Virus record (IMG/VR): IMGVR_UViG_3300034272_001354
Location: 12,983 to 76,982 of that record
Direction: 5' to 3' (one strand)
DNA from: a virus
Length of the DNA: 64,000 bases
In this document: piece by piece, positions 1 to 64,000 of the stretch
How the letters are laid out: every line of letters starts with the position of its first letter
How positions within the stretch are numbered: the first letter of the stretch is position 1
The notes under the pieces: generated by a model
What the model was told of the DNA's origin: nothing
What the model saw: the letters and a program-made list of their open reading frames with translations, nothing else
Database searches by the model: none
Translations under genes and position numbers: made by a program

Positions 1-186
1 AATCAATACTCAGCCGTTAACCCTGACGCTTTAGCCGATGGTGATGAGCAAGGTAAAGGTACTGGTGGATTTTTAGATGTTTATAATCAAGGTGCGGGGG
101 CAATACAAGACATTATGGAAAGAAAATCTGAAATAGTTGTTAATAAATACAAAGAAGTAAAACCATACACAACACCAAGTGCATAA
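1..186 (+). CDS. 3' end of a hypothetical protein (partial)
   Basis: Frame 1 is open from base 1 (NQYSAVNPDALADGDEQGKGTGG...TTPSA) to TAA at 184-186, overlapping the next ATG. Confidence 0.75.
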   Translation, partial: NQYSAVNPDALADGDEQGKGTGGFLDVYNQGAGAIQDIMERKSEIVVNKYKEVKPYTTPSA

Positions 187-866
187 TGAAACTTTACAAC
201 ACATTTAAATCACTTATTTTAGAAATAGCGTCTGTTGACTCTATAGTCGACGCTATAAAAAAACGAGATAAGATTATAATTTACTATGATGGGGATGAAC
301 CAGGTGGACGTGGATTACGTTTAATTGAACCGGTTTGTTTTGGTTATTCAAAAGCTGATAATCCTGTTGTAAGAGCGTGGGACTCTCAAGGAGCTTCTCA
401 TACCGCGTATTTAGGAGAACAACCTTTACCGGGATGGAGACTTTTTAGAGCTGACAAAATATTCTCTTTTAAACCAACGGGTGAAACATTTAACGAACCA
501 AAACCAAACTACAATCCAAATGGTGATAAAAGTATGAATCGTGTTATTATTAATGCCGATTTTTCTGAAGTCACACCACAACAAGCACCTGAACCAACTA
601 CACCAGAAACTGAAGTTGAAGTTAATGATGTAATTGATGATGTAATTATCACCACAGTTAATGATATGATTAACAATATCATTGAAAAAGATGGTGCCGA
701 TTCATTAGAAGGTGTTGATTTATCTAAAGCCGCAGAATCATATAAAAGAATATATTCCGGTATTGAAGATAAGATTCGTAGAAATTTATCCAATCAAGAG
801 AAAAATGATTTAAGACCAAAAGTTTCAGAACTAATACAACAATCTCAAAGTTTAATTAAAAAATAA
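186..866 (+). CDS. WYL-domain protein
   Basis: IYYDG..GLRLIEPVCFG...VRAWD...GWRLFRADKI matches the WYL fold; short N-terminal leader MKLYNTFKSLILE. Confidence 0.75.
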   Translation: MKLYNTFKSLILEIASVDSIVDAIKKRDKIIIYYDGDEPGGRGLRLIEPVCFGYSKADNPVVRAWDSQGASHTAYLGEQPLPGWRLFRADKIFSFKPTGETFNEPKPNYNPNGDKSMNRVIINADFSEVTPQQAPEPTTPETEVEVNDVIDDVIITTVNDMINNIIEKDGADSLEGVDLSKAAESYKRIYSGIEDKIRRNLSNQEKNDLRPKVSELIQQSQSLIKK

Positions 867-867
867 T

Positions 868-1464
868 ATGACAAACGAAAATGATTTAATTCAAAAACTT
901 ATGATTTCCAAACAAATCATGGAAAAACATAATCAAACCCCAAGAGGTGGTCTACCATCTATAGATACGTATGGTACACCTGAAGTAGCAACATACAATG
1001 CTCCTCCGGCAACTTATAACTTACCTCAAGATATGTTACAAGAAGCCTCTGTACCGGTACAAACAGTTAGCCAACCAATGACTCAAGATAGAGTTATGGC
1101 TTCAAAATTACCGGATGAGATTAAACGATTAATGATTGAACACCCAATAGCTCAACCGGCAGGTATGGGTGGACCTACTCTATCCAATGATTTAATTGAT
1201 AAGGCGGCAAGATTAATGAATGCAGATGCCAGAGGTAATCAAGTAAGCCAACCAAAACAAAGAGTTCAAGAACAATCTCAACCTCAATCTAACTTTAATA
1301 ACAAACAATTAAGAGATATGTTAAAAGAAGTTGTAGAAGAAGTATTACTAGAAAATGGGATTTTAGCTGAATCAACACAAAAATCAAATAACGAACTATT
1401 TTCTTTTAAAGTAGGAAAGCATATATTTGAGGGTAAGGTTACTAAGATTAAAAAAATATCTTAA
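868..1464 (+). CDS. hypothetical phage protein
   Basis: 198-aa ORF coupled to upstream gene, followed by a terminator. Confidence 0.75.
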   Translation: MTNENDLIQKLMISKQIMEKHNQTPRGGLPSIDTYGTPEVATYNAPPATYNLPQDMLQEASVPVQTVSQPMTQDRVMASKLPDEIKRLMIEHPIAQPAGMGGPTLSNDLIDKAARLMNADARGNQVSQPKQRVQEQSQPQSNFNNKQLRDMLKEVVEEVLLENGILAESTQKSNNELFSFKVGKHIFEGKVTKIKKIS

Positions 1465-1485
1465 ACTTTATTTACTCTAAAAACT

Positions 1486-1513
1486 AAACCCTCAAGGAAA
1501 CTTGGGGGTTTTT
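1486..1513 (+). terminator. intrinsic terminator
   Basis: AAACCCTCAAG-GAAA-CTTGGGGGTTT hairpin followed by T-run. Confidence 0.75.
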
Positions 1514-1575
1514 TATTTCTTAATAGTTGATATTATAATACTCTTTAATTATACTTTCTGTGATAATATTAAACT

Positions 1576-2796
1576 ATGAAAGAAAAAATTAATGTTTTAG
1601 TTCTCCCATCAGACAAAACCGGTGTTGGGAAATTCAGGTCTATTGACCCTCACGTATTTTTACAAAATCTATATCCTGACGATTTTCACGTTGAGATTGA
1701 TTATGAACCAAAAATAAACGATATCAAATATTGGGATAAATACCAAATTATCCACGTACACCGAAACATCGGCAGTCATTACGACCAAACACCATCAATC
1801 ATTAAGTATTTAAAGTCGATTGGTAAAGTTGTTATTATTGATATTGATGATTATTGGTTACCTACTGTTGACCACCCAATCCACAGTATTATTGTACAAA
1901 ACAAAATTCACGAAAAAATTGTAGCAAATTTAAAAGAAGCTGATTGGGTAACAACAACAACGGATATATTTGCAAATGAAATTCGTAAACTAAATAAGAA
2001 TGTGTTGGTGTTACCAAATGCAATCGACCCTAAAGAACCTCAATTTAATCAAGTGACACCACCATCAGATAAAATTAGAATTGGTTGGTTAGGAGGTTCA
2101 TCTCACTTACACGATTTAGGTTTATTAGACGCGTTTGTTCAAAAGAATCAAGACATCAACGATAAATTACAATATGTAATTTGTGGGTTCGATACAAGAG
2201 GTTCTGTAACTGAAATTAATCCAACAACCGGAGAACAAAAGAAAAGAGATATTTTACCTCACGAAACAGTGTGGGTTAATTATGAGGGAATTTTCACAAA
2301 TAATTATAAAACGTTAGACGAAAATTATGTTAAATTTTTAAAGGAATTTAAAGACGAAAACTATATTTCAGATAAAGAATTACCTTACGTTAGAGTTTGG
2401 ACAAAACCTGTTAACTCTTACGCCATGAATTATTCAAAATTTGATATATCTTTAGCACCAATTAAAAACCACATTTTTAATAGAATGAAATCTCAATTAA
2501 AAGTAATTGAAGCAGGATTTTATAAAAAAGCATTAATTGCTTCAGAGATTGGACCATACACCATAGATTTGGTTCATTGTTTAAAAAATGGTGAGTTTAA
2601 CGATAATGGTAATGCAATTTTAATACCTGAATCAAGAAACCATAGTGATTGGTCAAAATCAATTAAAAAATTAGTTCAAAACCCTGAAATGATAACCGAA
2701 TTAGGTGAGAGATTATATAACACCGTAAAAGACAAATATGACCTTAATAAGGTTACAGTTACAAGAGCGGAATTTTATAAAAGTTTAATTAAATAA
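1576..2796 (+). CDS. glycosyltransferase, GT-B/GT4-like
   Basis: DIDDYW, VLPNAID, RIGWLGGSSH, DISLAP...KSQLKVIEAG motifs. Confidence 0.8.
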   Translation: MKEKINVLVLPSDKTGVGKFRSIDPHVFLQNLYPDDFHVEIDYEPKINDIKYWDKYQIIHVHRNIGSHYDQTPSIIKYLKSIGKVVIIDIDDYWLPTVDHPIHSIIVQNKIHEKIVANLKEADWVTTTTDIFANEIRKLNKNVLVLPNAIDPKEPQFNQVTPPSDKIRIGWLGGSSHLHDLGLLDAFVQKNQDINDKLQYVICGFDTRGSVTEINPTTGEQKKRDILPHETVWVNYEGIFTNNYKTLDENYVKFLKEFKDENYISDKELPYVRVWTKPVNSYAMNYSKFDISLAPIKNHIFNRMKSQLKVIEAGFYKKALIASEIGPYTIDLVHCLKNGEFNDNGNAILIPESRNHSDWSKSIKKLVQNPEMITELGERLYNTVKDKYDLNKVTVTRAEFYKSLIK

Positions 2797-2798
2797 AA

Positions 2799-3254
2799 AT
2801 GAATACAAAAAAAACAATCGGTTTTACCGCAGGTAATTTTGACTTACTTCATCCGGGATATATCTATACATTTGAAGAAGCTAAACGTCATTGTGATTAT
2901 TTTATGGTTTTTTTACAAAGAGACCCATCTGAAACTAGATTCACAAAATATAAACCTGTCGTTCCTTTATATGAACGATATAAAACATTAATGTCAATTA
3001 AATATGTTGATGAAGTGGTCACATATCAAACTGAAGAAGATTTGATTCAATTAATGGAATTTTACAAACCTGACGTTAGAATTTTAGGCGATGATTATAT
3101 TGGAAAAAGATTTACCGGAGACCATTTACCTATTAAAGTAATTTATACAACAAGGTCTCACAATTGGTCAACAACTAAAATTAAAGATTTAATTACAAGA
3201 CAAACAATCATACAAAATCCGGATATTATTAAAAATTTAGAATCAAATGATTAA
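2799..3254 (+). CDS. cytidylyltransferase (TagD/RfaE-like)
   Basis: GNFDLLHPGY (HxGH-like), GDDY, STTKIK motifs. Confidence 0.85.
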   Translation: MNTKKTIGFTAGNFDLLHPGYIYTFEEAKRHCDYFMVFLQRDPSETRFTKYKPVVPLYERYKTLMSIKYVDEVVTYQTEEDLIQLMEFYKPDVRILGDDYIGKRFTGDHLPIKVIYTTRSHNWSTTKIKDLITRQTIIQNPDIIKNLESND

Positions 3255-3957
3255 AACACCATTAACTAAAATATTATTTTTAGATATTGAAACAGTTGGA
3301 ATTGAAAAAGATTACGACACTTGTTTAGAAAAAAGACCTGAATTGGCAAAACAATTTGACAAATATTATGATTGGTTTTTAAAACGTTTCCCTGAAGACA
3401 AGGAAATTGAATCAGACCAAAAGAATAAAGTATTTTCAACAAGAACCGCATTAGTTCCTGAATTTGCAAAAATTGTTTGTATGAGTGTCGCCTTTGTAAT
3501 GGAAAATGGCGAGATTAAAAAACAAACGTTTTCAGGGGATGACGAAAAAGTGTTACTAAAAGAATGTCAAAATTTATTAGAACGTTGTGGAAAATTAGAT
3601 TTTTTCCTATGTGGTCATAATTTAAAAAACTTTGATATTCCAATGACCGCCAAAAGAATGATAATCAATGGATTATTACCCCCATCGATTCTACCATCTT
3701 ATGATACAAAACCGTGGGAAATAAAAGCAATTGATACCAGAGAAATTTGGCAATACGGAGCATACACCGCAATTGGTTCATTAGATTTAATGTGTACATC
3801 AATGGAAGTTCCTTCACCAAAAGAAGGTGATGTTACCGGAGATAAAGTACACGACGCATATTGGAATAAAAATATGTTAGAAGAGATATCAGCATACTGT
3901 GAACGTGATGTACTAGTATTGATTGATTTAATAAAAAAATTAAAAAATTTAGAATAA
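3247..3957 (+). CDS. DnaQ/PolB-type 3'-5' exonuclease
   Basis: FLDIET, GHNLKNFDIP, YCERDV (Exo I-III motifs). Confidence 0.8.
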   Translation: MIKTPLTKILFLDIETVGIEKDYDTCLEKRPELAKQFDKYYDWFLKRFPEDKEIESDQKNKVFSTRTALVPEFAKIVCMSVAFVMENGEIKKQTFSGDDEKVLLKECQNLLERCGKLDFFLCGHNLKNFDIPMTAKRMIINGLLPPSILPSYDTKPWEIKAIDTREIWQYGAYTAIGSLDLMCTSMEVPSPKEGDVTGDKVHDAYWNKNMLEEISAYCERDVLVLIDLIKKLKNLE

Positions 3958-4553
3958 TGTTAAACGAAGATTTAGATTTCTTAAAAAACAAAGCCGAGGA
4001 ATTAAAAAAATTGGCAAATATTGATTTAGATGATTTAAGTTATGAGGACATAATGAGTGAGTTTGGTTTGGATTTAAAGCAACTTGAAGACGATATGATG
4101 AATTCAAGAACTAGGCTTCCATTAGGGTTTGTAAAACTTCATCCTGACGCAGTAACACCAAAATATAATTATGATAGTGATTCAGGGTTTGACCTACACT
4201 CTATTGAAGAGGTTACAATTGAACCTTTTGGTAGAGCATTAGTCCCAAGTGGATTATCATTTGATATTAAAGACGGATATGAACTTCAAGTAAGAACTAA
4301 AAGTGGATTAGCAATCAATCAAGGACTTATGGTTTTAAACTCACCGGGGACTGTTGATAATGGTTATACAGGTGAAGTTAAAGGTATTATATTTAACACC
4401 AACCATCACCCCGTAACTATCCATAAAGGAATGAAATTTGGCCAAGCGGTATTATGTCCCGTTGTAAATGGGGGTTGGGTTCATTTGGACCAAAGAAAAG
4501 AAGTAATTGATAAAGAAAGAGGTAATAACGGATTTGGGTCAACAGGAATTTAA
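3957..4553 (+). CDS. dut: trimeric dUTPase
   Basis: SGFDL, RTKSGLA, GTVDNGYTGE, RGNNGFGSTG motifs. Confidence 0.92.
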   Translation: MLNEDLDFLKNKAEELKKLANIDLDDLSYEDIMSEFGLDLKQLEDDMMNSRTRLPLGFVKLHPDAVTPKYNYDSDSGFDLHSIEEVTIEPFGRALVPSGLSFDIKDGYELQVRTKSGLAINQGLMVLNSPGTVDNGYTGEVKGIIFNTNHHPVTIHKGMKFGQAVLCPVVNGGWVHLDQRKEVIDKERGNNGFGSTGI

Positions 4554-4554
4554 A

Positions 4555-5277
4555 ATGGAAATAAATAATGTAAATGTAGGTATTTGTTTAATAATTAAAA
4601 ACGAAACCCAATATTTGGATGAATGGTTAGAACATTATCGTAAATTAGGTGTTGATAAATTTTTTATTTATGATAACAATTCTTCAACACCAATTAAAAT
4701 TGACGATAATGATGTTGAAGTTATTTTATGGGATAATGAGTTATTTGGTTCTCAAAATAACGCATATTTAGATTGTTGTCAAAAAAATCTATCATTTGAT
4801 TTTATAGGATTTTTTGATACTGATGAGTTTTATTTTTCAAAAAGTATGAACATTAAGTCAGACATTAATCATTTTAAATCTTTATATGGTGATTTTGATG
4901 GATTTGCAATCTATTGGAGATTATATGGTAAACAATCTCCTTATTTCACAGAAAGACAATCTATTGAAATGTATACCCAATATTATGAAGATGGTCATAT
5001 AAAAAGTTTATTAACCCCTAAAAAAGTTGTAAGTTTTGGTCAACCCCATTTTGCTAGTTTACTTAACGGTAAATATATTGATGAATTAGGTAGAATTGTT
5101 TTTTCCCCAATAGGAGAACATACTAGTGATTATGTGTGGATAAAACATATTTGGGCTAGAAGTGAAGAAGAATTCAAAGAAAAATTAATAAGAGGTGATG
5201 TTAATTGGAGAAAACAAATAAACACAGATTTTAACGAATTTTACAATTATAATGATAGATGTGTTTTAAATGACTAA
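4555..5277 (+). CDS. glycosyltransferase (GT2/GT92-like)
   Basis: KNETQYLDEWLEHY..LGVDKFFIYDNNS, FFDTDEF; start moved to ATG 4555 after the dut stop. Confidence 0.75.
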   Translation: MEINNVNVGICLIIKNETQYLDEWLEHYRKLGVDKFFIYDNNSSTPIKIDDNDVEVILWDNELFGSQNNAYLDCCQKNLSFDFIGFFDTDEFYFSKSMNIKSDINHFKSLYGDFDGFAIYWRLYGKQSPYFTERQSIEMYTQYYEDGHIKSLLTPKKVVSFGQPHFASLLNGKYIDELGRIVFSPIGEHTSDYVWIKHIWARSEEEFKEKLIRGDVNWRKQINTDFNEFYNYNDRCVLND

Positions 5278-5289
5278 CAGATAAAATTT

Positions 5290-6798
5290 ATGATAACAAT
5301 AATATATTCAACACATAAAGATGAACAATTTAATAACAAATTTAAACAACATTTGTTACAAACTGTTGGTCTAAAAGATGTTCAAATTTTGGAATATAAA
5401 AACAATAATGAATTTAGTTTGAGTGAGATTTATAATAAAGGTATATCTCATTCAAATTTTGATATTGTGGTTTGTTGCCATAATGATATAAAATTAGAAA
5501 ATGGGTGGGGTAAAAAACTTTTAAAAGATTACTCTGATAATCCTGAATATAGTATTATTGGAAAAGCAGGTACATCATATTTTCCTGAATCAGGGGTGTT
5601 TTGGGAAAAAATGCAACAAACTATGGTGGGACAAGTTTACCATCAACCTGATAAAGATAAGTGGTTAAGTAAATATTCCCCAAAATTACCAATAATTGTT
5701 CCCGTAGTTTCAATAGACGGTTTATTTTTATCATTTAATAAGACAAAAATAAAACATACGTTTGATGAAAGTATTGGTAGATTTCACTTTTATGACCATT
5801 TATTTTGTTTACCAAATTATTTAGACGGAGTTAAGATTGGTGTCACATCATCTTTTGAAATTATTCATCAATCAATCGGAAGACCAAATCAGGAGTTTTA
5901 CGAAACCAAAGAAAAATTTGTGGAGAAATGGAAACACGTTTTACCATTAGATTTAAAACCTGAAAAAATTTACATTCCGGAAATAAAAGAAAAACCAATT
6001 AAAAATATTGGTAAAGTAGCCGTTATCATCCCAACCAAAGGAAATATTGAAATGTTGAAAGAATGTGTTGATTCATTTTACATTCATTGTAACTCTGAAT
6101 TATTTGACATTTTCATTGCTGATACCGGTTCAACAGATGACGAAAAAGAAACATTAAAAAGTAATATAAAAGATTATAATAACATAAAATTAATTGAATA
6201 TGATTATTATAATTTTGCAAAAATTAATAATGATGTTGTTAAAAATCACGTAACTGATGAATACGAATTTTTATTATTCTGTAATAATGATATTAAATTA
6301 TTGAATAATGTAATTTATGGAATGTTAAACATTTTTAAAACAACACCTAAAGTTGGTACGATTGGATGTAGATTACATTTTGAAGACAATACCATCCAAC
6401 ATGACGGTGTCATTTGTTTATTTGATAGTAAACAAAATTTATTAATATCTCATCACGGATTAAATAGTTATTACAATTTTTCAAATAATAACAGAAAAAT
6501 ATTAGGTTCTACGGCAGCATTACTTATCATTAAAAAAGAGGTATTTATTAAATGTGGTTATTTTAATGAAAATTACACCACTTGTTTTGAAGATGTTGAA
6601 TTGAATTTAAAGTGTTTAATGTTGGGTTTAGATAACTATTGTAATAGTAATTTAGTTTCTTATCATTATGAAAGTCAAACAAGAAATAACGATGATGAAA
6701 AATCTAAAAAACAATTTAATGATTATAACAATATATTAAAACCATTTGTTATTAACAATTATGATAAGTTAAAAACTCATATACAAATAATAAAATAA
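5290..6798 (+). CDS. two-domain GT-A glycosyltransferase
   Basis: Domain 1 has CCHNDI and FHFYD; domain 2 has VIIPTK, DTGSTD, FCNNDI, FEDVELNL, YHYESQTR. Confidence 0.8.
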   Translation: MITIIYSTHKDEQFNNKFKQHLLQTVGLKDVQILEYKNNNEFSLSEIYNKGISHSNFDIVVCCHNDIKLENGWGKKLLKDYSDNPEYSIIGKAGTSYFPESGVFWEKMQQTMVGQVYHQPDKDKWLSKYSPKLPIIVPVVSIDGLFLSFNKTKIKHTFDESIGRFHFYDHLFCLPNYLDGVKIGVTSSFEIIHQSIGRPNQEFYETKEKFVEKWKHVLPLDLKPEKIYIPEIKEKPIKNIGKVAVIIPTKGNIEMLKECVDSFYIHCNSELFDIFIADTGSTDDEKETLKSNIKDYNNIKLIEYDYYNFAKINNDVVKNHVTDEYEFLLFCNNDIKLLNNVIYGMLNIFKTTPKVGTIGCRLHFEDNTIQHDGVICLFDSKQNLLISHHGLNSYYNFSNNNRKILGSTAALLIIKKEVFIKCGYFNENYTTCFEDVELNLKCLMLGLDNYCNSNLVSYHYESQTRNNDDEKSKKQFNDYNNILKPFVINNYDKLKTHIQIIK

Positions 6799-6819
6799 AC
6801 AAAAAAAAAATAATTAAAA

Positions 6820-7968
6820 ATGAAAAGAGAAACAATACAACTGTTCAAAGTTTTTATGTCTGAAAACGCAGCACCTGAAGTTGCCAAAGTATTAAACAGT
6901 GGATATATTGGTCAAGGTGAAAAGGTTGAACAATTTGAATCTAAATTACAAGATTTCTTTATGAAAGATTACATTGTAACATTAAACTCCGGTACTAGCG
7001 GACTTCATTTAGCTTTAGATTTATTAAAAAAATCTTCAGGTAAATGGCCAGGATTAGAAGATGGTGATGAGGTATTAGCAACATCATTAACGTGTACAGC
7101 GTCAAATTTTCCAATTTTAGCAAACAATTTAAATATTAAATGGGTAGATGTTGACCCAACAACATTAAATATGGATTTAGATGACTTGTCAAGAAAAATA
7201 AGTCCAAAAACCAAAGCCATTATGTTAGTACACTGGGGTGGTTATCCAAATGATTTAGATAGAATTAAAGAAATTCAAAATAAATGTTTTGAGTTATATG
7301 GGTTTAAACCGGCGGTTATTGAAGATGGTGCTCACTCATTTGGTTCTAAATATAAAGGCAAATATATTGGTAACCATGGTAATATGACTATGTATAGTTT
7401 ACAAGCTATTAAACATATCACATCCATTGATGGTGGTTTATTATTATTACCTCACCAAGAATTATATGATAGAGCGAAATTATTAAGATGGTACGGTATC
7501 GACAGAAATTCAAACAGAAAAGATTTTAGATGTGAGGCGGATATTCAAGAGTGGGGTTTTAAATTTCATATGAATGATGTTTGTGCAACAGTTGGTATGG
7601 AAAATTTAAAACACGCAGAGGAAATTGTTGGTAGACATCAATCTAACGCAAAATTTTATGATGAAAATCTACAAAATATTCCGGGATTAACAACATTAAC
7701 TAGACATGAGGGTCATGAATCAGCATTTTGGATTTATAGTATGTTAGTTGAAAATAGAGACGGTTTTTATAAACACATGAAAGATTGTGGTATTGTAGTT
7801 TCTCAAGTTCACGAAAGAAATGATAAACACACTTGTGTTTCTGATTATAAATCATCATTACCTACTTTAGATAGAATTATTGGGAAAGTTGTTTCAATAC
7901 CTGTTGGATGGTGGGTTACAGATGAAGATAGACAATACATTGTTGATTGTATTAAAAAAGGTTGGTAA
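6820..7968 (+). CDS. DegT/DnrJ/EryC1 family PLP-dependent sugar aminotransferase
   Basis: NSGTSGLHLAL, VHWGG, IEDGAHSFG, SLQAIKHITSIDGG (PLP lysine). Confidence 0.9.
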   Translation: MKRETIQLFKVFMSENAAPEVAKVLNSGYIGQGEKVEQFESKLQDFFMKDYIVTLNSGTSGLHLALDLLKKSSGKWPGLEDGDEVLATSLTCTASNFPILANNLNIKWVDVDPTTLNMDLDDLSRKISPKTKAIMLVHWGGYPNDLDRIKEIQNKCFELYGFKPAVIEDGAHSFGSKYKGKYIGNHGNMTMYSLQAIKHITSIDGGLLLLPHQELYDRAKLLRWYGIDRNSNRKDFRCEADIQEWGFKFHMNDVCATVGMENLKHAEEIVGRHQSNAKFYDENLQNIPGLTTLTRHEGHESAFWIYSMLVENRDGFYKHMKDCGIVVSQVHERNDKHTCVSDYKSSLPTLDRIIGKVVSIPVGWWVTDEDRQYIVDCIKKGW

Positions 7969-7969
7969 T

Positions 7970-8917
7970 ATGATTAATTCAGAACAAAGAAATCTTTTGA
8001 ATGAAATGATTTTGGATTTAAATAACTCCAAAATTTCAGAATATAAACCTAGTAGTGTGTGTTGGGAAAGTTTATCAAACCAATTTGAGATATTTTTCAA
8101 TGAAATTGGTATTAATAATGTTCAAAACCAAATAAGGTATAATAATTTATTTTCTTTTATACATGATATTCCAGGATTGTCATTTCAGTCTGCTGTATGG
8201 AGTTACTATAGTTATTTGAAATTAAAAGATAAGTACAATATATTAACTCTAACAACCGCTTTACCATCAGGTAATTCTAATTTAGATTATAACCCATCTG
8301 AAAAAATAGATGGTAGACCTAAAGATAGAGAAAATAAATTAATTAATTGGGATTATTTAATTTCTTTAGATACGATTATGACTATCTTGGAATGTAATCC
8401 TGATTTATTAAACAAACCTGTAACTATTTGTGAAGTAGGTGCTGGATGGGGTCGAGTAGGTTATTATTTAACACAAATTAATAATAAAATATCTTATAAC
8501 ATATTTGATATCCCGCACACTTTATTAATATCGTCTGATTATTTGTATAATAATGTTAAACACATTAAAGTATTTAAGTATTTAGAAACTAAACAAAATA
8601 ATTTTACAACCAAAAAATTACTGTTAAAAAATCCGGGTATAAATTTTTATACACCAAATAAGTTAGAAGATTTTGAAGATAAGTGTTTTGATTTATTTAT
8701 TAACATAGCGTCATTTCAAGAAATGAATATTGAACAAGTGACAAATTATTATAAAAAAATTAATCAGTTGTCAGATAATTTTTATAATCAACAAAGATAT
8801 AAAGATTTAGATATGGAATATAATAAATATCCATTGTACGATAACTGGAAAAAGGTGTTTGATAAAGACATAAACTTTCACCCATTATGGTTTGAGCAAT
8901 ATTTTAAAATAAGTTAA
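7970..8917 (+). CDS. putative sugar O-methyltransferase (class I SAM-dependent)
   Basis: ICEVGAGWGR, FDIP, DLFINIASFQEM; start taken at ATG 7970. Confidence 0.7.
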   Translation: MINSEQRNLLNEMILDLNNSKISEYKPSSVCWESLSNQFEIFFNEIGINNVQNQIRYNNLFSFIHDIPGLSFQSAVWSYYSYLKLKDKYNILTLTTALPSGNSNLDYNPSEKIDGRPKDRENKLINWDYLISLDTIMTILECNPDLLNKPVTICEVGAGWGRVGYYLTQINNKISYNIFDIPHTLLISSDYLYNNVKHIKVFKYLETKQNNFTTKKLLLKNPGINFYTPNKLEDFEDKCFDLFINIASFQEMNIEQVTNYYKKINQLSDNFYNQQRYKDLDMEYNKYPLYDNWKKVFDKDINFHPLWFEQYFKIS

Positions 8918-8921
8918 AAAA

Positions 8922-9623
8922 ATGTTTGATTACATTGTTTGTTTTTATTTTGGAGAAAGAAGAGTTAGAACAACCAATTCATTATTATTATCTGATAGAT
9001 ATTTTTTTGTTAAAAAACATTTAGATTTTATAAAAAATAATGAAACAGTTTTAAACGACATTAATAACGTAATTTTAGTTATTAATAATTCAAATGATGA
9101 CGATTTAAAATCCGTTACAAATATTAAAAATGAATATCCCTTCTCAGATAAAATTATTATCATAGGAAGGGATAATTCAAATTATTCTTATGGTGGGTGG
9201 AATGAATCATTAATTCATCAAATAAATTTAAATACCCCATCGTTACACGCATTTCTTTGTGAAGATGATTACATACCTTGTAATGATAATTTTCATAAAA
9301 AATTTATAGAATTTTTTAATTCCGATGTTATATATGTTTGTCAATTATTTATGAATAATCATGCGGCAATTTCAAATGGTTTCATAACTTATAACATAAT
9401 AAAAGATTATTATAATAATACCAAAGAATTATTTGTGCTCACTAATAGTTATGATTATAGAAGTGCCGAAATTAACCAAGTTAACTTTTTAAATAATTTT
9501 AAAAATTTAAAGTGTGTTGACATCAGTGAAAAATATTGTTCAAAATTTTTAGATTTCAATAATAGTATTGTTGTTTATGGGAATAAAACCGGTGAAGAAT
9601 TAATAAAACCAATTTTAGAATAA
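8922..9623 (+). CDS. GT-A fold glycosyltransferase-like protein
   Basis: RDNSNYSYGGW and FLCEDDY motifs. Confidence 0.5.
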   Translation: MFDYIVCFYFGERRVRTTNSLLLSDRYFFVKKHLDFIKNNETVLNDINNVILVINNSNDDDLKSVTNIKNEYPFSDKIIIIGRDNSNYSYGGWNESLIHQINLNTPSLHAFLCEDDYIPCNDNFHKKFIEFFNSDVIYVCQLFMNNHAAISNGFITYNIIKDYYNNTKELFVLTNSYDYRSAEINQVNFLNNFKNLKCVDISEKYCSKFLDFNNSIVVYGNKTGEELIKPILE

Positions 9624-10105
9624 TGATAAAATTTAAAAAATTAGAAGAAGACGACTTACAATTCTTAAACGATGTAAGAAACGAATATTGCGAAGAATTT
9701 TTACATGATAGTAGACAATTCACATTAGAAGAAACCAAACAATGGTTCCATAAATATAATCCGGACTTTTACATTATTACGTTAGACGATGAAAGAATTG
9801 GGTATTTTAGACTATCCAACTATTCTGATGTGAATAAAAATATTTACATTGGTGCCGACATTTCACCAAAATTTAAAGGTAAAGGTTTGGGTAAATTATC
9901 TTATGAAAAATTTATACCTTTTTTGTTTGAAACCTATAATTTGAATAAAATAAGTTTAGAAGTATTGTCTAATAACATAATTGCTTTAAATTTATATAAT
10001 AAACTTGGGTTTGTAACCGAAGGTGTTAAACGTCAAGAAGTTTATAAAAATAATCAATGGGTTGATTCCATTATTATGTCAATATTAAAAAATGAATATG
10101 AATAA
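9623..10105 (+). CDS. GNAT N-acetyltransferase (PseH/RimJ-like)
   Basis: ISPKFKGKGLG, LEVLSNNIIALNLYNKLGFVTEG. Confidence 0.85.
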   Translation: MIKFKKLEEDDLQFLNDVRNEYCEEFLHDSRQFTLEETKQWFHKYNPDFYIITLDDERIGYFRLSNYSDVNKNIYIGADISPKFKGKGLGKLSYEKFIPFLFETYNLNKISLEVLSNNIIALNLYNKLGFVTEGVKRQEVYKNNQWVDSIIMSILKNEYE

Positions 10106-10829
10106 TTTAAAATTTGAACTTATTATAGCTTACTATAAAAGACCTAAAATTGTTTTAAATGCTTTAGAATCTATATTAAAATCCACATATGACAATTGGC
10201 ATCTAACATTTGTTGATGATTCCGGTGACGATTCTTTTAAAGAGACCTTTTTAAATTATGGTTTTGATTCTTCTAAAATAACATATTCCCCAATATTAAT
10301 GTCTGATGACGAAAAAAATAATATAGGAGGTTCAATATTTGGTAAGTACGTTAACGACGCTATCCAAAATACCGATGCCGATATTATTATATTAATATGT
10401 GATGATGACGCAATATTTCCTGATTATATGGAAAATCTTAATAAATTTTATACTAAAAATCCTGATAAAATGTGGGGGTATTGTCATGTTGAATTTTATA
10501 ACCCTGAAATTGAACATTATACCCAATCAACCAAAACTAACGGAGACTCATCTTTAGGATTTTCAGATTTAAATGCTTTAACAATCCCAATAATGCCAGT
10601 TAATAAAATTGATAGTTCTCAAATTTCTTTTAGAAAAACCGCATTTACTGATGGTAATGTTTGGTATCCACATCCGTATACCGTAAGTTTAGATGCCCAC
10701 GTTTTTCGTAATATGTTTAAGGTTTGGGGATTATGTGAGTTCACAAATTGTTATGGACAATATAAAGGTTGGTTCGCAAATCAATTAGGGGTTAGAGTTA
10801 GAAAAAAAATAGGTACATTTATAAAATAA
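10098..10829 (+). CDS. GT2 glycosyltransferase, paralog A
   Basis: IIAYYKR, VDDSGD, ICDDD; near-identical N-terminal half to the next gene. Confidence 0.8.
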   Translation: MNNLKFELIIAYYKRPKIVLNALESILKSTYDNWHLTFVDDSGDDSFKETFLNYGFDSSKITYSPILMSDDEKNNIGGSIFGKYVNDAIQNTDADIIILICDDDAIFPDYMENLNKFYTKNPDKMWGYCHVEFYNPEIEHYTQSTKTNGDSSLGFSDLNALTIPIMPVNKIDSSQISFRKTAFTDGNVWYPHPYTVSLDAHVFRNMFKVWGLCEFTNCYGQYKGWFANQLGVRVRKKIGTFIK

Positions 10830-10841
10830 TAAAAAATAAAT

Positions 10842-11573
10842 ATGAATAATTTAAAATTTGAACTAATAATCGCTTATTATAAAAGACCCAAAATTGTCTT
10901 AAACGCGTTAGAATCTATATTAAAATCTACATATGATAATTGGCATTTAACATTCGTTGATGATTCCGGTGACGATTCTTTTAAAGAAACTTTTATAAAC
11001 TACGGGTTTACACCTTCTAAAATAACATACTCACCAATATTAATGTCAGATGATGAGAAAATTAAAATAGGTGGGTCAATATTTGGAAAGTACGTTAACG
11101 ACGCAATACAAACCACAGATGCTGATATCATTATACTAATATGTGATGACGACGCATTGTTTCCGGATTGTATGGAAAACCTTAATAAATTTTATACCGA
11201 AAACCCTGATAAAATGTGGGGGTATTCTCATGTTAAATTCTTCAATCCCGAAAAACAACATTATTCAGAATCAACCGATGTACCAAGCGATAGAACATTT
11301 AACACATCAAATTTAAATGATTACACATCACCAATTCAACCATCGTGTAGAGTTGATAGTTCTCAAGTATCTTTTAGAAAAAACGCTTTTACACAAACAA
11401 ATTTATGGTACCCTTATCCACATACAAAAGATTTAGATAGAAATGTTTTTGAAAAATTATATAAAAAAATAGGACTATGTCATTTTACTAACTGCTACGG
11501 ACAATATAAAGGTTGGTTTGCAAATCAATTAGGTGTTAGAGCACGAACAGGTAAAGGAGATTTTATTAACTAA
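10842..11573 (+). CDS. GT2 glycosyltransferase, paralog B
   Basis: Tandem duplicate of the previous gene. Confidence 0.8.
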   Translation: MNNLKFELIIAYYKRPKIVLNALESILKSTYDNWHLTFVDDSGDDSFKETFINYGFTPSKITYSPILMSDDEKIKIGGSIFGKYVNDAIQTTDADIIILICDDDALFPDCMENLNKFYTENPDKMWGYSHVKFFNPEKQHYSESTDVPSDRTFNTSNLNDYTSPIQPSCRVDSSQVSFRKNAFTQTNLWYPYPHTKDLDRNVFEKLYKKIGLCHFTNCYGQYKGWFANQLGVRARTGKGDFIN

Positions 11574-11591
11574 ACAACTAAAATAATTTAA

Positions 11592-12338
11592 ATGGCTACA
11601 TACAGCAAATCAAAGAACGCTAAACCTACCCCTACTCCGGAAACTACAAGTAAACCGGTTAATAAGAAAGAATTAATTAACCAAATTATTAAAAGAAAAA
11701 CTAAAGAAAAGTTTTTAACCAACAATCAAAAAAAATATTATGATACTTTAATTGACAGTGAAATCACTGTTTGTTCCGGACCTGCGGGTGTTGGTAAAAG
11801 TTATATTACAATGAAAGCCGCGATTGACTTACTCGCTGACCCTGAAACACCATATGAAAAAATTATTATTGTTAGACCCGCTGTTGAAGCTGAAGAAAAA
11901 TTAGGTTCACTACCAGGTAATGTTGAAGAAAAATTAGACCCATACATTTTCCCATCATATTATTTATTAAATAAAATTATTGGGAAAGAATCTAGAGAAA
12001 AATTAAAAGAAATCGATGTTATTGAAGTATTTGCCTTGGCATTTATGAGAGGTATGAACATTGATAATTCTATTTTAATTTTTGAAGAGGGTCAAAATGC
12101 CACCCCAAGTCAAATGAAATTACTTTTAACTAGAATTGGGTTTAACAGTAAATTCTTTATATCCGGTGATGTAGAACAATCAGACAAATATAAAAATAAA
12201 ACTCATAGTGGTTTATGGGACGCAATTGAAAAATTTAGAGATAGTGAATATATATCAATTTTTGAATTTAAAGATAAAAAAGATATCGTTAGAAATCCGT
12301 TGATTAGTAGAATATTAGACAAGTACGAAGAAAACTAA
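11592..12338 (+). CDS. phoH: PhoH-like ATPase
   Basis: GPAGVGKS, RPAVEAEEKLGSLPG, AFMRGM, GDVEQSD, RNPLI. Confidence 0.92.
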   Translation: MATYSKSKNAKPTPTPETTSKPVNKKELINQIIKRKTKEKFLTNNQKKYYDTLIDSEITVCSGPAGVGKSYITMKAAIDLLADPETPYEKIIIVRPAVEAEEKLGSLPGNVEEKLDPYIFPSYYLLNKIIGKESREKLKEIDVIEVFALAFMRGMNIDNSILIFEEGQNATPSQMKLLLTRIGFNSKFFISGDVEQSDKYKNKTHSGLWDAIEKFRDSEYISIFEFKDKKDIVRNPLISRILDKYEEN

Positions 12339-12417
12339 TTTTAATATATTTTATTATAAAAGATAGGTAAACACAATTTAGTTTACTTATCTTTTTTTTT
12401 ATATAACTTTTGTTGAT

Positions 12418-13020
12418 ATGAGAATTGGTATAGAAATTAATGGAGTGTTAAGAGATACTTTAGGAAAAATTGAACAAACTTATCAGAAATTTTTAATCGA
12501 TAAAACTGATGGTATTGAAGACGACGAGTCATTTGAATATAAAATGACCTACCCGATAAATAGTTTAACATTAAACGACCATTTTTCATTTCCGGATGAT
12601 GATGAATTATATTCATTTTTATATGAAGAATTTGCTATGGAAATTTTTGGTCACGCACAATCCTCAGAATATAATACATTTATTGATTTAAACGAAATTT
12701 ATATATCTTTAAGAGATAATCACGATTTATTAATTGTTTCGGATGAAATAGGAAAATCAAAACCCGCATCATTATTCTTTTTATCAAAATTTGGATGTCA
12801 ATTAGAAAAAGTAAAATTTTATAGTAATTCAACAATTAATTCAATGTGGGATGAATTAGATATTTTACTTACATCCAATCCAGCCTTATTATTGGATTAT
12901 CCGTCAGATAAAATATTAATAAAATATGAAACGGATTATAATGAGAATATTACCACAATCCATTCTATAAAATCTATAAAAGAATTGGATGATAAATTAA
13001 AACAAATTTTAGAATGTTAA
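12418..13020 (+). CDS. HAD-fold 5'-nucleotidase-like protein, catalytic motif altered
   Basis: MRIGIEINGVLRD resembles the NT5C IxIDxDGVL motif, with E/N in place of D/D. Confidence 0.5.
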   Translation: MRIGIEINGVLRDTLGKIEQTYQKFLIDKTDGIEDDESFEYKMTYPINSLTLNDHFSFPDDDELYSFLYEEFAMEIFGHAQSSEYNTFIDLNEIYISLRDNHDLLIVSDEIGKSKPASLFFLSKFGCQLEKVKFYSNSTINSMWDELDILLTSNPALLLDYPSDKILIKYETDYNENITTIHSIKSIKELDDKLKQILEC

Positions 13021-13292
13021 AAGTATTAGGAGAAAACTATTATGTAGATTTGGATAAAATTGACGATTATGTTCAAATAAAAGCAAAAAAAACCGTCACG
13101 TCAGGTGACACTGAAGGGACTACCATAAGTATAATTAAATACGAAACAATTAAATTAATGTTAGAGATAGTTATGGATGAACCTGAAGAAATTGATGAGC
13201 AATTAGGGGCTAAAGGTACTAACAACTTATCAATCCCATTTAAACTAGCGTTTAATACTCTATTGTATAAAAAATTAATAAATAAAATATAA
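13014..13292 (+). CDS. hypothetical protein
   Basis: 92-aa ORF within the operon. Confidence 0.7.
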   Translation: MLKVLGENYYVDLDKIDDYVQIKAKKTVTSGDTEGTTISIIKYETIKLMLEIVMDEPEEIDEQLGAKGTNNLSIPFKLAFNTLLYKKLINKI

Positions 13293-13297
13293 TAAAC

Positions 13298-14359
13298 ATG
13301 ACACAAGAACAAATTACAAAATTAGAACAGTCGATTCAAAACATGAAAGATAAAAAGTCAAGGATTTATCTTTTAGTTCAAGACACTAAAGGTAATGCAA
13401 AAGCTTCAGTCGCTTACATATACGAGTTAGGTATGGCATTATTAAAAAATGGATACAACCCAATTATCTTACACGAAACACCTGATTATACTGGAGTTGG
13501 TGAATGGTTAGGTGAGGATTATATGACATTACCACATAAAACAATTGAAGGCCAAAATTTAGAAATTGCACCTGAAGATTTAATTGTTATCCCTGAATTA
13601 TACGGGTTTGTGATGAGTCAAATTTCAAAATTACCTTGTGGTAAAATTGTATTGTCTCAAGCCCATGACCATATCTTGGAAACATTACAACCAGGCCAGA
13701 CATGGTCACAATTAGGGTTTTATAAATGTATAACAACTTCTGAAGCTCAAAAAGAATATATCGAGAATATTATGAGAGGTATTTCGATAGATGTTTTAAA
13801 ACCATTTATTTCTGATAAATTTAAACCACATACTTTACCATCAAAACCTATTATTGCAATTCATGCTAGAGAACAAAGAGAAGCCCTTAACATGATTAAA
13901 AGTTTTTACATTAAATTTCCTCAATACAGATGGATAACTTTTAGAGACATGAGAGGACTATCTATTGATGAGTTTGCAAGTGCTATGAAAGATTGTTTCT
14001 TATCTGTTTGGATTGATGAAACAAGCTCTTATGGTACATTCCCATTGGAATCTATGAAATGTAAAATACCTGTAGTTGGTTTAGTACCAAATTTAGTTCC
14101 TGAATGGATGAATGAAGACAATGGTGTTTGGGTTAACAATAAAATCCAAATGGTTGATTTTGTCGCGGACTTTTTACAAAATTGGTTGGAAGACAGTATT
14201 AATGAAAATTTAGAAACTGAAATTATTAAAACTGCAGAAAATTTAAGTACTAAAGAAGATTTTGAAAAAATTTCATTAAACTTATTTGAAGGATATCTAA
14301 CTAAAAGATTGGAATCATTTGAAGAACAATTAAATAAACTACAAACAATAGAAGAATAA
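13298..14359 (+). CDS. GT-B glycosyltransferase-like protein
   Basis: IVIPE and SSYGTFPLESMKCKIPVVG (GT4 C-terminal motif variant). Confidence 0.6.
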   Translation: MTQEQITKLEQSIQNMKDKKSRIYLLVQDTKGNAKASVAYIYELGMALLKNGYNPIILHETPDYTGVGEWLGEDYMTLPHKTIEGQNLEIAPEDLIVIPELYGFVMSQISKLPCGKIVLSQAHDHILETLQPGQTWSQLGFYKCITTSEAQKEYIENIMRGISIDVLKPFISDKFKPHTLPSKPIIAIHAREQREALNMIKSFYIKFPQYRWITFRDMRGLSIDEFASAMKDCFLSVWIDETSSYGTFPLESMKCKIPVVGLVPNLVPEWMNEDNGVWVNNKIQMVDFVADFLQNWLEDSINENLETEIIKTAENLSTKEDFEKISLNLFEGYLTKRLESFEEQLNKLQTIEE

Positions 14360-14360
14360 T

Positions 14361-15167
14361 ATGGAAAATTACTTTGACGTATCAGTTATATTACCGATTA
14401 AATCGGCAACCGCACCATTTTTTGAAGATTACTTTAAGAAATGTATTGAATCATTAAATAATCAAAAATTAAAAATTAATGAATTAGTTATTGTTCACAC
14501 AAATGAAATACCTTTAGTTGAACTTTTAAAAGATTACGATTTTGGTGACTTAAATGTAGTTAAATTAGAATGGGAAAAAGAACCTAATTACGCGGCACAA
14601 GTTAATCACGGTGTTAGAAATTCAAAATCTGAATGGGTTTCATTATTTGAATTTGATGATGAATATTCTAACATATGGTTTAAGAATGTTGACATCTACT
14701 CAAAAGCATACCCTAATATGGATGCGTTTTTACCAATCGTTGTTGATACAGACCAACAAGGTAAATTTGCCGGGTTTACTAATGAAGCAACTTTCGCGGC
14801 AAACTTTACTCCGGAAATGGGTGTATTAACTCACGATACTTTATTAGATTATCAAAACTTCCAATCATCAGGAATGGTAATCAAAAAATCAAAATTTGTT
14901 GATTATGGATTAATCAAACCTTCGTTTAAATTAACGTTTGGGTATGAATTATTTTTACGATTAACACATAATTCAATTAACATTATGTCTATCCCAAGAA
15001 TTGGTTATAAACATACTAATTTAAGAGATGGGTCAATCTTTTGGAATTACAAAAATGGTAGAGATGTCTTAACTCCGGAAGAAGTTAAATTTTGGATTGA
15101 GTCCGCAAAAAAAGAATATTTTTTCATTAATGACAGAGCGATAAAATTTGAATCTCAAGAAGTTTAA
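14361..15167 (+). CDS. GT2 glycosyltransferase
   Basis: VSVILPI, NHGVRN, LFEFDDEY. Confidence 0.7.
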   Translation: MENYFDVSVILPIKSATAPFFEDYFKKCIESLNNQKLKINELVIVHTNEIPLVELLKDYDFGDLNVVKLEWEKEPNYAAQVNHGVRNSKSEWVSLFEFDDEYSNIWFKNVDIYSKAYPNMDAFLPIVVDTDQQGKFAGFTNEATFAANFTPEMGVLTHDTLLDYQNFQSSGMVIKKSKFVDYGLIKPSFKLTFGYELFLRLTHNSINIMSIPRIGYKHTNLRDGSIFWNYKNGRDVLTPEEVKFWIESAKKEYFFINDRAIKFESQEV

Positions 15168-15916
15168 TGACTGAAAATATTAATTTAACAGGGGATACAA
15201 ATGTTGAGTTAAAAAAGAAAGGTAGAAAACCAACCCAATTAAATTATTTTGATGTCCGAGAAGAAATGGCGGTAATAAGATTTTTAGAGTCCACGTCTTA
15301 CGAAGAAAAAAATAAAATATACAATGAGTTTTTAAAAAAACCTTTAGACAAAATGATATCTTCAATCATACGAAGATACAAATTATATAGAAAAGACATG
15401 GATTTCACTGATATACATGTAGATACTCACTCGTTTTTAATGACAAAGATAGATAAGTTTAAACCTTCTAGAGAAAAGAAGGCTTATTCTTATTTTGGTA
15501 CAATATGTAAAAACTATTTAATGGGTCAAATCATTAAAGACCAAAAAGAAACAAATAGAAAAATATCTTATGAAGATATTTCAACTAATTTGGAGAATAA
15601 TGAAAATTTTTCCTATTACATAGAAAATGACGGACTAGATTCTGAAAAAGTAATTAAACACTTTTTAATTGAATTAGACAGATTCATTAAAGAAGAAAAT
15701 TTATCAGAAAATGAAATTAAATTAGGACACGCACTTTACGACATTTTTGAAAATTATGACTCGATATTTATTGGTAACGATAATAACAAGTTTAATAAAA
15801 ATATTATTTTATTGTCTTTAAGAGAAATGACCAATCTTTCAACTAAAGAAATTAGGGGTTCAATGAGAAAATACAAAAATATGTATTACTCATTGATTCA
15901 ACAGATGGTTAATTAA
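15167..15916 (+). CDS. phage sigma factor, T4 gp55-like (late transcription)
   Basis: KIDKFKPSREKKAYSYFGTICKN resembles sigma region 2 of gp55-like proteins. Confidence 0.6.
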   Translation: MTENINLTGDTNVELKKKGRKPTQLNYFDVREEMAVIRFLESTSYEEKNKIYNEFLKKPLDKMISSIIRRYKLYRKDMDFTDIHVDTHSFLMTKIDKFKPSREKKAYSYFGTICKNYLMGQIIKDQKETNRKISYEDISTNLENNENFSYYIENDGLDSEKVIKHFLIELDRFIKEENLSENEIKLGHALYDIFENYDSIFIGNDNNKFNKNIILLSLREMTNLSTKEIRGSMRKYKNMYYSLIQQMVN

Positions 15917-15943
15917 AAAATAATAAATTAAATATTTATAATT

Positions 15944-16324
15944 ATGGCAAGACCGACAAAAAAAGAAATTAATTTAAGTAAAGAATCAATGTTATCATTG
16001 ATGCAGGAAATCTACAATGAACTTGTGGAACAAAGAAGTACTGCTATTAGAATTCAAAACAAAATGTTAACAATGATGAAAGGTCCTGAAGATATGACTT
16101 TAATTGGTCCGGTGATTGAAAAACAACAAAAAATTATTAATGATTGTGTTGAAAAAAAATTAACCCTATCTAAACTACAATCAAGTATGTGGGAAAAAAC
16201 AAACAACAATGATGATGGTGGAGGATTTTCTATTACTGATTTAGGAGTTGACGACGCAATGCTTAAAACTTTAATTGAGAAAGACGCGTCTAAATCAGAG
16301 GGTTCTTATAAAATGAAAAAATAA
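15944..16324 (+). CDS. hypothetical protein
   Basis: 126-aa ORF preceded by the TATTTATA motif. Confidence 0.7.
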   Translation: MARPTKKEINLSKESMLSLMQEIYNELVEQRSTAIRIQNKMLTMMKGPEDMTLIGPVIEKQQKIINDCVEKKLTLSKLQSSMWEKTNNNDDGGGFSITDLGVDDAMLKTLIEKDASKSEGSYKMKK

Positions 16325-16330
16325 TTTGTT

Positions 16331-18244
16331 ATGGCGTCATTAGATTTAGGTGTTGATTATAAAAAAATACAAGACAAGGTTACTGCTACCAGAAATTATA
16401 ATGAGTTAAAAACTCAATATGATGATACTAGAAAACAAGCCGGTGAAGCTTTTGAACAGAAAAAAGCCGCTGTTACAGGTCAACTTGGTAAAATCAAGGA
16501 ACAAACTAAACGTTATCAAAAAGAAATAAAAAATCAATTTGAACAACTTTTAGATTTAGCAAACACTACCGGAGGAAAAGGGAGCGGTTCTCCAAGTTAT
16601 ATTAAAAGATTATTAATCACCGCTCTTAAAAATATTGAACCTAAACTTTCTCAAATAGCTTTAGAAGAATCAATAAACGCGGTTGGTTGTGACCAACAAC
16701 AAGAATATAATGGTAGTTCTACATATTATATTAAAGTAAAATCAGTTGATTTATTAAATATTTTAACTTTAGACCCGAAAACTGAAGGTAAACCTTTATA
16801 TGAAAAAGACCCAATATTAGTTCAGAATTATCCATTTTCAATGAATAAAGAATTATATCAATTGATTCAAACGGGTCAACCATATTCTGTGGATAATGGT
16901 CAAAATTACATAGGTCAATCAGGTCAAGATTTATTTGATATCCAATACGTTAATTTAAACGCAAACAATGAAACCGGTCCTTGGTTTAAAGTTACATTAT
17001 CAGATAGAGTTAATGGTGTTAATAAAGTTGGGACATTTCTAGTTGATTATTATAAAACAATTAAAATTACCGAACCAACCAATATGATAGCGTCAATAAT
17101 GGAATCGTTAAGTGGTGCAGTATCAATGAGTGTTGGTGCCGGTGTAGGTCAAGTTGAAGACCAAAGTAAATTTGATATATTAATTCAACGAATTCTTGGA
17201 TTATGTTTTGATAATAGAAGTGAAATTGATGTTAGCGGTATTGCTAAAGTACCTGAACTTGATGGTGTTGACGAAACGTTTTTTGAATTTACTGATATTG
17301 ATTTAAGAAAAATAGACCAAAGAGTAACTAATATTAAAAATAAAGTAATAGAATTAGAAGAGTGTGATAATATATTATTACCTGTTGATTATCCGGCAGT
17401 TATCGCTCAAATTAATAATTTAAATTTAATTGATAATAATAGTGACTTTATAAACGCTGCGGATAATTTAACTCAAGTATTAGCAGATAACCCTCAATGG
17501 GGTGCGGGTATTCAAACCAATGCTCAAGCGGCCCTAAATTTTAATTTTATTAAATTAATCGCTCAAGGTATTGCGGGAGCATTTTTAACACCTAAAATAT
17601 TACTACCAATATACGTAATGTTAAAAGCTATAGGTCAAGAAACAACCGACGCAATAAAAGGATTTGTTGATTTTGTAAAACAATTTAAAAAATTCGCAAT
17701 AAATTTTATTTCTAAAATAGGTGCATTATTTGTTCAAGAATTATTTGAATTAATTAAAAGAGATATTTTATTATTAATTCAAAGAGTTATAAGTGATATT
17801 GTTAAAGAAAAAATTGATAAAAGAATTTCAATGATTTTAAAACTTATTCAGTTATTGTTAATTGTTGCTTCTTTTATAAGTGATTGGAGGAAGTGTAAAA
17901 GTGTCGTTGATGAATTACTGGCCCTATTAGATTTAATAACAAGTAGTTTAGGTTTTGGTAGTCAAATCCCTTTACCATTATTATTCGCGTCACAACTATT
18001 AGACGGGTATTCCGAATCAAGAGCTTTTGTTGGGGCTATTGAAGAATTCCAAAAAAGCGGTATCCCAACGGGAGCATTACCTGATGGTAGTCCTAATTTA
18101 GATATTTTAGGTAAATTTGGACAAATGAAGGCTATGGCAAGAGAAGATTCCGATAATAATAAAGTTCAACTTGCTATCGGCCCATTAACTATAACTCCAG
18201 CCGGTTTAACAGTACCTTCGAGTGCTTTTGGTAAAAAATTATAA
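16331..18244 (+). CDS. large hypothetical protein, probably structural
   Basis: 637-aa ORF in the late operon before the spike-like gene. Confidence 0.6.
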   Translation: MASLDLGVDYKKIQDKVTATRNYNELKTQYDDTRKQAGEAFEQKKAAVTGQLGKIKEQTKRYQKEIKNQFEQLLDLANTTGGKGSGSPSYIKRLLITALKNIEPKLSQIALEESINAVGCDQQQEYNGSSTYYIKVKSVDLLNILTLDPKTEGKPLYEKDPILVQNYPFSMNKELYQLIQTGQPYSVDNGQNYIGQSGQDLFDIQYVNLNANNETGPWFKVTLSDRVNGVNKVGTFLVDYYKTIKITEPTNMIASIMESLSGAVSMSVGAGVGQVEDQSKFDILIQRILGLCFDNRSEIDVSGIAKVPELDGVDETFFEFTDIDLRKIDQRVTNIKNKVIELEECDNILLPVDYPAVIAQINNLNLIDNNSDFINAADNLTQVLADNPQWGAGIQTNAQAALNFNFIKLIAQGIAGAFLTPKILLPIYVMLKAIGQETTDAIKGFVDFVKQFKKFAINFISKIGALFVQELFELIKRDILLLIQRVISDIVKEKIDKRISMILKLIQLLLIVASFISDWRKCKSVVDELLALLDLITSSLGFGSQIPLPLLFASQLLDGYSESRAFVGAIEEFQKSGIPTGALPDGSPNLDILGKFGQMKAMAREDSDNNKVQLAIGPLTITPAGLTVPSSAFGKKL

Positions 18245-18246
18245 TT

Positions 18247-18468
18247 ATGAATAATATTGAGAAATCCGAAAAAACAAAAAATATAATTAAAGATTATAAA
18301 AATTCATCAAACAAAGATTTATCGTTTGCTATGGATTTTATTCAAGAAGATTTTAAGTTAACTAAAGAATCATTAATAAATTTAACACATCATTTAGATA
18401 AATTAGAATTAACTTATAATACAATATTAAAAGAGTATCAGTCAAGAACAAAGAAAAATGGTCAATAA
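18247..18468 (+). CDS. hypothetical protein
   Basis: 73-aa coupled ORF. Confidence 0.6.
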
Positions 18469-20023
18469 TCAAATAATTTTTCCCGGAATAGTACTTAACA
18501 ATCAAGACCCTATGATGTTAGGGAGACTTCGTGTTATACCTGAAACTAAAAATTATCAAGATATTATTGCGTCAATTCCAGATTGGAATGAAGAAACTGA
18601 CCCGTGGACATCAAGAGACCCTTTAATTTGTTTATCATTATTACCTTTTTACGTTAGTCAAGTACCTCTTAAAGATGAATATGTTCATATAATTTATTCT
18701 AATAAAGATTTCCCATTTACTAATCAATTTTATGTTCAAGGGCCTTTTTCATCTCCAATGATAAGTCCATTTGAGAATTATCAAGGGGCTAAAAAATTCT
18801 TAGCATCAGGTGATAGAATTGCTCAAGGTATCTCAATTAAAAACCAAGTAGGTGCTTATAGAAATCAAGGTAGTGTAGGAGTATTTCCTGAACCAGGTGA
18901 CAATGCGTTGTTAGGTAGAGGAACTGCTGATGTGGTTGTTAAAGAAAATGAAGTATTAATAAGAGCCGGTAAAACTAAACGATTAGTAAAAGACCAACTA
19001 CCTTTAGGTAATGTTAATAGAGCGTTTCTTCAATTATCTAATTTTACACAACAAAAAATAACTAAAGACCCTGAAGGTGTAACAAGATTAGTTGAACAGG
19101 TAAAAGTTGTTAAAAAAATGATTATATGGAACATTGATAATTTAGAAAATCTTCAAGGAGCGTTTAATGGTTCTGTTGGTTTATATAATGTGGTTCCAAG
19201 TGTTAGTGTAAATAGTGCAAATTTTAAATCAGATACTATTACACAGTTGTCCGTTGGAACAAATTATGGGTCACCATTAGAGGAAATTAAATTTAATCAA
19301 AAAACATTTGATGAAGCATCTAGTATAATTAATAACTTTGTACAAGGTGTGTTTAGTGGTTTTATAAATATATCAGGTTATACTGTTAATAACCCCCAAA
19401 ATTTTGCGCCAAACGTAACATTCCCATTAGTCGTTACCCCTTCAAAATTAACATATACAACCGGTAATAAATTTTCACCTAACGACCTTGTTAGTGAAGT
19501 TGCGGAATATGTTAATTATGTAAGATTTTCTGATAAAATAACATTAGACCCTGCAAGTAAAAAATACAAAGGATGGTTTTTAGTTTGGGAAAACAAATCA
19601 GGTAAACCAATTCTTGGTCCACAAGCCGATTTAAAAGAAGAAATAGTTATACCAACAGAGTTTATTCCTTCAGATATTACTTATAGTATTATGGGGTCTC
19701 AACGTATGTATTTCTTATCACAAGATTCCGCAGGGCCTAAAGGAAAAATTAGTTTAAGTCAAACTTTATATGGAATACCTCAAGATAAATTTATTGGAGA
19801 TGAAAATAGTATTCTTAATCAAACATACCCTGTTGTTAGAGGAGATGAATTAATGGCGTTACTTAGAAAAATATTTTCATTTGTTACAGGACACGTTCAT
19901 CCGGTGGCCACAATGGCACCTGTTCCGGTCGCAGCGGGTAACGGACAAACAACCGCAGAAATCAATGCAATCCTTGCAGATGCAGAAAATACCATCTTAA
20001 ATCAAAATATTAGAATTAATTGA
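18458..20023 (+). CDS. baseplate hub/central spike protein (gp5/VgrG-like)
   Basis: N-terminal [17 protein letters not shown] (gp5 OB-fold), LLGRG, C-terminal HVHP metal-binding tip motif. Confidence 0.65.
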
Positions 20024-20045
20024 TATTTATATGTAAAACATATTC

Positions 20046-21524
20046 ATGTCAATAATTAATTCATATTTCAGCAAGAACAATACCCTTATATCAAATAGCT
20101 TTACCAATACAGGTAGAAACCCTGTAATGGAACTATTTTATGGTAATGTTGCCACAACTCAATACCCAAATAACTATAGCCGTTTTATTTTTGATTTAGA
20201 TTTAACTTTATTAAAACAACTAATTTTTAACGGAACTATAACTACAGGGTGTACAGATAATATGACGCATACTTTAAGAATGACAAATACGTCTACTTTT
20301 GATGCCGAACTATTAAACACACTCACGTCTCAAATGAGAATGAGAGCCACTTCATTTGATTTAATCTTATTTAGAATCCCTTATTTAAATAATAATCCGT
20401 CAACACCTCAACTTTGGGATGAAGGTGTTGGGTATGATTTTGCGGATTTAATTTATCAATATAGTGAATCAGATAAAAACTTTTCAAATAGACCATCAAA
20501 TTGGTATCAAACAACAACTATTGGTGTTTGGCAACAACAGGGAATTTATAATAATAAAAATTTAGGTCCTGTTCCTTTTAGTGGAATTACCATTGTGGAT
20601 ACACAACATTTTGAATTTGGTAACGAAAATATTGCTTTCGATATGACGGCAGAAATTAATGGTGTATTAAATGGTTCAATACCAAATGTATCAGGGTGGG
20701 GAATTGCATATAAACCTCAAGTTGAAAATCTTACAGGTCTTACCGATAACTATGAAGTTCAATTTTTTACTCGTCATACTCAAACATTCTACGAACCATA
20801 TCTTGAAACAAGTTACAATGATTTAATTGAAGACGATAGAAATCAATTTACTTTAGGTAAAGTTAACAAATTATATTTATACCTATTTGATAATGGTAAC
20901 CCAATAAATTTAGATTACCCCCCAAATGTTGATATATTAGATATGATGGGTGATGTTATTCCGGGATTATCCGGATTAACAACGTGTCAAAGAACTAGAG
21001 GTGTTTATGAGGTTGTTATCCCACCTCTTATGGGATATCAAACTCCTTGTACATTTTCAGATAGATGGTACAACTTAAGTTATAACAACTTTCCACTTCC
21101 ACAGGTATTAAATGATTTTACATTACAACCATTTAAAAATGCAATTCAAATTGGTGTTGTATCCGCAAACCCATTATTATACGGATTTGATTTTTACGGA
21201 TTAAAACAAGATGAACAAATTGTAAATACGGATACTCGTAAAGTAGGTGTAATTATTAAACAAGCTTATACAACCCAAAATTTATTATTAAACGTGGATG
21301 CGTCATATAGAATTTATGTTAAAGAGGGGACAACTGAAGTACAAGTTCAAGGGTGGACAAAAATTAATAGAACACCTAACGAATACTATTTTATATTTGA
21401 TAGTAGAGACAAAATACCAAATGAATATTTCATTGATATACAAGTAATTAGTAGCGGTGAAATAAACACATATAAACGACAAATTAAATTTCAAGTGGTA
21501 AATACAAAATATTTACAATTATAA
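20046..21524 (+). CDS. putative virion structural protein
   Basis: 492-aa ORF rich in predicted beta strands, with upstream late motif. Confidence 0.55.
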   Translation: MSIINSYFSKNNTLISNSFTNTGRNPVMELFYGNVATTQYPNNYSRFIFDLDLTLLKQLIFNGTITTGCTDNMTHTLRMTNTSTFDAELLNTLTSQMRMRATSFDLILFRIPYLNNNPSTPQLWDEGVGYDFADLIYQYSESDKNFSNRPSNWYQTTTIGVWQQQGIYNNKNLGPVPFSGITIVDTQHFEFGNENIAFDMTAEINGVLNGSIPNVSGWGIAYKPQVENLTGLTDNYEVQFFTRHTQTFYEPYLETSYNDLIEDDRNQFTLGKVNKLYLYLFDNGNPINLDYPPNVDILDMMGDVIPGLSGLTTCQRTRGVYEVVIPPLMGYQTPCTFSDRWYNLSYNNFPLPQVLNDFTLQPFKNAIQIGVVSANPLLYGFDFYGLKQDEQIVNTDTRKVGVIIKQAYTTQNLLLNVDASYRIYVKEGTTEVQVQGWTKINRTPNEYYFIFDSRDKIPNEYFIDIQVISSGEINTYKRQIKFQVVNTKYLQL

Positions 21525-21547
21525 GATATTTATAAATAAAAAAAATT

Positions 21548-21925
21548 ATGGGATATAATGTTAATGTAACCGCAACAACTTGTGAAGGAATATCACAATT
21601 AATTATTTTACCGGGTGATGTAGAATTTGACGAAAGTAAAATTTATCAATTACCTACCGGACAATGTGTATCGTTAACTTCAGGAGATACTGTTGGATTT
21701 TACGCAAATTCAATGATAATTGCGGGGCCATTTGACACCTGTGACGAATGTGCTGAACCAACTATAGCTAATGATGGTGGTAATGGTGGATTAGTTTGTC
21801 AAGATAATTGTAGTGGAGGAACATTTACTATTGTCCCACCACACCCTGTTTATACTAATGGACAAAATCAAGCTATCGTACAATTAAACGCAATCACAAT
21901 TGGTGGTAATGGATTAAACTCATAA
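21548..21925 (+). CDS. small Cys/Gly-rich protein, putative virion decoration
   Basis: CEG, GQC, CDEC, CQDNC. Confidence 0.55.
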   Translation: MGYNVNVTATTCEGISQLIILPGDVEFDESKIYQLPTGQCVSLTSGDTVGFYANSMIIAGPFDTCDECAEPTIANDGGNGGLVCQDNCSGGTFTIVPPHPVYTNGQNQAIVQLNAITIGGNGLNS

Positions 21926-21929
21926 TAAT

Positions 21930-22607
21930 ATGAAAAGAGTAGTTAAATTATCAGAATCTAAATTAACTGAATTAGTTAAACGAATTATGTCTGAACAAGA
22001 TAGTGAAAGATATATGTTTTTTAGTAATTTAGAACAAATTCATAGACAAACAGGTTTATTATTAGAATTAAATAAAAACACTGTTGAAGGTATTTTAGAT
22101 GGTGGACACGATTGGGCTCAAGACCACGTATCAACCGCAAAAGAAAGCCTTGACCAAGTTTTTGATTTTATGATGAATGAAACTAAAAATGAAGACAATA
22201 TAACTGTTTTAGAACAAGATTATTCTTCAGACACTGAAAGACCTACAAGTGACAGAGAACGTCAAGTAAAGTCCTTATTTGGTGATAAATATGGACAGTA
22301 TATTCCTAACGATGTTATTAGATATATAAGAAAGAGTCCTGCTCAATTCATTAAGAAAATCTATCAAATGTACGGAGACAAGGTTTATGATTATCTTGAT
22401 AAAGCAAAAAGTCAAAGTAATGATGAGGTAGTTTCTGAAGGTAAAAAGAAACCCGGTACTAAATTATGTGCTCGTGGTAAAGCGGCTGCTAAATCAAAAT
22501 TTAAAGTTTATCCTTCAGCTTATTCAAACGGCTTTGCGGTTCAAGTTTGTAAAGGAACTAAAGCAGGGTTAGACGGTCAAAAGAGGTGTTCATCACCATA
22601 TTGTTAA
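21930..22607 (+). CDS. putative internal head protein
   Basis: N-terminal KLSESKLTELVKRIMSEQ leader; basic C-terminal KFKVYPSAYSN domain. Confidence 0.5.
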   Translation: MKRVVKLSESKLTELVKRIMSEQDSERYMFFSNLEQIHRQTGLLLELNKNTVEGILDGGHDWAQDHVSTAKESLDQVFDFMMNETKNEDNITVLEQDYSSDTERPTSDRERQVKSLFGDKYGQYIPNDVIRYIRKSPAQFIKKIYQMYGDKVYDYLDKAKSQSNDEVVSEGKKKPGTKLCARGKAAAKSKFKVYPSAYSNGFAVQVCKGTKAGLDGQKRCSSPYC

Positions 22608-22611
22608 AAAT

Positions 22612-22638
22612 AAAAAACCCCCATTAATTGGGGGTTTT
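22612..22638. terminator. bidirectional intrinsic terminator
   Basis: AAAACCCCCA-TTAAT-TGGGGGTTTT. Confidence 0.75.
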
Positions 22639-22688
22639 ATTTTATAAATAATATTTCTTATTATTTTTGGTTATTTAAAAAATTTGTG

Positions 22689-22696
22689 TATCTTTG
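22689..22696 (+). promoter_or_regulatory. Bacteroidota sigma70 -7 element
   Basis: TATCTTTG with TTTG about 20 nt upstream. Confidence 0.65.
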
Positions 22697-22715
22697 TCGT
22701 GTTAAAATTATTAAG

Positions 22716-23159
22716 ATGATAAAATACATAAAACGAAAATTAAAACGTAGAGCAGTTAGAAAAAAATTATTGCAGTTCCAAATAATTTATGATGTTGTTG
22801 ACGCGGGTAAGTTAGCAGACATGAACGATTGTATGTTTATTTTTCGTAATACATTAAAACATCCAAGTTCTATCTATGAAATTGCTCCACTATCTTCACA
22901 TAGAATTATCGAAAATAAAAAATTGGGAGTGTTTGTAGTATTAGATGATAAAAAAATAACAATCATTAATCACGTTTGTTATTATAGTAATATTTCCATG
23001 ACCGATAGAGATTGGAATAAAATGGTTAGAATGTTCGATAATAGAGTTCAAGAAAATCGTATGAGAAGAATTGAACAAATGAAATCTCAAGTAGAACATT
23101 CATTATCAAAGTTAAAGAATAAAATCTTACTTAAATCAAAAACCCCTACTATCGAGTAA
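22716..23159 (+). CDS. hypothetical basic protein
   Basis: ATG 22716 lies downstream of the host-type promoter. Confidence 0.65.
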   Translation: MIKYIKRKLKRRAVRKKLLQFQIIYDVVDAGKLADMNDCMFIFRNTLKHPSSIYEIAPLSSHRIIENKKLGVFVVLDDKKITIINHVCYYSNISMTDRDWNKMVRMFDNRVQENRMRRIEQMKSQVEHSLSKLKNKILLKSKTPTIE

Positions 23160-23850
23160 GGGGTTTTTTAAATTCTTCTTTTAATACCTTTTTAATTATA
23201 TTTCTTAATGATTCATTTTTTGAAGGGGTTTTTAGTCCATTTGGGACAACATCTTCTATAAGGGTGTCTTTGGTTATCTCAACCCATTCATTAACCGTAT
23301 TTACATCGTATGTATCAATGTGGTATGTACCATCCACACCTTTTTCCCACATACCAACAACGGTGTCTCTATTACCTTTTAATGTTTTACTTTTACTCTT
23401 ATTATTAAATTCAGATTCAAGGGTATTTACAAATGGGTCTAATTCAGATTTAATCCATTTTCTCAAACCTAATTCAATAGGACCATTGTATTCTCCGGCA
23501 CTAACGGTCGTTGTATTTTCATCAATAGGAACAATTTTCTTACCTTTACCAGGAGTTTGATTTAATACCCCACCTTCTTCATCATTCTGCTCCGGATGTT
23601 TTTTTACGTATTTGGCAATTTTTCTTGATTCTTTCTCTATTTTAGATATTTTAGATTTTGGAGTACTCATCTCACCATCATAACTATCAAACGCTAATTC
23701 AGCACTATCATATTTTGATGTAGGTACAGTAAATGGTTGTAGTTGCTCTTTATTGAACAATCTAACTCCCGGGCTCAAAGGAACTCTTACTTGTCCCGAG
23801 CCACGATGACCGGTTGCCTCTTTAATTTGATTTTTGTTATTTTTATTCAT
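23149..23850 (-). CDS. hypothetical protein, putative head-internal
   Basis: ATG 23850 follows the TATTTATA motif; repeated IKE/IDE/VNE sites; C-terminal LRNIIKKVLKEE. Confidence 0.6.
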   Translation of the reverse strand: MNKNNKNQIKEATGHRGSGQVRVPLSPGVRLFNKEQLQPFTVPTSKYDSAELAFDSYDGEMSTPKSKISKIEKESRKIAKYVKKHPEQNDEEGGVLNQTPGKGKKIVPIDENTTTVSAGEYNGPIELGLRKWIKSELDPFVNTLESEFNNKSKSKTLKGNRDTVVGMWEKGVDGTYHIDTYDVNTVNEWVEITKDTLIEDVVPNGLKTPSKNESLRNIIKKVLKEEFKKPLTR

Positions 23851-23878
23851 ATACTTATAAATATACAAAATTTTAATT

Positions 23879-24109
23879 ATGGAACAACAACAAGAACTAT
23901 TCGGAAAATTATTTAATACAATCCCATTGTACAACGAAGACCATTTAGATGTCCTACTATCAACAATGGATAAAGAACAATCAATCTATATCCTAACACA
24001 AGCAGTTAGTTTTGCATTTCATTCAGGGATATTTTCATTGGGGGAATCTGAAATCATCTCAAAATCAATTAGAACTTTAAATAAAGTTGAAAAAAATGTT
24101 GTAGAGTAA
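23879..24109 (+). CDS. hypothetical protein
   Basis: 76-aa ORF. Confidence 0.6.
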   Translation: MEQQQELFGKLFNTIPLYNEDHLDVLLSTMDKEQSIYILTQAVSFAFHSGIFSLGESEIISKSIRTLNKVEKNVVE

Positions 24110-24120
24110 AAAATAATAAT

Positions 24121-24128
24121 TACATTTG
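24121..24128 (+). promoter_or_regulatory. Bacteroidota sigma70 -7 element
   Basis: TACATTTG 17 nt before the ATG at 24146. Confidence 0.55.
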
Positions 24129-24145
24129 TAAAAAATATTTATATT

Positions 24146-24400
24146 ATGAAAAAATTATTAATTATCTTGTTATTATTAGTTAGTGGTTTGTCGTTTTCTC
24201 AAGAAAAGAAAAAAGTTTCAACCAAAAAAATAGACCAAACCGTTACTCAAAAAATGGACTCCTTATCTAAAGTTTATAAAGTAAAAGTTATTGGCTCATA
24301 TAAAATAACCCATAACGATGTTTATGTTGAAGGAATTGTTTATGAAGACAAATCAGGAAATGTCCACGATAAAGAAACTAAAAGAATTAAAATTAATTAA
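24146..24400 (+). CDS. small secreted protein (Sec signal peptide)
   Basis: MKKLLIILLLLVSGLSFS|QE, a Bacteroidota-type signal peptide with Gln at +1. Confidence 0.7.
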   Translation: MKKLLIILLLLVSGLSFSQEKKKVSTKKIDQTVTQKMDSLSKVYKVKVIGSYKITHNDVYVEGIVYEDKSGNVHDKETKRIKIN

Positions 24401-24410
24401 AAAAGGGTGA

Positions 24411-25541
24411 TTAAATACAACCTCCCTCTATTTTAAATCCTGTTGACCCCATTCCAGGACCCCCAATAGGTGCATAAACAAAAAATAAATTATTACCTTT
24501 ACTAGTATCATATACTAATTCATATGGTGTAGTTCTTTTTTCATAAAGTACGAACTCTCTAACACCATTATTATATTGCTCTAATAAATTAACGAATCCT
24601 AAAGAAACTTCACCAGTACCTGTATTAGCTTGTAATATTGACTTTAATTTTTTCAAATCATTTTTGTTAATTAAATCTAATGAAATATTTTTTAATTTTT
24701 CGTTTTTAAAAATCAATGAAACTAATTCATCTATTGATGAAACATTTTTAGTAATTATTTTACTACCACTAACTGCAGGGGATTTTTGGTTATATATTTT
24801 AGTTAAACTATCAACCCACGCAGGTATATAATTTATTATATCATCCAAATATAATTCTGTAGATACATATCCGGTGTCTAATGTTATTTGTTTTTGAGTA
24901 TCAGTAACAATTAATCTATCAGGCATTGTTCCCGTATCAAAACTCAATTTACCTTTATCATTTAAGTCATTTTGATATTTTGAAGGTAAAATTGCAATAT
25001 AATTATTCGATTTAGAACCTTGAACTCCTTCATAGTCAATGTTAAAGTTACACTTCTCAGTAGATTTTTCTGCGGATAAATTTAAAGTTACATATTGATA
25101 TTTTGTATAGTCAGGGTGTTTAGAACCTTTGGTTTCATCCCACTCAGGACCTTGAGCTCCTAAATTATTAATTTTAATAGATATTTTATCACCTAATTTT
25201 GATTTTATATATTTTTCAACTTCCGAAGCTCTTAATTTGGATAAATCTCCTGAGTTTAACCCTACACCTTCATTTGGAACTTTCGATTCTGATGAATTAA
25301 TCACGATAGTGTTAAATGAACCTTTACCGGATTTTAAATAATCATTAATTTGTTTTATTGCATTATCAATTTCAGTAGTATTATTTAACTCATATTCACC
25401 ACTAGGAAACGAATTTGAAATATTAAATTTTATAGGTTCTGTAATATCTTCTTTAATTAAATAAAGTTTTTTAGTAGCACTTTCATGAAGTCCTAAAATT
25501 CTATTTTTTTCTTCACTTGAAATTTCAAATAAATTTTTCAT
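24411..25541 (-). CDS. protein with leader motif and divergent OmpA-like domain
   Basis: Start MKNLFEISSEEKNRILGLHE at 25541; FPSGEYEL...SSES...LSKLRASEVEKYI resembles OmpA_C. Confidence 0.55.
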   Translation of the reverse strand: MKNLFEISSEEKNRILGLHESATKKLYLIKEDITEPIKFNISNSFPSGEYELNNTTEIDNAIKQINDYLKSGKGSFNTIVINSSESKVPNEGVGLNSGDLSKLRASEVEKYIKSKLGDKISIKINNLGAQGPEWDETKGSKHPDYTKYQYVTLNLSAEKSTEKCNFNIDYEGVQGSKSNNYIAILPSKYQNDLNDKGKLSFDTGTMPDRLIVTDTQKQITLDTGYVSTELYLDDIINYIPAWVDSLTKIYNQKSPAVSGSKIITKNVSSIDELVSLIFKNEKLKNISLDLINKNDLKKLKSILQANTGTGEVSLGFVNLLEQYNNGVREFVLYEKRTTPYELVYDTSKGNNLFFVYAPIGGPGMGSTGFKIEGGCI

Positions 25542-25571
25542 AATTTTTCTTTTAATATAAATATAAGATAA

Positions 25572-25602
25572 AAAAAAAGAGGACAAATATTTGTCCTCTT
25601 TT
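25572..25602. terminator. terminator of the capsid gene
   Basis: AAAAAGAGGACAAA-TA-TTTGTCCTCTTTTT. Confidence 0.8.
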
Positions 25603-25623
25603 TGGTATATCATAAGATATTGA

Positions 25624-27540
25624 TTATCTCAATTCTCTTAAGTCAAATGTTCTAACACCATCAACGGTAATTCTTCCGTAAAAACGGTTATTTACCATCT
25701 TTTTCGCGTAACGAGTCATTATACCTTTAATCGGTGTAAAGTTGAATGGGTTGTACATTGTAGGTGTTAATTGTAATGGTACATACGGAGCGTAAATGTA
25801 TCCTGTGTCTAACAATGATGTTCCTTTGTGTCCAATTAACACTTGGTTAGCTGGGAAGTAAGGGTCACGGTAAACTTGGTAACGACCTGCTAATGTACCT
25901 ACTCTTTCAATACCCATGTTGTATTGGTCTTGCTCAGGAGACGCATTAGATACGTGGAAGTACTCTAAATCATCAAAGATAGCTGAAACTTCAGAAGAAA
26001 CAACAATCCAGTTTGCTCCACCTCTTAATGTAGATTTGTGGATTTGTGCAGACAATTGGTTGATTGCTGTAATTAATGTTTGGTTCCAATCTTTTTGAGT
26101 ATAAGAAGTTGTTTGAGAAATTCTTCTCCAACCATTGTAATCCCAACGTAAGTTCCATGCTGCACCTTTACGTAAATCTCTTAAGATTTCACGGTCGATT
26201 TCAGCCGCAACTTGTTCAGATAATAAAGCTGTTAATTCAGCTTCAGCATCGATGTTGTGGAAAGCCGCAACGTCTTGAGCTAACTCAGGAGACCATTGTG
26301 CTCTTAATTTTCTTTCTGTAACAGATACAGTAACTGAATCTAAATCGAAAGAAACCTCACCGATTTTATCTTCAAATTCTAACTCTTCGTAACGTCTGAA
26401 AGCCGCTGCGAATGAAGTTCCTGATACCGCAGTTTCGATAGTAGTACCTGTGTAACCATCTAAAGATGTAGAATCACAATCAGCACATACCGGACAAGAT
26501 AAATCAACTTCTAACCAAATACATCCATCAGCGTCACAAACATTTTTGAATGAACCACCGTTACCTGTATTAGATGCTGTACCCGCTGGGTTACCTGAAG
26601 GGAAGTAAGTTTGAGTAGTATTACCATATTTCACAATACCTCTACCATAGATTTGAGTCACAACTCTAAATAATAAAGAACCTGTACTAACTGTACATGG
26701 TGAAGTTGAAGAAACAGTTAAACCATTTCCTGTGTAAACGATTAAGTCAGATAAGAATGATTCAGTATCCATTTCGTTACCATCAGGTCCGATTAATTTT
26801 CCTGCACCTGTATCAGCAAAACCACACATTTTAATGATAACTTTTCTTGTGTTACCTGAAGCAATAACTGCTGCTCCATCAGTTGTTCCTGAAATGTTAG
26901 CATCAACTAAAACTCCACCTGTCCATTTTTGGATAGTTGTAGTAGCAGTGATTGCTGACCAACGACCTTTAGAATAATCAAATAATCCTGGAGGGTCTAA
27001 TTGAGCCTCATTTCCTTCATAGAATAAATCATAAAGATTTTTTTCGTATACAGGGTTATAAGTTCCTGAACCTGTAGTGTAACCTGCATTTGGATTACCA
27101 CCTGTACCGTTAGGTGAAGGTAATGTACCATCATTGTAGTTACCCGGAGCTCCAACAGGTGCATAGTGCTCACCTGAATATTGTCCTGCAATACCATCTT
27201 TATATCCTTGGATTTTTGGTACAAAGTAGAATAATTTACCGATTGGTAAGTTCATAGCTTGTACAGAAACGATGTCATTCGCTAATAATTTAGAGAATAC
27301 TCTTCTTACGATAGGAAATACAACAGTTTCGAATGAACCTGAAGACCCGTCAGAAGTTGCTTCGTTTATTAAGAAAGACGCTTGGTTCTCATATAACTGA
27401 GCTACGTTTTCTCTTAAGTGACCTTTAAGACCTTCTAGAAATCCTAATTTGTCCCATTTATTAATTGTGTCCTCTTTAATAACTTTAAGGTGTTTTAACC
27501 CGATGTTACCAACTAGACCTGATTCTAATAATGCTCCCAT
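25624..27540 (-). CDS. major capsid protein, T4 gp23-like
   Basis: VSVQAMNLPIGKLFY, RKLRAQWSPELAQD, AEIDREIL, GYIYAPYVPL, TPIKGIMTRYA. Confidence 0.95.
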   Translation of the reverse strand: MGALLESGLVGNIGLKHLKVIKEDTINKWDKLGFLEGLKGHLRENVAQLYENQASFLINEATSDGSSGSFETVVFPIVRRVFSKLLANDIVSVQAMNLPIGKLFYFVPKIQGYKDGIAGQYSGEHYAPVGAPGNYNDGTLPSPNGTGGNPNAGYTTGSGTYNPVYEKNLYDLFYEGNEAQLDPPGLFDYSKGRWSAITATTTIQKWTGGVLVDANISGTTDGAAVIASGNTRKVIIKMCGFADTGAGKLIGPDGNEMDTESFLSDLIVYTGNGLTVSSTSPCTVSTGSLLFRVVTQIYGRGIVKYGNTTQTYFPSGNPAGTASNTGNGGSFKNVCDADGCIWLEVDLSCPVCADCDSTSLDGYTGTTIETAVSGTSFAAAFRRYEELEFEDKIGEVSFDLDSVTVSVTERKLRAQWSPELAQDVAAFHNIDAEAELTALLSEQVAAEIDREILRDLRKGAAWNLRWDYNGWRRISQTTSYTQKDWNQTLITAINQLSAQIHKSTLRGGANWIVVSSEVSAIFDDLEYFHVSNASPEQDQYNMGIERVGTLAGRYQVYRDPYFPANQVLIGHKGTSLLDTGYIYAPYVPLQLTPTMYNPFNFTPIKGIMTRYAKKMVNNRFYGRITVDGVRTFDLRELR

Positions 27541-27573
27541 TTTTTTGGTTTTTATTAATTTTTTAGTTTATTT

Positions 27574-29100
27574 TTATTTTAATTTTGACATTAAATCTTT
27601 CATTCTCAAGAACTGTGGATTCTCATATGTTTTAGATTCAATTAAGTTAACTGCCGACCCTGTTGAAGGTGCTTTAGCAATTGTTCTTTCTAATGATTCA
27701 TTCATAGGTTGAGATGCAGTCCCTGTAAGTTCATCTTTAATGACTTTGTATAAGTTTTTAGATTCTTTAATGTTTTCAACACCGTCAAATCTTCTTAAGA
27801 TATTTATTTTTTCTTGTTTTGATGTTGAATGTTCTGTGAACAAACGAGTAGCGTAAGCTAAGTTTGAATTAAACACTGCAACCTCATTCAATTTATTTCT
27901 AAATACGTTAAGAGCTTTTCTGTATTCTTCATTCTTTTCTCTTAAAACTTTTAATTCACTTGTGTTTTGGTTCTCTTTAATTGCGGTATTAAAAGATGAG
28001 TGAGCTCTTGGTTTTGGTAACCCACCTCTTCTGAAATTACTTCCATTACCTAATGTACGAGAAGCCTCTTTAGGTTCAACTTTTTTAGTTGTATTAGCAA
28101 TTTTAGTTGTTTGCTCTTTTGTTTCTGTTTTTTTAACAGATTTCATTTTTCCTTCAAGATTTTCACCTTCTTTATATTCAAATTTAGCTTTACCTGTTCC
28201 CATTGTTGGATTAACTGATTTTTTCACAGTTTTAAATCCACCATTTTGGTTTGGTTTTGCATCATATTTAAATTTACTAGGATTACCCATTCCGGTTCCT
28301 TTTGGTTTTACAGACATTTTAGATTCCATCATTGTGTCATCATCCATATCCATATCGTCTTGTTCTTCTATTTCCATGTCCATGTCGTCTTGCTCTTCTA
28401 ACTCTGAATCATCTTCGTCATCAAAAGAAATTTCATAAACGATTTCTTCATCGTCCATATCTTCTTCTTCGTCAAACATCATTTCATCACTTTCTCCAAA
28501 TTCAGAATCTTCGTCGTCATTATCAAATACTCTAGAGATAATATCTTCGATACCTTCAGAATCCATGTCCTCTTCTTCGTCATCGAAGTCCATATCTTCT
28601 TCTTCGTCGTCAAATTCTTCGAACATTTCTAATTCATCTTCACCTTCACCAACAATCATATATTCTTTGTTGTTCTCTTCGTCTTTTAAACTGATGTTAC
28701 CAGAATCATCTTTAGTAACAACAATATTATCTTCAGGTCCCATCAATTGGAATACACGTAAGATTTCTTCATCATCTTCTACGTCAGTAAGGTCTATGGT
28801 GTCTTCATCATCCATATCCATATCCATATTATCGGTATCCATGTCATCTTCCATATCCATATCAACATCTACGTCGTCCATTTCTGTATCGTCCATATCT
28901 GTATCCATATCCATGTCATCCATGTCAACCTCAGTGTCAATCTCCTCATCATCTTGTTCTGTAAGAGATTCTTTTACTAGTTCTTTGATTTCTTGCGACA
29001 TTGTCGAAGCAAGTATTCCTTTTGCATTTTCCGCTACCGCCTCTTCCAAATTTTTCATTTGGATGATAGCTTCTTCAACTAAAGATTTTTCTTTTGCCAT
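27574..29100 (-). CDS. prohead core/scaffold protein
   Basis: Very acidic D/E/M-rich 508-aa protein between the protease and capsid genes. Confidence 0.7.
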   Translation of the reverse strand: MAKEKSLVEEAIIQMKNLEEAVAENAKGILASTMSQEIKELVKESLTEQDDEEIDTEVDMDDMDMDTDMDDTEMDDVDVDMDMEDDMDTDNMDMDMDDEDTIDLTDVEDDEEILRVFQLMGPEDNIVVTKDDSGNISLKDEENNKEYMIVGEGEDELEMFEEFDDEEEDMDFDDEEEDMDSEGIEDIISRVFDNDDEDSEFGESDEMMFDEEEDMDDEEIVYEISFDDEDDSELEEQDDMDMEIEEQDDMDMDDDTMMESKMSVKPKGTGMGNPSKFKYDAKPNQNGGFKTVKKSVNPTMGTGKAKFEYKEGENLEGKMKSVKKTETKEQTTKIANTTKKVEPKEASRTLGNGSNFRRGGLPKPRAHSSFNTAIKENQNTSELKVLREKNEEYRKALNVFRNKLNEVAVFNSNLAYATRLFTEHSTSKQEKINILRRFDGVENIKESKNLYKVIKDELTGTASQPMNESLERTIAKAPSTGSAVNLIESKTYENPQFLRMKDLMSKLK

Positions 29101-29266
29101 TTGTGTTTAAGTTATTTTAATATATAAATATCTCCCATTATCAAAAAAGCATTATTTTTGCTAATTTGATAATGAGTTTTTTATATTAATAAATATTACC
29201 AAAAAAATAAAAGCATAAAAAAAGGAGACATTTCTGTCTCCTTAATTAATTATTGAATATAAATTC

Positions 29267-29476
29267 TTATTCTATCACTTCATCAATTTTACTTTCAACA
29301 ATTGCTGTGATTCTCCATTCCATTGTATAATGCTCAAATACTTTTGTTACTTTAGCCTCTACGTCAGTTGGGTTGTAACCACTCACTAATTTTTCTTCTC
29401 TTAATTTTTTAATCTTACCTGATGCCTCATCAACTGAGTCCAATGTAATTTTTGCAATGAAATACTTTTCGTCCAT
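29267..29476 (-). CDS. hypothetical protein
   Basis: 69-aa ORF followed by hairpin terminator at about 29219-29243. Confidence 0.65.
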   Translation of the reverse strand: MDEKYFIAKITLDSVDEASGKIKKLREEKLVSGYNPTDVEAKVTKVFEHYTMEWRITAIVESKIDEVIE

Positions 29477-29493
29477 AATTTTTTCTATTTAGT

Positions 29494-30219
29494 TTAATAT
29501 CCTAAATAATCGTTTAATTTTTTCATTAAGTCAAGTGATTTATTTCCTGAATCACCAACATGTCTTTCAATACTCATTTTTTTCTCTTCTTCTAAGTTCT
29601 CGTCATACAGATGTTTGTCATCTTTATTTAAGAATAGATACGCTCCCGGAGTTGAAGGTGAGGACACCAAGTCAAAACAAATTAATTCAAAATCGTCTTG
29701 TACTTCATTTTGTTCACCAATCTTTTTAAGAGAACCTACACCTCTTGACGATATACCTAAAGTAACACCTTGTCTTAAGTAATTTGCTGCCAAATCTCCT
29801 TTGGTTGAACAAATACCTCTTTCGTGGTATCCCGGTGATGTCAATAATTTAATCTTTCCCATTAGGACATTACCTTCCCACCATACTTCGGTGATTGCGT
29901 GAGAAACTCTATCTAAATCAATTAAAGATGATTCCGGGTGATTTAACTCTGAAAGAGCTGTACCCTTTTTAATCATTTTTTTATAATTATCAGCTTCTCT
30001 TTTTAATATACGTTCAGGGTATAATCGACCATTTCTATTTGGTGTATCATATTTTTGTAATACAGCATAAAATTCAAATGGTTTTGAGTGGTCTAACATT
30101 TCATTAGATTCTCTTATTAATGTTTCGTTACGATTATCCTTTGGATTAATATATCCGGCATCGTATTCAACTAATATACCTTTTCCTGATTCGTTCGGTT
30201 GTAATATTCTTAAACTCAT
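29494..30219 (-). CDS. prohead protease, T4 gp21-like
   Basis: NRNGRLYP, ELNHP, GISSRGVGS, DLVSSPSTPGA. Confidence 0.92.
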   Translation of the reverse strand: MSLRILQPNESGKGILVEYDAGYINPKDNRNETLIRESNEMLDHSKPFEFYAVLQKYDTPNRNGRLYPERILKREADNYKKMIKKGTALSELNHPESSLIDLDRVSHAITEVWWEGNVLMGKIKLLTSPGYHERGICSTKGDLAANYLRQGVTLGISSRGVGSLKKIGEQNEVQDDFELICFDLVSSPSTPGAYLFLNKDDKHLYDENLEEEKKMSIERHVGDSGNKSLDLMKKLNDYLGY

Positions 30220-30242
30220 TTTAAATGTTTTAATAATAAATA

Positions 30243-30713
30243 TTAAACATTTTCGGTTTGTAACGTATCTTTAACGGATTTGATTTTTTTAGTTAGATAA
30301 AACTTAAAATAATTGTTGTCATAAAAGTTATCGTTGTAGATTTTATTTGTAATTTTTAATAATGTATCTTTAATTTGTTTTGATTTAAAATCGAGGTTTT
30401 CTTCTATAACATAGAAATTAACTTCTAAATTCATAAATGATTTTTTACCCAAATTTAATCCACTTGACCTTAAATCTAAATCTACAATAAATTTTGTATC
30501 AAAAATTTTATTATTTAACGACTCGTAAACCGAGTGTTTAATACCCCTACTTAAATTTAAAACTGTTCTCGACCAATTATCGGATTCATAGATTGGTTCA
30601 ACCCATGTTTGTACGTTTAAGTAAAGTGATTTCAAGTTTACAGAATCAACTGTCCCATAAACAACTTTCGCGGTTTTGAAACCTGTTAGTTGAGAGGTTT
30701 TCCCCTTTTTCAT
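30243..30713 (-). CDS. hypothetical protein
   Basis: 156-aa ORF in the head module. Confidence 0.65.
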   Translation of the reverse strand: MKKGKTSQLTGFKTAKVVYGTVDSVNLKSLYLNVQTWVEPIYESDNWSRTVLNLSRGIKHSVYESLNNKIFDTKFIVDLDLRSSGLNLGKKSFMNLEVNFYVIEENLDFKSKQIKDTLLKITNKIYNDNFYDNNYFKFYLTKKIKSVKDTLQTENV

Positions 30714-30805
30714 TAATTTTCATATTTTTCCTTTTATTTTTAAAAAAGATAGGTAAAATAAGGGGTCAGGTCAAATTTTTTGTTATTTTGATATATATGT
30801 TATAT

Positions 30806-31000
30806 ATGTTAATAGTTAAATTAGATAAAAATACACCAATAGAGAAAGCACTGAAACTCTATAAAAGTAAAGTTATCAAGACACGTCAAAGTTCTGAACT
30901 TAATAAGCGAAAAGAATTTATCAAACCTTCCGTAAAAAAAAGAAACGTGTTAGCTAAGGCTAAACACGTTCAATTAAAATATTATTCGGATAACGATTAA
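30806..31000 (+). CDS. rpsU: ribosomal protein bS21 (phage-encoded, Bacteroidota type)
   Basis: MLIV...IEKALKLYKSK...RKEFIKPSVKKR; 64 aa from ATG 30806. Confidence 0.85.
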   Translation: MLIVKLDKNTPIEKALKLYKSKVIKTRQSSELNKRKEFIKPSVKKRNVLAKAKHVQLKYYSDND

Positions 31001-31716
31001 AGATTCTCGTTTAAACTTTTAAGTTTAAAATACGTTAATTTGTCGTACTTCTCTGATAACACTTTTGTAAGTGTTTCATCAATTCTAGTTTTCACTGAAT
31101 TATCTTCGGACGAATTCTTCATTGCTTTTAATTTATCAACTACATTTTCTTTAAGGGTGTTATATTTCACGGATAATTCACCATCATCTTCAGATAACAA
31201 TTTAACTATTTCAGCTTTGTCAGATTCACTTAAAGTATCAATATAATTCTTAATAGTTTTATTTGCAACACTAACCATAGTTGATAATGGAAGTTCAATA
31301 CCTTTGGATTCTGTAATTGGAAGTTTTTTCAAATTCTCAATAATTAAATTTTTACTTTTAATTCTTGATTCAATGGTTAAAACATCTGTTGAAAATAAGT
31401 TATCGATATTTTCGTATGAGTTATTAGATTTAGTATTTCTAACCCACATATTTAATTTTTTCAAATCTGCCGGTAAAATTTTATTCACAGCATTTTCATA
31501 TAGAGTAATACATTCGTGGATGTATTCTCTTGAATATGATTCACTCAAACCTTTTTTAGAGTTTAACTCATCATACATATAGAAAATCTTACTAACATTT
31601 TTATTCTCTAATACAAGTTTTTTAAATGTTTTTAATTCGTCTTTAAATGTGTCGTTTTTATACGACTCAAGTAATACGTTTTCTATCTTCGATTTTAATA
31701 TACCAAACTTTGTCAT
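30997..31716 (-). CDS. hypothetical head-module protein
   Basis: 239-aa ORF downstream of portal, with late motif upstream. Confidence 0.7.
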   Translation of the reverse strand: MTKFGILKSKIENVLLESYKNDTFKDELKTFKKLVLENKNVSKIFYMYDELNSKKGLSESYSREYIHECITLYENAVNKILPADLKKLNMWVRNTKSNNSYENIDNLFSTDVLTIESRIKSKNLIIENLKKLPITESKGIELPLSTMVSVANKTIKNYIDTLSESDKAEIVKLLSEDDGELSVKYNTLKENVVDKLKAMKNSSEDNSVKTRIDETLTKVLSEKYDKLTYFKLKSLNENL

Positions 31717-31737
31717 TTTCTTTTTTAATTATAAATA

Positions 31738-33606
31738 TCAATCATTTAAGATTTTATCCAATTCTTTTTCCATATCACCTAAAGAATTTCTTGCTCGAGA
31801 TAAATCAATGTAAGAATCGTCTTCAGTTAGATTACCACTTTCCAATAAGATATTCAAATTATCTCGTTTGACTGATTCAGGAGTTATTTCAGCTTCACCA
31901 CCCGGTGCCGGTGCTCCACCCGGTTCAGGTGCTCCACCCGGTTCAGGTTCTCCACCTAAGTCAAGTCCTCCACCTAAGTCAGATTCAAGACCTCCTCCAC
32001 CTCCTCCACCAGGTGGTGGGGCAGGAGCAGCCGCTCCAACGGCCGTAGTTCCGGATTTACTCGCGTATAATTTATCTATAGTATCAAATACACCCGTATG
32101 AGTAATTATGGTTGCGGTATTAGTTAATTCCGCACCAACCGCTTTTTCAATACGTTGTTGTTGTAAATCTAATTTAATTTCTTCATCAGAGAATCCTAAT
32201 ACGTGTTTCTTAGCCCATGTAACAGATACCGGAGCGATACCTTCGATAGCCGCAACAGCATCTTTATACAATAAAATTTTCTCTTTCCAAATATCAATTT
32301 TTAATAAATCTGCTTGAGATGATGGGTTTGTAAGAGCCAATGTAAAGTTTGACAATTCATCCTCAAATCCTAATAAGAATAAATGAATAATTGCAACTTT
32401 ATTTAATTCGGCAATCATAGATTTTTGAATTCTATTAATTGTTCTTGCGAAACGAATATCCATTAAAGATAAATTTTTACCATCACCCGTTACTTCCTCA
32501 AAACCTAAAAACGCTTTAGGAACACGAAGTGCTGTTAATAATTTCTTTTGGATATATTCAATATCGGCAATCTCCGCCAAATTTTGTGCTCCCGGTAAGG
32601 TATCAATTGGACTTGGTGCCGCAGGGTCACGAACAGGAATAAAGTAATCTTGGTCAACAGCCATTTGATTAAATCTCATATCTACATTCCCTGTTTGAGA
32701 ATCAACCACTTGACTTCTTTTAAATTTGTTAGCCACACGTTGTACATATGGTTCAACATCTTTATCGTCCATATTACCAACATAAACTTTAAATACACGT
32801 CTTTCAGGAGCTCTTGAAGTTCTATAAATCAACATCGCATCTTCTGAAAGTAATAATTGTTTCCAAATACGTCTCGCTTTCTCCAACATAGAAGTACCAT
32901 AAGGAAGTTTTCTATCATCACCTAATAATCTAAAATGGGCAATCTCCCATGAATTGAATTCCATGTCTTTAATTTTCCATTTGAAACGTAATCCTTTACT
33001 ATCCGCAGGTTCTTCAACATTTGCTGATTTCGCAGCCATACCTCTCTCCAAACGTTCTATTTCAATGTTTGGTAATTGCATACACCCAACAATGCCTTTT
33101 TCCGCATCCAATTTTAGATACACGAAGTTATCTCCATATTTACAAGTATTTCTTGTCCACATAGGTAAATTAGTATTTAAATCTAATACGTTGTTAAATA
33201 AGTCAGTTAAGATTCCTTTAATTCTTTTTGATTCAGAATAAATCTGTAACATATATCCATTTTGGTCAACAGTTGTTGATTCTTCACCATAGATATCCAA
33301 AGCGGCAGAAATTTCAGGAGTATACTCCATCGATTCATAATCATAAAATGAAGCTAAACGAGTTGGTTCATAATATACCGCTTGAGTATATAAATTACTT
33401 TCAATTTTAGTCCATTGATTGGCTAGATAATAAGTTTGTTGTGCCTGTAATTTTTCTCTCTCGTATTCGGCTTTAGACGTGGTTTTTAATAATTCCTTCT
33501 TATCTAACTGATATACGGGATAATCTTGATTCAATAACGAATTTGGTCCAAATGCTTTGGATAACCTTTGCCAAACTGTTAAATCATTATTTTGATTGTT
33601 TTCCAT
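31738..33606 (-). CDS. portal protein, T4 gp20-like
   Basis: EDAMLIYRTSRAPERRVF, DYFIPVR, IDTLPGAQNL, ALRVP. Confidence 0.95.
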   Translation of the reverse strand: MENNQNNDLTVWQRLSKAFGPNSLLNQDYPVYQLDKKELLKTTSKAEYEREKLQAQQTYYLANQWTKIESNLYTQAVYYEPTRLASFYDYESMEYTPEISAALDIYGEESTTVDQNGYMLQIYSESKRIKGILTDLFNNVLDLNTNLPMWTRNTCKYGDNFVYLKLDAEKGIVGCMQLPNIEIERLERGMAAKSANVEEPADSKGLRFKWKIKDMEFNSWEIAHFRLLGDDRKLPYGTSMLEKARRIWKQLLLSEDAMLIYRTSRAPERRVFKVYVGNMDDKDVEPYVQRVANKFKRSQVVDSQTGNVDMRFNQMAVDQDYFIPVRDPAAPSPIDTLPGAQNLAEIADIEYIQKKLLTALRVPKAFLGFEEVTGDGKNLSLMDIRFARTINRIQKSMIAELNKVAIIHLFLLGFEDELSNFTLALTNPSSQADLLKIDIWKEKILLYKDAVAAIEGIAPVSVTWAKKHVLGFSDEEIKLDLQQQRIEKAVGAELTNTATIITHTGVFDTIDKLYASKSGTTAVGAAAPAPPPGGGGGGGLESDLGGGLDLGGEPEPGGAPEPGGAPAPGGEAEITPESVKRDNLNILLESGNLTEDDSYIDLSRARNSLGDMEKELDKILND

Positions 33607-33663
33607 ATGAAAAATTTAAATATTTTTTTATTTTAATAAATAGTTTAGATTAACCAAATATCA

Positions 33664-34167
33664 TCATGGGATTGTTGGTGTGGGGGTTGGCGTTGGATAA
33701 TTAACCGGTGGTACAGGTATTGGGAACGGGTCACAATCAACAATTAAGTTATCACCATTTTCTGCTATAATACGGATAAAGTCCTCAGTCGCTAAGTAAC
33801 AAATCTCAACAATTGGTGAAGGTGTCATTGTAGGTGTTGGCGTAGGTGTTGGCGTACCCGTTGGTGGTGGTGTAGGTGTTGGAGTAGGTGTTGGTTCTGC
33901 CGTTGGTGTTGGTGGAAGAGCTCCACTAAATGTGTCAATAGTTCTAGGTCTATTAAAATCAGGTTCAAATACTTTAACACTTAAAATATCTTGACCAGGA
34001 ACAACCATTCTAGACCCTGCGAAAATTTTACCTGATTTTTTTCGATTTACAAAACCACCTGATTTACCGACACCCAAATTAAGAGTTGCATTAGCATACA
34101 AATCTGCATTTGCATCAAATGTTATACTATTATTTAAAGTAGAAGTTTTTCTATCGGTAATACCCAT
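33664..34167 (-). CDS. hypothetical protein with Pro/Thr repeats
   Basis: PTPTPTP tracts. Confidence 0.65.
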   Translation of the reverse strand: MGITDRKTSTLNNSITFDANADLYANATLNLGVGKSGGFVNRKKSGKIFAGSRMVVPGQDILSVKVFEPDFNRPRTIDTFSGALPPTPTAEPTPTPTPTPPPTGTPTPTPTPTMTPSPIVEICYLATEDFIRIIAENGDNLIVDCDPFPIPVPPVNYPTPTPTPTIP

Positions 34168-34187
34168 TTATGTTTATTTGATAAATA

Positions 34188-35957
34188 TTATCTTGTACCA
34201 AATAACCAGCCATATTTCATATAATCGTCTCGACTTATATTTCCATTACTAAATTGACCAATTCTTTCTCGAGTATTTGGTATTACGGGGTTAAACGCTA
34301 ATGATTCACTTACATTGTCATTATTAGTGACCGCCCAAGAATCAATCATCGCTTTAGTATGTTCAGTAACTTTAGTTAATTTACTAAACGATGATTCAGC
34401 AACGTAGGTTGCCATCGCAATAGACATGATTAAATCGTCGTGATGACCTTTTTGGTGGTCAGGTCTACCATTCATATAAATAAATGTATTCATTTCATTA
34501 TACAAACGAGAACTATAAATTCTAAATCCATGTCTCATTACTTCTTCAAACGAAGCAATAATTTGAACTCTTTTATTATTAAAGTTTATTCCCGGAATTT
34601 TCTCCGCAGCTTTTGGGTCGTATTTCCATTTGTTTGCCGTGTCAACACCATCAACATATAAATCTTTATAATTCATTTCTTGAAGTTTTCTTGATGTTGA
34701 AACACCCATACCTCCAGTGATATCTATTACCACAAAACAAGAATAGTTTGTCGCCCATTTGTGACAAATTTCCGCCATAGTGTCCGGAGGTAATTTACCC
34801 ACATACTCAGCGACTTGTTCTTGAGTATCAAAATCGACAATTTGGAATGAACTAAAATCTTCAGAATCCCCACGAGAAACGTCGACACCCATAATGTATT
34901 TATGTCCAATCACAGGTTCTTTCCAAATCCAAAGAGCATTCCCCATTAACTTTGATATAGGTTCAAGAATCATATTTTCACGAATCTTTTGCATCATAAG
35001 AGAATCAAATACGTTATCCCCCGAACCTAAGAAGTTACATTCTAACTCTTGGGATACTTTACGTTTATCGTATTTTAATTTCTTAACCATCGCCTCAAAC
35101 CAAGATGAACAAGGTTTATACCCGGCATCCATAATAATTCTTAACTCTTTATAATTTCTATTTTCATAAGGTATTTTAGACCAATCAAGAAATTCATCTG
35201 GTTTATAATCTTCTTTATTCAATAGGAAATGAATTATATCATCAGTTTTTACCAAGAATAAATCTTTAGTATAACGTGGGTCACGATACCAAAACATCTC
35301 GGTAATTTTGAAGTCATTCATATTACGTAATGCTTGGTCATATATTTCGTAGTAAATTGGGTCGTATCCGTTTGGAGTTGAAACAACAATTACTTTACCC
35401 CCCGTAGATAGGGACGCCATACAAGCAGCCCAAAAGTCACTGTCAGCTTCGATAAACGCCGCCTCGTCAAATACAAGTATTGTTGGTGTAAACCCACGCA
35501 AGGCATCTTTCGATGTCGCAACGGCTTTAACCTCACAACCATTTGTTAATTTATAATGTTTTTGGGAATTTTTTGCTTTATCAAAATCTACACCTGTCCA
35601 AGACGGCCATTGAGCAACGAACGCTTTTATTTTATTAGCCATCTCCAGTGAAGTATCCAACTTATTGGCGATAATCAATATTTTTTCGGGGGTTTCTTTT
35701 CTTGCGAATACTAACTTTCGTGACATCCAAGCCGCGGTAACTGTTGATACCCCGGCCTGTCTGTACTTTAATGCAATGTTTTCATTGTATTCTTCGTAAT
35801 CTTCTAATAAAGATAATTGGTCAGGAAAAAGTTCTAATGGAACATATTTTTTAACCGTATTATCATATGTTTCTAAATACGTTCTAAGTGCGTATTCAAC
35901 ATCTCGATTACATTTTACGTATTCAATTAATACTTGTTCTTTTGTTAAATTTGACAT
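34188..35957 (-). CDS. terminase large subunit, T4 gp17-like
   Basis: KYRQAGVST (Walker A), VFDEAAF, STPNG, GVDVSRG, HDDLIM. Confidence 0.93.
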   Translation of the reverse strand: MSNLTKEQVLIEYVKCNRDVEYALRTYLETYDNTVKKYVPLELFPDQLSLLEDYEEYNENIALKYRQAGVSTVTAAWMSRKLVFARKETPEKILIIANKLDTSLEMANKIKAFVAQWPSWTGVDFDKAKNSQKHYKLTNGCEVKAVATSKDALRGFTPTILVFDEAAFIEADSDFWAACMASLSTGGKVIVVSTPNGYDPIYYEIYDQALRNMNDFKITEMFWYRDPRYTKDLFLVKTDDIIHFLLNKEDYKPDEFLDWSKIPYENRNYKELRIIMDAGYKPCSSWFEAMVKKLKYDKRKVSQELECNFLGSGDNVFDSLMMQKIRENMILEPISKLMGNALWIWKEPVIGHKYIMGVDVSRGDSEDFSSFQIVDFDTQEQVAEYVGKLPPDTMAEICHKWATNYSCFVVIDITGGMGVSTSRKLQEMNYKDLYVDGVDTANKWKYDPKAAEKIPGINFNNKRVQIIASFEEVMRHGFRIYSSRLYNEMNTFIYMNGRPDHQKGHHDDLIMSIAMATYVAESSFSKLTKVTEHTKAMIDSWAVTNNDNVSESLAFNPVIPNTRERIGQFSNGNISRDDYMKYGWLFGTR

Positions 35958-35972
35958 AAGTCGGTTTGGTTT

Positions 35973-37331
35973 TTAGAACCCAAGTGCCGACAAATCAAAA
36001 TCATCCAAGTCGTCGTCACCGTAGTCGTCATCATCATTATCGTCACCCATTTTTTCATCATACTCATCTTTTTTCAAATCATTAACGATTTCGTCAACCA
36101 TTCTTTGAATAAATTGAGCACCTTGTGGGTTTCCTTCTAATATTAGTTTAGCTACTCTTAAAAACTCTTGTGCTGATAGTTTCGAGAATCTCACAAATAA
36201 ATAATGTTGGATGTGTTTCATATCATCATCAAACAATTTATCAGGATACGCCTCTAAAAATTTTTCCCAAAATATTGGACCTAATCTAGAATCCCATATT
36301 TCGGCAGGTAATGTATCTTCCGCCCCTAAAACCATTTCGGCTTGTTTTGGGTCATCAGGTAAACCATGTGTTCCAAATACTTCATAAACACCTTTCACTA
36401 ATTCGTGAACTAATAATGGAAACGTCATAGCTCTTGCCTTAACTGTTGGTGGGTCTGTTTCATCATCCACTTCACTTTGACCCATTTGTCCACCACCTGA
36501 ACCTGCCATACCTTCCATATCCGGGTATAACCAATATAAGTGTTCCATAAGGGCTTGTGTAACACCATAATGATTAAGTAAGTTAGGGTCTAATCTACTT
36601 AATTCATCACTAACTAACACATACATATGACCACCTTTAAAAGCCGCTCCTTGTATTAACGAGTTAATTAATCTTCTTTTTGATTTTTCTAAATTAAATT
36701 TTTCAAATTCATCAGCAAAATCCTCTAATTCTTCAGAATGGTCTTCCGCCTTTTTAAATGCGTCTTTAACTTCTTCATCACTAGGTTGTTGAGGTTCTGT
36801 CTGCATTCCTTGAGCCGCAGCCATAGGTCCGTGAACTAATTGAGCATCGAATTGTAATGACCCTTCAGGAATACCAAGTTCTTTAACAACTAAATTAACT
36901 GCTAATCTTTCAAGATATTCTTTATTTTGAGATTCAACCTGTACAATTCTTTGCAAACCATTCATTACTGTCGACATTAGACCCATCATTGGATTGTTTC
37001 CTTGAATTGCGGTAGTATCCCCCAAATATCTTCTTACTTTGTCTACAGAATCCTTAAAACGTTTAGAGGAGATTACTTCAATATAATCTTTATCACCATC
37101 TTTTGGTAAAGCTGGATTTTGATTAAATGGAGTTTGTTTTGAAGTAATTTTTCTTTCGATACCCGGTTCCATTCTTTCAGGACCTTCATAATCAATTGGT
37201 GCTTCAACTAAACTACTTTTAATTTCTTTAAGTAATGAACGTTCATTTTTAGTAATTGTACCTTCAGATAATTTTCTTTCTAATTTTGTTTTAGCTTTTA
37301 AAATCTCTTCTATTTTTATATTTAAACTCAT
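35973..37331 (-). CDS. hypothetical phage protein
   Basis: 452-aa ORF with acidic tail. Confidence 0.7.
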   Translation of the reverse strand: MSLNIKIEEILKAKTKLERKLSEGTITKNERSLLKEIKSSLVEAPIDYEGPERMEPGIERKITSKQTPFNQNPALPKDGDKDYIEVISSKRFKDSVDKVRRYLGDTTAIQGNNPMMGLMSTVMNGLQRIVQVESQNKEYLERLAVNLVVKELGIPEGSLQFDAQLVHGPMAAAQGMQTEPQQPSDEEVKDAFKKAEDHSEELEDFADEFEKFNLEKSKRRLINSLIQGAAFKGGHMYVLVSDELSRLDPNLLNHYGVTQALMEHLYWLYPDMEGMAGSGGGQMGQSEVDDETDPPTVKARAMTFPLLVHELVKGVYEVFGTHGLPDDPKQAEMVLGAEDTLPAEIWDSRLGPIFWEKFLEAYPDKLFDDDMKHIQHYLFVRFSKLSAQEFLRVAKLILEGNPQGAQFIQRMVDEIVNDLKKDEYDEKMGDDNDDDDYGDDDLDDFDLSALGF

Positions 37332-37333
37332 GA

Positions 37334-38365
37334 TTAATCAATTTTAAGACCTATACTATCAAACGATAACCAAGTAGGTAATTCTTTTTTAATAGCTTTA
37401 GGTGCCGGTTTAGCACCCGGTTTAGGTTTGTAAGGAGAATCTGTTCCCGGTCTTGTACCTGGTTTAACTTTTGGTTTTACAGGCGCCGTTTTAGTATCTT
37501 CGTCAATTTCTTTTTTAGCTTTAGGAGCTGGTTTAACACCCGGTTTAGGTTTGTATGGTGAATCTGTTCCCGGTTTTGTCCCCGGTTTAACTTTTGGTTT
37601 TGCCGGAGCAGTTTTTGTGTCCTCACCAATTAAACTTAAAAAATCTTTTTTAGACATTTTAGGTGTTATATGTTTTTCAACTAATCTCATAATTTGTTTT
37701 TCTATTTCGTTTTCACCAATATTAACACTTGGAGATATTTTAGTCAAATTATTTTTCATTCCACCTGCCAATGCCGCACCTACTTTTTTAGTATAATCGT
37801 CAAAACTAAAATTTTCTTTTGGTTCTTTTTTCTTTTCAGGTAATTTATTAAATTTGGTATCTTTAGCAAACTCATCAGCCATTCTACACCACTTATCTCT
37901 AATTTTTTTAGATTGTGTTTTATCATTACATCTTGCAAAGAAATATTTTTGTTGACTTTTAGATTCAAATTTTTCTTGAAGTTGGTTATCCGAATCATCA
38001 TCCATTCCATCAGGTCCTTGTACTTGTACAGGGTCTTGACTTACTTCACCTTTATCTTCGTCATCTTTATCTACTTCAGTATCTTCACCTAAATCTTTTT
38101 GTTCATTAGGTATCGCAGTTATACTACCATCAGTATTTTTATTAATATTATAACCTTTAGGCGCCGCAGGTAAGTTACCACCTTTTTCACCAATTTTATA
38201 CCCTTTTTTGGCAGGTTCTGTTACAGCACTAACTTGTTCTTGTAATCTATTGAATAATGCGTTAATTTGTTTATCCGACAAATATTGTAATGTTGAAGCT
38301 TTAAATCCTTCTTTAATAAGTTTCAATTTTTTTTGATTAGTGTTCATATACAACTTTTTTTTCAA
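37334..38365 (-). CDS. hypothetical protein with duplicated Lys/Pro-rich repeat
   Basis: EDTKTAPxKPKVKPGTxPGTDSPYKPKPGxKPAPKA occurs twice. Confidence 0.7.
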   Translation of the reverse strand: MKKKLYMNTNQKKLKLIKEGFKASTLQYLSDKQINALFNRLQEQVSAVTEPAKKGYKIGEKGGNLPAAPKGYNINKNTDGSITAIPNEQKDLGEDTEVDKDDEDKGEVSQDPVQVQGPDGMDDDSDNQLQEKFESKSQQKYFFARCNDKTQSKKIRDKWCRMADEFAKDTKFNKLPEKKKEPKENFSFDDYTKKVGAALAGGMKNNLTKISPSVNIGENEIEKQIMRLVEKHITPKMSKKDFLSLIGEDTKTAPAKPKVKPGTKPGTDSPYKPKPGVKPAPKAKKEIDEDTKTAPVKPKVKPGTRPGTDSPYKPKPGAKPAPKAIKKELPTWLSFDSIGLKID

Positions 38366-38747
38366 ATTCTAAAACGATGTCTCGTTCATATAATTTATTT
38401 TTTACTGATTCTTCTGTTTCACCAAACGAAAATACTAATCTAGTTTGTCTATCAAAATCAACGTCATCACTTTCATTTTCATACCCCAAAGCAATTATCC
38501 CATCCATAGAATCAATCATCGAAAAATAATCAGAGTTTTGAATTACTGACATGGTTATCATATCATTCTTCAAAACTCCTACTTTTTTTATGTGTTCTAA
38601 ATCAGGTGGGAGTGGGTATCTGTTGGATGGTTTAGCATCCCAGTTTTCACCCCAAATGTTTTCCAAACTATCCGAGAAAATAAATTCATATATGTTATCC
38701 CCTTTATAATTTGGTCCTAATTCGTTAACATATATTAAATAACTCAT
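38337..38747 (-). CDS. hypothetical protein
   Basis: 136-aa coupled ORF. Confidence 0.7.
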   Translation of the reverse strand: MSYLIYVNELGPNYKGDNIYEFIFSDSLENIWGENWDAKPSNRYPLPPDLEHIKKVGVLKNDMITMSVIQNSDYFSMIDSMDGIIALGYENESDDVDFDRQTRLVFSFGETEESVKNKLYERDIVLEFEKKVVYEH

Positions 38748-40093
38748 AGTATCTCACCTTTAGTGTTTACTCTAAGTTGTTTATTATTCATTTCAAATAC
38801 CAAGTTATGTTTGTTAGTTTTACCAACTAATTTCGCTCCCGGATATTTTGTTATTAATTTTGTAGAAGCAACTTCTTGAGAAATACTTTCAGAAATTTGT
38901 TTGATTTTAGAAATCTTATTTTTTCTATCTTCTTTAATTAAATTAACTTTTTGTTTTTTATTTTCAATTAATTGTTTTTCTTTTTGGTCTATTTTAAAAT
39001 AACCTCTTAATACTTCATCAACTTTTGATTCTGTGAACATACCTTCAAACATACCTTCTAAACGGTCAGCGTGGCTGTCTTTCATTGAATGAGGTCTTAA
39101 TCTTCTATGTCTTGGGTGAGAAGGTAATTCGTCTTCTACTTCAAAATCAAATTCAAAATCATCAGGATTATCTTCGTCAACGTCATCATACATAAATCCT
39201 TCGGCCATTTCAGGTTCTACATCCATATCAGCTTGGATATCTTCAACTTCACTATCATCAGTTAAATCTTCACCATCCATATCGTCACCACCTAAATAAT
39301 CGTCAGCTTCAATATCTTCAAATTTATTCATTATTTCTTCTTTATCTTCCTCATCTAAAGATGCTAAATCTAAAGCTGATAAGATTGAGTTAATAACATA
39401 CTTAATGTCTTTAGAAGTCATTGGTTCGTCTTCTTGAGCATCTTCAAACGCTCTTAATTTTTGAGCCAATTTACCGGTTAACTTTTGAATAACTTTTAAC
39501 GTAACAATTTCGTCATCTTCAGTATCCATTTCGTCATCACCTAAATCAAGTTCTTCTGTATCATCAATATCAAATTCGTCTTCAGGTGCCGGAGCAGGTG
39601 CCGGAGCGGGAGCCGGAGCGGGAGCCGGAGCGGGAGCCGGAGCAGGTGCCGGAGCGGGAGCTGGAGCCGGTGCCGGTGCTTGTTCTTCTGTTTCTCCACC
39701 TTTCATTTTTAAAATATACTTGGTAGCATCATTTTCATAAAATAAATTAACGTTAGCCTCTTGACCTTCATTAACATTTACTTCTTTTGCAATTAAGTTA
39801 AGCCTTTTGAACGCTTGAGAATAAGATGAATAATACTTTCTATTTTTCATTGGCTCTAAATAATCCACTTCATCAGTAGATTCAGTCAAACTTCTTTTAA
39901 TGATATAACCATTTTTTTCTTTAATAATTTGATAATTTCTACCGTCGGCTAATGTTCTATTATAGTCAACTGATGTGTTCTCATTTATCGGTGTAGGTAT
40001 GTTTTCATTGTATTTTGCGATTTCCATGATACGTTGAATTTTCTCCATACCTTGTAATTTTTCGCTACCAATCGGTTTTAAATTATTTCCCAT
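38744..40093 (-). CDS. acidic hypothetical protein with (PA)n linker
   Basis: Long PAPAPA run and D/E-rich tracts. Confidence 0.7.
   Translation of the reverse strand: MGNNLKPIGSEKLQGMEKIQRIMEIAKYNENIPTPINENTSVDYNRTLADGRNYQIIKEKNGYIIKRSLTESTDEVDYLEPMKNRKYYSSYSQAFKRLNLIAKEVNVNEGQEANVNLFYENDATKYILKMKGGETEEQAPAPAPAPAPAPAPAPAPAPAPAPAPAPAPAPEDEFDIDDTEELDLGDDEMDTEDDEIVTLKVIQKLTGKLAQKLRAFEDAQEDEPMTSKDIKYVINSILSALDLASLDEEDKEEIMNKFEDIEADDYLGGDDMDGEDLTDDSEVEDIQADMDVEPEMAEGFMYDDVDEDNPDDFEFDFEVEDELPSHPRHRRLRPHSMKDSHADRLEGMFEGMFTESKVDEVLRGYFKIDQKEKQLIENKKQKVNLIKEDRKNKISKIKQISESISQEVASTKLITKYPGAKLVGKTNKHNLVFEMNNKQLRVNTKGEIL
39585..39680. repeat. coding tandem repeat, 12-bp units (GCCGGAGCGGGA/GCCGGAGCAGGT)
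   Basis: Encodes the (AP)n linker. Confidence 0.8.
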
Positions 40094-40254
40094 TTGTTAA
40101 TTTTTTATAAAATTATTTTATATATAAATATATTCGGAATCAAAAATGTTGTAATCCCGACAGGTTTATTATTGATAATACCTATTTTTTATTTAAAAAA
40201 GATTTATATCAACGAATTTTATTTATAAATAGTTGTGAATTAAAAAAAAAATAT

Positions 40255-40262
40255 TATCTTTG
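40255..40262 (+). promoter_or_regulatory. Bacteroidota sigma70 -7 element
   Basis: TATCTTTG upstream of ATG 40288. Confidence 0.65.
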
Positions 40263-40287
40263 TATAAATATTAAAACATCAACAGAT

Positions 40288-40677
40288 ATGAAAAAATTAA
40301 TCACCATTATTCTTTTTATTTTTATTTCAAGTTTATCTTTTGGTCAACATGCAATAAAAGCCGGTAAATATTATGAATTAGATAAAGTGTTTACACGAGA
40401 TTCCATATCAGTTAAATTATTAATGGATACCTACAAATTAGATATCACTAAATTATCCGCTGTTAAATTTTTTGGGGAATTTGAGTTATCTGACAATTTA
40501 CATCATAATTACTCTCATTCAGAATACACATATATTTTAGAGAAAAAAACTGGAGTAGTTACATTAAAATCACTTAATTATAATGAAAATCTATTAAAAC
40601 TTAATAAATACGTTATGGTTTTTTGTTTTGACGATAATACTACAGAGAAAAAAACTATCACCATTAAAATATTTTAA
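40288..40677 (+). CDS. small secreted protein (Sec signal peptide)
   Basis: MKKLITIILFIFISSLSFG|Q. Confidence 0.7.
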   Translation: MKKLITIILFIFISSLSFGQHAIKAGKYYELDKVFTRDSISVKLLMDTYKLDITKLSAVKFFGEFELSDNLHHNYSHSEYTYILEKKTGVVTLKSLNYNENLLKLNKYVMVFCFDDNTTEKKTITIKIF

Positions 40678-40680
40678 TAA

Positions 40681-40707
40681 AAAAAAGGGTCTTTAAGACC
40701 CTTTTTT
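40681..40707. terminator. bidirectional terminator between convergent genes
   Basis: AAAAAAGGGTCTT-T-AAGACCCTTTTTT inverted repeat. Confidence 0.75.
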
Positions 40708-41757
40708 AGTTATTTGTGGAAGTTTAATAATTAATCTTCTATTAGGTGCCGTTTGATTTTCATCTGTTACGTCAGGCCATTTTTTACCCTTAGCAAATTG
40801 GTCAGTTTCTCCAATACCTTTAGGTATAAAATTTAATTTAATTCCCGGTAAACTATTTTTAAGAAGTGAAGCAATTGTTTCTGCTCTTTTTTTAGATAAA
40901 TCCATATTATAATCTTTTCTTTTTTGACCTGTTTTAAGTTTACCTTCAGGGTCTTCATCGATAGATGCTGATGATATTACTTCTACATCTCCTGTAGCAT
41001 CAGAATAATTAGTTTTAATTGATTTGATAAAATCTTTAAATTCTTGTTTAGCCTCATCTGTTAAATTAGTCTCATTAAATCTAAATGGACTTTCAATATT
41101 TAATTCAAATGGTGTATCTTCTGGTGTGTCTTCAGGTGTTTCAGGTGTAGGTTTATTTGAAAAATATTTAGCACTAGCACCAGGAAACAATTGTATTAAA
41201 ATTCCATATCCTCCTTTTTTAACATACATTACCGGAGATATTGTATCATCTTTAGATTCTTCATATCTACCCTTTAATAAACTTAAGTCTTGTTTTATTA
41301 TCTTTGCAGTGTAAAGTGTTGGTGAACCAACCTTTGATTTGTCGGTTGGAGATGGGAGTCTTCGGTCATTTGGTGCCATTGCAACAAATTTATAATCCAT
41401 ATTAGCATTTTGTAATGGTACTAAAGGCTCACCACCTACCGAAGATGAATAAAGGTCAGGCCAATATTTGTCAGTAAGTTCAAAATTTAAACCCCAACCA
41501 TAATCTGAAACTAATTCTTTTGTTTTATAATTAACTTTAAAATTATATAAATCACCATTTACATATTTCCACTGTTGTCCATCAGCAACATCAACAATTG
41601 AATATAAGTAATTTTGATTAATTTTAAAATAAAATTCACTTCCTAATTTATAAAAAGATTCATCAATTTCTTCTTCTTTTTCTTCTTGTTCTTGAAGAAC
41701 TTTTTTAACTAAATTGTATAATTCTGATTCTGTTAGTTTTATAATTTTTTTTCCCAT
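40693..41757 (-). CDS. protein with leader motif and C-terminal OmpA-like peptidoglycan-binding domain
   Basis: Leader KLTESELYNLVKKVLQEQ; FRFNETNL...YNMDLSKKRAETIA...GIGET...NRRLII. Confidence 0.75.
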   Translation of the reverse strand: MGKKIIKLTESELYNLVKKVLQEQEEKEEEIDESFYKLGSEFYFKINQNYLYSIVDVADGQQWKYVNGDLYNFKVNYKTKELVSDYGWGLNFELTDKYWPDLYSSSVGGEPLVPLQNANMDYKFVAMAPNDRRLPSPTDKSKVGSPTLYTAKIIKQDLSLLKGRYEESKDDTISPVMYVKKGGYGILIQLFPGASAKYFSNKPTPETPEDTPEDTPFELNIESPFRFNETNLTDEAKQEFKDFIKSIKTNYSDATGDVEVISSASIDEDPEGKLKTGQKRKDYNMDLSKKRAETIASLLKNSLPGIKLNFIPKGIGETDQFAKGKKWPDVTDENQTAPNRRLIIKLPQITKKGS

Positions 41758-41769
41758 AATTTTTATTTA

Positions 41770-42549
41770 TTAATATATATACCTTTCTTTCAAAGAAAGA
41801 TTTTTATCTGAGTGTTTTGTTTGAAAATCAAATAGTTTTTGAATATAACCATTTCGTCTTAAAACTTTAAAAACCAAGTTTTCATTTGAGAATTCCCCCC
41901 CATCTTCTAAACCTCGTGTTCTGTATTTTTTAAGTTTATCTTTAAATTTATTTATAATTTCTTTAGAAGTTTCTAACGAATCCTCATCTTCAGCATCATT
42001 GATTACATCATCAATCATTTTCATCCATTCTTCAGATTTAGTTTTAATTAACGTTGTGTCAATCTCAACATCTTCTTTTTTTGGTTTAGTTATCCACTCA
42101 TCCATCAATACAGAATACTCTCCACTACTAGTGTGAGGTTCACTTGTATCCTGAACATACAATTCAACATCATAACCAAAAATGGTAATATTATGTTTAT
42201 CGTTATATAATGTTTTCTTTAATCGGAATAGTTCTTCGTATAAAGGTAATTCTTTTTCCGAGAATTGTTTGAAGTCAACAAGAATGTGTAGGTCAATATC
42301 AGAATATTTTGACCAATTGTAGTTTGCTAATGAACCGGTCATAACAACATCGTCCACAACCATATCCACACCAATAAAGTCAATAAATTCGTAAGCAATT
42401 TGAAGTAGACGTTCTCTAACCTTTGGCACCATGATTTCATCCTGACCTTTTGGGTCGGACATATACCTTTCATTAGGTAGTTCCCAAATTTTAGGATTTA
42501 ACTCATCTTGTAGATGAAAGCTAGATAATATACTTTTTAAATTACTCAT
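41770..42549 (-). CDS. nucleotidyltransferase (Pol beta superfamily)
   Basis: TGSLANYNWSKYSDIDLH (GS...DxD) and VELYVQD. Confidence 0.75.
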   Translation of the reverse strand: MSNLKSILSSFHLQDELNPKIWELPNERYMSDPKGQDEIMVPKVRERLLQIAYEFIDFIGVDMVVDDVVMTGSLANYNWSKYSDIDLHILVDFKQFSEKELPLYEELFRLKKTLYNDKHNITIFGYDVELYVQDTSEPHTSSGEYSVLMDEWITKPKKEDVEIDTTLIKTKSEEWMKMIDDVINDAEDEDSLETSKEIINKFKDKLKKYRTRGLEDGGEFSNENLVFKVLRRNGYIQKLFDFQTKHSDKNLSLKERYIY

Positions 42550-42579
42550 TAACAATAAATACTTAAATAAGTATAATTG

Positions 42580-42822
42580 TTATACTTTTTTGTATTTGAA
42601 TTTTTTAGATATATCTGTGGTGAAGTATTTTCCTTGAGATTCCGCCAATCTAAATTTGGTATAAACATTATGAGGTACATCTTCATATTCATATTTAGCC
42701 CCATTTTTAAATTCAGCAATCATTTTTTTTGTAGTAGTATCGTATTCAGTTCTTACGATGTTTGTTGACTCAATCTCATTGATGATTTTAGTCCCGTCTA
42801 TTATTTCTTTTTTTATCGCCAT
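42580..42822 (-). CDS. KTSC-domain protein
   Basis: ESTNI..EYD....FKNGAKYEYEDVP..VY..F..AESQGKYF. Confidence 0.85.
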   Translation of the reverse strand: MAIKKEIIDGTKIINEIESTNIVRTEYDTTTKKMIAEFKNGAKYEYEDVPHNVYTKFRLAESQGKYFTTDISKKFKYKKV

Positions 42823-43120
42823 TATCTAAAGGTGTTTTTAAGTCGATTATTTTTAGTTTATCCATAAGATAATCACTAAACTCATTATGGTCAACATCAC
42901 CGAAAAAACTTTTTATTTCAAAAAACACTTCATTTCTTAAATCTGAAAATTTTTGAAAATTTCTCATTATATCAGTCGGATAATATGGGGGACTTTTCAA
43001 ATCTTCTTCGGTCCACCCCTCACGTTTAAACGCCTTACGTAAATTGTAATAAGTTTGAGACAACTCATTATCAACACCTAACGTGTCAATATATTTCATC
43101 CAATGTTTTTTATGTTCCAT
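42788..43120 (-). CDS. hypothetical protein
   Basis: 110-aa ORF with late motif 3 nt upstream. Confidence 0.6.
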   Translation of the reverse strand: MEHKKHWMKYIDTLGVDNELSQTYYNLRKAFKREGWTEEDLKSPPYYPTDIMRNFQKFSDLRNEVFFEIKSFFGDVDHNEFSDYLMDKLKIIDLKTPLDNGDKKRNNRRD

Positions 43121-43232
43121 TTCAATAAATATAATTTAAATTTGTTTTGTCCATTCAAATATTTGCATTACTTTTGTTCCAATCATTTGAAAAAGTGAAA
43201 ATAACCCTTATACTTAAATAAAACAATTAATT

Positions 43233-45278
43233 ATGACAGAATCTATGGATGGTGGAAGTAACGGTGGAAATAAAGCAGTTAAAACTGATTCATCAACTCC
43301 CGTATTAGACAATTTTAGTAGAGATTTAATAAAACTTGCCGAAGAGGGTAAACTTGACCCGGTGGTTGGTAGAGAAAGAGAAATCACTCGAATTGCACAA
43401 ATCCTTTCACGTAGAAAGAAAAATAACCCAATTATTATTGGTGAACCTGGTTGTGGTAAAACCGCAATTGTTGAAGGTCTTGCCATTATGATTTATAATG
43501 GGGATTGTCCAAGAAACTTAATGGACAAAAGAATTGTGTCATTAGATATGACATCAATTGTTGCGGGAACAAAATATCGTGGACAATTTGAAGAAAGAAT
43601 GAAAGTCATTATCGAAGAACTTCAAAACGAACCAAACATCATTGTATTCATTGACGAAATCCACACAATCGTTGGAGCAGGTAATTCATCAGGTTCAATG
43701 GACGCGTCGAATATCTTCAAACCAGCACTTGCTCGTGGAGAGATTCAATGTGTTGGGGCAACCACTTTGGATGAATACAGAAAAAACTTTGAGAAAGACG
43801 GAGCGTTAGAAAGACGTTTCCAAAAAGTTGTTGTGGATGCTGCAACCAAAGAAGAGACATTAATCATCCTTAAAAATGTAAAAGACAAATACGAGAACTA
43901 CCACAAGGTAACTTATACTGATGAAGTATTGTCTGTATGTGTTGATTTAGCAGACCGTTATATCACAGATAGAGAATTCCCGGACAAAGGATTCGACATT
44001 ATTGATGAGGTTGGAGCGAGAAGTCAGGTAGATGTGAAAATGCCAGATTCAATTGAAAAATTGAAACTTCAAGCGTCAAACATTAAACAAGAAAAAATTG
44101 ATGTAGTAAAACAACAACGATACGAGGAGGCGGCAAACCTACGTGATAAAGAAAAACGTATCTTAACCAAACTTGAAGCTGAAAAGAAAAAGTTTGAAGA
44201 AGAACTTCTTACACACAAAAAAGAAATCACTTTGGATTTAGTTTATGAAGTGGTTTCCAATATGACAAAAATTCCAGTTACCAAATTAAATGCTGATGAA
44301 ACCAAACTATTGTCAGAGATGGAAACAAATCTATCTGATAAAGTTATTGGACAATCTGAAGCAGTTTCAAAGATTGCAAAATCAATCCGTAGAAACAGAA
44401 TTGGTATTAAAGACCCGAACAAACCAATCGGTTCATTCATCTTTTTAGGTTCAACAGGTGTTGGTAAAACATACTTGGCAAAACAACTAGCGAAACAAAT
44501 GTTCGGTAGCGAAGATAATATGATTCGTGTGGATATGTCCGAGTACCAAGAAAAACACACCATTTCAAGATTAATTGGAGCACCTCCGGGATACGTTGGA
44601 TACGATGAAGGTGGACAATTAACCGAACAAGTGAAAAACAAACCTTATTCTGTAATTCTATTTGATGAAATTGAGAAAGCAAACAAAGATATCTTTTCAA
44701 CACTTCTTCAAGTATTAGACGATGGTCACCTTACCGATGGTATGGGGAGAAAGATTAACTTCAAAAATTGTGTCATCATTATGACATCAAATGTTGGAGC
44801 TAAAAAATTACAAGATTTTGGTTCAGGGGTTGGTTTTAAAACAGGAGCTAGTTCTTATGTAGAAGAAGAATACAAACGTGAGACACTTAAAAAAGAACTT
44901 AAGAAATTCTTTACTCCGGAATTCTTAAACAGAATTGATGAGGTTGTTATCTTTAACTCTTTGGTTAAAGAAGACGTTAAGAAAATCGTTAAATTGGAAT
45001 TGGACAAACTATCTAAAAGATTGGTTGGATTGAAATATAACATAACATTTGATGAAAGTATTTTAGAACTAATCTCTGAAGTTGGATTTGATGAAACCTA
45101 CGGGGCAAGACCAATCAAAAGAGCTATCCAAGATAAGATTGAGGATTTTGTATCTGAAGAGATTATCAAAGGAAATATGGTGGAGGGTGTTCCATACACC
45201 CTTGTATCCGTAGAGAAAGAAGTGGTGGTCAAAACAGAACCTACCAAAAAGACAAGAAAGAAAAAAGAGGACAATTAG
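43233..45278 (+). CDS. clpC: ClpC-like AAA+ unfoldase lacking the N-domain
   Basis: Two NBDs ([14 protein letters not shown]; [15 protein letters not shown]), short UVR-type M-domain, VGF ClpP-binding loop; TACTTTTG promoter at 43169. Confidence 0.85.
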
Positions 45279-45290
45279 TCCTCTTTTTTT
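45261..45290. terminator. bidirectional terminator
   Basis: AAAAAAGAGGAC-AATTA-GTCCTCTTTTTT. Confidence 0.75.
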
Positions 45291-45298
45291 ATATTAAA

Positions 45299-45721
45299 TT
45301 ATTTTTCAAAACTCATAAGAAACCTTTCAAATTCTTGTAAAATATTAGGTTTTGACAATAAAGGAAACTTTTTAGGTTCAATTGCTAATCCCATTCCGTG
45401 AATTTTATCTTTAGTTCCTACCTGACTAGGTTCTTTAACTTTTTTGGTTTTAACAATAGCATAATCAGGATTAAAAGTAACAAATAACGTTAATTTTTTT
45501 TCAGGTATATTTTTCATAAATTTTAATTCAGAACCCCCTGTTTCTATCGAATAATTAAGTTTTCTCAAAACTGAGTCTAACATTTGAGGTGTTACCTTTT
45601 TTTCTTTTTTAGGAGTAGGAGTTGGTACTCCCTGTTCAGAAATTACATTTTTTTTACCTGAGTGCATCTCAAGGATTCTATTTTTCTCATCTTGAGAAAT
45701 GTCATTAAATAAATTTTTCAT
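45299..45721 (-). CDS. hypothetical protein with MKNLF..IS..EKNRIL leader
   Basis: Same N-terminal leader as 24411..25541. Confidence 0.7.
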   Translation of the reverse strand: MKNLFNDISQDEKNRILEMHSGKKNVISEQGVPTPTPKKEKKVTPQMLDSVLRKLNYSIETGGSELKFMKNIPEKKLTLFVTFNPDYAIVKTKKVKEPSQVGTKDKIHGMGLAIEPKKFPLLSKPNILQEFERFLMSFEK

Positions 45722-45784
45722 ATCGTTATCTTTTTATTATAAATATATCGAAAAAAAAAGAGAACATTAAGTCCTCTTTTTTTA

Positions 45785-46606
45785 TTAAAACAATTTAAAA
45801 TATTTACTATCAACTTTAAACGGATACTTCTTATATCCTAACCCCTCAATCATCTTTTTACCGGTCTCTATTCCACTATAAACATCTTCGACAACAACAT
45901 ACTCATTTGGGGTGTGATAGTTGTAATAACCTATCGCAAAATTGATACAGGAGAAATCAAAGATATTCTTTAATGCGTAAACATCTGTATATGGGTGAGA
46001 TTGATAGTCATGTCTACCGTTAAACCCTTCGTTTAATGCTACATCACAAATTTTAAAAAATTCACTATCTCTTTCAAACAATTGTGTTCCCATACAATAT
46101 TCACTAACCATAACATTTCCCGGAGCATCAAACTGAATACCATAACCAACATTTAAAAAGAAATTTGGGTCGGCCTTTTTAGAACCATGACATCCGGTTT
46201 CTTCTGATACAAAGAATGCCGCTTTTAAATTTGGTAATTCTTTTAATAATTCCAAACAAGCAAAAACCCCACATTTATCGTCACCACCAATACCTGTTGG
46301 GTGTCCAAAATGATTATACGCTTTTAGGGATGGTTTTAAAACTTTTTGTTCGTTAGGTAATGTTTCCTCACGAATAATAATGTTATCCAAAGAGTGGACC
46401 GTGTCGGTATGAGCAATCACACAAGGGAAATATTCAATAAATTCATCGGTTTGTTTAACCGCATAAATATTATTATGCTCATCCATATTAAATGGAATCC
46501 CATTGTCTTCTAACCATTTGATTAGAAACTCAACCATAAGGTCTTCTTGATATGTTTTTGTCGGAACTGACAAAACTTCTTTTAATAATTCATAATCTCT
46601 ATCCAT
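45785..46606 (-). CDS. M20/M28-family zinc peptidase-like protein
   Basis: AHTDTV, GGDDKCG, SEETGC, YHTPNE. Confidence 0.8.
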   Translation of the reverse strand: MDRDYELLKEVLSVPTKTYQEDLMVEFLIKWLEDNGIPFNMDEHNNIYAVKQTDEFIEYFPCVIAHTDTVHSLDNIIIREETLPNEQKVLKPSLKAYNHFGHPTGIGGDDKCGVFACLELLKELPNLKAAFFVSEETGCHGSKKADPNFFLNVGYGIQFDAPGNVMVSEYCMGTQLFERDSEFFKICDVALNEGFNGRHDYQSHPYTDVYALKNIFDFSCINFAIGYYNYHTPNEYVVVEDVYSGIETGKKMIEGLGYKKYPFKVDSKYFKLF

Positions 46607-46648
46607 TCAACAAAGATAATATAAAATATGACAATATTAAAGATTTTA

Positions 46649-48016
46649 TTAGTTTATTCTAATAAACCCTTCAAATAACTCGGGAGAAACTAAAAAGTTA
46701 TTAAATTCTTCTTCGGTGTAACTTCTATCTTCCAATCCACCACCATCTTTTTTAAACACTTGAACAACAATTTTATTTGTTGCCGGGTCGATTTTTCTAA
46801 TAAAAAACTCTCTACCTGATTTAGTTTCATATCTGTTGTTAAGATGATAATTTTTAGTAATTCTATTGAATATATTAGAGTATTCATAAACATCAATAAA
46901 TTCATCAGAATCTTCTATTTTTTCAAAGATTTTATCAAGTTGTCTTTCCACAGATTCATTGAATGATTTTTCATCAAAGCTGACACTATCAATTTCCCAC
47001 CTATTCTCATCCCATCCGCCAATATTACTATCTCTATGACCAATATTTTTTAACACTTCTCGTAAAGATAATGTTTTATCTCCAACGTTGTTATATAAAG
47101 ATAATAATATACTCACAGTGGTGTAATACTGTCTAAAACAATCTTGTCTAATTAAACCATAATTAGAAAAATAATCACACACGTCACCCTCAATCCATTC
47201 TTTGGCACCATTATTTCTACTAGCATTTTCTTCGTCAGTCCAATCAGTAATAATGTAATCAACCTCATTTGGAAACATTTTCTCTAATAATTTACTAGAT
47301 TGTTCTTTGTCTTCATCAGTATCTAATTTAGCGGTAGATGGACTAATAAGTCGAAGTATTTGTTTTAATTTAGTTAAATTGTCATCTGAAAATTGATATA
47401 AAAGATATCCTTCATTCCATTCATTATATCCGTGGTCATAATCAATAAAATTGGCTCCATCATAATAAGAATAAACCGATTCCGCAAAAGGAATATCGTA
47501 TTCGTCAATATCAAATAATTTTAAATAATCCTCCATATCATCAAACTGAAGTTTAACCATACTTTTAGTTGGATTTTTCTCATTATATATGAACTTCCAA
47601 ACAAGGTCGTCAGCTCTTTGCATTTGATTAGACGTTACTTTTTCTCCGTTTTTAACATCCAATAGTAATTTGTAAACATCTGATTGACCCACAATATTAT
47701 CAACAACGGATTTAACCTCATCCGGTAAATCGGATTCAAATTCACTTCTATTTAATTCTCTGTGTCTGGTTGCTTCACCACCATAATATTCTATTTTATT
47801 ATCTTGTGTTTTATGAATAACTGATGTTTGAATTGGTTCCTTATTTTTATCTATAATAAAATAAGTGTCCCCCTCTTTAAATTGATTCCATCTGTCTTTA
47901 TAGTTTTCCGGTGCGTAATAAACAAAGGAATCGTAGTCCAATGGGTCTACAACCATCCAATCTTCATTATCTAATAATATATTTTTCATCCCGTGAAAAT
48001 CCTTTGTGTCAGGCAT
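46649..48016 (-). CDS. hypothetical protein
   Basis: 455-aa acidic ORF with late motif upstream. Confidence 0.7.
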   Translation of the reverse strand: MPDTKDFHGMKNILLDNEDWMVVDPLDYDSFVYYAPENYKDRWNQFKEGDTYFIIDKNKEPIQTSVIHKTQDNKIEYYGGEATRHRELNRSEFESDLPDEVKSVVDNIVGQSDVYKLLLDVKNGEKVTSNQMQRADDLVWKFIYNEKNPTKSMVKLQFDDMEDYLKLFDIDEYDIPFAESVYSYYDGANFIDYDHGYNEWNEGYLLYQFSDDNLTKLKQILRLISPSTAKLDTDEDKEQSSKLLEKMFPNEVDYIITDWTDEENASRNNGAKEWIEGDVCDYFSNYGLIRQDCFRQYYTTVSILLSLYNNVGDKTLSLREVLKNIGHRDSNIGGWDENRWEIDSVSFDEKSFNESVERQLDKIFEKIEDSDEFIDVYEYSNIFNRITKNYHLNNRYETKSGREFFIRKIDPATNKIVVQVFKKDGGGLEDRSYTEEEFNNFLVSPELFEGFIRIN

Positions 48017-48071
48017 TGATATTTATTTTAATAATAAATATAATTTTATTTGGATTTATCCAAAAATGTAT

Positions 48072-48079
48072 TATCTTTG
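48072..48079 (+). promoter_or_regulatory. Bacteroidota sigma70 -7 element for tmRNA
   Basis: TATCTTTG with upstream TTTG. Confidence 0.7.
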
Positions 48080-48093
48080 TGGTATCAAAATAT

Positions 48094-48489
48094 GGGGGTA
48101 AAATGGTATTGACTGGCATATCTACTTATTTGGGGCACGTAGTGAGAAGTTTCCTATCACTTAAATCTATGGATGACAAAATTATAAATGGCAACATTTT
48201 AAACAAAATGGCTCTAGTAGGTCTTGTACGTCAAGACGAGCTTGTGAACGTAGCGTAAGCAAACACACATTCGGGCCGGTGAGCATTACGCCTAGGAACA
48301 GAAGCTTTTACAAAGGTGTGGTACCTATCCGAAAAGGTACAAGTGGAGGATTAGTTCTCAATAAACCGAACCACTCAAAAATAAGGGAATTGTGAAATTT
48401 CGGATTGTTAGCTTAAACAATGTCCTAAACGTGTAGTCCTGAACACTTAGGGTGAGCAACACGAGGCTTCGAAGCCTCTACCTCCACCA
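48094..48489 (+). ncRNA. ssrA: tmRNA
   Basis: 5' GGGGGTA pairs with 3' TACCTCC-A-CCA, giving G3.U70; T-arm GAGGC-TTCGAA-GCCTC; internal tag ORF 48190-48258; smpB nearby; terminator at about 48494-48520. Confidence 0.92.
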
Positions 48490-48545
48490 AAAGAAAAACC
48501 CATCATTACGATGGGTTTTTTTATTATCAGTTCAATGTTTATTTT

Positions 48546-48878
48546 TTAATCTTGTAATAAATCCTTTTTACTCGGATTCAATTTATTCGTTAATTTATCT
48601 AATCTTGAATCAACAAATCTATATATTTCGTCAATATGAGTCGTAATATGTCTATTCGTTGTTTCATTTAATTTATTTGTTCTATCAATCTCACCATCAA
48701 TACGACGGTTAATCATTTGGTCTACCTCATCTATTCTTAAATAAATATTATTTATTATTTCTTGTTGAGTTCTAACCAATCCTTTTAATTTTTTGATGTT
48801 TGAATACATCCTAACCACAACTATAACCCCCAGTATCCCGAGAACCATAACCATACCTAAAAACATTCCTATAATCAT
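48546..48878 (-). CDS. membrane-anchored coiled-coil protein
   Basis: Hydrophobic N-terminal helix followed by heptad-like repeats. Confidence 0.6.
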   Translation of the reverse strand: MIIGMFLGMVMVLGILGVIVVVRMYSNIKKLKGLVRTQQEIINNIYLRIDEVDQMINRRIDGEIDRTNKLNETTNRHITTHIDEIYRFVDSRLDKLTNKLNPSKKDLLQD

Positions 48879-48923
48879 AATTTCTGTGTTTTATTTATTT
48901 GTTTATTTGAACTGATAATTTTA

Positions 48924-49316
48924 TTACATTTTAACTTCTTGGTGACCCCCACCCCATAAATAACCATCACCATAATTTGTACAAATTTCTTCACCGGGTT
49001 GGATTGTTTGTAAAGCATAAAATTGGAATGCTCTTTTTGTTGGATGATTTCTCCACATAGCATTATTTGTATCTGAATGATTATATATACACCCATAACC
49101 TAATGGAATCACATATTCTTCCCAATTTGGTCCTTGAGGATAACAAAATCTATAATCATCAAGTAGTTTTGATTTTTCCCATTTTTTTGTGGGTAATTTT
49201 ACTAAATGACATTCTTCAATTACCTCATCTTTTTGAATAACGTCAATAGCAAAGACCCCCATTCCTTTTCCTGGTGAGGGTTTAATTTCTATTTTAGTAG
49301 GTATTAATAAATTCAT
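48924..49316 (-). CDS. SET-domain protein (lysine methyltransferase fold)
   Basis: GMGVFA, IYNHSDTNN, GEEICTNYG. Confidence 0.85.
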   Translation of the reverse strand: MNLLIPTKIEIKPSPGKGMGVFAIDVIQKDEVIEECHLVKLPTKKWEKSKLLDDYRFCYPQGPNWEEYVIPLGYGCIYNHSDTNNAMWRNHPTKRAFQFYALQTIQPGEEICTNYGDGYLWGGGHQEVKM

Positions 49317-49341
49317 AATTTAATTATAATAAAAAAAGGAA

Positions 49342-49779
49342 CTATTTCAAGTCCCTTTTCATATCTCTTTCAATATCCCGAGATTTAATACTATCTCGTT
49401 TATCGTGGAGTTTTTTTCCTTTGGCGAGAGCAATCTCCATCTTAACCAATCCGGTGTCATTTATGAAGACACGATAAGGAATGATGGTTGTCCCGTTTAT
49501 TAACTCACGTTCCAACTTATTTAGTTCTTTTTTCTTGGCCAATAGTTTTCTATCTTTAACTGTTTCATGGAATGACCCATAACCATAATCGGAGATGTTC
49601 ATTCCCTTTATAAACAATTCCCCATCATTAAAATAACAATACCCTTCAGATATGGAGACCTTTCCTTGACGGATGGACTTCACCTCTGAACCAACTAATT
49701 TGATTCCCACAATTAGGGTTTCTAAGAATGAATACTCAAACTTGGCTTTCTTATTGACTATGTTAATTGATTTTTTCAT
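49342..49779 (-). CDS. smpB: SsrA-binding protein SmpB
   Basis: NKKAKFEY, GIKLVGSEVKSIR, RKLL, ALAKGKKLHDKR; start MKKSINIV at 49779. Confidence 0.95.
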   Translation of the reverse strand: MKKSINIVNKKAKFEYSFLETLIVGIKLVGSEVKSIRQGKVSISEGYCYFNDGELFIKGMNISDYGYGSFHETVKDRKLLAKKKELNKLERELINGTTIIPYRVFINDTGLVKMEIALAKGKKLHDKRDSIKSRDIERDMKRDLK

Positions 49780-49845
49780 AGGACAAAGATAATATAAAAA
49801 TTGGTATAAACAAAAAAAGGTGTCACATTTCTGTAACACCTTTTT

Positions 49846-50730
49846 GGCTAATACGATGAGAATACTCGTGTTATTAAGAATCTTCGGAAGGATTATTGTT
49901 TCCCTTCTTTTCCACCATCTTTTGAATGGTAATCCTCAGTGACAATTGGTTAGACCAATTACTCCTTGAGATATCATCTACTCTCTTATTATTCAACTCT
50001 CTTCAACCTTGCGGGCTGACTCCGGATTCGACTCCGTAGAGGTTTTTCGTAAGAATACATTCTGACTTGCGGTCATCCTGTGCAACGAACGGCTCGTTAC
50101 TATGTAGTCACCTTGTCGATGATACCTGACAGACACTTTTGCTTATGTATCTTTTTAGTTTTACTTAAAATGTCCTATAAGTTAATTGTGTTGTGGATGT
50201 GTCCAAGTAGAGGTCTGTCGTAAGCTTCGTTATCTTTTGAACAACAAAATACTAATCTACTCGGTAGAGTGTCCCCACTCTCATATTTTAAGATTACTTC
50301 AAACTGACATCTTGGTAGATGTTTCGTAAGGTTAGTAGCGACACCACTCGTTCTCTAACTTACCTTTCGGTTTTAAGTCCCCTTTGATATTGGAATCCGT
50401 AATTATAAGGTTGGATGACCCTATTTCTCACATAATCCCTATCGGTTATTCTTGTTGGTGTTCCCACCTCAACCTGACGACCCACATCGCCCGGTCACCC
50501 AACCACTTTCTCTAAAGCGTTGCCCTCAATACTGAAGGTCAGGTGATATCCGACTTGTATACTCGAGCTCCCTTTCAGAAGCCGCAGAACCAATAACACT
50601 AATGATTCCACTTTATCCCGGTTTCCCGGTTTATTTAAGGATGATATACCACCCATTATCGTTTCTTACATCACCGAAGTGTGTAATGGATAATCTAAAA
50701 TTTCTAAGAACGTTTAAGGTTTCCCTCAAT
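49846..50730 (-). ncRNA. large structured non-coding RNA, GOLLD-like
   Basis: About 880 nt with no ORF of 60 aa or more, GC-enriched, many GNRA/UUCG-capped hairpins; bounded by promoter 50738-50745 and terminator 49812-49845; next to tRNA-like genes. Confidence 0.65.
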
Positions 50731-50805
50731 TGTTTTACAAAGATAAGTGATTTTTTTCATTTGTCAAGCACTTTATAAAACTTTTTTTTAATTTTTTTTT
50801 ATTTG

Positions 50806-50896
50806 TGGTATCGGCGGGGTTCGAACCTGCGGCACAGAGTCTTTCGTTACTCTTGCTCTACCAAGGAAGATAAATCTTCCACTGAGCTACAATACC
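50806..50896 (-). ncRNA. tRNA-like RNA with D-loop hairpin insertion and 8-nt non-canonical anticodon loop
   Basis: Acceptor GGTATTG/CGATACC, D stem GCTC/GAGC, TTCGAAC T-loop; anticodon loop AACGAAAG. Confidence 0.65.
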
Positions 50897-50908
50897 ATGT
50901 AAAAAAAA

Positions 50909-50981
50909 TGTGGGTGTATGCTCTACCATCTGAGCTACGGATAAATCCGGAGGGATTTGAAACCTCGACACGACACCCACA
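50909..50981 (-). ncRNA. circularly permuted tRNA mimic (Y RNA/YrlA-like architecture)
   Basis: 9-bp terminal stem TGTGGGTGT/ACACCCACA, T-arm, loop-closed acceptor CGGA-TTTA-TCCG, D-arm GCTC-AGATGGTA-GAGC. Confidence 0.65.
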
Positions 50982-51072
50982 CTAATCTTTCAATATTTTT
51001 ATGAACTTTATTTCTTGTACAAAGATAAGACATTTATTTTTATCTGTCAAACTTTTTTTTAATTTTTTTTTG

Positions 51073-51174
51073 TAGTCAGGACAGGATTCGAACCTGTTCC
51101 GTCTTTACCATAAAGAGTCGGCCTTACCGTTACTCAACCTTGGGGAGGTGATACCAACCAATGGTCTCCTGACT
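51073..51174 (-). ncRNA. tRNA-like RNA with aberrant core
   Basis: Acceptor AGTCAGG/CCTGACT and T-arm ACAGG-TTCGAAT-CCTGT are intact; no canonical anticodon arm. Confidence 0.55.
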
Positions 51175-51329
51175 ATGTTTCGTTAATGTTAAAAACTGAT
51201 TCAATCCTCCTAAAAAACACTAACTTCCTACTTACTCTATTATAGGCTCGGCCGTCCTCTTTTAAATATAGTTTTACCTGAAACTTCTTTGGGTTGTTGA
51301 TTGACCACTCCCACTTACTCAAGTAGTTT

Positions 51330-51584
51330 TTAACAACTCATCATCCAACCCATTCGGTTTTGTGCTTGATACTGAGAATAAGTACATTTTCTCATGGACT
51401 TGTAATCAGGTCTCAACTTAACGTGAGTAGGATATTTCTTCTCGTGTTCCTTTTGTTCTCTCATTACACGAGCATACGCCTCTCTTTTACTTGGAGCCCA
51501 CACATCATTAAAACCACCACCAATCCAATTAAACAAATATAGGTATTCACCATTAACACTTCTATACAATTTCTCTTTAGTCAT
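51330..51584 (-). CDS. hypothetical protein
   Basis: 84-aa ORF with TATCTTTG promoter at 51606-51613. Confidence 0.65.
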   Translation of the reverse strand: MTKEKLYRSVNGEYLYLFNWIGGGFNDVWAPSKREAYARVMREQKEHEKKYPTHVKLRPDYKSMRKCTYSQYQAQNRMGWMMSC

Positions 51585-51769
51585 ATCTTATCCGTTTTGT
51601 GAGTACAAAGATAATACTTTTTTTCTTTCCACCAAACATTATCTAAAAATATTTTTAAAAATTTTTTACTATAACGATTAAGTGAATTTTTTTAATATAA
51701 TGTTTGACTTCGTGGTTTTAATAACCTATTTATTTAACGAACTTAAAATTTAATTAAAACAAAAGTATT

Positions 51770-51943
51770 ATGAAAAAAGTATTATTAGCTCTTACAGTTA
51801 TCGCAACGTTATCATTAACATCTTGCAAACAAGTAAACACAGAAGAATCAACAACATCTGTTGATACAACAGCGGTTGATTCAGTATCAGTAGATACAAC
51901 AGCCGTAGACACTACACAAGTAGATACTACTCAAGTGAAGTAA
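51770..51943 (+). CDS. 57-aa lipoprotein with VD(T/S)x repeats (absent from ORF track)
   Basis: MKKVLLALTVIATLSLTS-C lipobox, then KQVNTEESTTSVDTTAVDSVSVDTTAVDTTQVDTTQVK; terminator follows. Confidence 0.75.
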   Translation: MKKVLLALTVIATLSLTSCKQVNTEESTTSVDTTAVDSVSVDTTAVDTTQVDTTQVK

Positions 51944-51980
51944 TCTAAAACAAAAAACCCCTCTTAACGGAGGGGTTTTT

Positions 51981-52589
51981 TTATTTTAATAAGTTTCTAA
52001 TTTTATCTATTTCCTTATTTACTCGTTGTTCTTTTAATCCTAAAGCTTTACCAAACGTATCCCCAATAAAACTATTTAAAATATTTGTACTTATAGATTC
52101 AGGACTATCTCCTGTTGCTGTAGCCCCACTAGTCGATGTTGTACCACTAGATGATGTTGTTGAAGTTTGTTCAGTATTTGAGACATGAACATGATTATCA
52201 TGACCCGGAAAACCAAACGTTAAAACTGATTTAGGATTTCCTGATTCTGAATTTTTAGTATATCCTAATATTTCTAATTGATTAACAAAATTATCAACAT
52301 TACCTCTATTTGATGGAGTTTTAACCGGAGTTTCATTAACTAAACTAATATCGACAGCATTACCTGATGGATGTCTACTTGCGTTTCCTGATGCCGTTTC
52401 CGCACTATGACCTGAAATTGCTGTAGTTATAGTAACCCTAACATTAGCATTTTTAGCCGCTTTACAAATATCCTTCAATAAATTTTCATTAACTTTATCA
52501 CTTGAACTATCATTATCTACTTTAACGTTTCCACAACTCAAAGATGATATCTGAATATTCGCTTCTAATAATTGTATTAATTTTTTCAT
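51981..52589 (-). CDS. M15-like (LAS) zinc peptidoglycan peptidase
   Basis: SRHPSGNAVD (H-x6-D) and HDNHVH (HxH). Confidence 0.65.
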   Translation of the reverse strand: MKKLIQLLEANIQISSLSCGNVKVDNDSSSDKVNENLLKDICKAAKNANVRVTITTAISGHSAETASGNASRHPSGNAVDISLVNETPVKTPSNRGNVDNFVNQLEILGYTKNSESGNPKSVLTFGFPGHDNHVHVSNTEQTSTTSSSGTTSTSGATATGDSPESISTNILNSFIGDTFGKALGLKEQRVNKEIDKIRNLLK

Positions 52590-52590
52590 A

Positions 52591-53196
52591 TTATTGTTGT
52601 AAGTGGTTCATTAACACACCACCAATTGATGTTGACTGAACCAATAATTGAGTTACAGTTTCTTCGTTTAATTTTGTTTTTTTCTTGGTATAATCAATTC
52701 CTAACATTCCAATAAATCTACCTTCAATACATTTTATCGCAAAAAGATATCCTGATTTACATCCGGTATCTTCTGCAATATATTTTAAACCAAAAGTCGC
52801 TACTGTATCATCTTTAAAATCAGGAATTTCAATTGTATCATGTTCTAATAATTGATTAATTGAACGGCTAAATAAATTAACAGGTATATTGTGAAAATTT
52901 CCTTGTATTGATGATACTGACGGAGCAACAGATTCATATATAATACTGAACTTTGCCATTGATTTTCCGGTTGGATAGAAATTACCTCCATTGTGGAATT
53001 GTGCAACCCATACTCTATCTCCTTTATATTCTTCCTTTATATGGTCTAATTTGGTCATTACAAGCTCACTGACTTTTAACGTTTCCAATACCATATCCGG
53101 TTTTTCTGCTTTTTTTTCTAATTTATTCTTAATGAATAATAATAGAATAGGACCTAAAACCCCCGTGATAAACGCTACTATTATAGATACACTCAT
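52591..53196 (-). CDS. TM plus GAF-like protein, candidate T4 T-type holin
   Basis: Single N-terminal TM helix; DRVWVAQFHNG...IGMLGIDY GAF-like domain; directly upstream of the peptidase. Confidence 0.5.
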   Translation of the reverse strand: MSVSIIVAFITGVLGPILLLFIKNKLEKKAEKPDMVLETLKVSELVMTKLDHIKEEYKGDRVWVAQFHNGGNFYPTGKSMAKFSIIYESVAPSVSSIQGNFHNIPVNLFSRSINQLLEHDTIEIPDFKDDTVATFGLKYIAEDTGCKSGYLFAIKCIEGRFIGMLGIDYTKKKTKLNEETVTQLLVQSTSIGGVLMNHLQQ

Positions 53197-53270
53197 AATT
53201 TTAACTTAATGTTTTATATAACTTATAAATAGTAATTAAATAAAAAAAGTGGAACTAATGTCCCACTTTT

Positions 53271-54296
53271 TTACAATTTTTTAAATTCAGGTCTGATTAG
53301 GTTCCATATGATTTCAGAGTAATCTTTTTTATCTAACATTCTAAATAGAATTCCTGACAAATGTTTTGGTTGGGTTGATACCCACTCAGCAAACTCTTTT
53401 CTATCTGTGATAGGTTCTTTGTCGTTATATTTCCCATACATCATATAATCAAACTTTTTACCTGCATCTTCAGATATTTGGAAGTAAGAATATCTCAAAT
53501 CTTTAACATAGTTTTGAATTTTTTTGTAAAATTCATCCGGAACATCTTTTAATAGTTCCATGACATCCTCACCATTTTTAAGATATTCCCAAATACCGGT
53601 TGTGGTAACATTAGTCATAATTTTGTGAAGACGTAGATATTCAACCCCTTTAACTTTGATTCTATCTCCATTAGAGAACTTTACCACAAATCCTTCTTGG
53701 TCATCTTTAATCATGGATTTAAGTTGATTAAAATCCTTAATACCATCATATTTTTTAACCACATCAAACCCCCATTGTGACCAAATCTCAGAATCGGTTT
53801 CTTTCCCGTTCTTATCAAATGTCCCCAATAGAATTAGTTTCTCATCATCACCATAATCCAAAACAATTCTGTTCTCCGGATAGATAATTTCAAAACAAAA
53901 AGTCAAATGTCTAAACATAATATCTTTGTTATATTTTTTAAGGATTTCTGTCGCCTTGATTGCTTGGTCAGAAGTGAATGAACCACGAGTGGCTACCACC
54001 CATTGACCTTGATACCAAAACACAATCCCTAATGAACCATCCATTTTTTCAAATACTTCAAAGTTTTCAGTTGGGGTAAATTTACCTTCTTCTATATTAA
54101 AGAATTTTTGGAATGGTATTGCAACCATATTCCCTTCGTTATCGGTAACTAAACCTCTACACATCAGGGTCACCTCATCCCATAGGTTCTCGAACTGAAC
54201 TTTTTCAGTGTAGTTCCATATGGTTAATGGAAGTGTTGGATGTACTTGTTTGTAAAGTAATCCGTCTTCGTAATATTTGTTTAGTTTTTCTAACAT
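53271..54296 (-). CDS. RNA ligase 1 (T4 RnlA-like)
   Basis: CRGLV, KFFN, EKMDGSLG, ATRGSF, FEII, EGFVV, KVK. Confidence 0.9.
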   Translation of the reverse strand: MLEKLNKYYEDGLLYKQVHPTLPLTIWNYTEKVQFENLWDEVTLMCRGLVTDNEGNMVAIPFQKFFNIEEGKFTPTENFEVFEKMDGSLGIVFWYQGQWVVATRGSFTSDQAIKATEILKKYNKDIMFRHLTFCFEIIYPENRIVLDYGDDEKLILLGTFDKNGKETDSEIWSQWGFDVVKKYDGIKDFNQLKSMIKDDQEGFVVKFSNGDRIKVKGVEYLRLHKIMTNVTTTGIWEYLKNGEDVMELLKDVPDEFYKKIQNYVKDLRYSYFQISEDAGKKFDYMMYGKYNDKEPITDRKEFAEWVSTQPKHLSGILFRMLDKKDYSEIIWNLIRPEFKKL

Positions 54297-54307
54297 AATT
54301 TTTTCAA

Positions 54308-54706
54308 TTAAAGTTTCACCTCGAAACGTTTTTTCATTAACCCCAATTTATCTTCCGGAACCCCGTGTTCATTAACACCTCCGTGTCTGTTTTCTACGAT
54401 AAGTGAATGAACTCTGTATCCATATTTTTCCGCTAATTCAAAATAAGGTGTCATTTCCCACTCTTGTGTGAATGTGTTTGAAACTACAATTCGTTCATTA
54501 ATATTTGCCGAGTAATTTAAAAGCATTGCATTACTAACTTGTGTCTGACACCAACTATGAGCATCTCTTAATCCTGTAATGTCAAATTGATACTCACCAT
54601 CTTTCATAAAATACATATCGGCTTCGTAATGAACACCACCGATTGATTTTGCCAATGTTGATTTACCACTTCCCGGTAATCCTCTTAATAAAAATAATTC
54701 TTTCAT
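54308..54706 (-). CDS. P-loop polynucleotide kinase-like (AAA_33)
   Basis: LRGLPGSGKST, VSNTF, HGVP. Confidence 0.8.
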   Translation of the reverse strand: MKELFLLRGLPGSGKSTLAKSIGGVHYEADMYFMKDGEYQFDITGLRDAHSWCQTQVSNAMLLNYSANINERIVVSNTFTQEWEMTPYFELAEKYGYRVHSLIVENRHGGVNEHGVPEDKLGLMKKRFEVKL

Positions 54707-54912
54707 AATTTTATGTATTGTCGTTTATATTTTGTTTGTTGTTCATTTAACACAAGGATATATCTTTTACCTGATTTGGTTTTGTAAACCTGAAATCTCA
54801 TCGTGTCAATATAATACCATTCATCAGTATATGAATGTTCATAAATTCTTTTTTCAGCTTCACAAGACACCAAAGTGAAAAATAAAAATAATATTATTAA
54901 ATTTTTTATCAT
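54703..54912 (-). CDS. small lipoprotein
   Basis: MIKNLIILFLFFTLVS-C lipobox. Confidence 0.6.
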   Translation of the reverse strand: MIKNLIILFLFFTLVSCEAEKRIYEHSYTDEWYYIDTMRFQVYKTKSGKRYILVLNEQQTKYKRQYIKL

Positions 54913-55220
54913 ACCTCACATTCTTTTAAATGTTTAATAATTTTTTCAAGACCTTTAACATCCTCCGATTTAATTATGAATTCATCAAAGGCACCATATC
55001 TACATTGTCTCCCAAAAATATATCTTAATCCATAACCAACTCTTTGCCAAAATGGTCTTTTATTAAGATGTGTGTGAATATAAACCATAGGATATGTCAT
55101 ACCATCAATTTCGTCTTCAGAATATAATACAACCATTTGATGTTCTGTACTATGACAGGAACATATGAATAAATCTGTTTTTGTTTCTTTAACTCTCATA
55201 TCACTTTCTTTTTTTACCAT
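54909..55220 (-). CDS. hypothetical protein
   Basis: ORF with CSCHSTEH motif; true start may be internal. Confidence 0.6.
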   Translation of the reverse strand: MVKKESDMRVKETKTDLFICSCHSTEHQMVVLYSEDEIDGMTYPMVYIHTHLNKRPFWQRVGYGLRYIFGRQCRYGAFDEFIIKSEDVKGLEKIIKHLKECEV

Positions 55221-55863
55221 CTTCAGTTATTACCTCATCTGTGTGGTGGTCACCATCCATATTTGAACGAATCTCTCTTTCCTTAACAATCTTAATTACG
55301 TTACTTAAATCGTATGGTGAAAAGAACAAACTACCATCCATTCCTACATCCATTCTACGGCCTTTACCAAAAATTTTTGTTTGAGGTAAGTGACAGTGTC
55401 CGTGTAAGTGGATGTGTCCTTTGTTTAACCCATCCCAAGAATCAATTGGATAGTGCATTAAAACCAATGTCTCAAACTTATACATTAATTTTGTGTAGTG
55501 ATTAACACTTGCAAACATTTCCTGACAATCCTCTCGGTTGTTTTCAATGTGATGGTCGTGATTACCTAATATAAGGTGAATCTCTTTACACACAATTCTA
55601 TCTCTAAAATTTTTGATATTTTCAAATCCCCCAAAACTCCAATCTCCCAAGTGAATCAAAACATCATCTTGACCAACAACACTATTAATGTTGTTTACAA
55701 TCATATCATTCATCTCACTAATTGAATCAAAATCTCTAGTTTGAGCAATTGGAATACCCCCATCAGGTAATCTCCACGCAGTCACACCACGACATATATT
55801 TTTATGTCCAAAGTGTGTGTCGGAAGTTATCCATACCTTTCTATCTTTATCTATCTTAATCAT
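55201..55863 (-). CDS. calcineurin-like metallophosphoesterase
   Basis: SDTHFGH, HLGD, GNHD, HYP, HGHCH; start MIKIDK at 55863. Confidence 0.88.
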   Translation of the reverse strand: MIKIDKDRKVWITSDTHFGHKNICRGVTAWRLPDGGIPIAQTRDFDSISEMNDMIVNNINSVVGQDDVLIHLGDWSFGGFENIKNFRDRIVCKEIHLILGNHDHHIENNREDCQEMFASVNHYTKLMYKFETLVLMHYPIDSWDGLNKGHIHLHGHCHLPQTKIFGKGRRMDVGMDGSLFFSPYDLSNVIKIVKEREIRSNMDGDHHTDEVITEDGKKRK

Positions 55864-56548
55864 ACTGCAAATATACAAAATTTAATAACTTATTTAAATC
55901 CATTGTAACATTTTTTGGTGTTTTTTCAGGTGACAATATTTTCTCAACCTTTTTTGTTTGTGATGCTAACTCATATATAGTTTTTTTATCTGTACCAATA
56001 TTAAAAACCCCTTCAACATTTTTGTTTATTAATTTAACTAATAAATCAACAATTTTAGGGGTATAGTCGGCATTTGTGATAACATCGGTCCAAGCTCTAT
56101 CATATTGAAAAGGGAAAGGTTTATGAGATAAACGACAAATTAAAAATTTATCACATTCTAATTCGACATGTGCGTCACCAATTAATTTACTATACCCATA
56201 CCAACTTGAATGGTGTACGGGAACGTCACTTTCTTTTCGTTCATTGTCAGAATTCGCATAAATATAGTCAGTAGATATGTGAACTAACTTTTTACCCATC
56301 TGATTACAATAGTTAACTAAATGTTTTACAAAATGATAATTTATCTTTATATGTAATTCTTTATCATCCGAATATGTGTTAGTATTTGCAATACAATTAA
56401 CTATAACATCATATTTGTCTAACTTAAACATCCATTTGTCAAAATCATCAAGGTTTATGTTATCTTTCTTACGTGAAATATAATCCCACCCAGTTTGTTT
56501 TATAATTTCACCACCTAATATACCATCTCCTAAAACTATAATCTTCAT
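55856..56548 (-). CDS. RmlD-like dTDP-sugar reductase (SDR)
   Basis: GDGILG, HISTDYIY, YGYSK. Confidence 0.8.
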   Translation of the reverse strand: MKIIVLGDGILGGEIIKQTGWDYISRKKDNINLDDFDKWMFKLDKYDVIVNCIANTNTYSDDKELHIKINYHFVKHLVNYCNQMGKKLVHISTDYIYANSDNERKESDVPVHHSSWYGYSKLIGDAHVELECDKFLICRLSHKPFPFQYDRAWTDVITNADYTPKIVDLLVKLINKNVEGVFNIGTDKKTIYELASQTKKVEKILSPEKTPKNVTMDLNKLLNFVYLQYD

Positions 56549-57033
56549 ACTAACTCTTTTTCATAATTAAACCATTTAGGTTTTTCTCTGTTTTTCCAAG
56601 ACGCCAAACTAATTTTAGCACCCATGTAATAATTTCTATAAGATTCCACAACAGAATCTACCTTAAACTCATCCGGCATCGCCATCGCCGGAGTAGTGAA
56701 ACCAATGTCCGGGATGTTTGGTTTATTAATAATACACCAATTAATCACATCTATTGATTTGTGTCTTTTACCATACCTGTGGGTATATTCTTTTCCCAAC
56801 TCCAATCCCAATTCACACAAGTACAAATAATTTGATAAACTCTGACGAGCCCATACCGCACAAGGGTGATTCTTATGTGACAACTTGTACGGTACTTGGT
56901 CGGTATCTTGGTCGGTTACGTGATGAACCGAACATAATAACTGAGCAGTTTCCAATATCATTTTCACTACGTGTTTATCTACGTGGTATTGTGCCGACAA
57001 TATAGGATTCTCATCTAAGAAAAATATATTCAT
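56545..57033 (-). CDS. pyrimidine-dimer DNA glycosylase / DenV-related family protein
   Basis: MNIFFLD...DKHVVKMILETAQLL, HKNHPC, AMPDE, YRNYY. Confidence 0.7.
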   Translation of the reverse strand: MNIFFLDENPILSAQYHVDKHVVKMILETAQLLCSVHHVTDQDTDQVPYKLSHKNHPCAVWARQSLSNYLYLCELGLELGKEYTHRYGKRHKSIDVINWCIINKPNIPDIGFTTPAMAMPDEFKVDSVVESYRNYYMGAKISLASWKNREKPKWFNYEKELV

Positions 57034-57503
57034 TATACGTGTGGTATTCTGACTCTAACACAAGTTTGTGCTTGACCCTCGTTCATATAAAAATTGTTCA
57101 AATATCCCATAATGTTCGCACTCCCAATAGGGTTTGCAGAATGAACATATACAATTGGAAATACAAATTTATTCGCCTTTCTATCACTTCTACTCATATT
57201 AAAACGAGCTTCATTAGTATTGTGAAATAATGCAACCAAGAATTTAGCAGCGTCATATCCTGTTTTTTCTTCAATATTGTTATAATCCAAAGTATAGTTT
57301 GGAGAAACATTATCAAAATACTCTTTCATTGCAGTATCACCCAAATCGTGGTCCAAAGATATTATATCAATATTTTCTAACCCAACTTTATTTACTTCAC
57401 TAACAAATTCATCGTAATTTCTTACAACAATCCAATTATCTCCCGTTGGAGTTCTTACGTCATCTAAATAGATACGGTAAGGTGGTTTTACATTATTTTC
57501 CAT
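57033..57503 (-). CDS. cyclic-phosphate-processing receiver-like domain protein
   Basis: YLDDVR, ISLDHDLG, TGYD, VHSANPIG. Confidence 0.75.
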   Translation of the reverse strand: MENNVKPPYRIYLDDVRTPTGDNWIVVRNYDEFVSEVNKVGLENIDIISLDHDLGDTAMKEYFDNVSPNYTLDYNNIEEKTGYDAAKFLVALFHNTNEARFNMSRSDRKANKFVFPIVYVHSANPIGSANIMGYLNNFYMNEGQAQTCVRVRIPHV

Positions 57504-57504
57504 T

Positions 57505-57978
57505 TTATAATAATTTTTTTAATACACTATCCCAATCAGGATATTCATTCCAAACTTTTTTCTCATAATTCCAACCGAAATGAATTAATTCACCGGTAAA
57601 CTCTCCGGCACCATTTGCCGTTCTGTCATCAATTAAATAATCACCAAGTAATAAATCTTTTCGGTGAGTTATTACCATTTTCTTATGAAACAACCTACCA
57701 AAATATTTTTCAATCCAATACCTCTTATCTGTTGAGGCATATGGGTTACCCCAAGGTGATGCAGTAGCAATTAATAATTCATACTTACCACTCTCAACCA
57801 ACTTATTGATTGCTTCAATAGCACCATCATATGGTTTAGGGTCTCTAAAAATACCCGGAATATGGTCTGGACTATGTTTATACTTGTGAACTAAATTTGG
57901 ATGTTCATCGAACCATTTATCGAATTCCGCACCTAAATCGACCAACACACCATCCATATCAATAAAAATCCTTTTCAT
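57505..57978 (-). CDS. 5'(3')-deoxyribonucleotidase (NT5C, HAD)
   Basis: FIDMDGVL, KDLLLGDYLIDD; TATCTTTG promoter at 57997-58004. Confidence 0.85.
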   Translation of the reverse strand: MKRIFIDMDGVLVDLGAEFDKWFDEHPNLVHKYKHSPDHIPGIFRDPKPYDGAIEAINKLVESGKYELLIATASPWGNPYASTDKRYWIEKYFGRLFHKKMVITHRKDLLLGDYLIDDRTANGAGEFTGELIHFGWNYEKKVWNEYPDWDSVLKKLL

Positions 57979-58081
57979 ACTTTATATATTTTTTTACAAA
58001 GATAGTCAAATTTTTAATATAAAAAAATCCATCACGAAAAAATGATGGATTTAATTTGAAACCTTGTTATTTGTTTATTTT

Positions 58082-58954
58082 TTAGAATTTGTTCCCACAA
58101 GAAGAACAAAATTTATCGGAATCCTTTTTTCTTTTTTTTCCACAGTTAGTACAATACACTTTTAAGTCTTGTTTTTCATATACCTTTTGTGACATAGGTA
58201 GAATCTTCCATACAGAACTTGCACAAGTGTGATGATTAAAAGTTTTATTCACTGTTTGAAATGATTGGTCAGATGAACCCCCCTTTTCAACTCTACCGGT
58301 TTCAATAGAGTCCATAGATAACATATCCATAGTAACCTCACTACGAGAATTAGGTTTAGATTTTTTTAATCTTGAAGTCGCACTTCTTAAGTTTGGTCCT
58401 GCAAAGGTATTACTTATTGAAGTAGTATTAAAATTAACTCCCGCAGTATTACTTGATGATGTAAATGATACATTACCATTTGTGGTTGTTGTAATACCAT
58501 TTACATAATTTGTGTTAGTAGTAAATGACGGATTCCCTGAAACATAATTTGGGCCCCCAAATGAACCACCATAATACGTTATTGGGTTATTCCACACCGG
58601 TTGTTTATATTCATCAAAGAAGTCAATAACAACATCCCCATTTCCGGCGATGGCGTCCAATACCTCGTTTGATGTTCCGTCAACCTCATAAGTTTCAAAC
58701 TTAAACTTACGAGCTTCATTAAGATATCTCTCAAGATATACACGTTGTCCTGGTTTAAGTACAATTCCTCCTCCGGCAATATAATTTCCGTCAAGTTTTA
58801 TTTTTGCTAATATTGTGTTTGATGTTGGGTTAAATAATTCTAGTTCGAATTCATCCCCATTTTTAAGATAGACAGTTTGTCCAAATTGTTTAAGACGTTT
58901 TTTGTCTTTTGTGATGTACGCACAAGGCATACCTGTTTTTGTTTGGTAATACAT
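58082..58954 (-). CDS. hypothetical protein with C-terminal zinc ribbon
   Basis: CTNCG...FCSSCG. Confidence 0.7.
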   Translation of the reverse strand: MYYQTKTGMPCAYITKDKKRLKQFGQTVYLKNGDEFELELFNPTSNTILAKIKLDGNYIAGGGIVLKPGQRVYLERYLNEARKFKFETYEVDGTSNEVLDAIAGNGDVVIDFFDEYKQPVWNNPITYYGGSFGGPNYVSGNPSFTTNTNYVNGITTTTNGNVSFTSSSNTAGVNFNTTSISNTFAGPNLRSATSRLKKSKPNSRSEVTMDMLSMDSIETGRVEKGGSSDQSFQTVNKTFNHHTCASSVWKILPMSQKVYEKQDLKVYCTNCGKKRKKDSDKFCSSCGNKF

Positions 58955-59126
58955 AATTTCCTTATTTTATTTTTTATGTTTATTGAACTTCTCTTCGTTG
59001 GTATCAATTCCAACTCAAATGCCTCTGTGGACACGAGAACCTCAGCAACAAGGTTTCATTAATAAATATAAGGATGATTTGTTTTGTTGTAAATAAAAAA
59101 CCCCCAAGTTTCCTTGAAGGTTGTTG

Positions 59127-59201
59127 TGGCCCCTACAGGATTTGAACCTGTGACCTTCTCGTTATGAGCGAGCTACTCTTACCGGACTGAGTTAAGAGGC
59201 C
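59127..59201 (-). tRNA. tRNA-CAT (probably Ile2, alternatively Met)
   Basis: Cloverleaf GGCCTCT/AGGGGCC, anticodon loop CTCATAA. Confidence 0.85.
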
Positions 59202-59240
59202 AATTATGGGTTTTTAGTGTACCCATAAACACTTGAATAA

Positions 59241-59471
59241 CTATTGGTGGTGTTTCACATACCTACCAAATTTATCAACCCTCACAGAGAGTTTCTCCAA
59301 TCTAAAGTTCCATTGTTTGAACTTTCCTAAGCCCGATTTCATTCGTGCTTGTTTAATTGCAGATTCCTCTGCCTTCTCACGTCCCTCTTCCGTAGTTTCT
59401 ACGAAAAAAGTGGGAGCCTGAACACCGTTATAAACGGGAACTACTCTCCAAATTCTCAATTTCTGAGTCAT
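59241..59471 (-). CDS. hypothetical protein
   Basis: 76-aa ORF within the tRNA array. Confidence 0.6.
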   Translation of the reverse strand: MTQKLRIWRVVPVYNGVQAPTFFVETTEEGREKAEESAIKQARMKSGLGKFKQWNFRLEKLSVRVDKFGRYVKHHQ

Positions 59472-59537
59472 AATCTTAGCTAACTGCTAAAACTATGTGG
59501 AGTTTGGTTGTTGGTTTTTCATATTAGTAAATATTAG

Positions 59538-59610
59538 TATCCCCGACAGGAGTCGAACCTGCAGCTTACAAGGCTTAAACTTGTTGTGTTTACCGTTTCA
59601 CCACGAGGAT
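59538..59610 (-). tRNA. tRNA-Leu(TAA), short variable loop
   Basis: ATCCTCG/CGGGGAT, loop TTTAAGC, variable AAGCT. Confidence 0.8.
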
Positions 59611-59827
59611 GTGTTTCCACCAATGAGATTATTTTGGTGTAGATGTCCACAGTTTTCCTATTCAAAACCCATCGCGTCTTACCGCTTAAAAGTCAACAAC
59701 TACTCGGAGGGAATGTTGTCAGTTCCCTTTATTCCGACAGACCCCCTCTGTAAAACCGTTTGAGGCGTCAGCTACATCATTGTTTAAGAAACGATGCCAA
59801 ATCTATTGAGTATCTCTCACTCAATTG

Positions 59828-59907
59828 TAGTCAGGACAGGACTCGAACCTGTAATTCCGGTTAAACCCCTCGACGGGGCCGCGTCTATCCAATTCCGCCA
59901 CCCGACT
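59828..59907 (-). ncRNA. tRNA-like RNA with Leu-type D arm and aberrant anticodon loop
   Basis: AGTCGGG/CCTGACT; GCGGAATTGGATAGACGC; CCCC-GTCGA-GGGG; intact T arm. Confidence 0.6.
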
Positions 59908-60132
59908 ATATAGGACACGGGTTCGGTTTCCCCATATGTGTCCATACTTTTAGTAGTTGTGTTATTTTAAGAGAAATAACCCGGTGCCCACCGAAGAACC
60001 CGTATTTTTTGTCCGCACAAAAATTTGTAAAAAGGCCGTATTATCGTTTGGTCTATTTCAACCGTCCGAGTTCTACATTTTACATCCAAGAACCCATACC
60101 CTCATACGGAGAGAACGAAAGTGGATGACCTG

Positions 60133-60215
60133 AGCTGGTGATTGGATTCGAACCAACGTGACCTTTCGGTTCCTGATTACAAATCAGGTGCAATCAACCT
60201 CTATGCGACACCAGC
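60133..60215 (-). tRNA. tRNA-Thr(TGT), long variable arm
   Basis: GCTGGTG/CACCAGC, loop TTTGTAA, variable arm ACC-GAAA-GGT. Confidence 0.8.
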
Positions 60216-60267
60216 CTGTCGCAGAGTATTTTTTTTAAGTAGAAGTCAACTCTGTCTCTTAAACTAC

Positions 60268-60421
60268 TGATAACCAACAGGACTCGAACCTGTAAGGATA
60301 TAACACTTCTTGCTGTGTTTTCTCCGGCAGTTTCCGTCCGTGAGCAAGAGATTGAGAAGTTCACTCTCAACCAATCATATTGGACTAGACCCCCGTGTAT
60401 ACCAATTCCACCACAGTTATC
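60268..60421 (-). ncRNA. giant tRNA-like RNA (about 100-nt insertion)
   Basis: GATAACTG/TGGTTATC acceptor, GTGGAATTGGTATACAC D arm, ACAGG-TTCGAGT-CCTGT T arm. Confidence 0.6.
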
Positions 60422-60525
60422 ATTTTTTAACATCATCACTTCGGCCACATTGGGAGAACCGCAGTTCCCACGTTGTTTAAGGAGGTAGTTGGCGGTGTAT
60501 CACACCGAGTTATGATAATGTATTG

Positions 60526-60598
60526 TACTCAAGGAGGGATTCGAACCCTCAAAACCTTGTTCCTAAGACAAGTGTGTATACCGTTCCACCACTAGAGC
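60526..60598 (-). tRNA. tRNA-Leu(TAG), short variable loop
   Basis: Loop CTTAGGA, variable GTTTT. Confidence 0.8.
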
Positions 60599-60606
60599 AA
60601 TTGTTG

Positions 60607-60678
60607 TACCCTCAATAGGACTCGAACCTATATCAAAACATTAGAAGTGTCTTATTCTATCCCTTGAACTATGAAGGC
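60607..60678 (-). tRNA. tRNA-Arg(TCT)
   Basis: GCCTTCA/TGAGGGT, loop CTTCTAA. Confidence 0.88.
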
Positions 60679-60685
60679 AATTTTG

Positions 60686-60757
60686 AGCGAATAGAGAGAA
60701 TCGAACTCTCGTCTCCAACTTGGAAGGATGGAGTAATAACCACTATACGATATTCGC
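60686..60757 (-). tRNA. tRNA-Gly(TCC)
   Basis: GCGAATA/TATTCGC, U73, loop CTTCCAA. Confidence 0.88.
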
Positions 60758-60839
60758 AGATTTGGGTAGAATCAGACGCGTTCTGTCTACCGGGACCTCG
60801 TCGTTAACTTTCGTCAGAGCGTACCGAGACACTTTTTCA

Positions 60840-61010
60840 TTATCTAGATTGGAGAATCCCCATCTCTTTTTCGATTCTTTTCTTGTCAGAATCTGTTAAT
60901 GGAACTTTTACGTCCCTTGTACCCTTTTGTGTTTTCACACCACTTTTCAATTGGTTCTGTAACATATCAAGTGCTCTTGATTGTCTTGACCTTTTTGCTG
61001 CTGTAGCCAT
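60840..61010 (-). CDS. 56-aa basic protein (absent from ORF track)
   Basis: MATAAKRSRQSRALDMLQNQLKSGVKTQKGTRDVKVPLTDSDKKRIEKEMGILQSR. Confidence 0.55.
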   Translation of the reverse strand: MATAAKRSRQSRALDMLQNQLKSGVKTQKGTRDVKVPLTDSDKKRIEKEMGILQSR

Positions 61011-61032
61011 ACGGATTTAGTTATTAAATTAG

Positions 61033-61105
61033 TAGCGTAGGGCAGGTAACGCTCCTGCTTTGATTGGCTTATGAGACCAATGAGATACTATACCTCCCCC
61101 TCGCG
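61033..61105 (-). tRNA. divergent tRNA-Met(CAT), initiator-like 5' end
   Basis: 5' CGCG with unpaired C1, loop CTCATAA; atypical T loop AGCGTTA; lacks three G-C pairs in the anticodon stem. Confidence 0.55.
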
Positions 61106-61111
61106 ATGTTG

Positions 61112-61224
61112 CTGATTAATAAGGACTCGAACCTTAATCCTGAGTCCCCTTTCAGAACCGACGAAAGCCCAATGCTTTTCGTATTCCTACTCCGTTCCTC
61201 TGTGCACCATTACACCATAATCAA
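61112..61224 (-). ncRNA. tRNA-like RNA with long insertion
   Basis: TGATTA/TAATCA acceptor, GTGT-AATGGT-GCAC D arm, TAAGG-TTCGAGT-CCTTA T arm, no canonical anticodon arm. Confidence 0.55.
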
Positions 61225-61273
61225 TCGTCAGTTTCGAACCTGACAGTCATAGGGTAATTAATCCTATGGTTTG

Positions 61274-61345
61274 CGGTCTATGAGAGAATCGAACTCTCAT
61301 CTCTACCGTGACAGGGTAGCATCCTAGCCGTTGAACGAATAGACC
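61274..61345 (-). tRNA. tRNA-Asp(GTC)
   Basis: GGTCTAT/ATAGACC, G73, loop CTGTCAC. Confidence 0.9.
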
Positions 61346-61349
61346 TTTG

Positions 61350-61421
61350 TGGAGATATAGGGAATCGAACCCTAATTTACGATTTGCAAAACCATTGTAA
61401 TAGCCGTTATACTATATCCCC
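61350..61421 (-). tRNA. tRNA-Ala(TGC)
   Basis: G3.U70 pair, loop TTTGCAA. Confidence 0.88.
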
Positions 61422-61426
61422 AATTG

Positions 61427-61498
61427 TAGCCCCACCGGGAGTCGAACCCGACTTTTTTGGATGAAAACCAAATGTCCTAACCGATAGACGATAGGGCC
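61427..61498 (-). tRNA. tRNA-Glu(TTC)
   Basis: GGCCCTA/TGGGGCT, loop TTTTCAT. Confidence 0.88.
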
Positions 61499-61545
61499 GT
61501 TTTATATTACCAATATTTCAATTAACTTGTTTCTTTTTGATGGTA

Positions 61546-61553
61546 CAAAGATA
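61546..61553 (-). promoter_or_regulatory. Bacteroidota sigma70 -7 element for the tRNA array
   Basis: TATCTTTG on the minus strand with upstream TTTG. Confidence 0.7.
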
Positions 61554-61585
61554 ATACTTTATTTCATTATACCAAACTTTTTTAT

Positions 61586-61615
61586 AAAAAAAAATCCATC
61601 TCTTTTGGAGATGGA
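61586..61615 (-). terminator. intrinsic terminator, candidate attenuator
   Basis: TCCATCTC-CAAAA-GAGATGGA followed by nine T. Confidence 0.8.
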
Positions 61616-61650
61616 CTTAATCTATTATTATTATGTTACTTAACAATACA

Positions 61651-61725
61651 TCATACCATCTCCGACCGAGTTGTATCTCTACCCTCCGCGCCTATTGTAA
61701 GTAATAATGTATTTAAAGTTTGCAT
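61651..61725 (-). CDS. candidate 24-aa leader peptide
   Basis: MQTLNTLLLTIGAEGRDTTRSEMV; TATTTATT motif at 61748-61755 upstream; 3' end complementary to the terminator 5' arm. Confidence 0.5.
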   Translation of the reverse strand: MQTLNTLLLTIGAEGRDTTRSEMV

Positions 61726-61782
61726 TTTCTGTGTTATTGTAATTTCTAATAAATATAGTCCTTTTTTAAAAAGTGTCAAGTA

Positions 61783-62100
61783 TTAATTATTTTTTTTTAT
61801 AATTTCTCCCATAACCGCTGGAATATATTGTTTGTATAACTTAATTTGTTTTAATTTAAGTTCAATCATTTCCTTAATATTGTCTGATAATTTTTTAATT
61901 TTATCATACTCATCCGGAGTTAATAAAAACACTTCTTTTGGTTTTGTATTATATGTCTTCCCTTTAATTGGTCCTGTTAATTCAACAATATCAGTATTTT
62001 CATCATAATAATATGGTGTTAATCCCTGAGATTTAATTTTTGATAAAGTTATTGGTGTGATATCCACATCCAACATTCTTCTATCTATTGTATTTTTCAT
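61783..62100 (-). CDS. hypothetical protein
   Basis: 105-aa ORF. Confidence 0.65.
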   Translation of the reverse strand: MKNTIDRRMLDVDITPITLSKIKSQGLTPYYYDENTDIVELTGPIKGKTYNTKPKEVFLLTPDEYDKIKKLSDNIKEMIELKLKQIKLYKQYIPAVMGEIIKKNN

Positions 62101-62123
62101 ATTGGTAAGATTTATTATTAAAA

Positions 62124-62319
62124 AAAGTTTAACAACCCCGCCCTCGGGTCGTAGCGGGCTACAATGGGAATTCCGGAATTGGTCGTGTTCCTCACCGGCG
62201 TACCAGTCCTTATCTATCCTTTACCGTATTACTACGGTGCTACTGTTGGGAGGTCACCCCTATCAACACGACTAGTCCATTAGTTTTTTAGAGTATGGAC
62301 ACCCCGGTTGTTAAACTTT
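62124..62319 (-). ncRNA. unidentified structured RNA closed by a 14-bp terminal stem
   Basis: AAAGTTTAACAACC/GGTTGTTAAACTTT with nested GTCGTGTT/AACACGAC and ACCGTA/TACGGT helices; GC-rich; strand inferred from operon. Confidence 0.5.
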
Positions 62320-62390
62320 TCAATTCTTCAGGAGAGACCCTCGAGGGATAACCATAACGGAATTACCCTTGACTCACTCTCCGTCTTCTG

Positions 62391-62461
62391 CGCAGACCGT
62401 AGGAATCGAACCTACCCGTAACAGTTTTGGAGACTGTACCGACACCTTGTCTGTGACCTGC
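62391..62461 (-). tRNA. tRNA-Trp(CCA)
   Basis: GCAGGTC/GGTCTGC, G73, loop CTCCAAA. Confidence 0.8.
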
Positions 62462-62533
62462 ATTTTCAATAAACACCCGACCTGACCTGCCAGATAGTAC
62501 GTGTCGTAGCGCTTTCGTTACGTAGCGGGTGTT

Positions 62534-62677
62534 TTATTTATTATATTCAACCATCAGTTCGTTAATATAACCAATCGACTTTGTTTCAAGATTTAAACAC
62601 ATCCCATCACCAATTAGTTTCCAATTGTTAGCGTATAACCAATTTGTAAATCCCAAAATTTCTTTTTCTAATGACAT
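62534..62677 (-). CDS. 47-aa hypothetical protein (absent from ORF track)
   Basis: MSLEKEILGFTNWLYANNWKLIGDGMC...; TATCTTTG promoter at 62700-62707. Confidence 0.5.
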   Translation of the reverse strand: MSLEKEILGFTNWLYANNWKLIGDGMCLNLETKSIGYINELMVEYNK

Positions 62678-62734
62678 AGTTTCTCCGTTTTTATTTCAAC
62701 AAAGATACAACTATTTTTTATTCTGCCAAAATTT

Positions 62735-63241
62735 TTAGAAAAATAAATAATCATTCCATTCTTCAGGAATATAATGAACTTGTTTTATCATCATCAAATA
62801 ATGTGGTCGTCTTGGTTGAGGTATTTCTTTACCATATTCTTCCAATGTCAAGTTTGATTTCTCACTATTACATCTTTTACAAGCAGTTACCAAGTTGTCC
62901 CACGCATCTTTACCTCCCTTAGATTGGGGTATTACGTGGTCTAATGTTAAAGTTTTACGATTGTCACATCCACAATATACACAGGCATAACCATCTCTTC
63001 TATAAACATTCTCCCTACTTAAAGGAACTTTATGAATCGGTTGATTCACATATTTGTAAACCCTAATAATTGAGGGTTTTTTGATATCCAATTCAGGATT
63101 AATCAAACTGAATGATTCCGGATGTTCGGCAATAACACTTGCATTACCCTTATAAGTTATGACAAAAGCCCTTTCAGTGTTTATGATAGACCTTGGCATA
63201 TAACTTGAATCCAAAACCAATGTTTTTCCGTACTTACTCAT
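62735..63241 (-). CDS. HNH endonuclease
   Basis: RDGYACVYCG, TLDHVIPQSKGG, NLVTACKRCN..K. Confidence 0.88.
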   Translation of the reverse strand: MSKYGKTLVLDSSYMPRSIINTERAFVITYKGNASVIAEHPESFSLINPELDIKKPSIIRVYKYVNQPIHKVPLSRENVYRRDGYACVYCGCDNRKTLTLDHVIPQSKGGKDAWDNLVTACKRCNSEKSNLTLEEYGKEIPQPRRPHYLMMIKQVHYIPEEWNDYLFF

Positions 63242-63473
63242 TATTTCTATATGTTTCTATTGGTTCTTTTAGTGGAAATTCCGGATTATCTATTAACCCT
63301 AAAAATTCACACTTTCTTCTTTTTCCTTCAACATCACTAAATCTCCAATCTGTTGTCATATCTACGTTGGATAAATCTCCCATATAAAGAAAAGTTTGTT
63401 TTCTCCACATTGATTCTTTTTTTACTTCACTAAAATATTCAGCACTAAATACTGACCAAGTAACACTACTCAC
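63234..63473 (-). CDS. hypothetical protein
   Basis: 79-aa ORF coupled to the HNH gene. Confidence 0.5.
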   Translation of the reverse strand: MSSVTWSVFSAEYFSEVKKESMWRKQTFLYMGDLSNVDMTTDWRFSDVEGKRRKCEFLGLIDNPEFPLKEPIETYRNNE

Positions 63474-63506
63474 AACTTTTGATTTATTAGTTAAACATTC
63501 TTTTTG

Positions 63507-63578
63507 TTCCCCCGTCAGGAGTTGAACCTGACCCCACTGGTTAAAAGCCAGTTGCCTACACCGGTTTGCTACGGGGGA
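63507..63578 (-). tRNA. tRNA-Lys(TTT)
   Basis: TCCCCCG/CGGGGGA, loop CTTTTAA. Confidence 0.85.
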
Positions 63579-63661
63579 TTATTGAGCTCATTTTACTTTA
63601 ACATTGGGCTCAAATTATACATAATTTGAACTTAATAATCAAAGTTTGTGAGCCACATTTG

Positions 63662-63735
63662 TCGGTACTATAGGAATCGAACCTATAACCTCTCACGTAT
63701 CAGGCGAGTGCTCTAACCAATTGAGCTAAGTACCG
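63662..63735 (-). tRNA. tRNA-Ile(GAT)
   Basis: CGGTACT/AGTACCG, loop CTGATAC. Confidence 0.9.
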
Positions 63736-63740
63736 GGTCG

Positions 63741-63815
63741 TCTAGATGGCAAGATTTGAACTTGCGGTCTCCGTCTTCCAAGGACGGCGAGGACTCCGGG
63801 CTCCTCTACATCTAG
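63741..63815 (-). tRNA. tRNA-Pro(TGG)
   Basis: CTAGATG/CATCTAG, loop CTTGGAA. Confidence 0.85.
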
Positions 63816-63831
63816 TGTTATTATTTTTCTG

Positions 63832-63917
63832 CGGAGAGCAGAATACTCGAAATCCATCCCTTTTACAGAACCACTCTCTTAGCAGGAGGTGACAATACCC
63901 TGATTGTTTTACTCTCC
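63832..63917 (-). tRNA. tRNA-Ser(GCT), divergent
   Basis: GGAGAGT/GCTCTCC, G73, loop CTGCTAA, long variable arm, imperfect T arm. Confidence 0.7.
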
Positions 63918-64000
63918 ATTTTGTAGGATATCGCTTAACCTACGATGTTGATATCATTACACACCTTCGATATTACTATCAGCGATTTTTTTGTGTCCCC

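Follow-up and report, generated by a model that had tools for sequence, protein, structure and literature searches.

Next to the major capsid gene of a large lake phage in IMG/VR we found two convergent genes, which would together make up a mobile cassette carried by T4-like jumbo phages of Bacteroidota. The explanation that fits them best, which we regard as plausible though just short of probable, is that the larger gene encodes a head-targeted, T4-style cargo protein that acts in the periplasm, and that the smaller one encodes an early periplasmic neutraliser matched to it. The leader of the cargo would work as a T4 capsid-targeting sequence, bringing the protein into the prohead, where a gp21-type protease would remove the leader after L-H-E. 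The mature cargo would then exit the virion at infection and act in the periplasm, with its OmpA-like domain, recognised by its fold, putatively anchoring it on peptidoglycan and its variable C-terminal domain acting on some envelope target. The convergent partner gene, which is preceded by a host-type promoter motif, would be transcribed soon after infection and give a small, Sec-exported periplasmic protein; it co-varies with the variable domain of the cargo, to which it would bind specifically. By neutralising cargo of the same allele from later virions, the partner would protect the already infected cell, making it resistant to lysis from without or excluding superinfection.

The window, i.e. 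the whole 64,000-nucleotide stretch analyzed (positions 12,983 to 76,982 of IMG/VR record IMGVR_UViG_3300034272_001354), comes from a phage of the T4 type, as indicated by Pfam matches to Portal_T4 (3.4e-77), Gp23, and Peptidase_S77 (Table 1). The capsid gene is followed directly by the gene for the cargo of the first pair (cargo 1), which lies in the head module and converges on the gene for its partner (P1). A preliminary description of this DNA had proposed such a pair, with a host-type promoter and a signal peptide on one side and a late motif, a leader, an OmpA-like segment, and a unique domain on the other, and each of these elements is present at the place given for it. The start of cargo 1 was not placed at 25613, as a longer reading frame would allow, because that frame merely reads through the terminator of the capsid gene; the relatives of cargo 1 begin at the leader methionine. 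No hairpin or intrinsic terminator was detected between the two genes, which are separated by a 10-bp gap (fold z-score -0.25), so a shared bidirectional terminator was rejected for this pair.

Table 1 Features of the two cassettes and of related genes in the window.
Feature	Position	Strand	Remarks
Leader-B protein, 225 aa	21930..22607	+	After baseplate genes; without partner
76-aa ORF	23879..24109	+	Shortly before P1; conserved partner-side flank
-7 promoter element of P1, Bacteroidota-type	24121..24128	+	TACATTTG (TAnnTTTG); read from sequence
Late-type motif before P1	24135..24143	+	ATATTTATA; overlaps P1 promoter, 2 nt before ATG; function doubtful
P1 gene, 84 aa	24146..24400	+	Signal peptide, Lys-rich linker, helix plus three-stranded sheet
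P1 signal peptide	24146..24199	+	Residues 1-18
Cargo 1 gene, whole, 376 aa	24411..25541	-	
Cargo 1 variable C-terminal domain	24414..25049	-	Residues 165-376; beta-sandwich with helical insert
Cargo 1 OmpA-like domain	25062..25439	-	Residues about 35-160; peptidoglycan-binding type
Cargo 1 leader, type A	25482..25541	-	MKNLFEISSEEKNRILGLHE; ends L-H-E (E20)
Late-type promoter motif of cargo 1	25556..25564	-	ATATTTATA
Capsid-gene intrinsic terminator	25574..25603	-	13-bp stem, then T run
Major capsid protein, T4 gp23 family	25624..27540	-	Pfam Gp23 1.1e-74; conserved cassette flank
Prohead protease, T4 gp21 family (Peptidase_S77)	29494..30219	-	Pfam 6.9e-24; presumed leader-cutting enzyme
Promoter element of partner 2	40255..40262	+	TATCTTTG
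P2 gene, 129 aa	40288..40677	+	Signal peptide ending LSFG, then QHA
Cargo 2 gene, 354 aa	40693..41757	-	Leader B (KLTESELYNLVKKVLQEQ), unique N-domain, C-terminal OmpA domain
Third leader-A protein, 140 aa	45299..45721	-	Converges on ClpC-like gene; no OmpA domain detected, no exported partner

The two genes of the cassette belong to different promoter classes, with TAnnTTTG (early-type) at the partner versus TATTTATA (late-type) at the cargo. Head and baseplate genes of the window are preceded by the same late motif as cargo 1. Of 73 distinct genes with a leader, 60 have this motif, starting 17-32 nt (in most cases 21-24) upstream of the ATG. In four lake metatranscriptomes, contigs span the conserved capsid gene and hardly extend into the cassette, and are uninformative on timing.

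Cargo 1 is built from a leader of 20-30 aa, an OmpA-like fold, and a 210-aa beta-sandwich domain, and is devoid of an export signal (maximal 15-residue hydropathy of 0.99 vs 2.65 for P1). Its leader contains L18-H19-E20, followed by a second conserved triplet, I29-K30-E31. The leader-A set comprises 80 distinct proteins, 64 of which have [LIV]xE with the Glu at residue 20-21; in leader B the Glu is found at residue 21 in 10 of 16 proteins and at residue 27 in 5 of 16, the background being 0.009 per residue. The concept of capsid targeting and the L/I-X-E cleavage rule of gp21 come from T4 (PMC9026906, PMC3012670), and the site in the leaders matches this rule at the level of the motif. In the model of cargo 1 the leader region forms a helix at residues 9-27, with pLDDT below 50 over residues 19-34. 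Leaders A and B are interchangeable on the same body. The capsid-targeting sequence of T4 is MKTYQEFIAE, which the cargo leaders do not resemble by eye, a point against the preferred explanation. Searching 50,697 GenBank phage records by tblastn with the leader and both cargos returned nothing, and no cultured relative was found. Cargo 1 is probably packed into the virion.

The AlphaFold2 model of cargo 1 (pLDDT 83.5) clearly shows the alpha/beta fold shared by MotB, Pal, and the C-terminal domain of OmpA. At the sequence level, the match to Pfam OmpA (PF00691) is under the cut-off of 27.2 bits (21.5 bits, E 3e-4). Residues 31-158 of the model superpose on 4b62 over 115 residues (VIA Z 11.2, rmsd 3.1), the fold neighbours in VIA include TagL, TssL, MotB, and Pal, and 25 of the 28 VIA rows at Z >= 8 belong to the OmpA-like fold; Foldseek gives a probability of 1.00 against OmpA, MotB, and Pal. 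We compared the residues of peptidoglycan contact, namely the Asp and Arg around the LSxxRAxxV motif. Cargo 1 possesses LSKLRASEV, with L100 and R104 invariant, and an invariant glutamate, E85, may take the place of Asp as the acidic contact residue. We infer from the model that the domain binds peptidoglycan.

The variable C-terminal domain is confidently modelled (residues 165-376, pLDDT >90), and its best VIA match, at Z 8.6, is a generic beta-sandwich; the fold search gave no toxin or enzyme fold and no informative match, which weighs against the preferred explanation. P207-D208-R209, D222, and C375 are invariant and C164 is present in at least 90% of the sequences, these two cysteines being the only ones of cargo 1 and both conserved, which fits a protein of the periplasm. 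Among 1.84 billion proteins the domain is represented by 35 clusters, nearly all with the same architecture; one of the 35, P0123 (1674 aa, with Ig-like repeats and 12 short stretches), was judged spurious. The ESM Atlas returned unnamed viral clusters at 0.85-0.86, under the useful level.

P1 starts with a Sec/SPI signal peptide (MKKLLIILLLLVSGLSFS, followed by QEKK) that places a Gln at position +1. This residue, Q19, is conserved in at least 90% of the 25 homologues and fits the Q-rule for signal peptides of Bacteroidetes (PMC5837995). The promoter element TACATTTG is located 18 nt before the ATG. Of the 39 distinct regions upstream of partner genes in relatives, 31 have TAnnTTTG starting 22-36 nt before the ATG, compared with 1 of 73 upstream of cargo genes; the late-type motif is also found upstream of 16 of the 39 partners, in many cases overlapping the early element. 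The promoter and the signal peptide, both already read in the preliminary description, suggest early expression of P1 and Sec-dependent export to the periplasm. The AlphaFold2 model of P1 consists of one helix and a three-stranded sheet, with pLDDT >90 for residues 31-84. P1 has no family in Pfam, PHROG, PADLOC, or NCBIfam, and fold searches gave no match (Foldseek E of at least 0.17, VIA Z of at most 4.2). For P2 and the variable domains, as for P1, no useful hit came from PHROGs, PADLOC, NCBIfam, or a sequence-profile search of the PDB. The fold of P1 matches no known inhibitor, which speaks against our preferred explanation.

In order to follow the pair in relatives, we read their gene contexts from IMG/VR loci. 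Cargo 1 and P1 had been expected to remain linked, and they occur together in 28 distinct pairs with cargo identities of 28-80%. A search with the signal-peptide pattern of P1 gave, among the matches listed, contigs in which the pair was already known, and is uninformative on orphan copies of P1. More generally, a convergent exported partner accompanies 35 of the 36 readable OmpA-like leader-A proteins, compared with an exported neighbour for 10 of the 37 others, and about eight families of variable domains map almost one-to-one onto unrelated partner families. Among 27 phages, cargo identity correlates with partner identity (rho 0.70; Mantel test, 0 of 2000) and not with the identity of the adjacent capsid protein (rho 0.03), which the partner does not track either. 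The 76-aa ORF on the other flank tracks the capsid protein (rho 0.81) and not the cassette (rho -0.05 and 0.07). The predicted co-variation of cargo and partner is thus observed independently of both flanking genes; nevertheless, neighbouring genes are inherited together anyway, and binding is not proven by co-variation alone.

The polymorphism anticipated for the pair is pronounced, with cargo alleles being 22-100% identical in phages whose capsid protein is at least 95% identical. Compared with backbone-identical phages, DNA identity drops from 90-100% to 40-55% exactly between the end of the leader and the signal peptide of the partner, and the borders of this island are semi-conserved (77-80% DNA identity in the leader, 72-75% in the signal-peptide region). 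As these alignments show, alleles are exchanged between two conserved handles, the leader of the cargo and, at the opposite end, the promoter and signal peptide of the partner. In four relatives (L021, L022, L024, and L028) the OmpA part is still 53-75% identical, whereas C-domain and partner have changed jointly, to 21-41% and 25-32% identity, respectively; no converse case was seen among the intragenic recombinants. The partner follows the variable domain, not the OmpA-like domain. This joint exchange of both genes suggests, short of proof, a matched pair of an injected protein and its neutraliser.

Pair 2 was said to repeat the architecture of pair 1 with unrelated sequences. The layout is indeed the same, and hhalign found the two partners unrelated beyond the signal peptide. 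Cargo 2 passes the 27.2-bit cut-off of Pfam OmpA (4.1e-7, 30.7 bits) and shares only the OmpA-like part with cargo 1 (31% identity over 132 aa, E 4e-4). In relatives, pair 2 is located directly after the capsid gene and has leader A, i.e. the other leader type, indicating that the pair moves as a unit. When P1, P2, a 138-aa family, and the CAP partners were compared by hhalign, nothing aligned beyond the signal peptides, so the partner families are not one divergent family. Other leader-A proteins contain LysM (2.4e-16), a weak match to PG_binding_1, or, in a sister cassette, a TseH-like T6SS effector domain (3.3e-8); leader-A bodies with such cell-wall-binding modules point to the periplasm. 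The partners of sister cassettes include CAP domains, a C92 amidase, and zincin-like peptidases, which are not typical immunity proteins, a further argument against the preferred explanation.

Could the two genes travel together without acting on each other? Independent envelope-directed accessory genes in a hypervariable island could be co-exchanged via the nearest conserved handles, an explanation that we consider unlikely. It would account for the coincidence of the island borders with the leader and signal-peptide handles, but not for the intragenic recombinants that retain the OmpA part while C-domain and partner change jointly, with no converse case. The partners are very heterogeneous, enzymes included, yet their families map nearly one-to-one onto those of the variable domains. 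Some leader-A genes without OmpA domain also have exported neighbours, part of them co-directional, although the association is far more frequent for the OmpA-like cargos, as counted above. Pair 2, which relocated in the genome and changed its leader, kept its partner, and the 3' ends of cargo and partner overlap by 4-32 bp in many relatives, and both observations speak against hitch-hiking. On the other hand, homologues of cargo 1 occur without an adjacent P1 in distant phages; one of these, complete at 173 kb, encodes the cargo family and no P1 homologue at E <= 0.01, indicating that the partner is not universally needed.

We see rather little chance for a lysis-stage system, in which a cytoplasmic late protein would reach the wall via holin lesions and the partner would tune or delay it in the manner of an antiholin or a lysis-inhibition function. 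As in endolysins, the cargo is late, without export signal, and equipped with wall-binding modules, but its gene, which follows the capsid gene directly, belongs to the head module and not to a lysis cassette. XepA, from the lysis cassette of PBSX, is among the beta-sandwich matches of the C-domain at a weak Z of 7.1; however, this explanation leaves no role for two interchangeable protease-site leaders conserved across many unrelated bodies, and the host-type promoter of the partner is unlike the late class. A spanin-like reading was rejected, given that the partner is no lipoprotein here and that the two convergent genes have promoters of different classes.

The partner could instead serve the founding phage itself, by switching off or removing the cargo of its virion after entry and so keeping the envelope intact. 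This self-directed antidote, to which we give little credence, shares all the evidence of the preferred explanation, from which sequence data alone do not distinguish it, and the secreted peptidase or amidase partners of sister cassettes would be capable of degrading or reversing a cargo; that phages otherwise identical differ so strongly in their alleles is, however, easier to explain by conflict between phages than by control within a single phage. Finally, a purely regulatory arrangement, in which colliding transcription or antisense RNA from the tail-to-tail overlap would switch between early and late expression and the proteins would have no functional relation, is very improbable: it is compatible with the missing terminator, the short gap, and the overlapping 3' ends, but leaves unexplained why partner families track the variable domain, why some partners are co-directional, and why the association is with wall-binding cargos.

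The preferred explanation, a head-targeted cargo and its periplasmic neutraliser, would extend the capsid-targeting leader and exclusion via an incoming virion protein to abundant freshwater and marine phages, a group that is almost unstudied. Both ideas, known from T4, would be combined in a mobile, matched, and highly polymorphic cassette, like bacterial effector-immunity pairs. It would offer a handle on the role of head-internal proteins outside E. coli phages, on the handling of superinfection by Bacteroidota phages, and on what makes a hot spot beside the capsid gene vary among phages that are otherwise nearly identical. It would also supply an annotation rule for metagenomic "hypothetical" genes, which looks for a leader joined to a wall-binding module and a variable domain, and for an exported gene that converges on them.

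The effector/immunity or exclusion reading of the preliminary description is partly supported, by linkage, co-variation, and polymorphism. Its claim of novelty has to be narrowed, because the concept has precedents in T4 Spackle and Imm; the cognate, adjacent, cassette-swapped form would be new. It is possible, though we do not think it likely, that T4-like Bacteroidota phages run their own polymorphic, allele-specific effector-immunity system, with cassettes that define exclusion or compatibility groups. Virions would then bring leader-tagged, wall-anchored effectors into the periplasm and infected cells would secrete the matching antidote, a viral counterpart of T6SS kin discrimination among otherwise identical phages.

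The T4 internal proteins IPI, IPII, IPIII, and Alt have a capsid-targeting sequence and are processed by gp21 (PMC9026906, PMC3012670). The cassettes resemble them in the T4-type head genes, including a gp21-family protease, in the short conserved N-terminal leader on many unrelated and fast-evolving bodies, in the hydrophobic-x-Glu site that closes this leader, and in the late-type expression. They differ in the leader, which measures 20-30 residues, exists in two types, and is unlike that of T4 by eye, and in the bodies, which are of a wall-binding or periplasmic type, whereas those of T4 have cytoplasmic anti-restriction roles. In addition, each large body has a cognate exported partner gene. 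The T4 internal proteins go to the cytoplasm, whereas the explanation we prefer would require a release of head cargo into the periplasm, which is an argument against it.

On the partner side, two T4 proteins are comparable: Spackle, an inhibitor of gp5, the lysozyme in the virion tail (PMC7677548), and Imm, which attaches to the tape-measure protein (bioRxiv 10.64898/2026.03.06.709160). P1 would likewise be a small early protein of the envelope or periplasm that binds a virion-delivered protein of the incoming phage, and the protection that Spackle and Imm confer against lysis from without and second infection is proposed for P1 by analogy. No likeness of P1 to Spackle was found in sequence (no hit in Pfam, PHROG, or PADLOC) or in fold (no match in the fold searches); Spackle is a helical bundle, in contrast to the helix and three-stranded sheet modelled for P1. 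Furthermore, the T4 gene pairs are neither adjacent nor polymorphic as pairs, and the putative target of P1 is a leader-tagged OmpA-like protein. SieA of P22 acts against the ejection proteins gp16 and gp20 (PMC10883804), and is similar in being a phage envelope protein, of several sequence types, that blocks entry via ejected virion proteins; unlike the partners described here, sieA lies apart from the genes for the ejection proteins, and no type-specific targeting was found (PMC10883804).

TseH-TsiH of Vibrio cholerae is a T6SS effector-immunity pair acting in the periplasm (PMC4453574). Compared with such pairs, the cassette is located beside the capsid gene of a lytic-type phage, its genes are convergent with differing promoter classes, the variable domain of cargo 1 has no recognised toxin fold, and some partners are enzymes or CAP domains. 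The two systems would have in common an effector without signal peptide, a contractile delivery machine, and an adjacent immunity gene with a signal peptide. As in T6SS effectors and polymorphic toxins, a conserved N-terminal trafficking part is joined to a swappable C-terminal domain with a cognate neighbour, and one sister cassette even contains a TseH-like domain.

The leader-tagged, late-type OmpA-like proteins (cargos) and the exported partners converging on them form a cassette that is real, strongly conserved and polymorphic. All of the elements named in the preliminary description are present at the locus of cargo 1 and its partner P1, including the signal peptide and host-type promoter of P1 and the late motif of cargo 1, and the architecture does recur in pair 2, whose partner is unrelated to P1. 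P1 is Sec-exported and has no lipobox; its confident structural model, a single helix with three strands, gave no known match in fold searches. A longer cargo-1 ORF, to 25613, was rejected, since its extra part comes from in-frame reading through the hairpin of the capsid terminator (25574-25603).

Features of the window and of sister cassettes in related phages (L, IMG/VR loci)
Feature	Position	Strand	Remarks
Promoter element of P1, host-type, TACATTTG	24121-24128	+	TAnnTTTG
Partner P1	24146-24400	+	84 aa; classical signal peptide, cut before Q19
Cargo 1	24411-25541	-	Start at MKNLF
Motif of cargo 1, late-type, ATATTTATA	25556-25564	-	Same class ahead of the window's head and baseplate genes
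Major capsid protein	25624-27540	-	Pfam 1e-74; T4-type head module
Prohead protease, gp21-family	29494-30219	-	Pfam; T4-type head module
Portal	31738-33606	-	Pfam; T4-type head module
Pair 2, partner / cargo	40288-40677 / 40693-41757	+ / -	Layout as in pair 1
Leader-A protein, TseH-like T6SS effector domain (3.3e-8)	L107:5459-6586	-	Convergent
Secreted Peptidase_C92 amidase (9e-29)	L107:4857-5456	+	Faces TseH-like cargo
Leader-A LysM protein	L165:4565-5980	-	Convergent
Secreted zincin-like (M54/M10) peptidase	L165:3943-4554	+	Faces LysM protein
Cassettes of OmpA-like cargos facing CAP-domain proteins (1e-6)	L191:2897-3334, L113:4203-4718	-	Gene positions listed for these cassettes

An AlphaFold2 model of cargo 1 from 63 homologues (pLDDT 83.5) comprises a leader helix (residues 9-27), a low-confidence stretch (residues 19-34, pLDDT < 50), an OmpA-like domain (residues about 31-158) and a very confident C-terminal part, a 210-residue beta-sandwich with a helical insert. 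The claimed OmpA-like segment, a sub-threshold match by Pfam alone, is confirmed by its fold, which matches TagL and TssL, wall anchors of the T6SS (VIA Z 11.2), and also MotB, Pal and OmpA. The C-domain was rightly called unique: its best fold matches are generic (Z <= 8.6), and its family, a small one of 35 representative clusters (one judged spurious) in 1.84 billion proteins, showed no second architecture. Cargo 2 has a different leader (type B, KLTESEL...) and a C-terminal OmpA domain.

The two genes were expected to co-occur and co-vary across related phages, and the linkage holds. Cargo 1 and P1 are tail-to-tail in all 28 of their distinct pairs (cargo identity 28-80%), with 3' ends that lie up to 19 bp apart or overlap by up to 32 bp. 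By clustering, eight variable-domain families of the cargo, which share the OmpA-like domain, correspond nearly one-to-one to eight or nine unrelated partner families. Pairwise identities of cargo and partner are correlated across 27 phages (Spearman 0.70; Mantel, 0 of 2000), while the correlation of cargo with the adjacent capsid protein is 0.03. In the 18 phages that also have a small ORF beyond the partner, the correlation is 0.81 between capsid protein and that ORF and 0.53 between cargo and partner, and the cassette is tracked by neither flank. For example, L029 and the window are 97% identical in the capsid protein, 100% in the flanking ORF, 33% in the cargo and 37% in the partner.

Compared with backbone-identical phages, the cassette is an island with sharp borders: DNA identity stays at 90-100% as far as the stop codon of the capsid gene, falls to about 77-80% in the leader and to 40-55% across the cargo body and mature partner, and rises again to 72-75% in the signal peptide region and to 88-100% once the partner promoter is reached. 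In L021, L022, L024 and L028 the OmpA-like part is 53-75% identical to that of the window, and the C-domain (21-41%) and partner (25-32%) have changed jointly; converse recombinants were not seen in this comparison. Natural recombinants thus follow the variable domain, making "variable domain plus partner" the unit of exchange. Functional coupling of cargo and partner is, in our judgment, likely. In many relatives a gene of 226-228 aa separates the capsid gene from the first cassette (L038:3284-3970, L045:3290-3970, L062:368-1048, and others); this gene is missing from the window, and its product resembles a helix-turn-helix protein (...TISEKTGISKPTILRVLKENG...).

In more distant phages (L025, L026, L086, L090, L091), no P1 adjoins the cargo-1 homologue, and in one complete record of 173 kb no homologue of P1 was found at E <= 0.01. 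The homologues in these relatives have a longer N-terminus with a conserved, moderately hydrophobic segment. In distant homologues of 400-450 aa (P0121, P0137, P0139, P0144; loci L086, L090, L091), which have no adjacent P1-type gene, this segment (...LLTAAxLTxLMxNPxFAxA) lies at about residues 55-80 and could interact with a membrane or be signal-like. In the leader-B phages L025 and L026, the cargo-1 homologue adjoins a divergent 278-279-aa gene (L025:3029-3868(-), L026:3081-3917(-)), the start of which looks like a PG_binding_1-type domain and which may encode an endolysin; many genes in this neighborhood start with leader-B-like sequences.

We compared upstream regions of 73 distinct leader genes and 39 convergent partners in related loci. 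Of the former, 60 have a TATTTATA-type motif that begins 17-32 nt (in most cases 21-24) ahead of the ATG, and a single one has TAnnTTTG; TAnnTTTG precedes 31 of the 39 partners, starting 22-36 nt before the ATG, and the remaining 8 lie directly behind an upstream gene. Judging by the genes they precede, the two motifs would represent "late" and "early/host-type" classes. The late-type motif is additionally found ahead of 16 of these 39 partners, where it often coincides in part with the early element (composite TATTTATATTTG; the region considered in the window is 24121-24143), and the partner may thus be made throughout infection, early and late. No terminator separates the pair-1 genes (gap 24401-24410), and in many relatives the two genes share 4-32 bp at their 3' ends; collisions between early and late transcription must therefore occur, with possible antisense or interference effects.

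The window (~30% G+C), part of a viral contig of 76,982 bp, most resembles, in GenBank, Flavobacterium phage vB_FspM_immuto, at 71% nucleotide identity confined to the capsid gene. The stretch is present in lake metagenomes, and coverage by metatranscriptome contigs is limited to the capsid gene. The capsid protein contains ...SFLINE/ATSDG near residue 60 (about 55-62), similar to the T4 gp23 maturation site, ...SFLTE/AEIGG, and compatible with a conserved hydrophobic-x-Glu specificity of the prohead protease. TAnnTTTG-type promoter elements and signal peptides ending in ...SFS/Q or ...SFG/Q, the Q-rule of Gln after the cleavage site (PMC5837995), point to a Bacteroidota host.

Depending on the phage, the cargo-1 body bears leader A (MIKQTWNI.EDEKNRILNLHESATK or MKNLFEISSEEKNRILNLHESATK) or leader B (MKTIILTE.Q[IV]K..I...), and the cargo-2 body bears B in the window and A in relatives. 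Both leaders have [LIV]-x-E at residue 20-21, and type B also at 27 (background 0.009 per residue). In T4, gp21 cleaves after L/I-X-E, and a capsid-targeting sequence of 10 residues directs unrelated proteins to the interior of the head (PMC9026906, PMC3012670). Given these sites and a gp21-family protease gene 4 kb from cargo 1, capsid targeting would be the best reading of the leaders.

A degenerate DNA pattern for [ND]RIL.LHE.ATK retrieved 114 IMG/VR stretches with 80 distinct leader-A proteins, classed by their scores against an HMM of the OmpA domain that was derived from family members. Exported neighbors flank 35 OmpA-like members (all convergent; one rescued by hand), with 1 lacking them and 3 unreadable; for other members the counts are 10 (5 convergent, 5 co-directional), 27 and 4. 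Partners accompany those members that have a further variable domain, roughly 200 residues long, and the census found no exported neighbor beside the small ones (104-135 aa). The one small protein scanned (128 aa) has a weak PG_binding_1 match, and taken together the tagged proteins seem to be aimed at the cell wall. Two tagged proteins of the window have no exported partner: a 140-aa leader-A protein (45299-45721(-)), whose gene is convergent with that of a ClpC-like ATPase (43233-45278), and a 225-aa leader-B protein (21930-22607(+)), which is encoded behind the baseplate genes and has a C-terminal motif with Cys that matches phrog_27331 (1.3e-13).

The cargo has wall-binding folds and no export signal, the only two cysteines of cargo 1 (C164 and C375) are both conserved, and a 507-aa variant has a Cys-rich C-domain; with the Sec-exported partner, these features argue for the periplasm as the site of action. 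Cargo and partner could thus come together only at lysis or if a virion brings the cargo in from outside. That the cargo would be virion-delivered and the partner its early periplasmic neutralizer is plausible, if still tentative.

Our literature searches gave no account of cognate cassettes of this kind in phages. Their leader logic is similar to that of T4 internal proteins, but by eye the leader sequences look unlike the T4 capsid-targeting sequence. The partner probably falls outside the Spackle family. The working model is similar to T4 Spackle-gp5 (PMC7677548) and T4 Imm-tape measure (bioRxiv 10.64898/2026.03.06.709160), and the gene architecture to T6SS effector-immunity and polymorphic toxin loci (PMC4453574).

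What the first reader, a model, noticed from the sequence alone, without database searches (positions are those of the whole stretch)
49846..50730. About 880-nt ornate non-coding RNA with its own promoter and terminator
Seen on the minus strand: hairpins CAC-TTCG-GTG, CCGG-GAAA-CCGG, ACC-GAAA-GGT, GAGTG-GGGA-CACTC, TGAC-CGCAAG-TCA, AATTGGT-CTA-ACCAATT, and no ORF of 60 aa or more. Known: GOLLD RNAs are ~800 nt, occur in lake metagenomes and phages near tRNAs, and have unknown function. Inference: a GOLLD member or a new large RNA class, here placed between SmpB and tRNA mimics.
Basis: partly seen in the sequence, partly recalled or inferred. Interest (0 to 1): 0.75.

Follow-up and report, generated by a model that had tools for sequence, protein, structure and literature searches.

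The report
Phage GOLLD RNA gene, known class
The gene-free 0.9 kb is a complete, expressed copy of GOLLD, a giant phage RNA already known to build RNA-only cages, so it is not a new RNA class; its ribosomal-RNA-style leader is a modest extra clue to how it is made.

Summary

It is GOLLD. The 3' half matches Rfam RF02032 end to end (306.5 bits, cut-off 150). The 5' half is the same domain as in env-38, the GOLLD solved as a 14-subunit cage. In 43 non-redundant relatives it shows very strong covariation (96% of cells paired, 79 of 105 pairs with compensatory changes, 0 of 500 shuffles as high).

Contigs from four metatranscriptomes of four studies cover only the GOLLD core, not the flanking SmpB gene or tRNA-like units.

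The gene lies in a 77-kb fragment of a roughly 300-kb Bacteroidota jumbo phage. It has its own TTGACA/TAtcTTTG promoter and its own terminator.

Its leader resembles an rRNA leader: a small hairpin followed by a boxA-like element. That element is present in 74 of 79 relatives. The exact decamer lies upstream of 4 of 6 16S genes in three Bacteroidota chromosomes.

SmpB adjacency is confined to a subclade (5 of 59 loci); tRNA adjacency is general.

Verdict: a new member of a known class with modest interest. The scan has reported the same kind of locus before on related phage DNA.

The parts
50738..50767 (-). Promoter: TTGACA (50767-50762), spacer, Bacteroidota -7 box TAtcTTTG (50745-50738). The transcription start is inferred near 50733.
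   Evidence: 10 of 12 match; sequence. A TAnnTTTG box lies a near-fixed 26-28 nt upstream of the boxA-like element in most of 45 relatives. The same promoter type precedes the tRNA-like units (51050-51022) and smpB (49791-49784).
50714..50729 (-). Small 5'-terminal leader hairpin UUGAGG-GAAA-CCUUAA
   Evidence: MFE and centroid; 16 of 21 unique relatives have a hairpin here, with compensatory changes, mean -4.6 against -0.5 kcal/mol for shuffles.
50702..50711 (-). boxA-like element GUUCUUAGAA, one mismatch to the family and rRNA-leader form GUUCUUUGAA
   Evidence: present in 74 of 79 loci, 53 of them exact; the exact decamer lies 84-133 nt upstream, on the same strand, of 4 of 6 16S genes in three Bacteroidota chromosomes.
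50655..50694 (-). Variable leader stem: AUUAUC (50694-50689) pairs with GAUAAU (50660-50655) and encloses the UUCG-capped hairpin
   Evidence: MFE. The alignment shows the UUAUCC and GAUAAU blocks conserved around a hairpin that varies in length.
50265..50656 (-). GOLLD 5' domain (the cap of the cage in env-38)
   Evidence: 105 pairs, 79 with compensatory changes, 96.3% of cells paired against 78.3% shuffled and about 40% slid; the env-38 construct starts at the equivalent of 50656 with the same sequence blocks.
49853..50264 (-). GOLLD 3' domain (the ring of the cage); full Rfam RF02032 match
   Evidence: 306.5 bits, gathering score 150, E 8.8e-87, model positions 1-416 of 416.
50143..50202 (-). 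Internal A-rich linker (60 nt, 52% A, 7% G), the counterpart of the disordered linker inside the env-38 cage; no tRNA inside
   Evidence: family range 42-70 nt; 0 of 69 loci have a tRNA inside GOLLD; for the env-38 linker.
50023..50036 (-). L21a hairpin CGGA-GUCGAA-UCCG with a self-complementary CG centre (50030-50029), the counterpart of the symmetric inter-subunit kissing loop B8
   Evidence: 16 of 53 unique relatives have the CG (UCGA) loop, about 32 the GC (CGCAAG) loop and 3 CGGCAG; the published GC/CG covariation at env-38 nt 656-657.
49812..49845 (-). Intrinsic terminator: hairpin GGUGUUACA-GAAA-UGUGACACC plus a U run, 8 nt after the end of the GOLLD model
   Evidence: 14 pairs; sequence.

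Best explanation
This is a complete, independently transcribed GOLLD RNA gene of the env-38 type in a fragment of a roughly 300-kb jumbo phage that infects Bacteroidota. Shown here: the primary transcript unit runs from a host-type promoter (TTGACA / TAtcTTTG) to an intrinsic terminator, about 920 nt. About 804 nt of it (50656-49853) are the two conserved GOLLD domains, joined through a 60-nt A-rich linker. RNA matching this core is present in aquatic and sediment metatranscriptomes, while the flanks are not. Inferred from the solved env-38 structure: the RNA self-assembles, without protein, into a 14-subunit cage. The 5' domains form the caps, the 3' domains form the rings, and the A-rich linker lies inside. 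The self-complementary L21a loop needed for one inter-subunit contact is kept here. Inferred from the leader: a small 5' hairpin followed by a boxA-like element recruits the host NusB/S10 rRNA-type antitermination complex. This would let a long untranslated transcript escape Rho-dependent termination and be made in large amounts like a stable RNA. The cellular role of the cage is not established. My best guess, at about 0.3, is that it holds or shields translation-related RNA (tRNAs or tRNA-shaped RNAs) or ribosomal particles during infection. The basis is its general linkage to tRNA genes and the published ribosome pull-down.
For: Family identity: Rfam GOLLD match over the full model at 306.5 bits, cut-off 150. 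No other family appears in the region at gathering level, or on the 5' half at E up to 1.

5' domain: it is homologous to the env-38 construct printed in the supplement of PMC12286853. Across 43 relatives under 92% identical there are 105 pairs, 79 with compensatory changes, 96.3% of cells paired, and 0 of 500 shuffles reach any measure.

Cage features: the linker and the L21a loop are conserved as published.

Expression: 13 metatranscriptome runs hold about 35% of the words of the 1.8-kb stretch. Contigs of four runs from four studies cover only 49855-50664, with perfect pieces of 197-377 nt. One 737-nt piece bridges both domains. There is no cover on smpB, the terminator or the tRNA-like units.

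Phage and host: the window is an IMG/VR virus record, 26% complete. The closest complete relative is 308.6 kb with terminal repeats. The nearest cellular SmpBs are all Bacteroidota, and the promoters are of the TAnnTTTG type.

Leader: a boxA-like element in 74 of 79 loci. The exact decamer is in 4 of 6 16S leaders of three Bacteroidota chromosomes. The hairpin before it is conserved. This matches the rrn leader layout described in PMC13753749.
Against: Cage assembly is extrapolated from env-38 and was not tested on this sequence. The window's boxA-like element has one mismatch (UUA for UUU), shared by only 4 of 79 loci, so it may bind NusB less well. No binding or antitermination assay exists for any GOLLD. 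The RNA evidence comes from assembled contigs, which cannot give strand, ends or level, and part of the depth comes from related GOLLDs of other phages. RNA contigs stop at 50664 and 49855. Whether that reflects processing or divergence among strains is open; one contig continues into a relative's leader, which favours divergence. The function of the cage remains unknown. SmpB adjacency is not general (5 of 59 loci), so it gives little functional support.
Confidence: 0.9

Rival explanations
1. A new class of large ornate RNA, unrelated to GOLLD.
For: The Rfam model covers only the 3' 412 nt, and no Rfam family matches the 5' 470 nt.
Against: The GOLLD Rfam model is by design the 3' domain only. 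The 5' half aligns block for block with the 5' domain of GOLLD env-38. It is joined to a GOLLD 3' domain in every complete relative examined.
Confidence: 0.01
2. Two separate elements: a GOLLD 3' domain, and upstream an unrelated RNA or regulatory region.
For: In the solved structure the two halves form separate domains, and GOLLD 5' halves are known to vary between lineages.
Against: There is one promoter and one terminator. RNA contigs bridge the 50264 boundary: 49909-50300, 49928-50664 and 50052-50285. The same junction is kept in 66 full-length relatives.
Confidence: 0.02
3. A decaying, non-functional GOLLD copy.
For: The boxA-like element carries a mismatch. The phage record is a fragment, so a second copy elsewhere cannot be excluded.
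Against: The window's sequence aligns through all 22 helices of the 5' domain, and the 3' model alignment has only a few non-canonical pairs. Near-identical RNA is present in several metatranscriptomes. Relatives 90-96% identical keep the structure.
Confidence: 0.03
4. A protein-coding region with short genes.
For: ORFs of 53 and 58 aa overlap the region.
Against: Substitutions among relatives are compensatory in helices, not synonymous in a frame. The region matches an RNA family.
Confidence: 0.01

Closest known systems
GOLLD RNA env-38 (Rfam RF02032; cryo-EM homo-14-mer with D7 symmetry, Kretsch et al. 2025, PMC12286853)
   Same: Same two-domain architecture and the same sequence blocks in both halves. 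Both have an A-rich internal linker, the GAAA-capped hairpin at the L11a position, a self-complementary L21a loop, an aquatic metagenomic phage origin, and a position near tRNA genes.
   Different: The core here is about 804 nt against 833 nt. L11a is a minimal ACC-GAAA-GGU hairpin rather than an extended stem. L21a carries the CG rather than the GC variant. The native leader and promoter, which are absent from the env-38 construct, are visible here.
GOLLD of Lactobacillus brevis prophage and of Mycobacterium tRNA arrays (Weinberg et al. 2009, as cited; PMC6582537)
   Same: Same 3' domain family, mobile-element context, tRNA neighbourhood, and expression as a discrete RNA.
   Different: Those lineages have other 5' halves and often a tRNA or pseudo-tRNA inside the linker. 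None of 69 loci of this lineage has one. The host phylum here is Bacteroidota and the carrier is a jumbo phage.
ROOL RNA (phage RNA that forms an 8-mer cage)
   Same: Phage-borne, lies near tRNA islands, forms an RNA-only cage with an internal disordered linker, and has no known function.
   Different: No sequence or secondary-structure relation; there is no ROOL hit in the window.
rrn operon leaders with boxA (NusB/S10 antitermination); boxA before suhB and CRISPR operons (PMC13753749)
   Same: A small 5' hairpin immediately followed by a U-rich boxA-like element close to the transcription start of a long untranslated transcript. The decamer is identical to the one in Bacteroidota 16S leaders.
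   Different: It sits in front of a phage non-coding RNA, not rRNA. The window's copy has one mismatch. Function was not tested.

Membership tests
GOLLD (RF02032) | Covariance-model score above the curated gathering score over the whole model | tested here: met
   306.5 bits against 150, model positions 1-416 of 416, E 8.8e-87; same result on the whole record.
GOLLD (RF02032) | The 3' domain helices and the long-range pseudoknot keep pairing | tested here: met
   The cmscan alignment shows only four flagged non-canonical pairs and none in the pseudoknot arms.
GOLLD (RF02032) | Large structured 5' domain joined to the 3' domain, here of the env-38 type | tested here: met
   Sequence blocks are shared with the env-38 construct. 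105 pairs, 79 compensatory, 96.3% paired in 43 relatives.
GOLLD (RF02032) | Variable, poorly structured internal linker | tested here: met
   60 nt, 52% A, 7% G; family range 42-70 nt.
GOLLD (RF02032) | Self-complementary L21a loop centre (GC or CG) for the symmetric inter-subunit kiss | tested here: met
   The window has CG within UCGA. About 51 of 53 unique relatives have CG or GC.
GOLLD (RF02032) | Phage or prophage location, often near tRNA genes | tested here: met
   Virus record. There are 13 tRNAs in the window. tRNA genes lie within 1 kb in 32 of 70 (upstream) and 21 of 56 (downstream) relatives.
GOLLD (RF02032) | Expressed as an RNA | tested here: met
   Metatranscriptome contigs of four studies cover the core only. 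Contigs give no strand or ends.
GOLLD (RF02032) | Assembles into a homo-14-mer cage | not testable with these tools
   No RNA structure or complex predictor was on hand. Inferred from env-38.
ROOL, OLE, RNase P RNA, group I/II introns | Match to the Rfam model | tested here: not met
   No such hit in 49800-50800 at gathering level, nor on the 5' half at E up to 1.
rrn-type antitermination leader | boxA sequence as in the host phylum's rRNA leaders | tested here: inconclusive
   The family form GUUCUUUGAA is identical to 4 of 6 16S leaders in three Bacteroidota chromosomes. The window's own copy has one mismatch.
rrn-type antitermination leader | Small hairpin at the 5' end directly before boxA | tested here: met
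   Window 50729-50714. Present in 16 of 21 unique relatives, with covariation. The layout is as described.
rrn-type antitermination leader | Binds NusB/S10 and suppresses Rho-dependent termination | not testable with these tools
   Needs biochemistry or a reporter assay.

The most novel reading that the evidence does not exclude
In Bacteroidota jumbo phages, GOLLD is produced like a ribosomal RNA, through a host Nus-factor antitermination leader. It reaches very high levels, and its cage works together with the neighbouring translation-related RNA modules (tRNAs, non-decoding tRNA mimics, a YrlA-like RNA, tmRNA/SmpB, RNA ligase) to protect or reprogram the translation apparatus during infection. 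This would give the first functional handle on GOLLD.
Probability: 0.15. Interest if true: 0.65.

Novelty: new member of a known kind. Interest (0 to 1): 0.3.

Why it matters
GOLLD has been known since 2009, and its cage structure was published in 2025, but its function is still unknown. This copy adds no new class. It does show the native transcription unit that the structural work left out. That unit has a host-type promoter, an rRNA-style hairpin-plus-boxA leader conserved in most relatives, and, in this copy, its own terminator. GOLLD-core RNA is also present in metatranscriptomes from several habitats while the adjacent genes are not seen. If the leader is confirmed, it would explain how a 0.9-kb untranslated phage RNA escapes Rho, and it would offer a way to switch GOLLD off experimentally.

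Tried and rejected
ARAGORN for tmRNA in relatives missed even the window's own tmRNA, so the ARAGORN tmRNA counts are not used.

blastn-short with the two tRNA-like units found them only in close relatives. This is too insensitive to say they are absent elsewhere.

TROVE and RtcB were not found in the 77-kb record. The record is 26% complete, so this says nothing about the whole phage.

Searching the supplement of PMC12286853 for loop names gave nothing. Loop numbering was derived instead by counting the printed env-38 sequence.

The comparison was made by eye on short blocks.

No paper linking GOLLD with boxA was found (the hits are unrelated plant papers). The structural paper mentions no leader.

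The lack of RNA-contig cover on the leader (above 50664) and on the terminator is not taken as evidence of processing, because one contig continues into a relative's leader.

The idea that GOLLD, SmpB and tmRNA form one obligatory system was set aside, because SmpB follows GOLLD in only 5 of 59 loci.

Full report
OBSERVATION

No ORF of 60 aa or more overlaps it; the longest are 58 and 53 aa.

A promoter-like site lies at 50767-50740. With the next two bases it ends in TAtcTTTG (50745-50738), which matches the Bacteroidota -7 consensus TAnnTTTG. A strong terminator hairpin with a T run lies at 49845-49814.

Folded alone, the 888-nt RNA reaches -240.3 kcal/mol, against -210.3 +/- 5.8 for shuffles (z = -5.2).

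Downstream lies smpB (49342-49779, Pfam SmpB 160.8 bits), which has its own TAtcTTTG box. Upstream lie tRNA-shaped units.

IDENTITY

A scan of the whole window against Rfam gives a full-length GOLLD match (RF02032) at 49853-50264 (-). It scores 306.5 bits against a gathering score of 150, E 8.8e-87, model positions 1-416 of 416. No ROOL, OLE, RNase P or intron model matches there.

The Rfam model represents only the conserved 3' domain of GOLLD, so the 5' 470 nt needed a separate test. Three results show that it is the GOLLD 5' domain.

- It aligns with the region upstream of GOLLD 3' domains in two roughly 640-kb uncultured phage genomes, LR756502 and LR745206.
- Patterns built from its invariant blocks retrieve 15 and then 76 IMG/VR loci. 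In every locus examined whose stored DNA reaches far enough, a GOLLD 3' domain follows.
- The env-38 construct, whose cryo-EM structure was published, starts at the equivalent of window 50656. It shares the same blocks: the AAAUAA... and ...GGAUAAAGUGG blocks, GAGCU(C/U)GAGUA, and those that follow.

A permissive Rfam scan of the 5' half finds no other family.

COVARIATION

I took 43 relatives less than 92% identical to one another. RNAalifold predicts 105 pairs in 22 helices, and 79 pairs show compensatory double changes.

With that structure, 96.3% of cells form standard pairs, against 78.3% after shuffling and 37-42% when partners are slid by 1-3 columns. The covariation score is 0.591, against 0.238 shuffled and about 0.1 slid. 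None of 500 shuffles reaches any measure.

The 5' half is therefore a conserved, folded RNA domain, not a spacer.

CAGE-RELATED FEATURES

According to Kretsch et al. (PMC12286853), GOLLD env-38 forms a 14-subunit cage with D7 symmetry.

- The 5' domains form the caps and the 3' domains form the rings.
- A disordered linker lies inside the cage.
- One symmetric kissing contact (L21a, nt 656-657) covaries between GC and CG.

By counting the printed env-38 sequence, that dinucleotide maps to Rfam model positions 238-239. In the window the loop is G-U-CG-A-A (CG at 50030-50029). Among 53 unique relatives, 16 carry the CG form, about 32 the GC form and 3 CGGCAG.

The internal linker is 60 nt here (50202-50143), 52% A and 7% G. 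It ranges from 42 to 70 nt in the family, and no tRNA lies inside GOLLD in any of 69 loci.

These features fit cage formation, but assembly itself could not be tested.

EXPRESSION

Thirteen metatranscriptome runs from many studies each hold about a third of the sampled words of the 1.8-kb stretch 49300-51100.

I laid the contigs of four runs from four studies (lake, marine, freshwater, sediment). Cover falls only on 49855-50664, which is the GOLLD core.

- Pieces without a single difference: 49909-50285 and 50468-50664.
- A 737-nt piece spans both domains.
- There is no cover on smpB, the terminator or the tRNA-like units.

The uncovered flanks argue against contaminating DNA as the source. 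Contigs cannot give strand, ends or level, and part of the depth comes from related GOLLDs.

One contig continues beyond 50664 into a leader like that of relative L033. The stop at 50664 therefore reflects divergence rather than a mapped 5' end.

GENOME AND HOST

The window is part of a 76,982-nt IMG/VR virus record that CheckV estimates to be 26% complete. The closest complete relative is 308,574 nt with direct terminal repeats.

The nearest cellular SmpB proteins, at 55-60% identity, are all from Bacteroidota. This agrees with the TAnnTTTG promoters. The carrier is therefore a jumbo phage of Bacteroidota.

LEADER

Earlier notes of this scan on related phages mentioned an rRNA-style leader. 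I treated that as a lead and tested it.

- A decamer, GTTCTTTGAA or a one-off variant, lies upstream of the core in 74 of 79 loci (53 exact). It sits a near-fixed 26-28 nt after the -7 box. The window has GTTCTTAGAA at 50711-50702.
- In three complete Bacteroidota chromosomes the exact decamer lies on the same strand 102, 133, 133 and 84 nt upstream of 4 of the 6 16S genes. The background is 9-18 hits per strand per genome.
- Between the inferred start and this element, 16 of 21 unique relatives have a small hairpin with compensatory changes. The window's is 50729-50714.

A small 5' hairpin directly followed by boxA is the rrn leader layout described for E. coli and B. subtilis. BoxA is also known before other long untranslated transcripts (PMC13753749).

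I infer that GOLLD transcription uses the host NusB/S10 antitermination system. This is untested, and the window's copy has one mismatch. I found no paper that links GOLLD with boxA.

NEIGHBOURHOOD

The window also carries:

- a tmRNA at 48094-48489 (+), 50.3 bits, with well-aligned ends;
- SmpB, and a SET-domain protein;
- a ClpB/ClpC-like ATPase, and an M20-like peptidase;
- a T4 Rnl1-like RNA ligase;
- 13 tRNAs.

In the wider env-38-type family, SmpB follows GOLLD in only 5 of 59 loci. tRNA genes lie within 1 kb in 32 of 70 loci upstream and 21 of 56 downstream. The tRNA link is general. The SmpB link belongs to a subclade, so these look like separate modules.

VERDICT

This is a textbook full-length GOLLD: a new member of a known class.

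The scan has already reported the same kind of locus on related phage DNA. The added value here is the native transcription unit, the tested boxA-type leader and the metatranscriptome evidence.

Function remains unknown. I give about 0.3 to a role in holding or shielding translation-related RNA or ribosomal particles.

Noticed in passing
window 50896-50993 (-): The 'circularly permuted tRNA mimic' has a terminal stem, T arm, sealed acceptor hairpin CGGA-UUUA-UCCG and D arm. It matches the full length of Rfam YrlA (RF02553, the Y RNA-like tRNA mimic that binds Rsr/Ro60) at 40 bits, E 3.5e-7, below the gathering score of 69. No TROVE/Ro60 or RtcB gene is in this 77-kb fragment, and no TROVE gene in the closest complete relative. 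Another GOLLD-bearing relative (G005, 312.7 kb) has a 488-aa TROVE ORF.
   Followed up: partly
window 50805-50896 (-): A 91-nt tRNA-shaped RNA with a perfect hairpin GGAAGA-UUUA-UCUUCC inserted in the D loop, an 8-nt 'anticodon' loop AACGAAAG without U33, and no encoded CCA. ARAGORN's Pro(tgg) call reads the insert. A tRNA hit of about 90 nt at 37-40 bits recurs upstream of GOLLD in 8 close relatives.
   Followed up: partly
window 51072-51175 (-): A third tRNA-shaped unit (GUCAGGA ... GGUUCGAAUCC ... UCCUGAC) with a long insert in place of the anticodon arm. Neither ARAGORN nor Rfam calls it.
   Followed up: no
window 50780-50800 and 51051-51072 (-): The same A-rich spacer (A9-TT-A8-GTTT), followed by a TTGACA / TAtcTTTG promoter, occurs twice: before GOLLD and before the tRNA-like pair. 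It looks like a repeated promoter cassette.
   Followed up: no
window 48094-48489 (+): A phage tmRNA just over the Rfam cut-off (50.3 against 47 bits), with clear GGGGGU 5' and ACCUCCACCA 3' ends. ARAGORN misses it. The tag reading frame was not worked out.
   Followed up: partly
window 49777-49791 (-): The -7 box of smpB (TAtcTTTG, 49791-49784) ends only 4 nt before the ATG at 49779, so the smpB mRNA would be leaderless or nearly so.
   Followed up: no
L018 7880-8474 (+): In a relative, the tmRNA hit (7880-8277) is directly overlapped at its 3' end by a group I intron hit (8253-8474, 96 bits). This may be an intron-interrupted phage tmRNA gene.
   Followed up: no
window 43233-45278 (+), 45785-46606 (-), 53271-54296 (-): A ClpB/ClpC-like double AAA+ ATPase, an M20-like peptidase and a T4 Rnl1-type RNA ligase lie within 6 kb of GOLLD. 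Together with tmRNA/SmpB they form a translation-quality-control and RNA-repair neighbourhood.
   Followed up: no

Follow-up and report, generated by a model that had tools for sequence, protein, structure and literature searches.

The 64,000-nt stretch analysed here (the window) belongs to a 77-kb contig, a 26% complete fragment of a phage of ~310-320 kb, complete relatives of which measure 318 kb and 322 kb. The phage is a large lake phage. On the minus strand lies a ~73-nt RNA module, present as a single copy at the locus, followed by a tRNA-Phe-like mimic and a GOLLD RNA (Table 1). This unit sits in an island with a tRNA array, a tmRNA with SmpB, and an RNA end-healing and sealing cassette, placed 2.3 kb upstream on the same strand (53271-57978), whose Rnl1, kinase and phosphoesterase genes (Pfam) fit the remark in the original prediction that YrlA Y RNAs are often found near RNA-repair genes. 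In five relatives the Rnl1 ligase is likewise upstream, 3.6-4.7 kb from the module. An 84-aa ORF upstream, conserved in many relatives and given no function by Pfam, PHROGs or Atlas, was considered as a protein partner and rejected, since it also turns up where no RNA gene is close by and within a plain array of tRNAs.

Table 1. Features at the locus in the order of transcription of the minus strand, followed by the flanking RNA genes (positions are those of the window)
Feature	Positions	Strand	Basis and remarks
HAD-like protein	57505-57978	-	Pfam, PHROGs
cREC_REC cyclic-phosphate receiver	57033-57503	-	Pfam, PHROGs
Metallophos phosphoesterase	55201-55878	-	Pfam, PHROGs
AAA_33 kinase	54308-54706	-	Pfam, PHROGs
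Rnl1-type RNA ligase	53271-54296	-	Pfam, PHROGs
84-aa ORF	51330-51584
Promoter P1	51020-51051	-	TTTG/TTGACA 51045-51051, 17-nt spacer, -7 box TATCTTTG 51020-51027
Predicted A/U-rich 5' leader	50982-51016	-	upstream-region alignment; start of transcription presumed
Module (whole)	50909-50981	-
Closing stem, 5' strand UGUGGGUGU	50973-50981	-	fold; 9 bp, anticodon-stem equivalent; compensatory changes in 4/9 pairs, 100% of cells pair
C + GUGUC linker	50967-50972	-	sequence reading; invariant among close relatives
T arm GAGG(U)-UUCAAAU-(C)CCUC	50950-50966	-	fold; aligns to the YrlA T arm
T-loop U54 U55 C56 A57 A58	50957-50961	-
Closed acceptor stump CGGA-UUUA-UCCG	50938-50949	-	fold; 4/4 pairs covary
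U8 A9 + canonical D arm GCUC-AGAUGGUA-GAGC	50920-50937 (D arm proper 50920-50935)	-	fold, YrlA alignment
AU linker + closing stem, 3' strand ACACCCACA	50909-50919 (3' strand 50909-50917)	-	fold, covariation
A/U-rich spacer UUUUUUUUACAU, 12 nt	50897-50908	-	module to next gene; AAAAUAUAU in type C relatives
tRNA-Phe-like mimic, hairpin in D loop	50805-50896	-	ARAGORN; Rfam tRNA 37.5 bits
Second promoter (50740-50767) + GOLLD RNA + terminator	49812-50767	-	promoter/terminator scan, Rfam
tRNA array	59-64 kb
tmRNA	48.1-48.5 kb

Read on the minus strand, the module runs UGUGGGUGU-CGUGUC-GAGGU-UUCAAAU-CCCUC-CGGA-UUUA-UCCG-UA-GCUC-AGAUGGUA-GAGC-AU-ACACCCACA, exactly as the original prediction had written it, and the structure drawn there is both the minimum free energy and the centroid structure of RNAfold: a closing stem that encloses a T arm, a 4-bp hairpin and a D arm. 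The folding energy is -25.8 kcal/mol (z = -3.2), equalled in one of 200 shuffles, and the word formed by the T-loop, the short hairpin and the D arm occurs once in the window and in none of 100 shuffles. The T stem had been drawn with five pairs; four of these are standard and stand, whereas the last (53:61) is a U.C mismatch. The permuted order of T arm, closed acceptor and D arm without an anticodon, that is, the topology of the bacterial YrlA Y RNAs, is upheld by the fold and also by the Rfam core match and the model cross-matches described below. ARAGORN calls no tRNA at these positions.

In tRNA numbering the junction nucleotides match a circular permutation exactly, the 53:61 mismatch being the one deviation, so that the hairpin can be equated with acceptor pairs 66-69 with 4-7, capped by UUUA. 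The GUGUC before the T stem is the equivalent of a 5-nt class-I variable loop with G46 and C48, and in the D arm A14, G15, G18, G19 and A21 are all in place; the T and D arms could thus form a tRNA elbow. The acceptor stump has no free 5' or 3' end, and the two strands of the closing stem, the counterpart of the anticodon stem, run out into the 5' and 3' termini of the RNA itself. With the acceptor sealed by a loop and the anticodon stem ending in the termini, the RNA has neither an anticodon loop nor a CCA end. As a functional tRNA it fails on both sides, having nine continuous terminal pairs without a loop, and an acceptor of 4 bp instead of 7 bp with a 3' end that can be opened. A bulge-helix-bulge is absent from the junction of the permuted halves, and the closing stem is uninterrupted in all first-copy variants.

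The module was found in ~30 related viral contigs, and all phage copies belong to one clade. A pattern scan of viral contigs turned up the same element in 22 other contigs; a scan with a GOLLD-leader word, blind to the module, gave 7 further contigs, every one of which carried it (7/7), and a search started from a neighbouring protein brought in further module-bearing contigs. A covariance model was built from 7 variants, and the original prediction had staked itself on conservation of the fold in relatives: in the 13 distinct sequences aligned to the model the fold is indeed paired and covarying, with pairing in 98.5% of cells, a figure that the fitting of the alignment to the model favours somewhat. 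Compensatory (both-side) changes affect 11 of the 21 pairs and are spread over all four helices, a level of covariation that none of 500 shuffles reached and that no slid register comes near. In the T stem these changes (two of the four pairs) are between paralogues, and the D stem is nearly invariant.

In some relatives a second, much more diverged copy that keeps the same fold lies just after the tRNA-Phe mimic. The acceptor cap among relatives is UUUA, UUCA, UUUCAAAU, UCUUAACC, UUUUAACA, GAUUAAAA or 13 nt long, with the stem kept throughout; the tRNA-Phe mimic keeps UUUA or UUCA/UUCG. The GAUUUAUC cap that module and mimic share at this locus is therefore not a conserved feature, and we dropped it as a link between the two. 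In the most divergent copy (L213) position 56 of the T-loop is A and the D loop has GU at the usual site of G18 G19, which may represent a compensated elbow pair in an ambiguous register. A pairing of the leader UUGAA with the T-loop UUCAA showed no covariation in that copy and was taken as chance. No clear parent tRNA was found among the phage's own tRNAs; the D half of the module is closest, weakly, to the tRNA-Phe mimic and tRNA-Ile.

Transcription would begin at promoter P1, 30-60 nt upstream of the module (TTGACA, 17 nt, TATCTT, with the TAnnTTTG form of the -7 box); TAnnTTTG or TTTG is the promoter form of the Bacteroidota, the likely host phylum, which makes P1 a promoter of host type. 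The promoter box that had been proposed at 51020-51027 is real as a motif, the sigma-70 scan giving a 10/12 match, and the motif is kept in most relatives. The leader has a conserved sequence (AAGAAAUAAAGUUC...AUUGAA) that the consensus fold leaves unpaired. Wherever a clade member offers sufficient sequence, the order is module, 12-nt spacer, tRNA-Phe-like mimic, GOLLD; the Rfam GOLLD 3' domain is at 49853-50264, and the sole terminator of the unit, at 49814-49845, comes after GOLLD. From these promoter and terminator motifs we predict that the module, the mimic and GOLLD form one transcription unit. The closing stem with the U run behind it was weighed as an intrinsic terminator and rejected, since the terminator scan made no call there and in type C relatives AAAAUAUAU stands in the place of the U run. 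Compared over 49800-51250, the contigs assembled from RNA in four metatranscriptomes cover GOLLD at 49849-50681 and not the module, an outcome without weight in either direction, since structured RNAs as small as this one (75 nt) tend to be lost from such libraries and contigs.

With a single upstream promoter, no terminator before the end of GOLLD, a conserved leader sequence, and a tRNA-like RNase P substrate always immediately 3' of it, the module might be no more than a cis-acting part of the precursor, a stable structured leader without any role in trans that protects the transcript of the tRNA-Phe mimic (and of GOLLD) or directs how it is processed. A simple hairpin would suffice for that task, but the module retains every one of the tRNA tertiary nucleotides, and both the acceptor stump and the closing stem covary. 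Furthermore, ~33 single-stranded nt precede the module, so the 5' end is uncapped, and GOLLD has its own promoter and is made by sister phages that have no module (see below). We regard a purely cis-acting role as unlikely.

YrlA Y RNAs are described from bacteria and actinophages (Rfam RF02553; Chen et al. 2014, PMC4201824), with a structure (Wang et al. 2018, 10.1101/312249) whose published description uses the same structural terms as ours. When the module was searched with the YrlA model, as the original prediction had proposed, RF02553 was the best regional match at permissive thresholds, at 40 bits (E = 2.6e-7; E = 6.8e-9, again at 40 bits, against the whole contig), below the Rfam gathering threshold of 69 bits. 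In cmscan, YrlA model positions 1-114 align with the core at high posterior probability; only the T, acceptor and D core truly aligns, the Ro60-binding outer helix being matched by A/U filler. The cut-off is not decisive for the Bacteroidota, since in a genome of that phylum with Rsr the two YrlAs directly after the gene score only 39.5 and 41.8 bits with the Rfam model. Those cellular YrlAs have a 7-8-bp basal stem and a ~19-nt 5' internal loop with UACUUCG, neither of which is found in the phage RNA. Taken with the covariation, this makes a solid identification: the module is a genuine phage gene, maintained by selection, whose product is a minimal tRNA mimic of the YrlA class.

The original prediction had seen neither a Ro60 gene nor a clear Ro-binding stem, and both statements hold over a wider range of sequence. 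TROVE and RtcB are absent from the 77-kb contig and from five relatives, two of them 100% complete; DUF2828 is absent from six records; and vWA_Ro60 is absent from the contig and its relatives, including the two 100%-complete ones, in a search that a Ro60 recognisable by fold only would escape. Pfam showed no DUF7873 in the ten nearest upstream ORFs (51.3-59 kb). In YrlA the two ends of the RNA form a basal helix with the Ro60 site on its 5' strand, and the RNA is bound by Ro60 and modified by TruB and DusA. A Ro60 motif of the GNCGAA type (GNCGAAN0-1G) is missing from the leader of the module (...AUAUUGAAAGAUUAG), and RNAalifold on 7 leader, module and trailer sequences pairs nothing outside the module, which leaves no conserved basal helix joining leader and trailer. 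An extended basal Ro-binding helix drawn by hand was rejected, its pairing being weak, confined to type A and not conserved by RNAalifold. We conclude that the phage RNA is the effector-side domain of YrlA without its Ro60 side. We know of no binding partner reported for that tRNA-like domain since 2014, and to our knowledge it has been studied only as an appendage of the Ro60 system.

The phage RNA could still be a genuine Y RNA that borrows the Ro60/Rsr of its host, with the closing stem and flanks binding Rsr and the tRNA-like domain recruiting an effector, such as PNPase in RYPER. Our phage-family model matched three of the sampled Bacteroidota genomes, in each case within ~1.2 kb of TROVE (3/3), so that cellular modules of the likely host phylum are Ro60-linked; this linkage favours borrowing, as do the YrlA topology and core sequence and the sub-threshold score, which is compatible with membership given Ro60-linked Bacteroidota YrlAs at 40-42 bits. 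The parts by which Ro60 would be held are nevertheless those that the phage RNA lacks, namely the GNCGAA-type motif, a conserved leader-trailer helix, and the basal stem and UACUUCG loop of the Bacteroidota YrlAs. A phage Ro60 of any known family was not found, and TROVE occurs in only 14 of the 201 Bacteroidota genomes sampled, that is, most potential hosts have no Ro60. Borrowing of a host protein is accordingly quite unlikely in our estimation.

The linkage to GOLLD was followed outward from the clade, with a clade-level 20-mer used to fetch GOLLD loci, there being no 11-mer common to distant GOLLDs. Two sister phages, G219 (317 kb, 100% complete) and G217 (282 kb, 96% complete), have both GOLLD and Rnl1; the module was not found in either, even near GOLLD with filters off, and G219 has a plain tRNA-Met in the place upstream of GOLLD. 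In the phages collection only two huge uncultured phages matched, through GOLLD, with ordinary tRNAs beside it and no adjoining module found. Because sister phages keep GOLLD and Rnl1 without it, we treat the module as an accessory gene in a slot usually occupied by a tRNA. Neither GOLLD nor Rnl1 needs the module, and tRNA mimics that do not decode can occupy the slot upstream of GOLLD, although GOLLD can do without them.

That the module could be a partner or cargo of the GOLLD cage, a tRNA-shaped ligand docked in or enclosed by the 14-mer, is suggested by a same-strand GOLLD at 13/13, 5/5 and, among the GOLLD-found loci, 7/7 loci where downstream sequence suffices. Moreover, GOLLD genes often lie beside tRNAs or contain them, and the cages have been proposed to hold tRNAs (PMC12286853). 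Against this are the GOLLDs without a module in G217, G219 and the two huge phages, and the bacterial members of the module class, which occur without GOLLD. Within the clade the linkage to GOLLD and Rnl1 is complete but is inherited synteny: with all phage copies drawn from a single clade, proximity to GOLLD may simply have been inherited, and that to the repair genes may likewise reflect descent and not function. A role in the cage seems to us about as improbable as the borrowing of a host Ro60.

Outside the phage clade the phage model cross-matches both the Rsr-linked modules of Bacteroidota and RtcB-linked modules of Firmicutes. In six Firmicutes loci the core lies 100-200 nt downstream of RtcB, and these Firmicutes modules score 39-55 bits with the phage model. 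TROVE was not found in the four Firmicutes module genomes searched, and it is lacking in 4 of the 5 other viral records with such modules. The recurring neighbour of the Ro60-free modules is an RNA ligase. Our literature search found no paper describing the RtcB-linked Firmicutes modules.

T4 Rnl1 seals nicked anticodon loops. The open anticodon-stem end of the module resembles a broken anticodon loop, so Rnl1 could circularise the RNA; in such a reading the module is a substrate or platform for the repair enzymes, either sealed by Rnl1 into a circular, exonuclease-proof mimic or holding the ligase ready for broken tRNAs. Every module-bearing relative tested has the cassette 2.3-4.7 kb upstream, and in the six Firmicutes loci the module directly follows RtcB. 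Its distance varies, however, with other genes in between, and Rnl1 is kept in the sister phages that have no module; we think a service role to these enzymes a little less probable again than either of the two preceding roles. We strongly disfavour a decaying, rearranged tRNA pseudogene without function: the slot is held by ordinary tRNAs in sister phages and the module is missing from some relatives, but each of the four helices has compensatory changes, the nucleotides of the tertiary contacts do not vary, and the fold persists in the diverged second paralogue.

The reading we prefer, at a probability of roughly 40%, is that the module encodes a Ro60-independent decoy of YrlA type that presents a tRNA body in the conflict over tRNA cleavage and repair. 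The original prediction, which had pointed neither to the operon with the tRNA-Phe mimic and GOLLD nor to the dispensability of the module in sister phages, had suggested a decoy for elbow-binding host proteins, and we find that idea plausible. RNase P would cut where the downstream tRNA-Phe mimic begins, and trimming of the ends would then set free an L-shaped RNA that acts in trans, without Ro60, as an inert stand-in for a tRNA body and ties up a protein with affinity for the elbow or the body of tRNAs. Having nothing to cut, charge or tag, such an RNA is proposed to behave as a competitive or product-like inhibitor. The likeliest class of target would be the nucleases with which the host cleaves tRNA in defence, or else its sensors of tRNA damage. 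We favour this class in view of the phage's heavy investment in tRNA repair and spare tRNAs, the presence and absence of the module among sister phages, which is the usual pattern of counter-defence genes, and two published precedents. First, the YrlA tRNA-like domain is not cut by a Salmonella anticodon nuclease, of which it has been proposed to be a competitive inhibitor (PMC7790460). Second, the defence nucleases Slfn5 and PARIS leave tRNAs from which the anticodon loop has been excised (PMC13056530), and by analogy the outline of the module would be exactly the shape of such a loop-excised tRNA.

Against a decoy it can be said that many anticodon nucleases recognise the anticodon loop itself, which the module RNA does not have, and that a tight mimic of a tRNA would not usually have a T-arm mismatch such as that at 53:61.

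More speculatively, the RNA might be a one-chain copy of a loop-excised tRNA, as produced by defence nucleases of the PARIS or Schlafen kind, and belong to an unrecognised, Ro60-independent class that travels with ligases (RtcB in Firmicutes, Rnl1 in the phage) and that blocks tRNA nucleases or blinds sensors of damaged tRNA, possibly after circularisation by Rnl1; we hold this wider idea to be unlikely. The occurrence of the tRNA-body module free of Ro60 in the phage and beside RtcB in Firmicutes suggests that the module has a job of its own tied to RNA ligases and tRNA damage, and the Firmicutes look-alikes, four of whose genomes gave no TROVE match, point the same way as the phage RNA. As a candidate RNA-based counter-defence, the module is of interest for phage biology, and the minimal 73-nt RNA offers a clean bait for the elusive elbow-binding factor.

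Among known systems the nearest is YrlA, with which the phage RNA shares the order of T arm, loop-closed acceptor and D arm, the placing of the termini on the anticodon-stem side, a D arm of the GCUC...GGUAGAGC type with the elbow and core nucleotides kept, and a gene near RNA-repair genes and tRNAs. It differs in having no basal Ro60-binding helix or motif, and its phage no Ro60 gene; in its length of ~73 nt against 80-220 nt; in a straight 9-bp stem where YrlA has a kinked stem with an internal loop; in the mismatched 53:61; and in sharing a unit with a tRNA-Phe mimic and GOLLD. To the RtcB-linked RNAs of Firmicutes it is near-identical in the core (GUGUC-GAGGG-UUCAAAU-CCCUC, a 4-bp stem with a tetraloop, then UAGCUCAG..GGUAGAG), and both have an RNA ligase nearby; but RtcB is directly adjacent whereas the phage Rnl1 is 2-5 kb away, and the cellular RNAs extend into further hairpins on both sides.

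Circularly permuted tRNA genes were reportedly described by Soma et al. in 2007 from Cyanidioschyzon merolae and some archaea. As in those genes, the tRNA's 3' half comes ahead of its 5' half, with a short linker joining the acceptor region. Those tRNAs are complete, with an anticodon loop and a 7-bp acceptor, and mature via a circular intermediate and the bulge-helix-bulge endonuclease, whereas the phage RNA has no anticodon loop, no bulge-helix-bulge and an acceptor of 4 bp. Phage tRNAs are also known to counter tRNA-targeting defences (PMC10264068, PMC11555353), and the module resembles the tRNAs that evade anticodon nucleases in being a phage-encoded tRNA shape in a tRNA island and in the setting of a tRNA-cleavage conflict; the evading tRNAs, however, are functional and chargeable, with altered anticodon loops, whereas the module RNA neither decodes nor is charged. 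Jumbo phages with TROVE and a tRNA-like partner are on record (PMC7824862), and we found no paper that ties GOLLD functionally to Y RNAs. The topology itself is thus already known from YrlA; what appears new, as read from the sequence, is a minimal form without Ro60 that is predicted to share its transcript with GOLLD and a tRNA-Phe mimic and that lies beside a repair cassette containing Rnl1.

Outside viruses, the YrlA-like module was met beside a gene for the RNA ligase RtcB: in Firmicutes MAGs, a T arm, a 4-bp stem with a tetraloop cap and a D arm lie in that order 100-200 nt 3' of RtcB, on the same strand. TROVE, the Ro60/Rsr domain, had no match in the four Firmicutes genomes searched among those with such modules, and the joining of RtcB to a tRNA mimic there looks like a Ro60-independent pairing. 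In the phage window the RNA end-healing and sealing cassette comprises an Rnl1-type ligase, an AAA_33 kinase, a Metallophos phosphoesterase, a cREC_REC cyclic-phosphate receiver domain and an HAD-like protein, and is flanked on one side by the tRNA array and on the other by the tRNA-mimic/GOLLD unit.

Features of the window and of loci used for comparison
Feature	Position	Strand	Remark
RtcB-linked YrlA-like module	L116 2925-2998	-	Firmicutes MAG
RtcB-linked YrlA-like module	L170 3846-3915	-	Firmicutes MAG
RtcB-linked YrlA-like module	L115 1207-1277	-	Firmicutes MAG
RtcB-linked YrlA-like module	L171 4947-5023	+	Firmicutes MAG
RtcB-linked YrlA-like module	L119 925-989	-	Firmicutes MAG
RtcB-linked YrlA-like module	L169 240-310	-	Firmicutes MAG
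Odd tRNA-like gene	window 51073-51174	-	just 5' of the module's promoter
84-aa ORF	window 51330-51584	-	virus-only family, without known domain
RNA end-healing/sealing cassette	window 53271-57978	-	composition given above
Second module copy	L209 1501-1590 = G001 263951-264040	- in L209	
Second module copy	L207 1501-1587 = G005 67650-67736	+ in L207	
Sister-phage locus without the module	L298 = G219 240216-243633		sister phage G219 (317 kb)
Sister-phage locus without the module	L300 = G217 206304-209711		sister phage G217 (282 kb)

The tRNA-like gene retains its acceptor (AGUCAGG/CCUGACU) and T arm around an oversized middle part; it scored only 17 bits with the Rfam tRNA model and was not called by ARAGORN. 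Many relatives have the 84-aa ORF, at 86-99% identity, 5' of the module. Other copies sit within an ordinary tRNA array (L270) and at four loci with no RNA genes nearby (L251, L254-L256), which rules it out as an obligate partner of the module.

Some relatives carry a second, strongly diverged module copy directly 3' of the tRNA-Phe mimic, with the T arm GUUGG-UUCGAUU-CCAAC, an enlarged acceptor loop and a closing stem interrupted by a mismatch or a bulge; the window has no such copy. In type B relatives (L009 1917-1993(+) and other loci) the 12-nt T-arm word GGUUUCAAAUCC recurs in the acceptor cap, and their RNA therefore has two adjacent T-loop-like hairpins. An insert of ~160-190 nt (L207 1250-1410(+)) separates module from tRNA-Phe mimic in G003 and G005, and type C/G relatives hold, between that mimic and GOLLD, a GC-rich element (GGUGGGGG...CACGCCCAC; L213 2780-3100(+)) and an additional promoter-like unit alongside; both inserts look structured, are unassigned and had no match in Rfam.

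GOLLD RNA contigs from all four metatranscriptome runs share an end at 50664-50681 (-). Promoter 50740-50767 would place the start ~55-70 nt further 5', a hint that the 5' end of GOLLD is processed. Both sister phages possess GOLLD and Rnl1, and neither has the module. A plain tRNA-Met stands ~760 nt 5' of GOLLD in G219, in line with what has been reported at the GOLLD env-38 locus.

Follow-up and report, generated by a model that had tools for sequence, protein, structure and literature searches.

Known attenuators and regulated tRNA arrays

Attenuation by translated leaders is represented in Escherichia coli by the multivalent leaders of the ilvGMEDA and thr operons and by the single-amino-acid cases trp and his. 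A unit of comparable design, described here, precedes a block of tRNA genes in a phage, within a window of 64 kb that forms the final part of a 77-kb IMG/VR fragment (~26% complete). It shares with the ilv and thr leaders a short leader, whose translation is only putative here, regulatory codons for several amino acids and a scheme in which stalling would give read-through, the 5′ arm of the terminator pairing alternatively with a segment that a ribosome masks at the end of the leader. However, it differs from the leaders of amino-acid operons in that it would regulate tRNAs and not biosynthetic enzymes, in that the phage leaders sample 8–13 amino acids once or a few times without runs of a single residue, in the absence of a clear 1:2 hairpin enforcing termination of untranslated RNA and in the presence of a separate promoter behind the terminator. 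Another comparison is offered by the T-box leaders of Gram-positive bacteria, which control synthetase and amino-acid genes by binding uncharged tRNA directly, without translation. With the phage unit they would share a control by attenuation in which the condition of a particular tRNA is sensed.

Closer to the probable host of the phage are the amino-acid operons of Flavobacterium psychrophilum, for which leader-peptide attenuation has been inferred (PMC9723704). They share with the phage unit the probable host phylum, the TAnnTTTG promoter grammar and the proposed mechanism, but the case is chromosomal and concerns genes of amino-acid biosynthesis, with no mention of tRNA genes in the accessible part of the publication (PMC9723704). 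A Bacteroidota host is itself inferred for the phage because its promoter grammar points there; since attenuation has been inferred in Flavobacterium, again as far as the accessible text goes, the host phylum plausibly supports the mechanism (PMC9723704).

Regulated tRNA arrays are known from a different context. The trn operon (L-array) of Anabaena sp. PCC 7120 is induced by impaired translation (PMC8421152), and TrcR is its repressor (PMC10272220). It is a supernumerary tRNA array activated under translational stress, as is proposed for the phage block, and RNA-repair genes are located near it. However, it is cellular, its control relies on repeats in the promoter and on a repressor, with neither leader nor terminator involved, and the words ‘leader peptide’, ‘attenuat-’ and ‘terminator’ are absent from the Anabaena trn paper. 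As for phages, their tRNA arrays serve as counter-defence against tRNA-cleaving immunity by replacing tRNAs depleted by nucleases, according to the accessible parts of two studies (PMC10264068, PMC11555353). To that extent these studies address the function of phage tRNAs and not the control of their transcription, but they likely supply a reason for a phage to sense tRNA shortage (PMC10264068, PMC11555353). No publication was found on leader-peptide attenuation of tRNA genes, the nearest published case being the Anabaena trn operon.

Anatomy of the leader unit

A preliminary description of this DNA had proposed, on the minus strand, a promoter, a 24-codon ORF, an anti-terminator segment inside it and a terminator; the coordinates of all these features proved correct. 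The leader promoter P1 (61752..61780, minus strand) reads TTGACA-N16-TATATT at 61779-61752 and is the top sigma-70-type match (11/12) in a promoter scan of 6 kb. An alternative reading of the site is cTTG-N19-TATATTTA, close to the consensus of Bacteroidota sigma-A promoters of the −33/−7 type. The putative ‘late motif’ TATTTATT, claimed at 61755-61748, is found there and sits within P1; neither this motif nor the rare G/C-ending codons of the leader (see below) constitute the conserved signal. P1 itself is kept in the relatives, which are lake metagenome contigs with lengths up to 322 kb. An island of conservation starts at its −35 box and extends to the −7 box of a second promoter, P2, with nucleotide diversity (pi) of 0.08–0.33 inside and 0.4–0.75 in the flanks, and the relatives that are devoid of the upstream 105-aa gene join the window at 61784, just upstream of P1.

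The probable 5′ UTR of the leader (61726..61745, minus strand) is the most conserved stretch of the unit (pi ~0.09). It is A-rich and contains no Shine–Dalgarno sequence, with adenines at −3, −12 and −13; adenines at such positions are positive determinants of initiation in Flavobacterium johnsoniae (PMC6847099). The start of the P1 transcript, and hence the extent of this 5′ UTR, is inferred and has not been mapped. The leader ORF begins 20–25 nt behind the inferred start and comprises 24 codons followed by TGA (61651..61725, minus strand; ATG at 61725, TGA at 61653-61651), encoding the peptide MQTLNTLLLTIGAEGRDTTRSEMV. An A/U-rich linker of 35 nt separates it from the terminator.

No Pfam match was obtained for the 105-aa upstream ORF or for a 56-aa ORF within the tRNA array, the GenBank phage collection contained no close relative (tRNA-Glu being the sole match), and searches with the peptide alignment and with an acidic ORF located downstream returned the same ~30 IMG/VR contigs, with one extra found via the peptide. 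No Rfam family falls within the leader unit: a cmscan of 58000-64000 (E up to 1) gave nothing but tRNA-type matches and some weak ones to Plastid-ycf2, located opposite three of the tRNA genes on the other strand. A T-box riboswitch was considered and rejected, as nothing was detected in 61500-61800 at this threshold and no Rfam cis-regulatory family was matched. The unit is also present in RNA libraries. In two metatranscriptome runs, leader-unit contigs had a mean depth of 35–52 vs 3–10 for contigs of the tRNA leader region, and contigs extend beyond the terminator into the P2 region. However, they show only the presence of the unit: contigs are blind to ends, levels and strand, and DNA carry-over is possible, so that no conclusion can be drawn on the efficiency of termination.

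Terminator and proposed anti-terminator

The strong intrinsic terminator (61586..61615, minus strand) is made of the 5′ arm TCCATCTC (61615-61608), the loop CAAAA (61607-61603), the 3′ arm GAGATGGA (61602-61595) and a T9 run (61594-61586). Its stem of 8 bp is supported by covariation: in an alignment of 19 distinct copies of the unit, designated cassette A, 99.3% of the cells are paired, and one pair is compensatory (UA in 11 copies, CG in 7), the observed score being reached by 0/500 shuffles. Upstream, the anti-terminator segment GGAGATGG (61656..61663, minus strand) runs from the last base of codon 21 to the first base of codon 24 and ends 2 nt ahead of the stop codon. As had been claimed, it is a perfect 8-bp complement of CCATCTCC (61614-61607) in the terminator 5′ arm, and the two pairings are indeed mutually exclusive. 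The chance of finding a perfect complement of at least 8 nt to the 5′ arm within 127 nt upstream is 0.8–1.2%, a level that is suggestive for one locus but weak when many terminators are inspected. The minimum-energy fold of the nascent transcript is the anti-terminator, and in the full transcript forcing the anti-terminator costs 2.1 kcal/mol over the terminator fold; on the basis of these predicted folds, a competition between the two structures would be energetically reasonable.

Conservation of the anti-terminator in cassette A is only partial. The 8-bp pairing is intact in 9/19 distinct copies, and its core of five pairs (GATGG:CCATC) is invariant, GATGG being present in all; pairs 6 and 7 are broken in 6–7/19 copies, which is no better than in shuffles. 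In group 2, which accounts for 10/19 distinct copies, the pairing is down to 5–6 bp and is not compensated by the arm: codon 22 is GAG, CAG, TCG, ACG, GTG or TTG and the arm remains CCATCTTC. Except in the copy with GAG, the best ORF:arm duplex of this group is at chance level (P ~0.25–0.3).

Other helices were also considered. A small hairpin with a GAGA loop occurs within the ORF at codons 13–20 (61666..61688, minus strand; RNAalifold consensus). It is weak (−3 to −6 kcal/mol) and conserved, being retained in L008 with an altered inner stem, and possibly acts as a pause hairpin, its role being unknown; as a candidate for a 1:2-type hairpin, it does not overlap the anti-terminator segment. 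A strong 1:2-like helix predicted in the minimum-energy fold of the window finds no support, being absent from the consensus structure of the 19 sequences. A long-range helix TTACTTA:TAAGTAA is likewise unsupported: it is broken by changes in L070, L054 and L066 and does not belong to the consensus structure.

The leader ORF as a coding sequence

Translation of the ORF is inferred, and its conservation as a coding sequence is directly observed. In the 19 distinct copies of cassette A the reading frame is kept, with synonymous changes and in-frame indels, and no decay by frameshifts or stops is found in these copies or in the 14 of a sister cassette B described below; the proposal that the ORF should be conserved among relatives is thus borne out. 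Synonymous changes affect codons 10, 12 and 13 in group 1 and codons 4, 9, 11 and 18 in group 2. Residues 20–22 are hypervariable and all their changes are non-synonymous. Across these three codons a third-position G is conserved, and 6/6 variants of codon 22 end in G, vs 11% of all codons in the phage. Hypervariable codons 20–22 do not track the tRNA slot that varies in the array between Thr and Leu(taa). The leader is retained in L070 although ARAGORN shows a reduced array there.

Codon usage in the second half of the leader had been described as unusual for this genome in its G/C-ending codons. They are rare in the long ORFs of the window, where CGG makes up 0.00 of Arg codons, GGC 0.01 of Gly codons, TCG 0.06 of Ser codons, GCG 0.19 of Ala codons and GAG 0.17 of Glu codons. 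However, the feature is lineage-specific, since in relatives CGG is replaced by TGG, GGG or GAG and GGC by GGT or GGA. A dependence of the rare CGG on whether the array contains tRNA-Arg(tcg) was discarded, with 1 agreement vs 3 disagreements: in L040 CGG is present and tRNA-Arg(tcg) is absent, and L050 and L066 have tRNA-Arg(tcg) with TGG.

The second promoter and the downstream tRNA block

Behind the terminator, at 10 nt from the T-run, lies P2 (61546..61576, minus strand; TTTG-N19-TATCTTTG), a promoter of the consensus Bacteroidota sigma-A type. The TAnnTTTG consensus is as in the accessible part of the Flavobacterium publication (PMC9723704). The preliminary description had mentioned an internal promoter at 61546 that might account for all expression of the array; this promoter is real as a motif, with 10 occurrences in the window vs 3.0 expected, and is one member of a promoter family whose copies in the window are nearly identical. 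P2 is perfectly conserved, lying behind the terminator and before the tRNAs in every relative. As a consequence, the switch can only add to the expression of the array and cannot gate all of it. The earlier claim of a gated read-through into the tRNA array can therefore apply to an added read-through only and not to a sole gate.

The conserved spacer between P2 and the first tRNA (61499..61545, minus strand) contains, in the window, the apparent remnant of a deleted small acidic ORF. This ORF of 32–70 aa lies between P2 and tRNA-Glu in all relatives except the window lineage and L089 (group 2), and the window appears to have lost it by a deletion between AAGAAACAA repeats, as judged against L001 and L040. 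The tRNA block (59126..61498, minus strand), identified with ARAGORN and Rfam, starts with tRNA-Glu at 61498 and contains in order Glu, Ala, Asp, Gly, Arg(tct), Leu(tag), Thr, Arg(tcg), Leu(taa) and Met. Small ORFs and tRNA-like genes are interspersed in it, and the core order is the same in relatives. A terminator found by a terminator scan closes the block (59099..59122, minus strand).

Block-heading cassettes in relatives

In relatives with long flanks, the tRNA region is divided into blocks, each headed by a promoter, a mini-ORF and a terminator. Four such cassettes from two phage lineages were compared, namely cassette A of the window and cassettes B, C and D. The family of the window has two blocks, and cassette B heads the upstream one in L044. 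Its ORF of 40 codons (L044:11682-11804, minus strand) precedes tRNAs for Ser, Gln, Val, Tyr, Asn, His, Arg(acg), Ile, Lys, Cys and Trp. Cassette B is composed of a consensus sigma-A promoter, the ORF and a terminator (TCCTGAACT-CAAAA-AGTTCAGGA-T9), followed by a P2-like promoter and a spacer similar to that of the window; in the same contig, P2 is duplicated and flanks the acidic ORF on both sides. The other lineage, G001, is more distant (61% identity in a neighbouring protein) and partitions its tRNAs differently. In G001, cassette C (L114:5077-5187) occupies the homologous place and is followed by Leu, Arg, Pro, Leu, Asn, Tyr, Met, Val, Gly, Gln and Ser, and cassette D (L114:197-295) is followed by Ala, Ile, Phe, Lys, Glu, Trp, Arg(acg), Cys, His, Met, Thr, Asp, Ser and Glu. 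Cassette D ends 5 nt ahead of its tRNA block, with no room for a P2-like promoter.

Leaders spelled in the amino acids of their own blocks

The amino acid composition of each leader was compared with the set of amino acids served by the block that follows, random windows from the phages’ own long ORFs serving as null. It should be stressed that the limits of the blocks were fixed post hoc, with the data already seen, and that the same is true of the selection of one of two overlapping ORFs in cassette D. In leader A, 19/24 residues belong to the set of its own block and 8/8 amino acids are covered (Glu, Ala, Asp, Gly, Arg, Leu, Thr and Met), with P = 0.004–0.006 for the count and P = 0.0007 for count and coverage together. 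The corresponding values are 25/30 residues and 12/12 amino acids in the conserved 30 residues of leader B (P = 0.007 for the count), 30/36 and 10/10 in leader C (P = 1.5e-4) and 28/32 and 13/13 in leader D (P = 0.015), with P <5e-5 for count and coverage in each of these three. All four leaders are enriched for their own block only, the off-diagonal combinations of leader and block being non-significant.

The match is also visible at the level of codons, with variable strength. Strict cognate codons are present for 8/10 tRNAs in A, 10/11 in B, 11/11 in C and 14/14 in D, and Arg is written as AGA in A and as CGT in B, matching the tRNA-Arg(tct) and tRNA-Arg(acg) genes of the respective blocks. 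For leader A the match by strict codons is modest (14/24, P ~0.02), and it is not significant in group 2. When all phage tRNAs are taken as the reference set, leader A gives no signal (P = 0.31); as tRNAs for almost every amino acid are encoded in the family, the comparison is informative only when made block by block. The leader of G001 at the homologous place differs in composition from that of the window and matches its own array, which argues for co-variation of leader and block and not for shared ancestry.

Proposed anti-terminators across cassettes and covariation in cassette B

A segment within the ORF complementary to the 5′ arm of its own terminator was assessed in each cassette, with P values of 0.014 (A), 0.027 (B), 0.17 (C) and 0.021 (D). 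The complement, located towards the 3′ end of the ORF, is thus significant in 3/4 leaders (Fisher combined P = 7e-4), and no significant anti-terminator is found in cassette C.

An alignment of 14 distinct copies of cassette B displays covariation between anti-terminator segment and arm. Conservation of leader B stops exactly where its segment AAGTTCAG ends, and the tail past it varies in sequence and in length. In L117 and L123 the terminator arm has changed from CTGAACTC to CTGAATCT and the ORF segment from AAGTTCAG to AGATTCAG, which amounts to two adjacent compensatory anti:arm pairs (AU to GC and GC to AU) and one gained pair. The 3′ arm of the terminator did not follow, and the covariation score was reached by 0/500 shuffles. 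Compensatory changes among relatives in the three segments (anti-terminator, 5′ arm and 3′ arm) had been proposed as a check of the attenuator; they are found for the terminator in cassette A and between anti-terminator and arm in cassette B, the 3′ arm being unchanged there, and are missing for the anti-terminator of cassette A. The outcome of this check is positive for cassette B, which belongs to the same phages.

Proposed mechanism and alternative explanations

The unit is best understood as a multivalent, ribosome-mediated transcription attenuator working with a leader peptide in front of a phage tRNA block, a reading to which we assign, without experimental data, a probability of roughly 0.65. 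The core of the reading put forward in the preliminary description, i.e. leader ORF, terminator and anti-terminator within the ORF, is now the best supported, on the strength of cassette evidence not available to that description. According to this model, the polymerase would start at P1 and transcribe a leader of 24 codons that samples every amino acid of the block. With fast decoding, the ribosome at the stop codon would cover GGAGATGG, leaving CCATCTCC free, so that the terminator forms and the P1 transcript ends at T9. A ribosome delayed before this point, by scarcity or lack of charging of the tRNA that a codon requires, would let GGAGATGG pair with the emerging 5′ arm, giving no terminator and read-through into the block. 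P2 would provide a separate supply independent of the attenuator, the switch being an add-on for a ‘boost on demand’. As no hairpin sequesters the anti-terminator segment, untranslated RNA should read through, in which case the device would respond to an overall failure of translation as well. Since the leader is spelled in the amino acids of the downstream tRNAs, its consequence is probably extra transcription into the tRNA genes when those tRNAs run short. That stalling decides termination remains an inference, as do the relative strengths of P1 and P2 and the cause of a shortage, for which host tRNA nucleases, host shut-off and amino-acid starvation are candidates.

The view favoured at first, with the attenuator given ~15%, was that of a stand-alone micro-gene in which P1, ORF and terminator are self-contained, the peptide acts in trans (e.g. 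on a host factor), P2 alone drives the tRNAs and the complementarity to the arm is incidental. It draws support from a peptide conserved over its full length with synonymous changes, from the conservation of P2 behind the terminator in all copies, from the loss of the 8-bp pairing in half of the distinct copies, from residues 20–22, whose hypervariability by exclusively non-synonymous changes resembles diversifying selection, and from the fact that a single 8-mer at P ~0.01 is unremarkable given the many terminators inspected. It was dropped once the block cassettes, the composition matching and the covariation in cassette B were known, and is now considered improbable: it leaves unexplained why the residues of four leaders come almost exclusively from the amino-acid sets of their own blocks and cover these sets completely, why the composition of the G001 leader changes together with its array, why 3/4 leaders complement their own, different, terminator arm and why anti-terminator and arm change in a compensatory way in cassette B. 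Moreover, the tails of leader B, freely variable in sequence and length, are unlike a peptide with a folded function. A further view, in which the terminator-plus-promoter junction is mainly a module of recombination or insulation with the ORF as a passenger, can be likened to the promoter-early stem-loops of T4-type phages. The recurrence of the terminator–P2 stretch in the genome, the P2 copies on either side of the acidic ORF in L044 and the gene insertions and deletions right at the edges of the unit fit such a module. However, this accounts for the flanks and not for the leader, and in a passenger ORF frame and start context would not be preserved, nor would the composition follow the neighbouring tRNA block in four cassettes, which makes the proposal very hard to sustain.

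A sensor linked to translation could also operate without competition between anti-terminator and terminator, or sense something else. Such a leader might read amino-acid starvation or global ribosome availability instead of tRNA abundance, or its translation might control how stable the transcript is, how it is processed or the extent of interference with P2. This explanation is unlikely. In its favour, the compositional mirror is strong, but group 2 copies and cassette C have a weak anti-terminator or none. Without a 1:2 hairpin to sequester the anti-terminator segment, untranslated RNA would read through by default, which fits a sensor of general translation capacity, and a stall at such codons reports charged tRNA and not the dosage of tRNA genes. 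The compensatory anti:arm change in cassette B and the significant complements within the ORFs of cassettes A, B and D speak against it, and so does the location of the anti-terminator segment of cassette A, whose 2-nt distance from the stop codon is what competition between hairpins predicts.

Significance for phage tRNA biology

Beyond the single locus, the cassettes, all from this phage family and a more distant relative, allow the reading that large Bacteroidota phages partition their tRNAs into blocks, each guarded by a ‘test message’ that samples exactly that block, so that shortage is measured block by block and the genes concerned are boosted; the balance of evidence tips slightly in favour of this broader picture. 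If true, the unit would be a feedback sensor of decoding capacity and would bring a new class of substrate to leader-peptide attenuation, the shortage being sensed, for example, after attack by a host anticodon nuclease. Classical attenuation would thereby be extended from amino-acid supply to tRNA supply. The arrangement would also constitute a signature searchable across phages, made of a promoter, a block-matched mini-ORF, a terminator and, within the ORF, a copy of the terminator 3′ arm, and it would predict the groups of tRNAs that a given phage handles as functional units. The reasons for the presence of tRNA genes in phages, and the use made of them, have been debated for decades; if the present reading is true, this would be the first described regulatory device coupling the transcription of tRNA genes to decoding performance.

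Leader–terminator cassettes ahead of other tRNA blocks

Promoter, leader and terminator units are not confined to the window's own copy, cassette A. On the contig L044 of a relative, a sister unit termed cassette B (L044:11531-11891, minus strand) consists of a consensus sigma-A promoter, a leader and then a terminator, TCCTGAACT-CAAAA-AGTTCAGGA. Its leader of 36–41 codons is rich in Asn, Lys, His, Ser, Gln, Cys, Tyr, Trp, Pro, Arg and Ile, and the upstream tRNA block that it heads encodes Ser, Gln, Val, Tyr, Asn, His, Arg, Ile, Lys, Cys and Trp tRNAs; the leader tail past the anti segment, the part complementary to the 5′ arm of the terminator, varies freely. The window's contig ends before the equivalent region. 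In the more distant relative G001, the leaders of two further units, cassettes C (L114:5000-5320) and D (L114:100-440), match differently partitioned tRNA genes, and the end of the cassette D terminator lies 5 nt ahead of tRNA-Ala, a distance into which no promoter can fit.

Variation within the window leader

Codons 20–22 of the leader (window 61660-61668) are hypervariable across relatives and all changes are non-synonymous, the residues being Arg/Trp/Gly/Glu, Ser/Thr/Lys/Met and Glu/Gln/Ser/Thr/Val/Leu, respectively. The third base of these codons is nearly always G, whereas genome-wide 11% of codons are G-ending. A mini-ORF of four codons (window 61636-61654, minus strand) overlaps the stop codon of the leader in an ATGA; it reads Met-(Met/Ile/Lys)-Tyr-(Cys/Ser/Ile)-stop and is preserved in most relatives, and it may be a chance occurrence in A/T-rich sequence.

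Flanks of the unit and the tRNA block

Upstream of the unit, a 105-aa ORF (window 61785-62118) without a Pfam match is missing in relatives from two metatranscriptome assemblies, where the junction falls at 61784, directly upstream of the −35 box of P1, the leader promoter; other relatives (L006) carry an additional gene between this ORF and the unit. Downstream, between P2 (the promoter behind the terminator) and tRNA-Glu, relatives have a small, acidic, YSPILG-containing ORF, which in L044 (9068-9312, minus orientation) is flanked by two identical P2 copies, one on each side. The window has no acidic ORF at this site (61499-61545); a deletion between AAGAAACAA repeats has apparently removed it. 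Within the block, the slot from tRNA-Thr to tRNA-Leu(taa) (window 59610-60132 and its equivalent in relatives) is a variable position, filled according to the relative by Arg(tcg), Gln(ttg), Pro(tgg), Ser(cga), a SeC-like gene or tRNA-like genes whose anticodon loop is 4 nt long or odd.

Similar elements elsewhere in the window

Directly ahead of a tRNA-like gene (62391-62462), at the position of which relatives carry tRNA-Cys and tRNA-Trp, lie a promoter of the P2 type, an ORF of 47 codons that encodes two Trp and one Cys, and a weak hairpin resembling a terminator (window 62474-62730, minus strand). Since a 286-aa ORF replaces the 47-codon ORF in L044, the latter is probably not a conserved leader. 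The exact 11-mer of P1, TATATTTATTA, is found at two further sites on the minus strand (59060-59070 and 48032-48042), one of which lies between the closing terminator of the tRNA block and a 290-aa ORF whose product has a zinc ribbon at its C-terminal end. These sites may represent a separate class of promoters.
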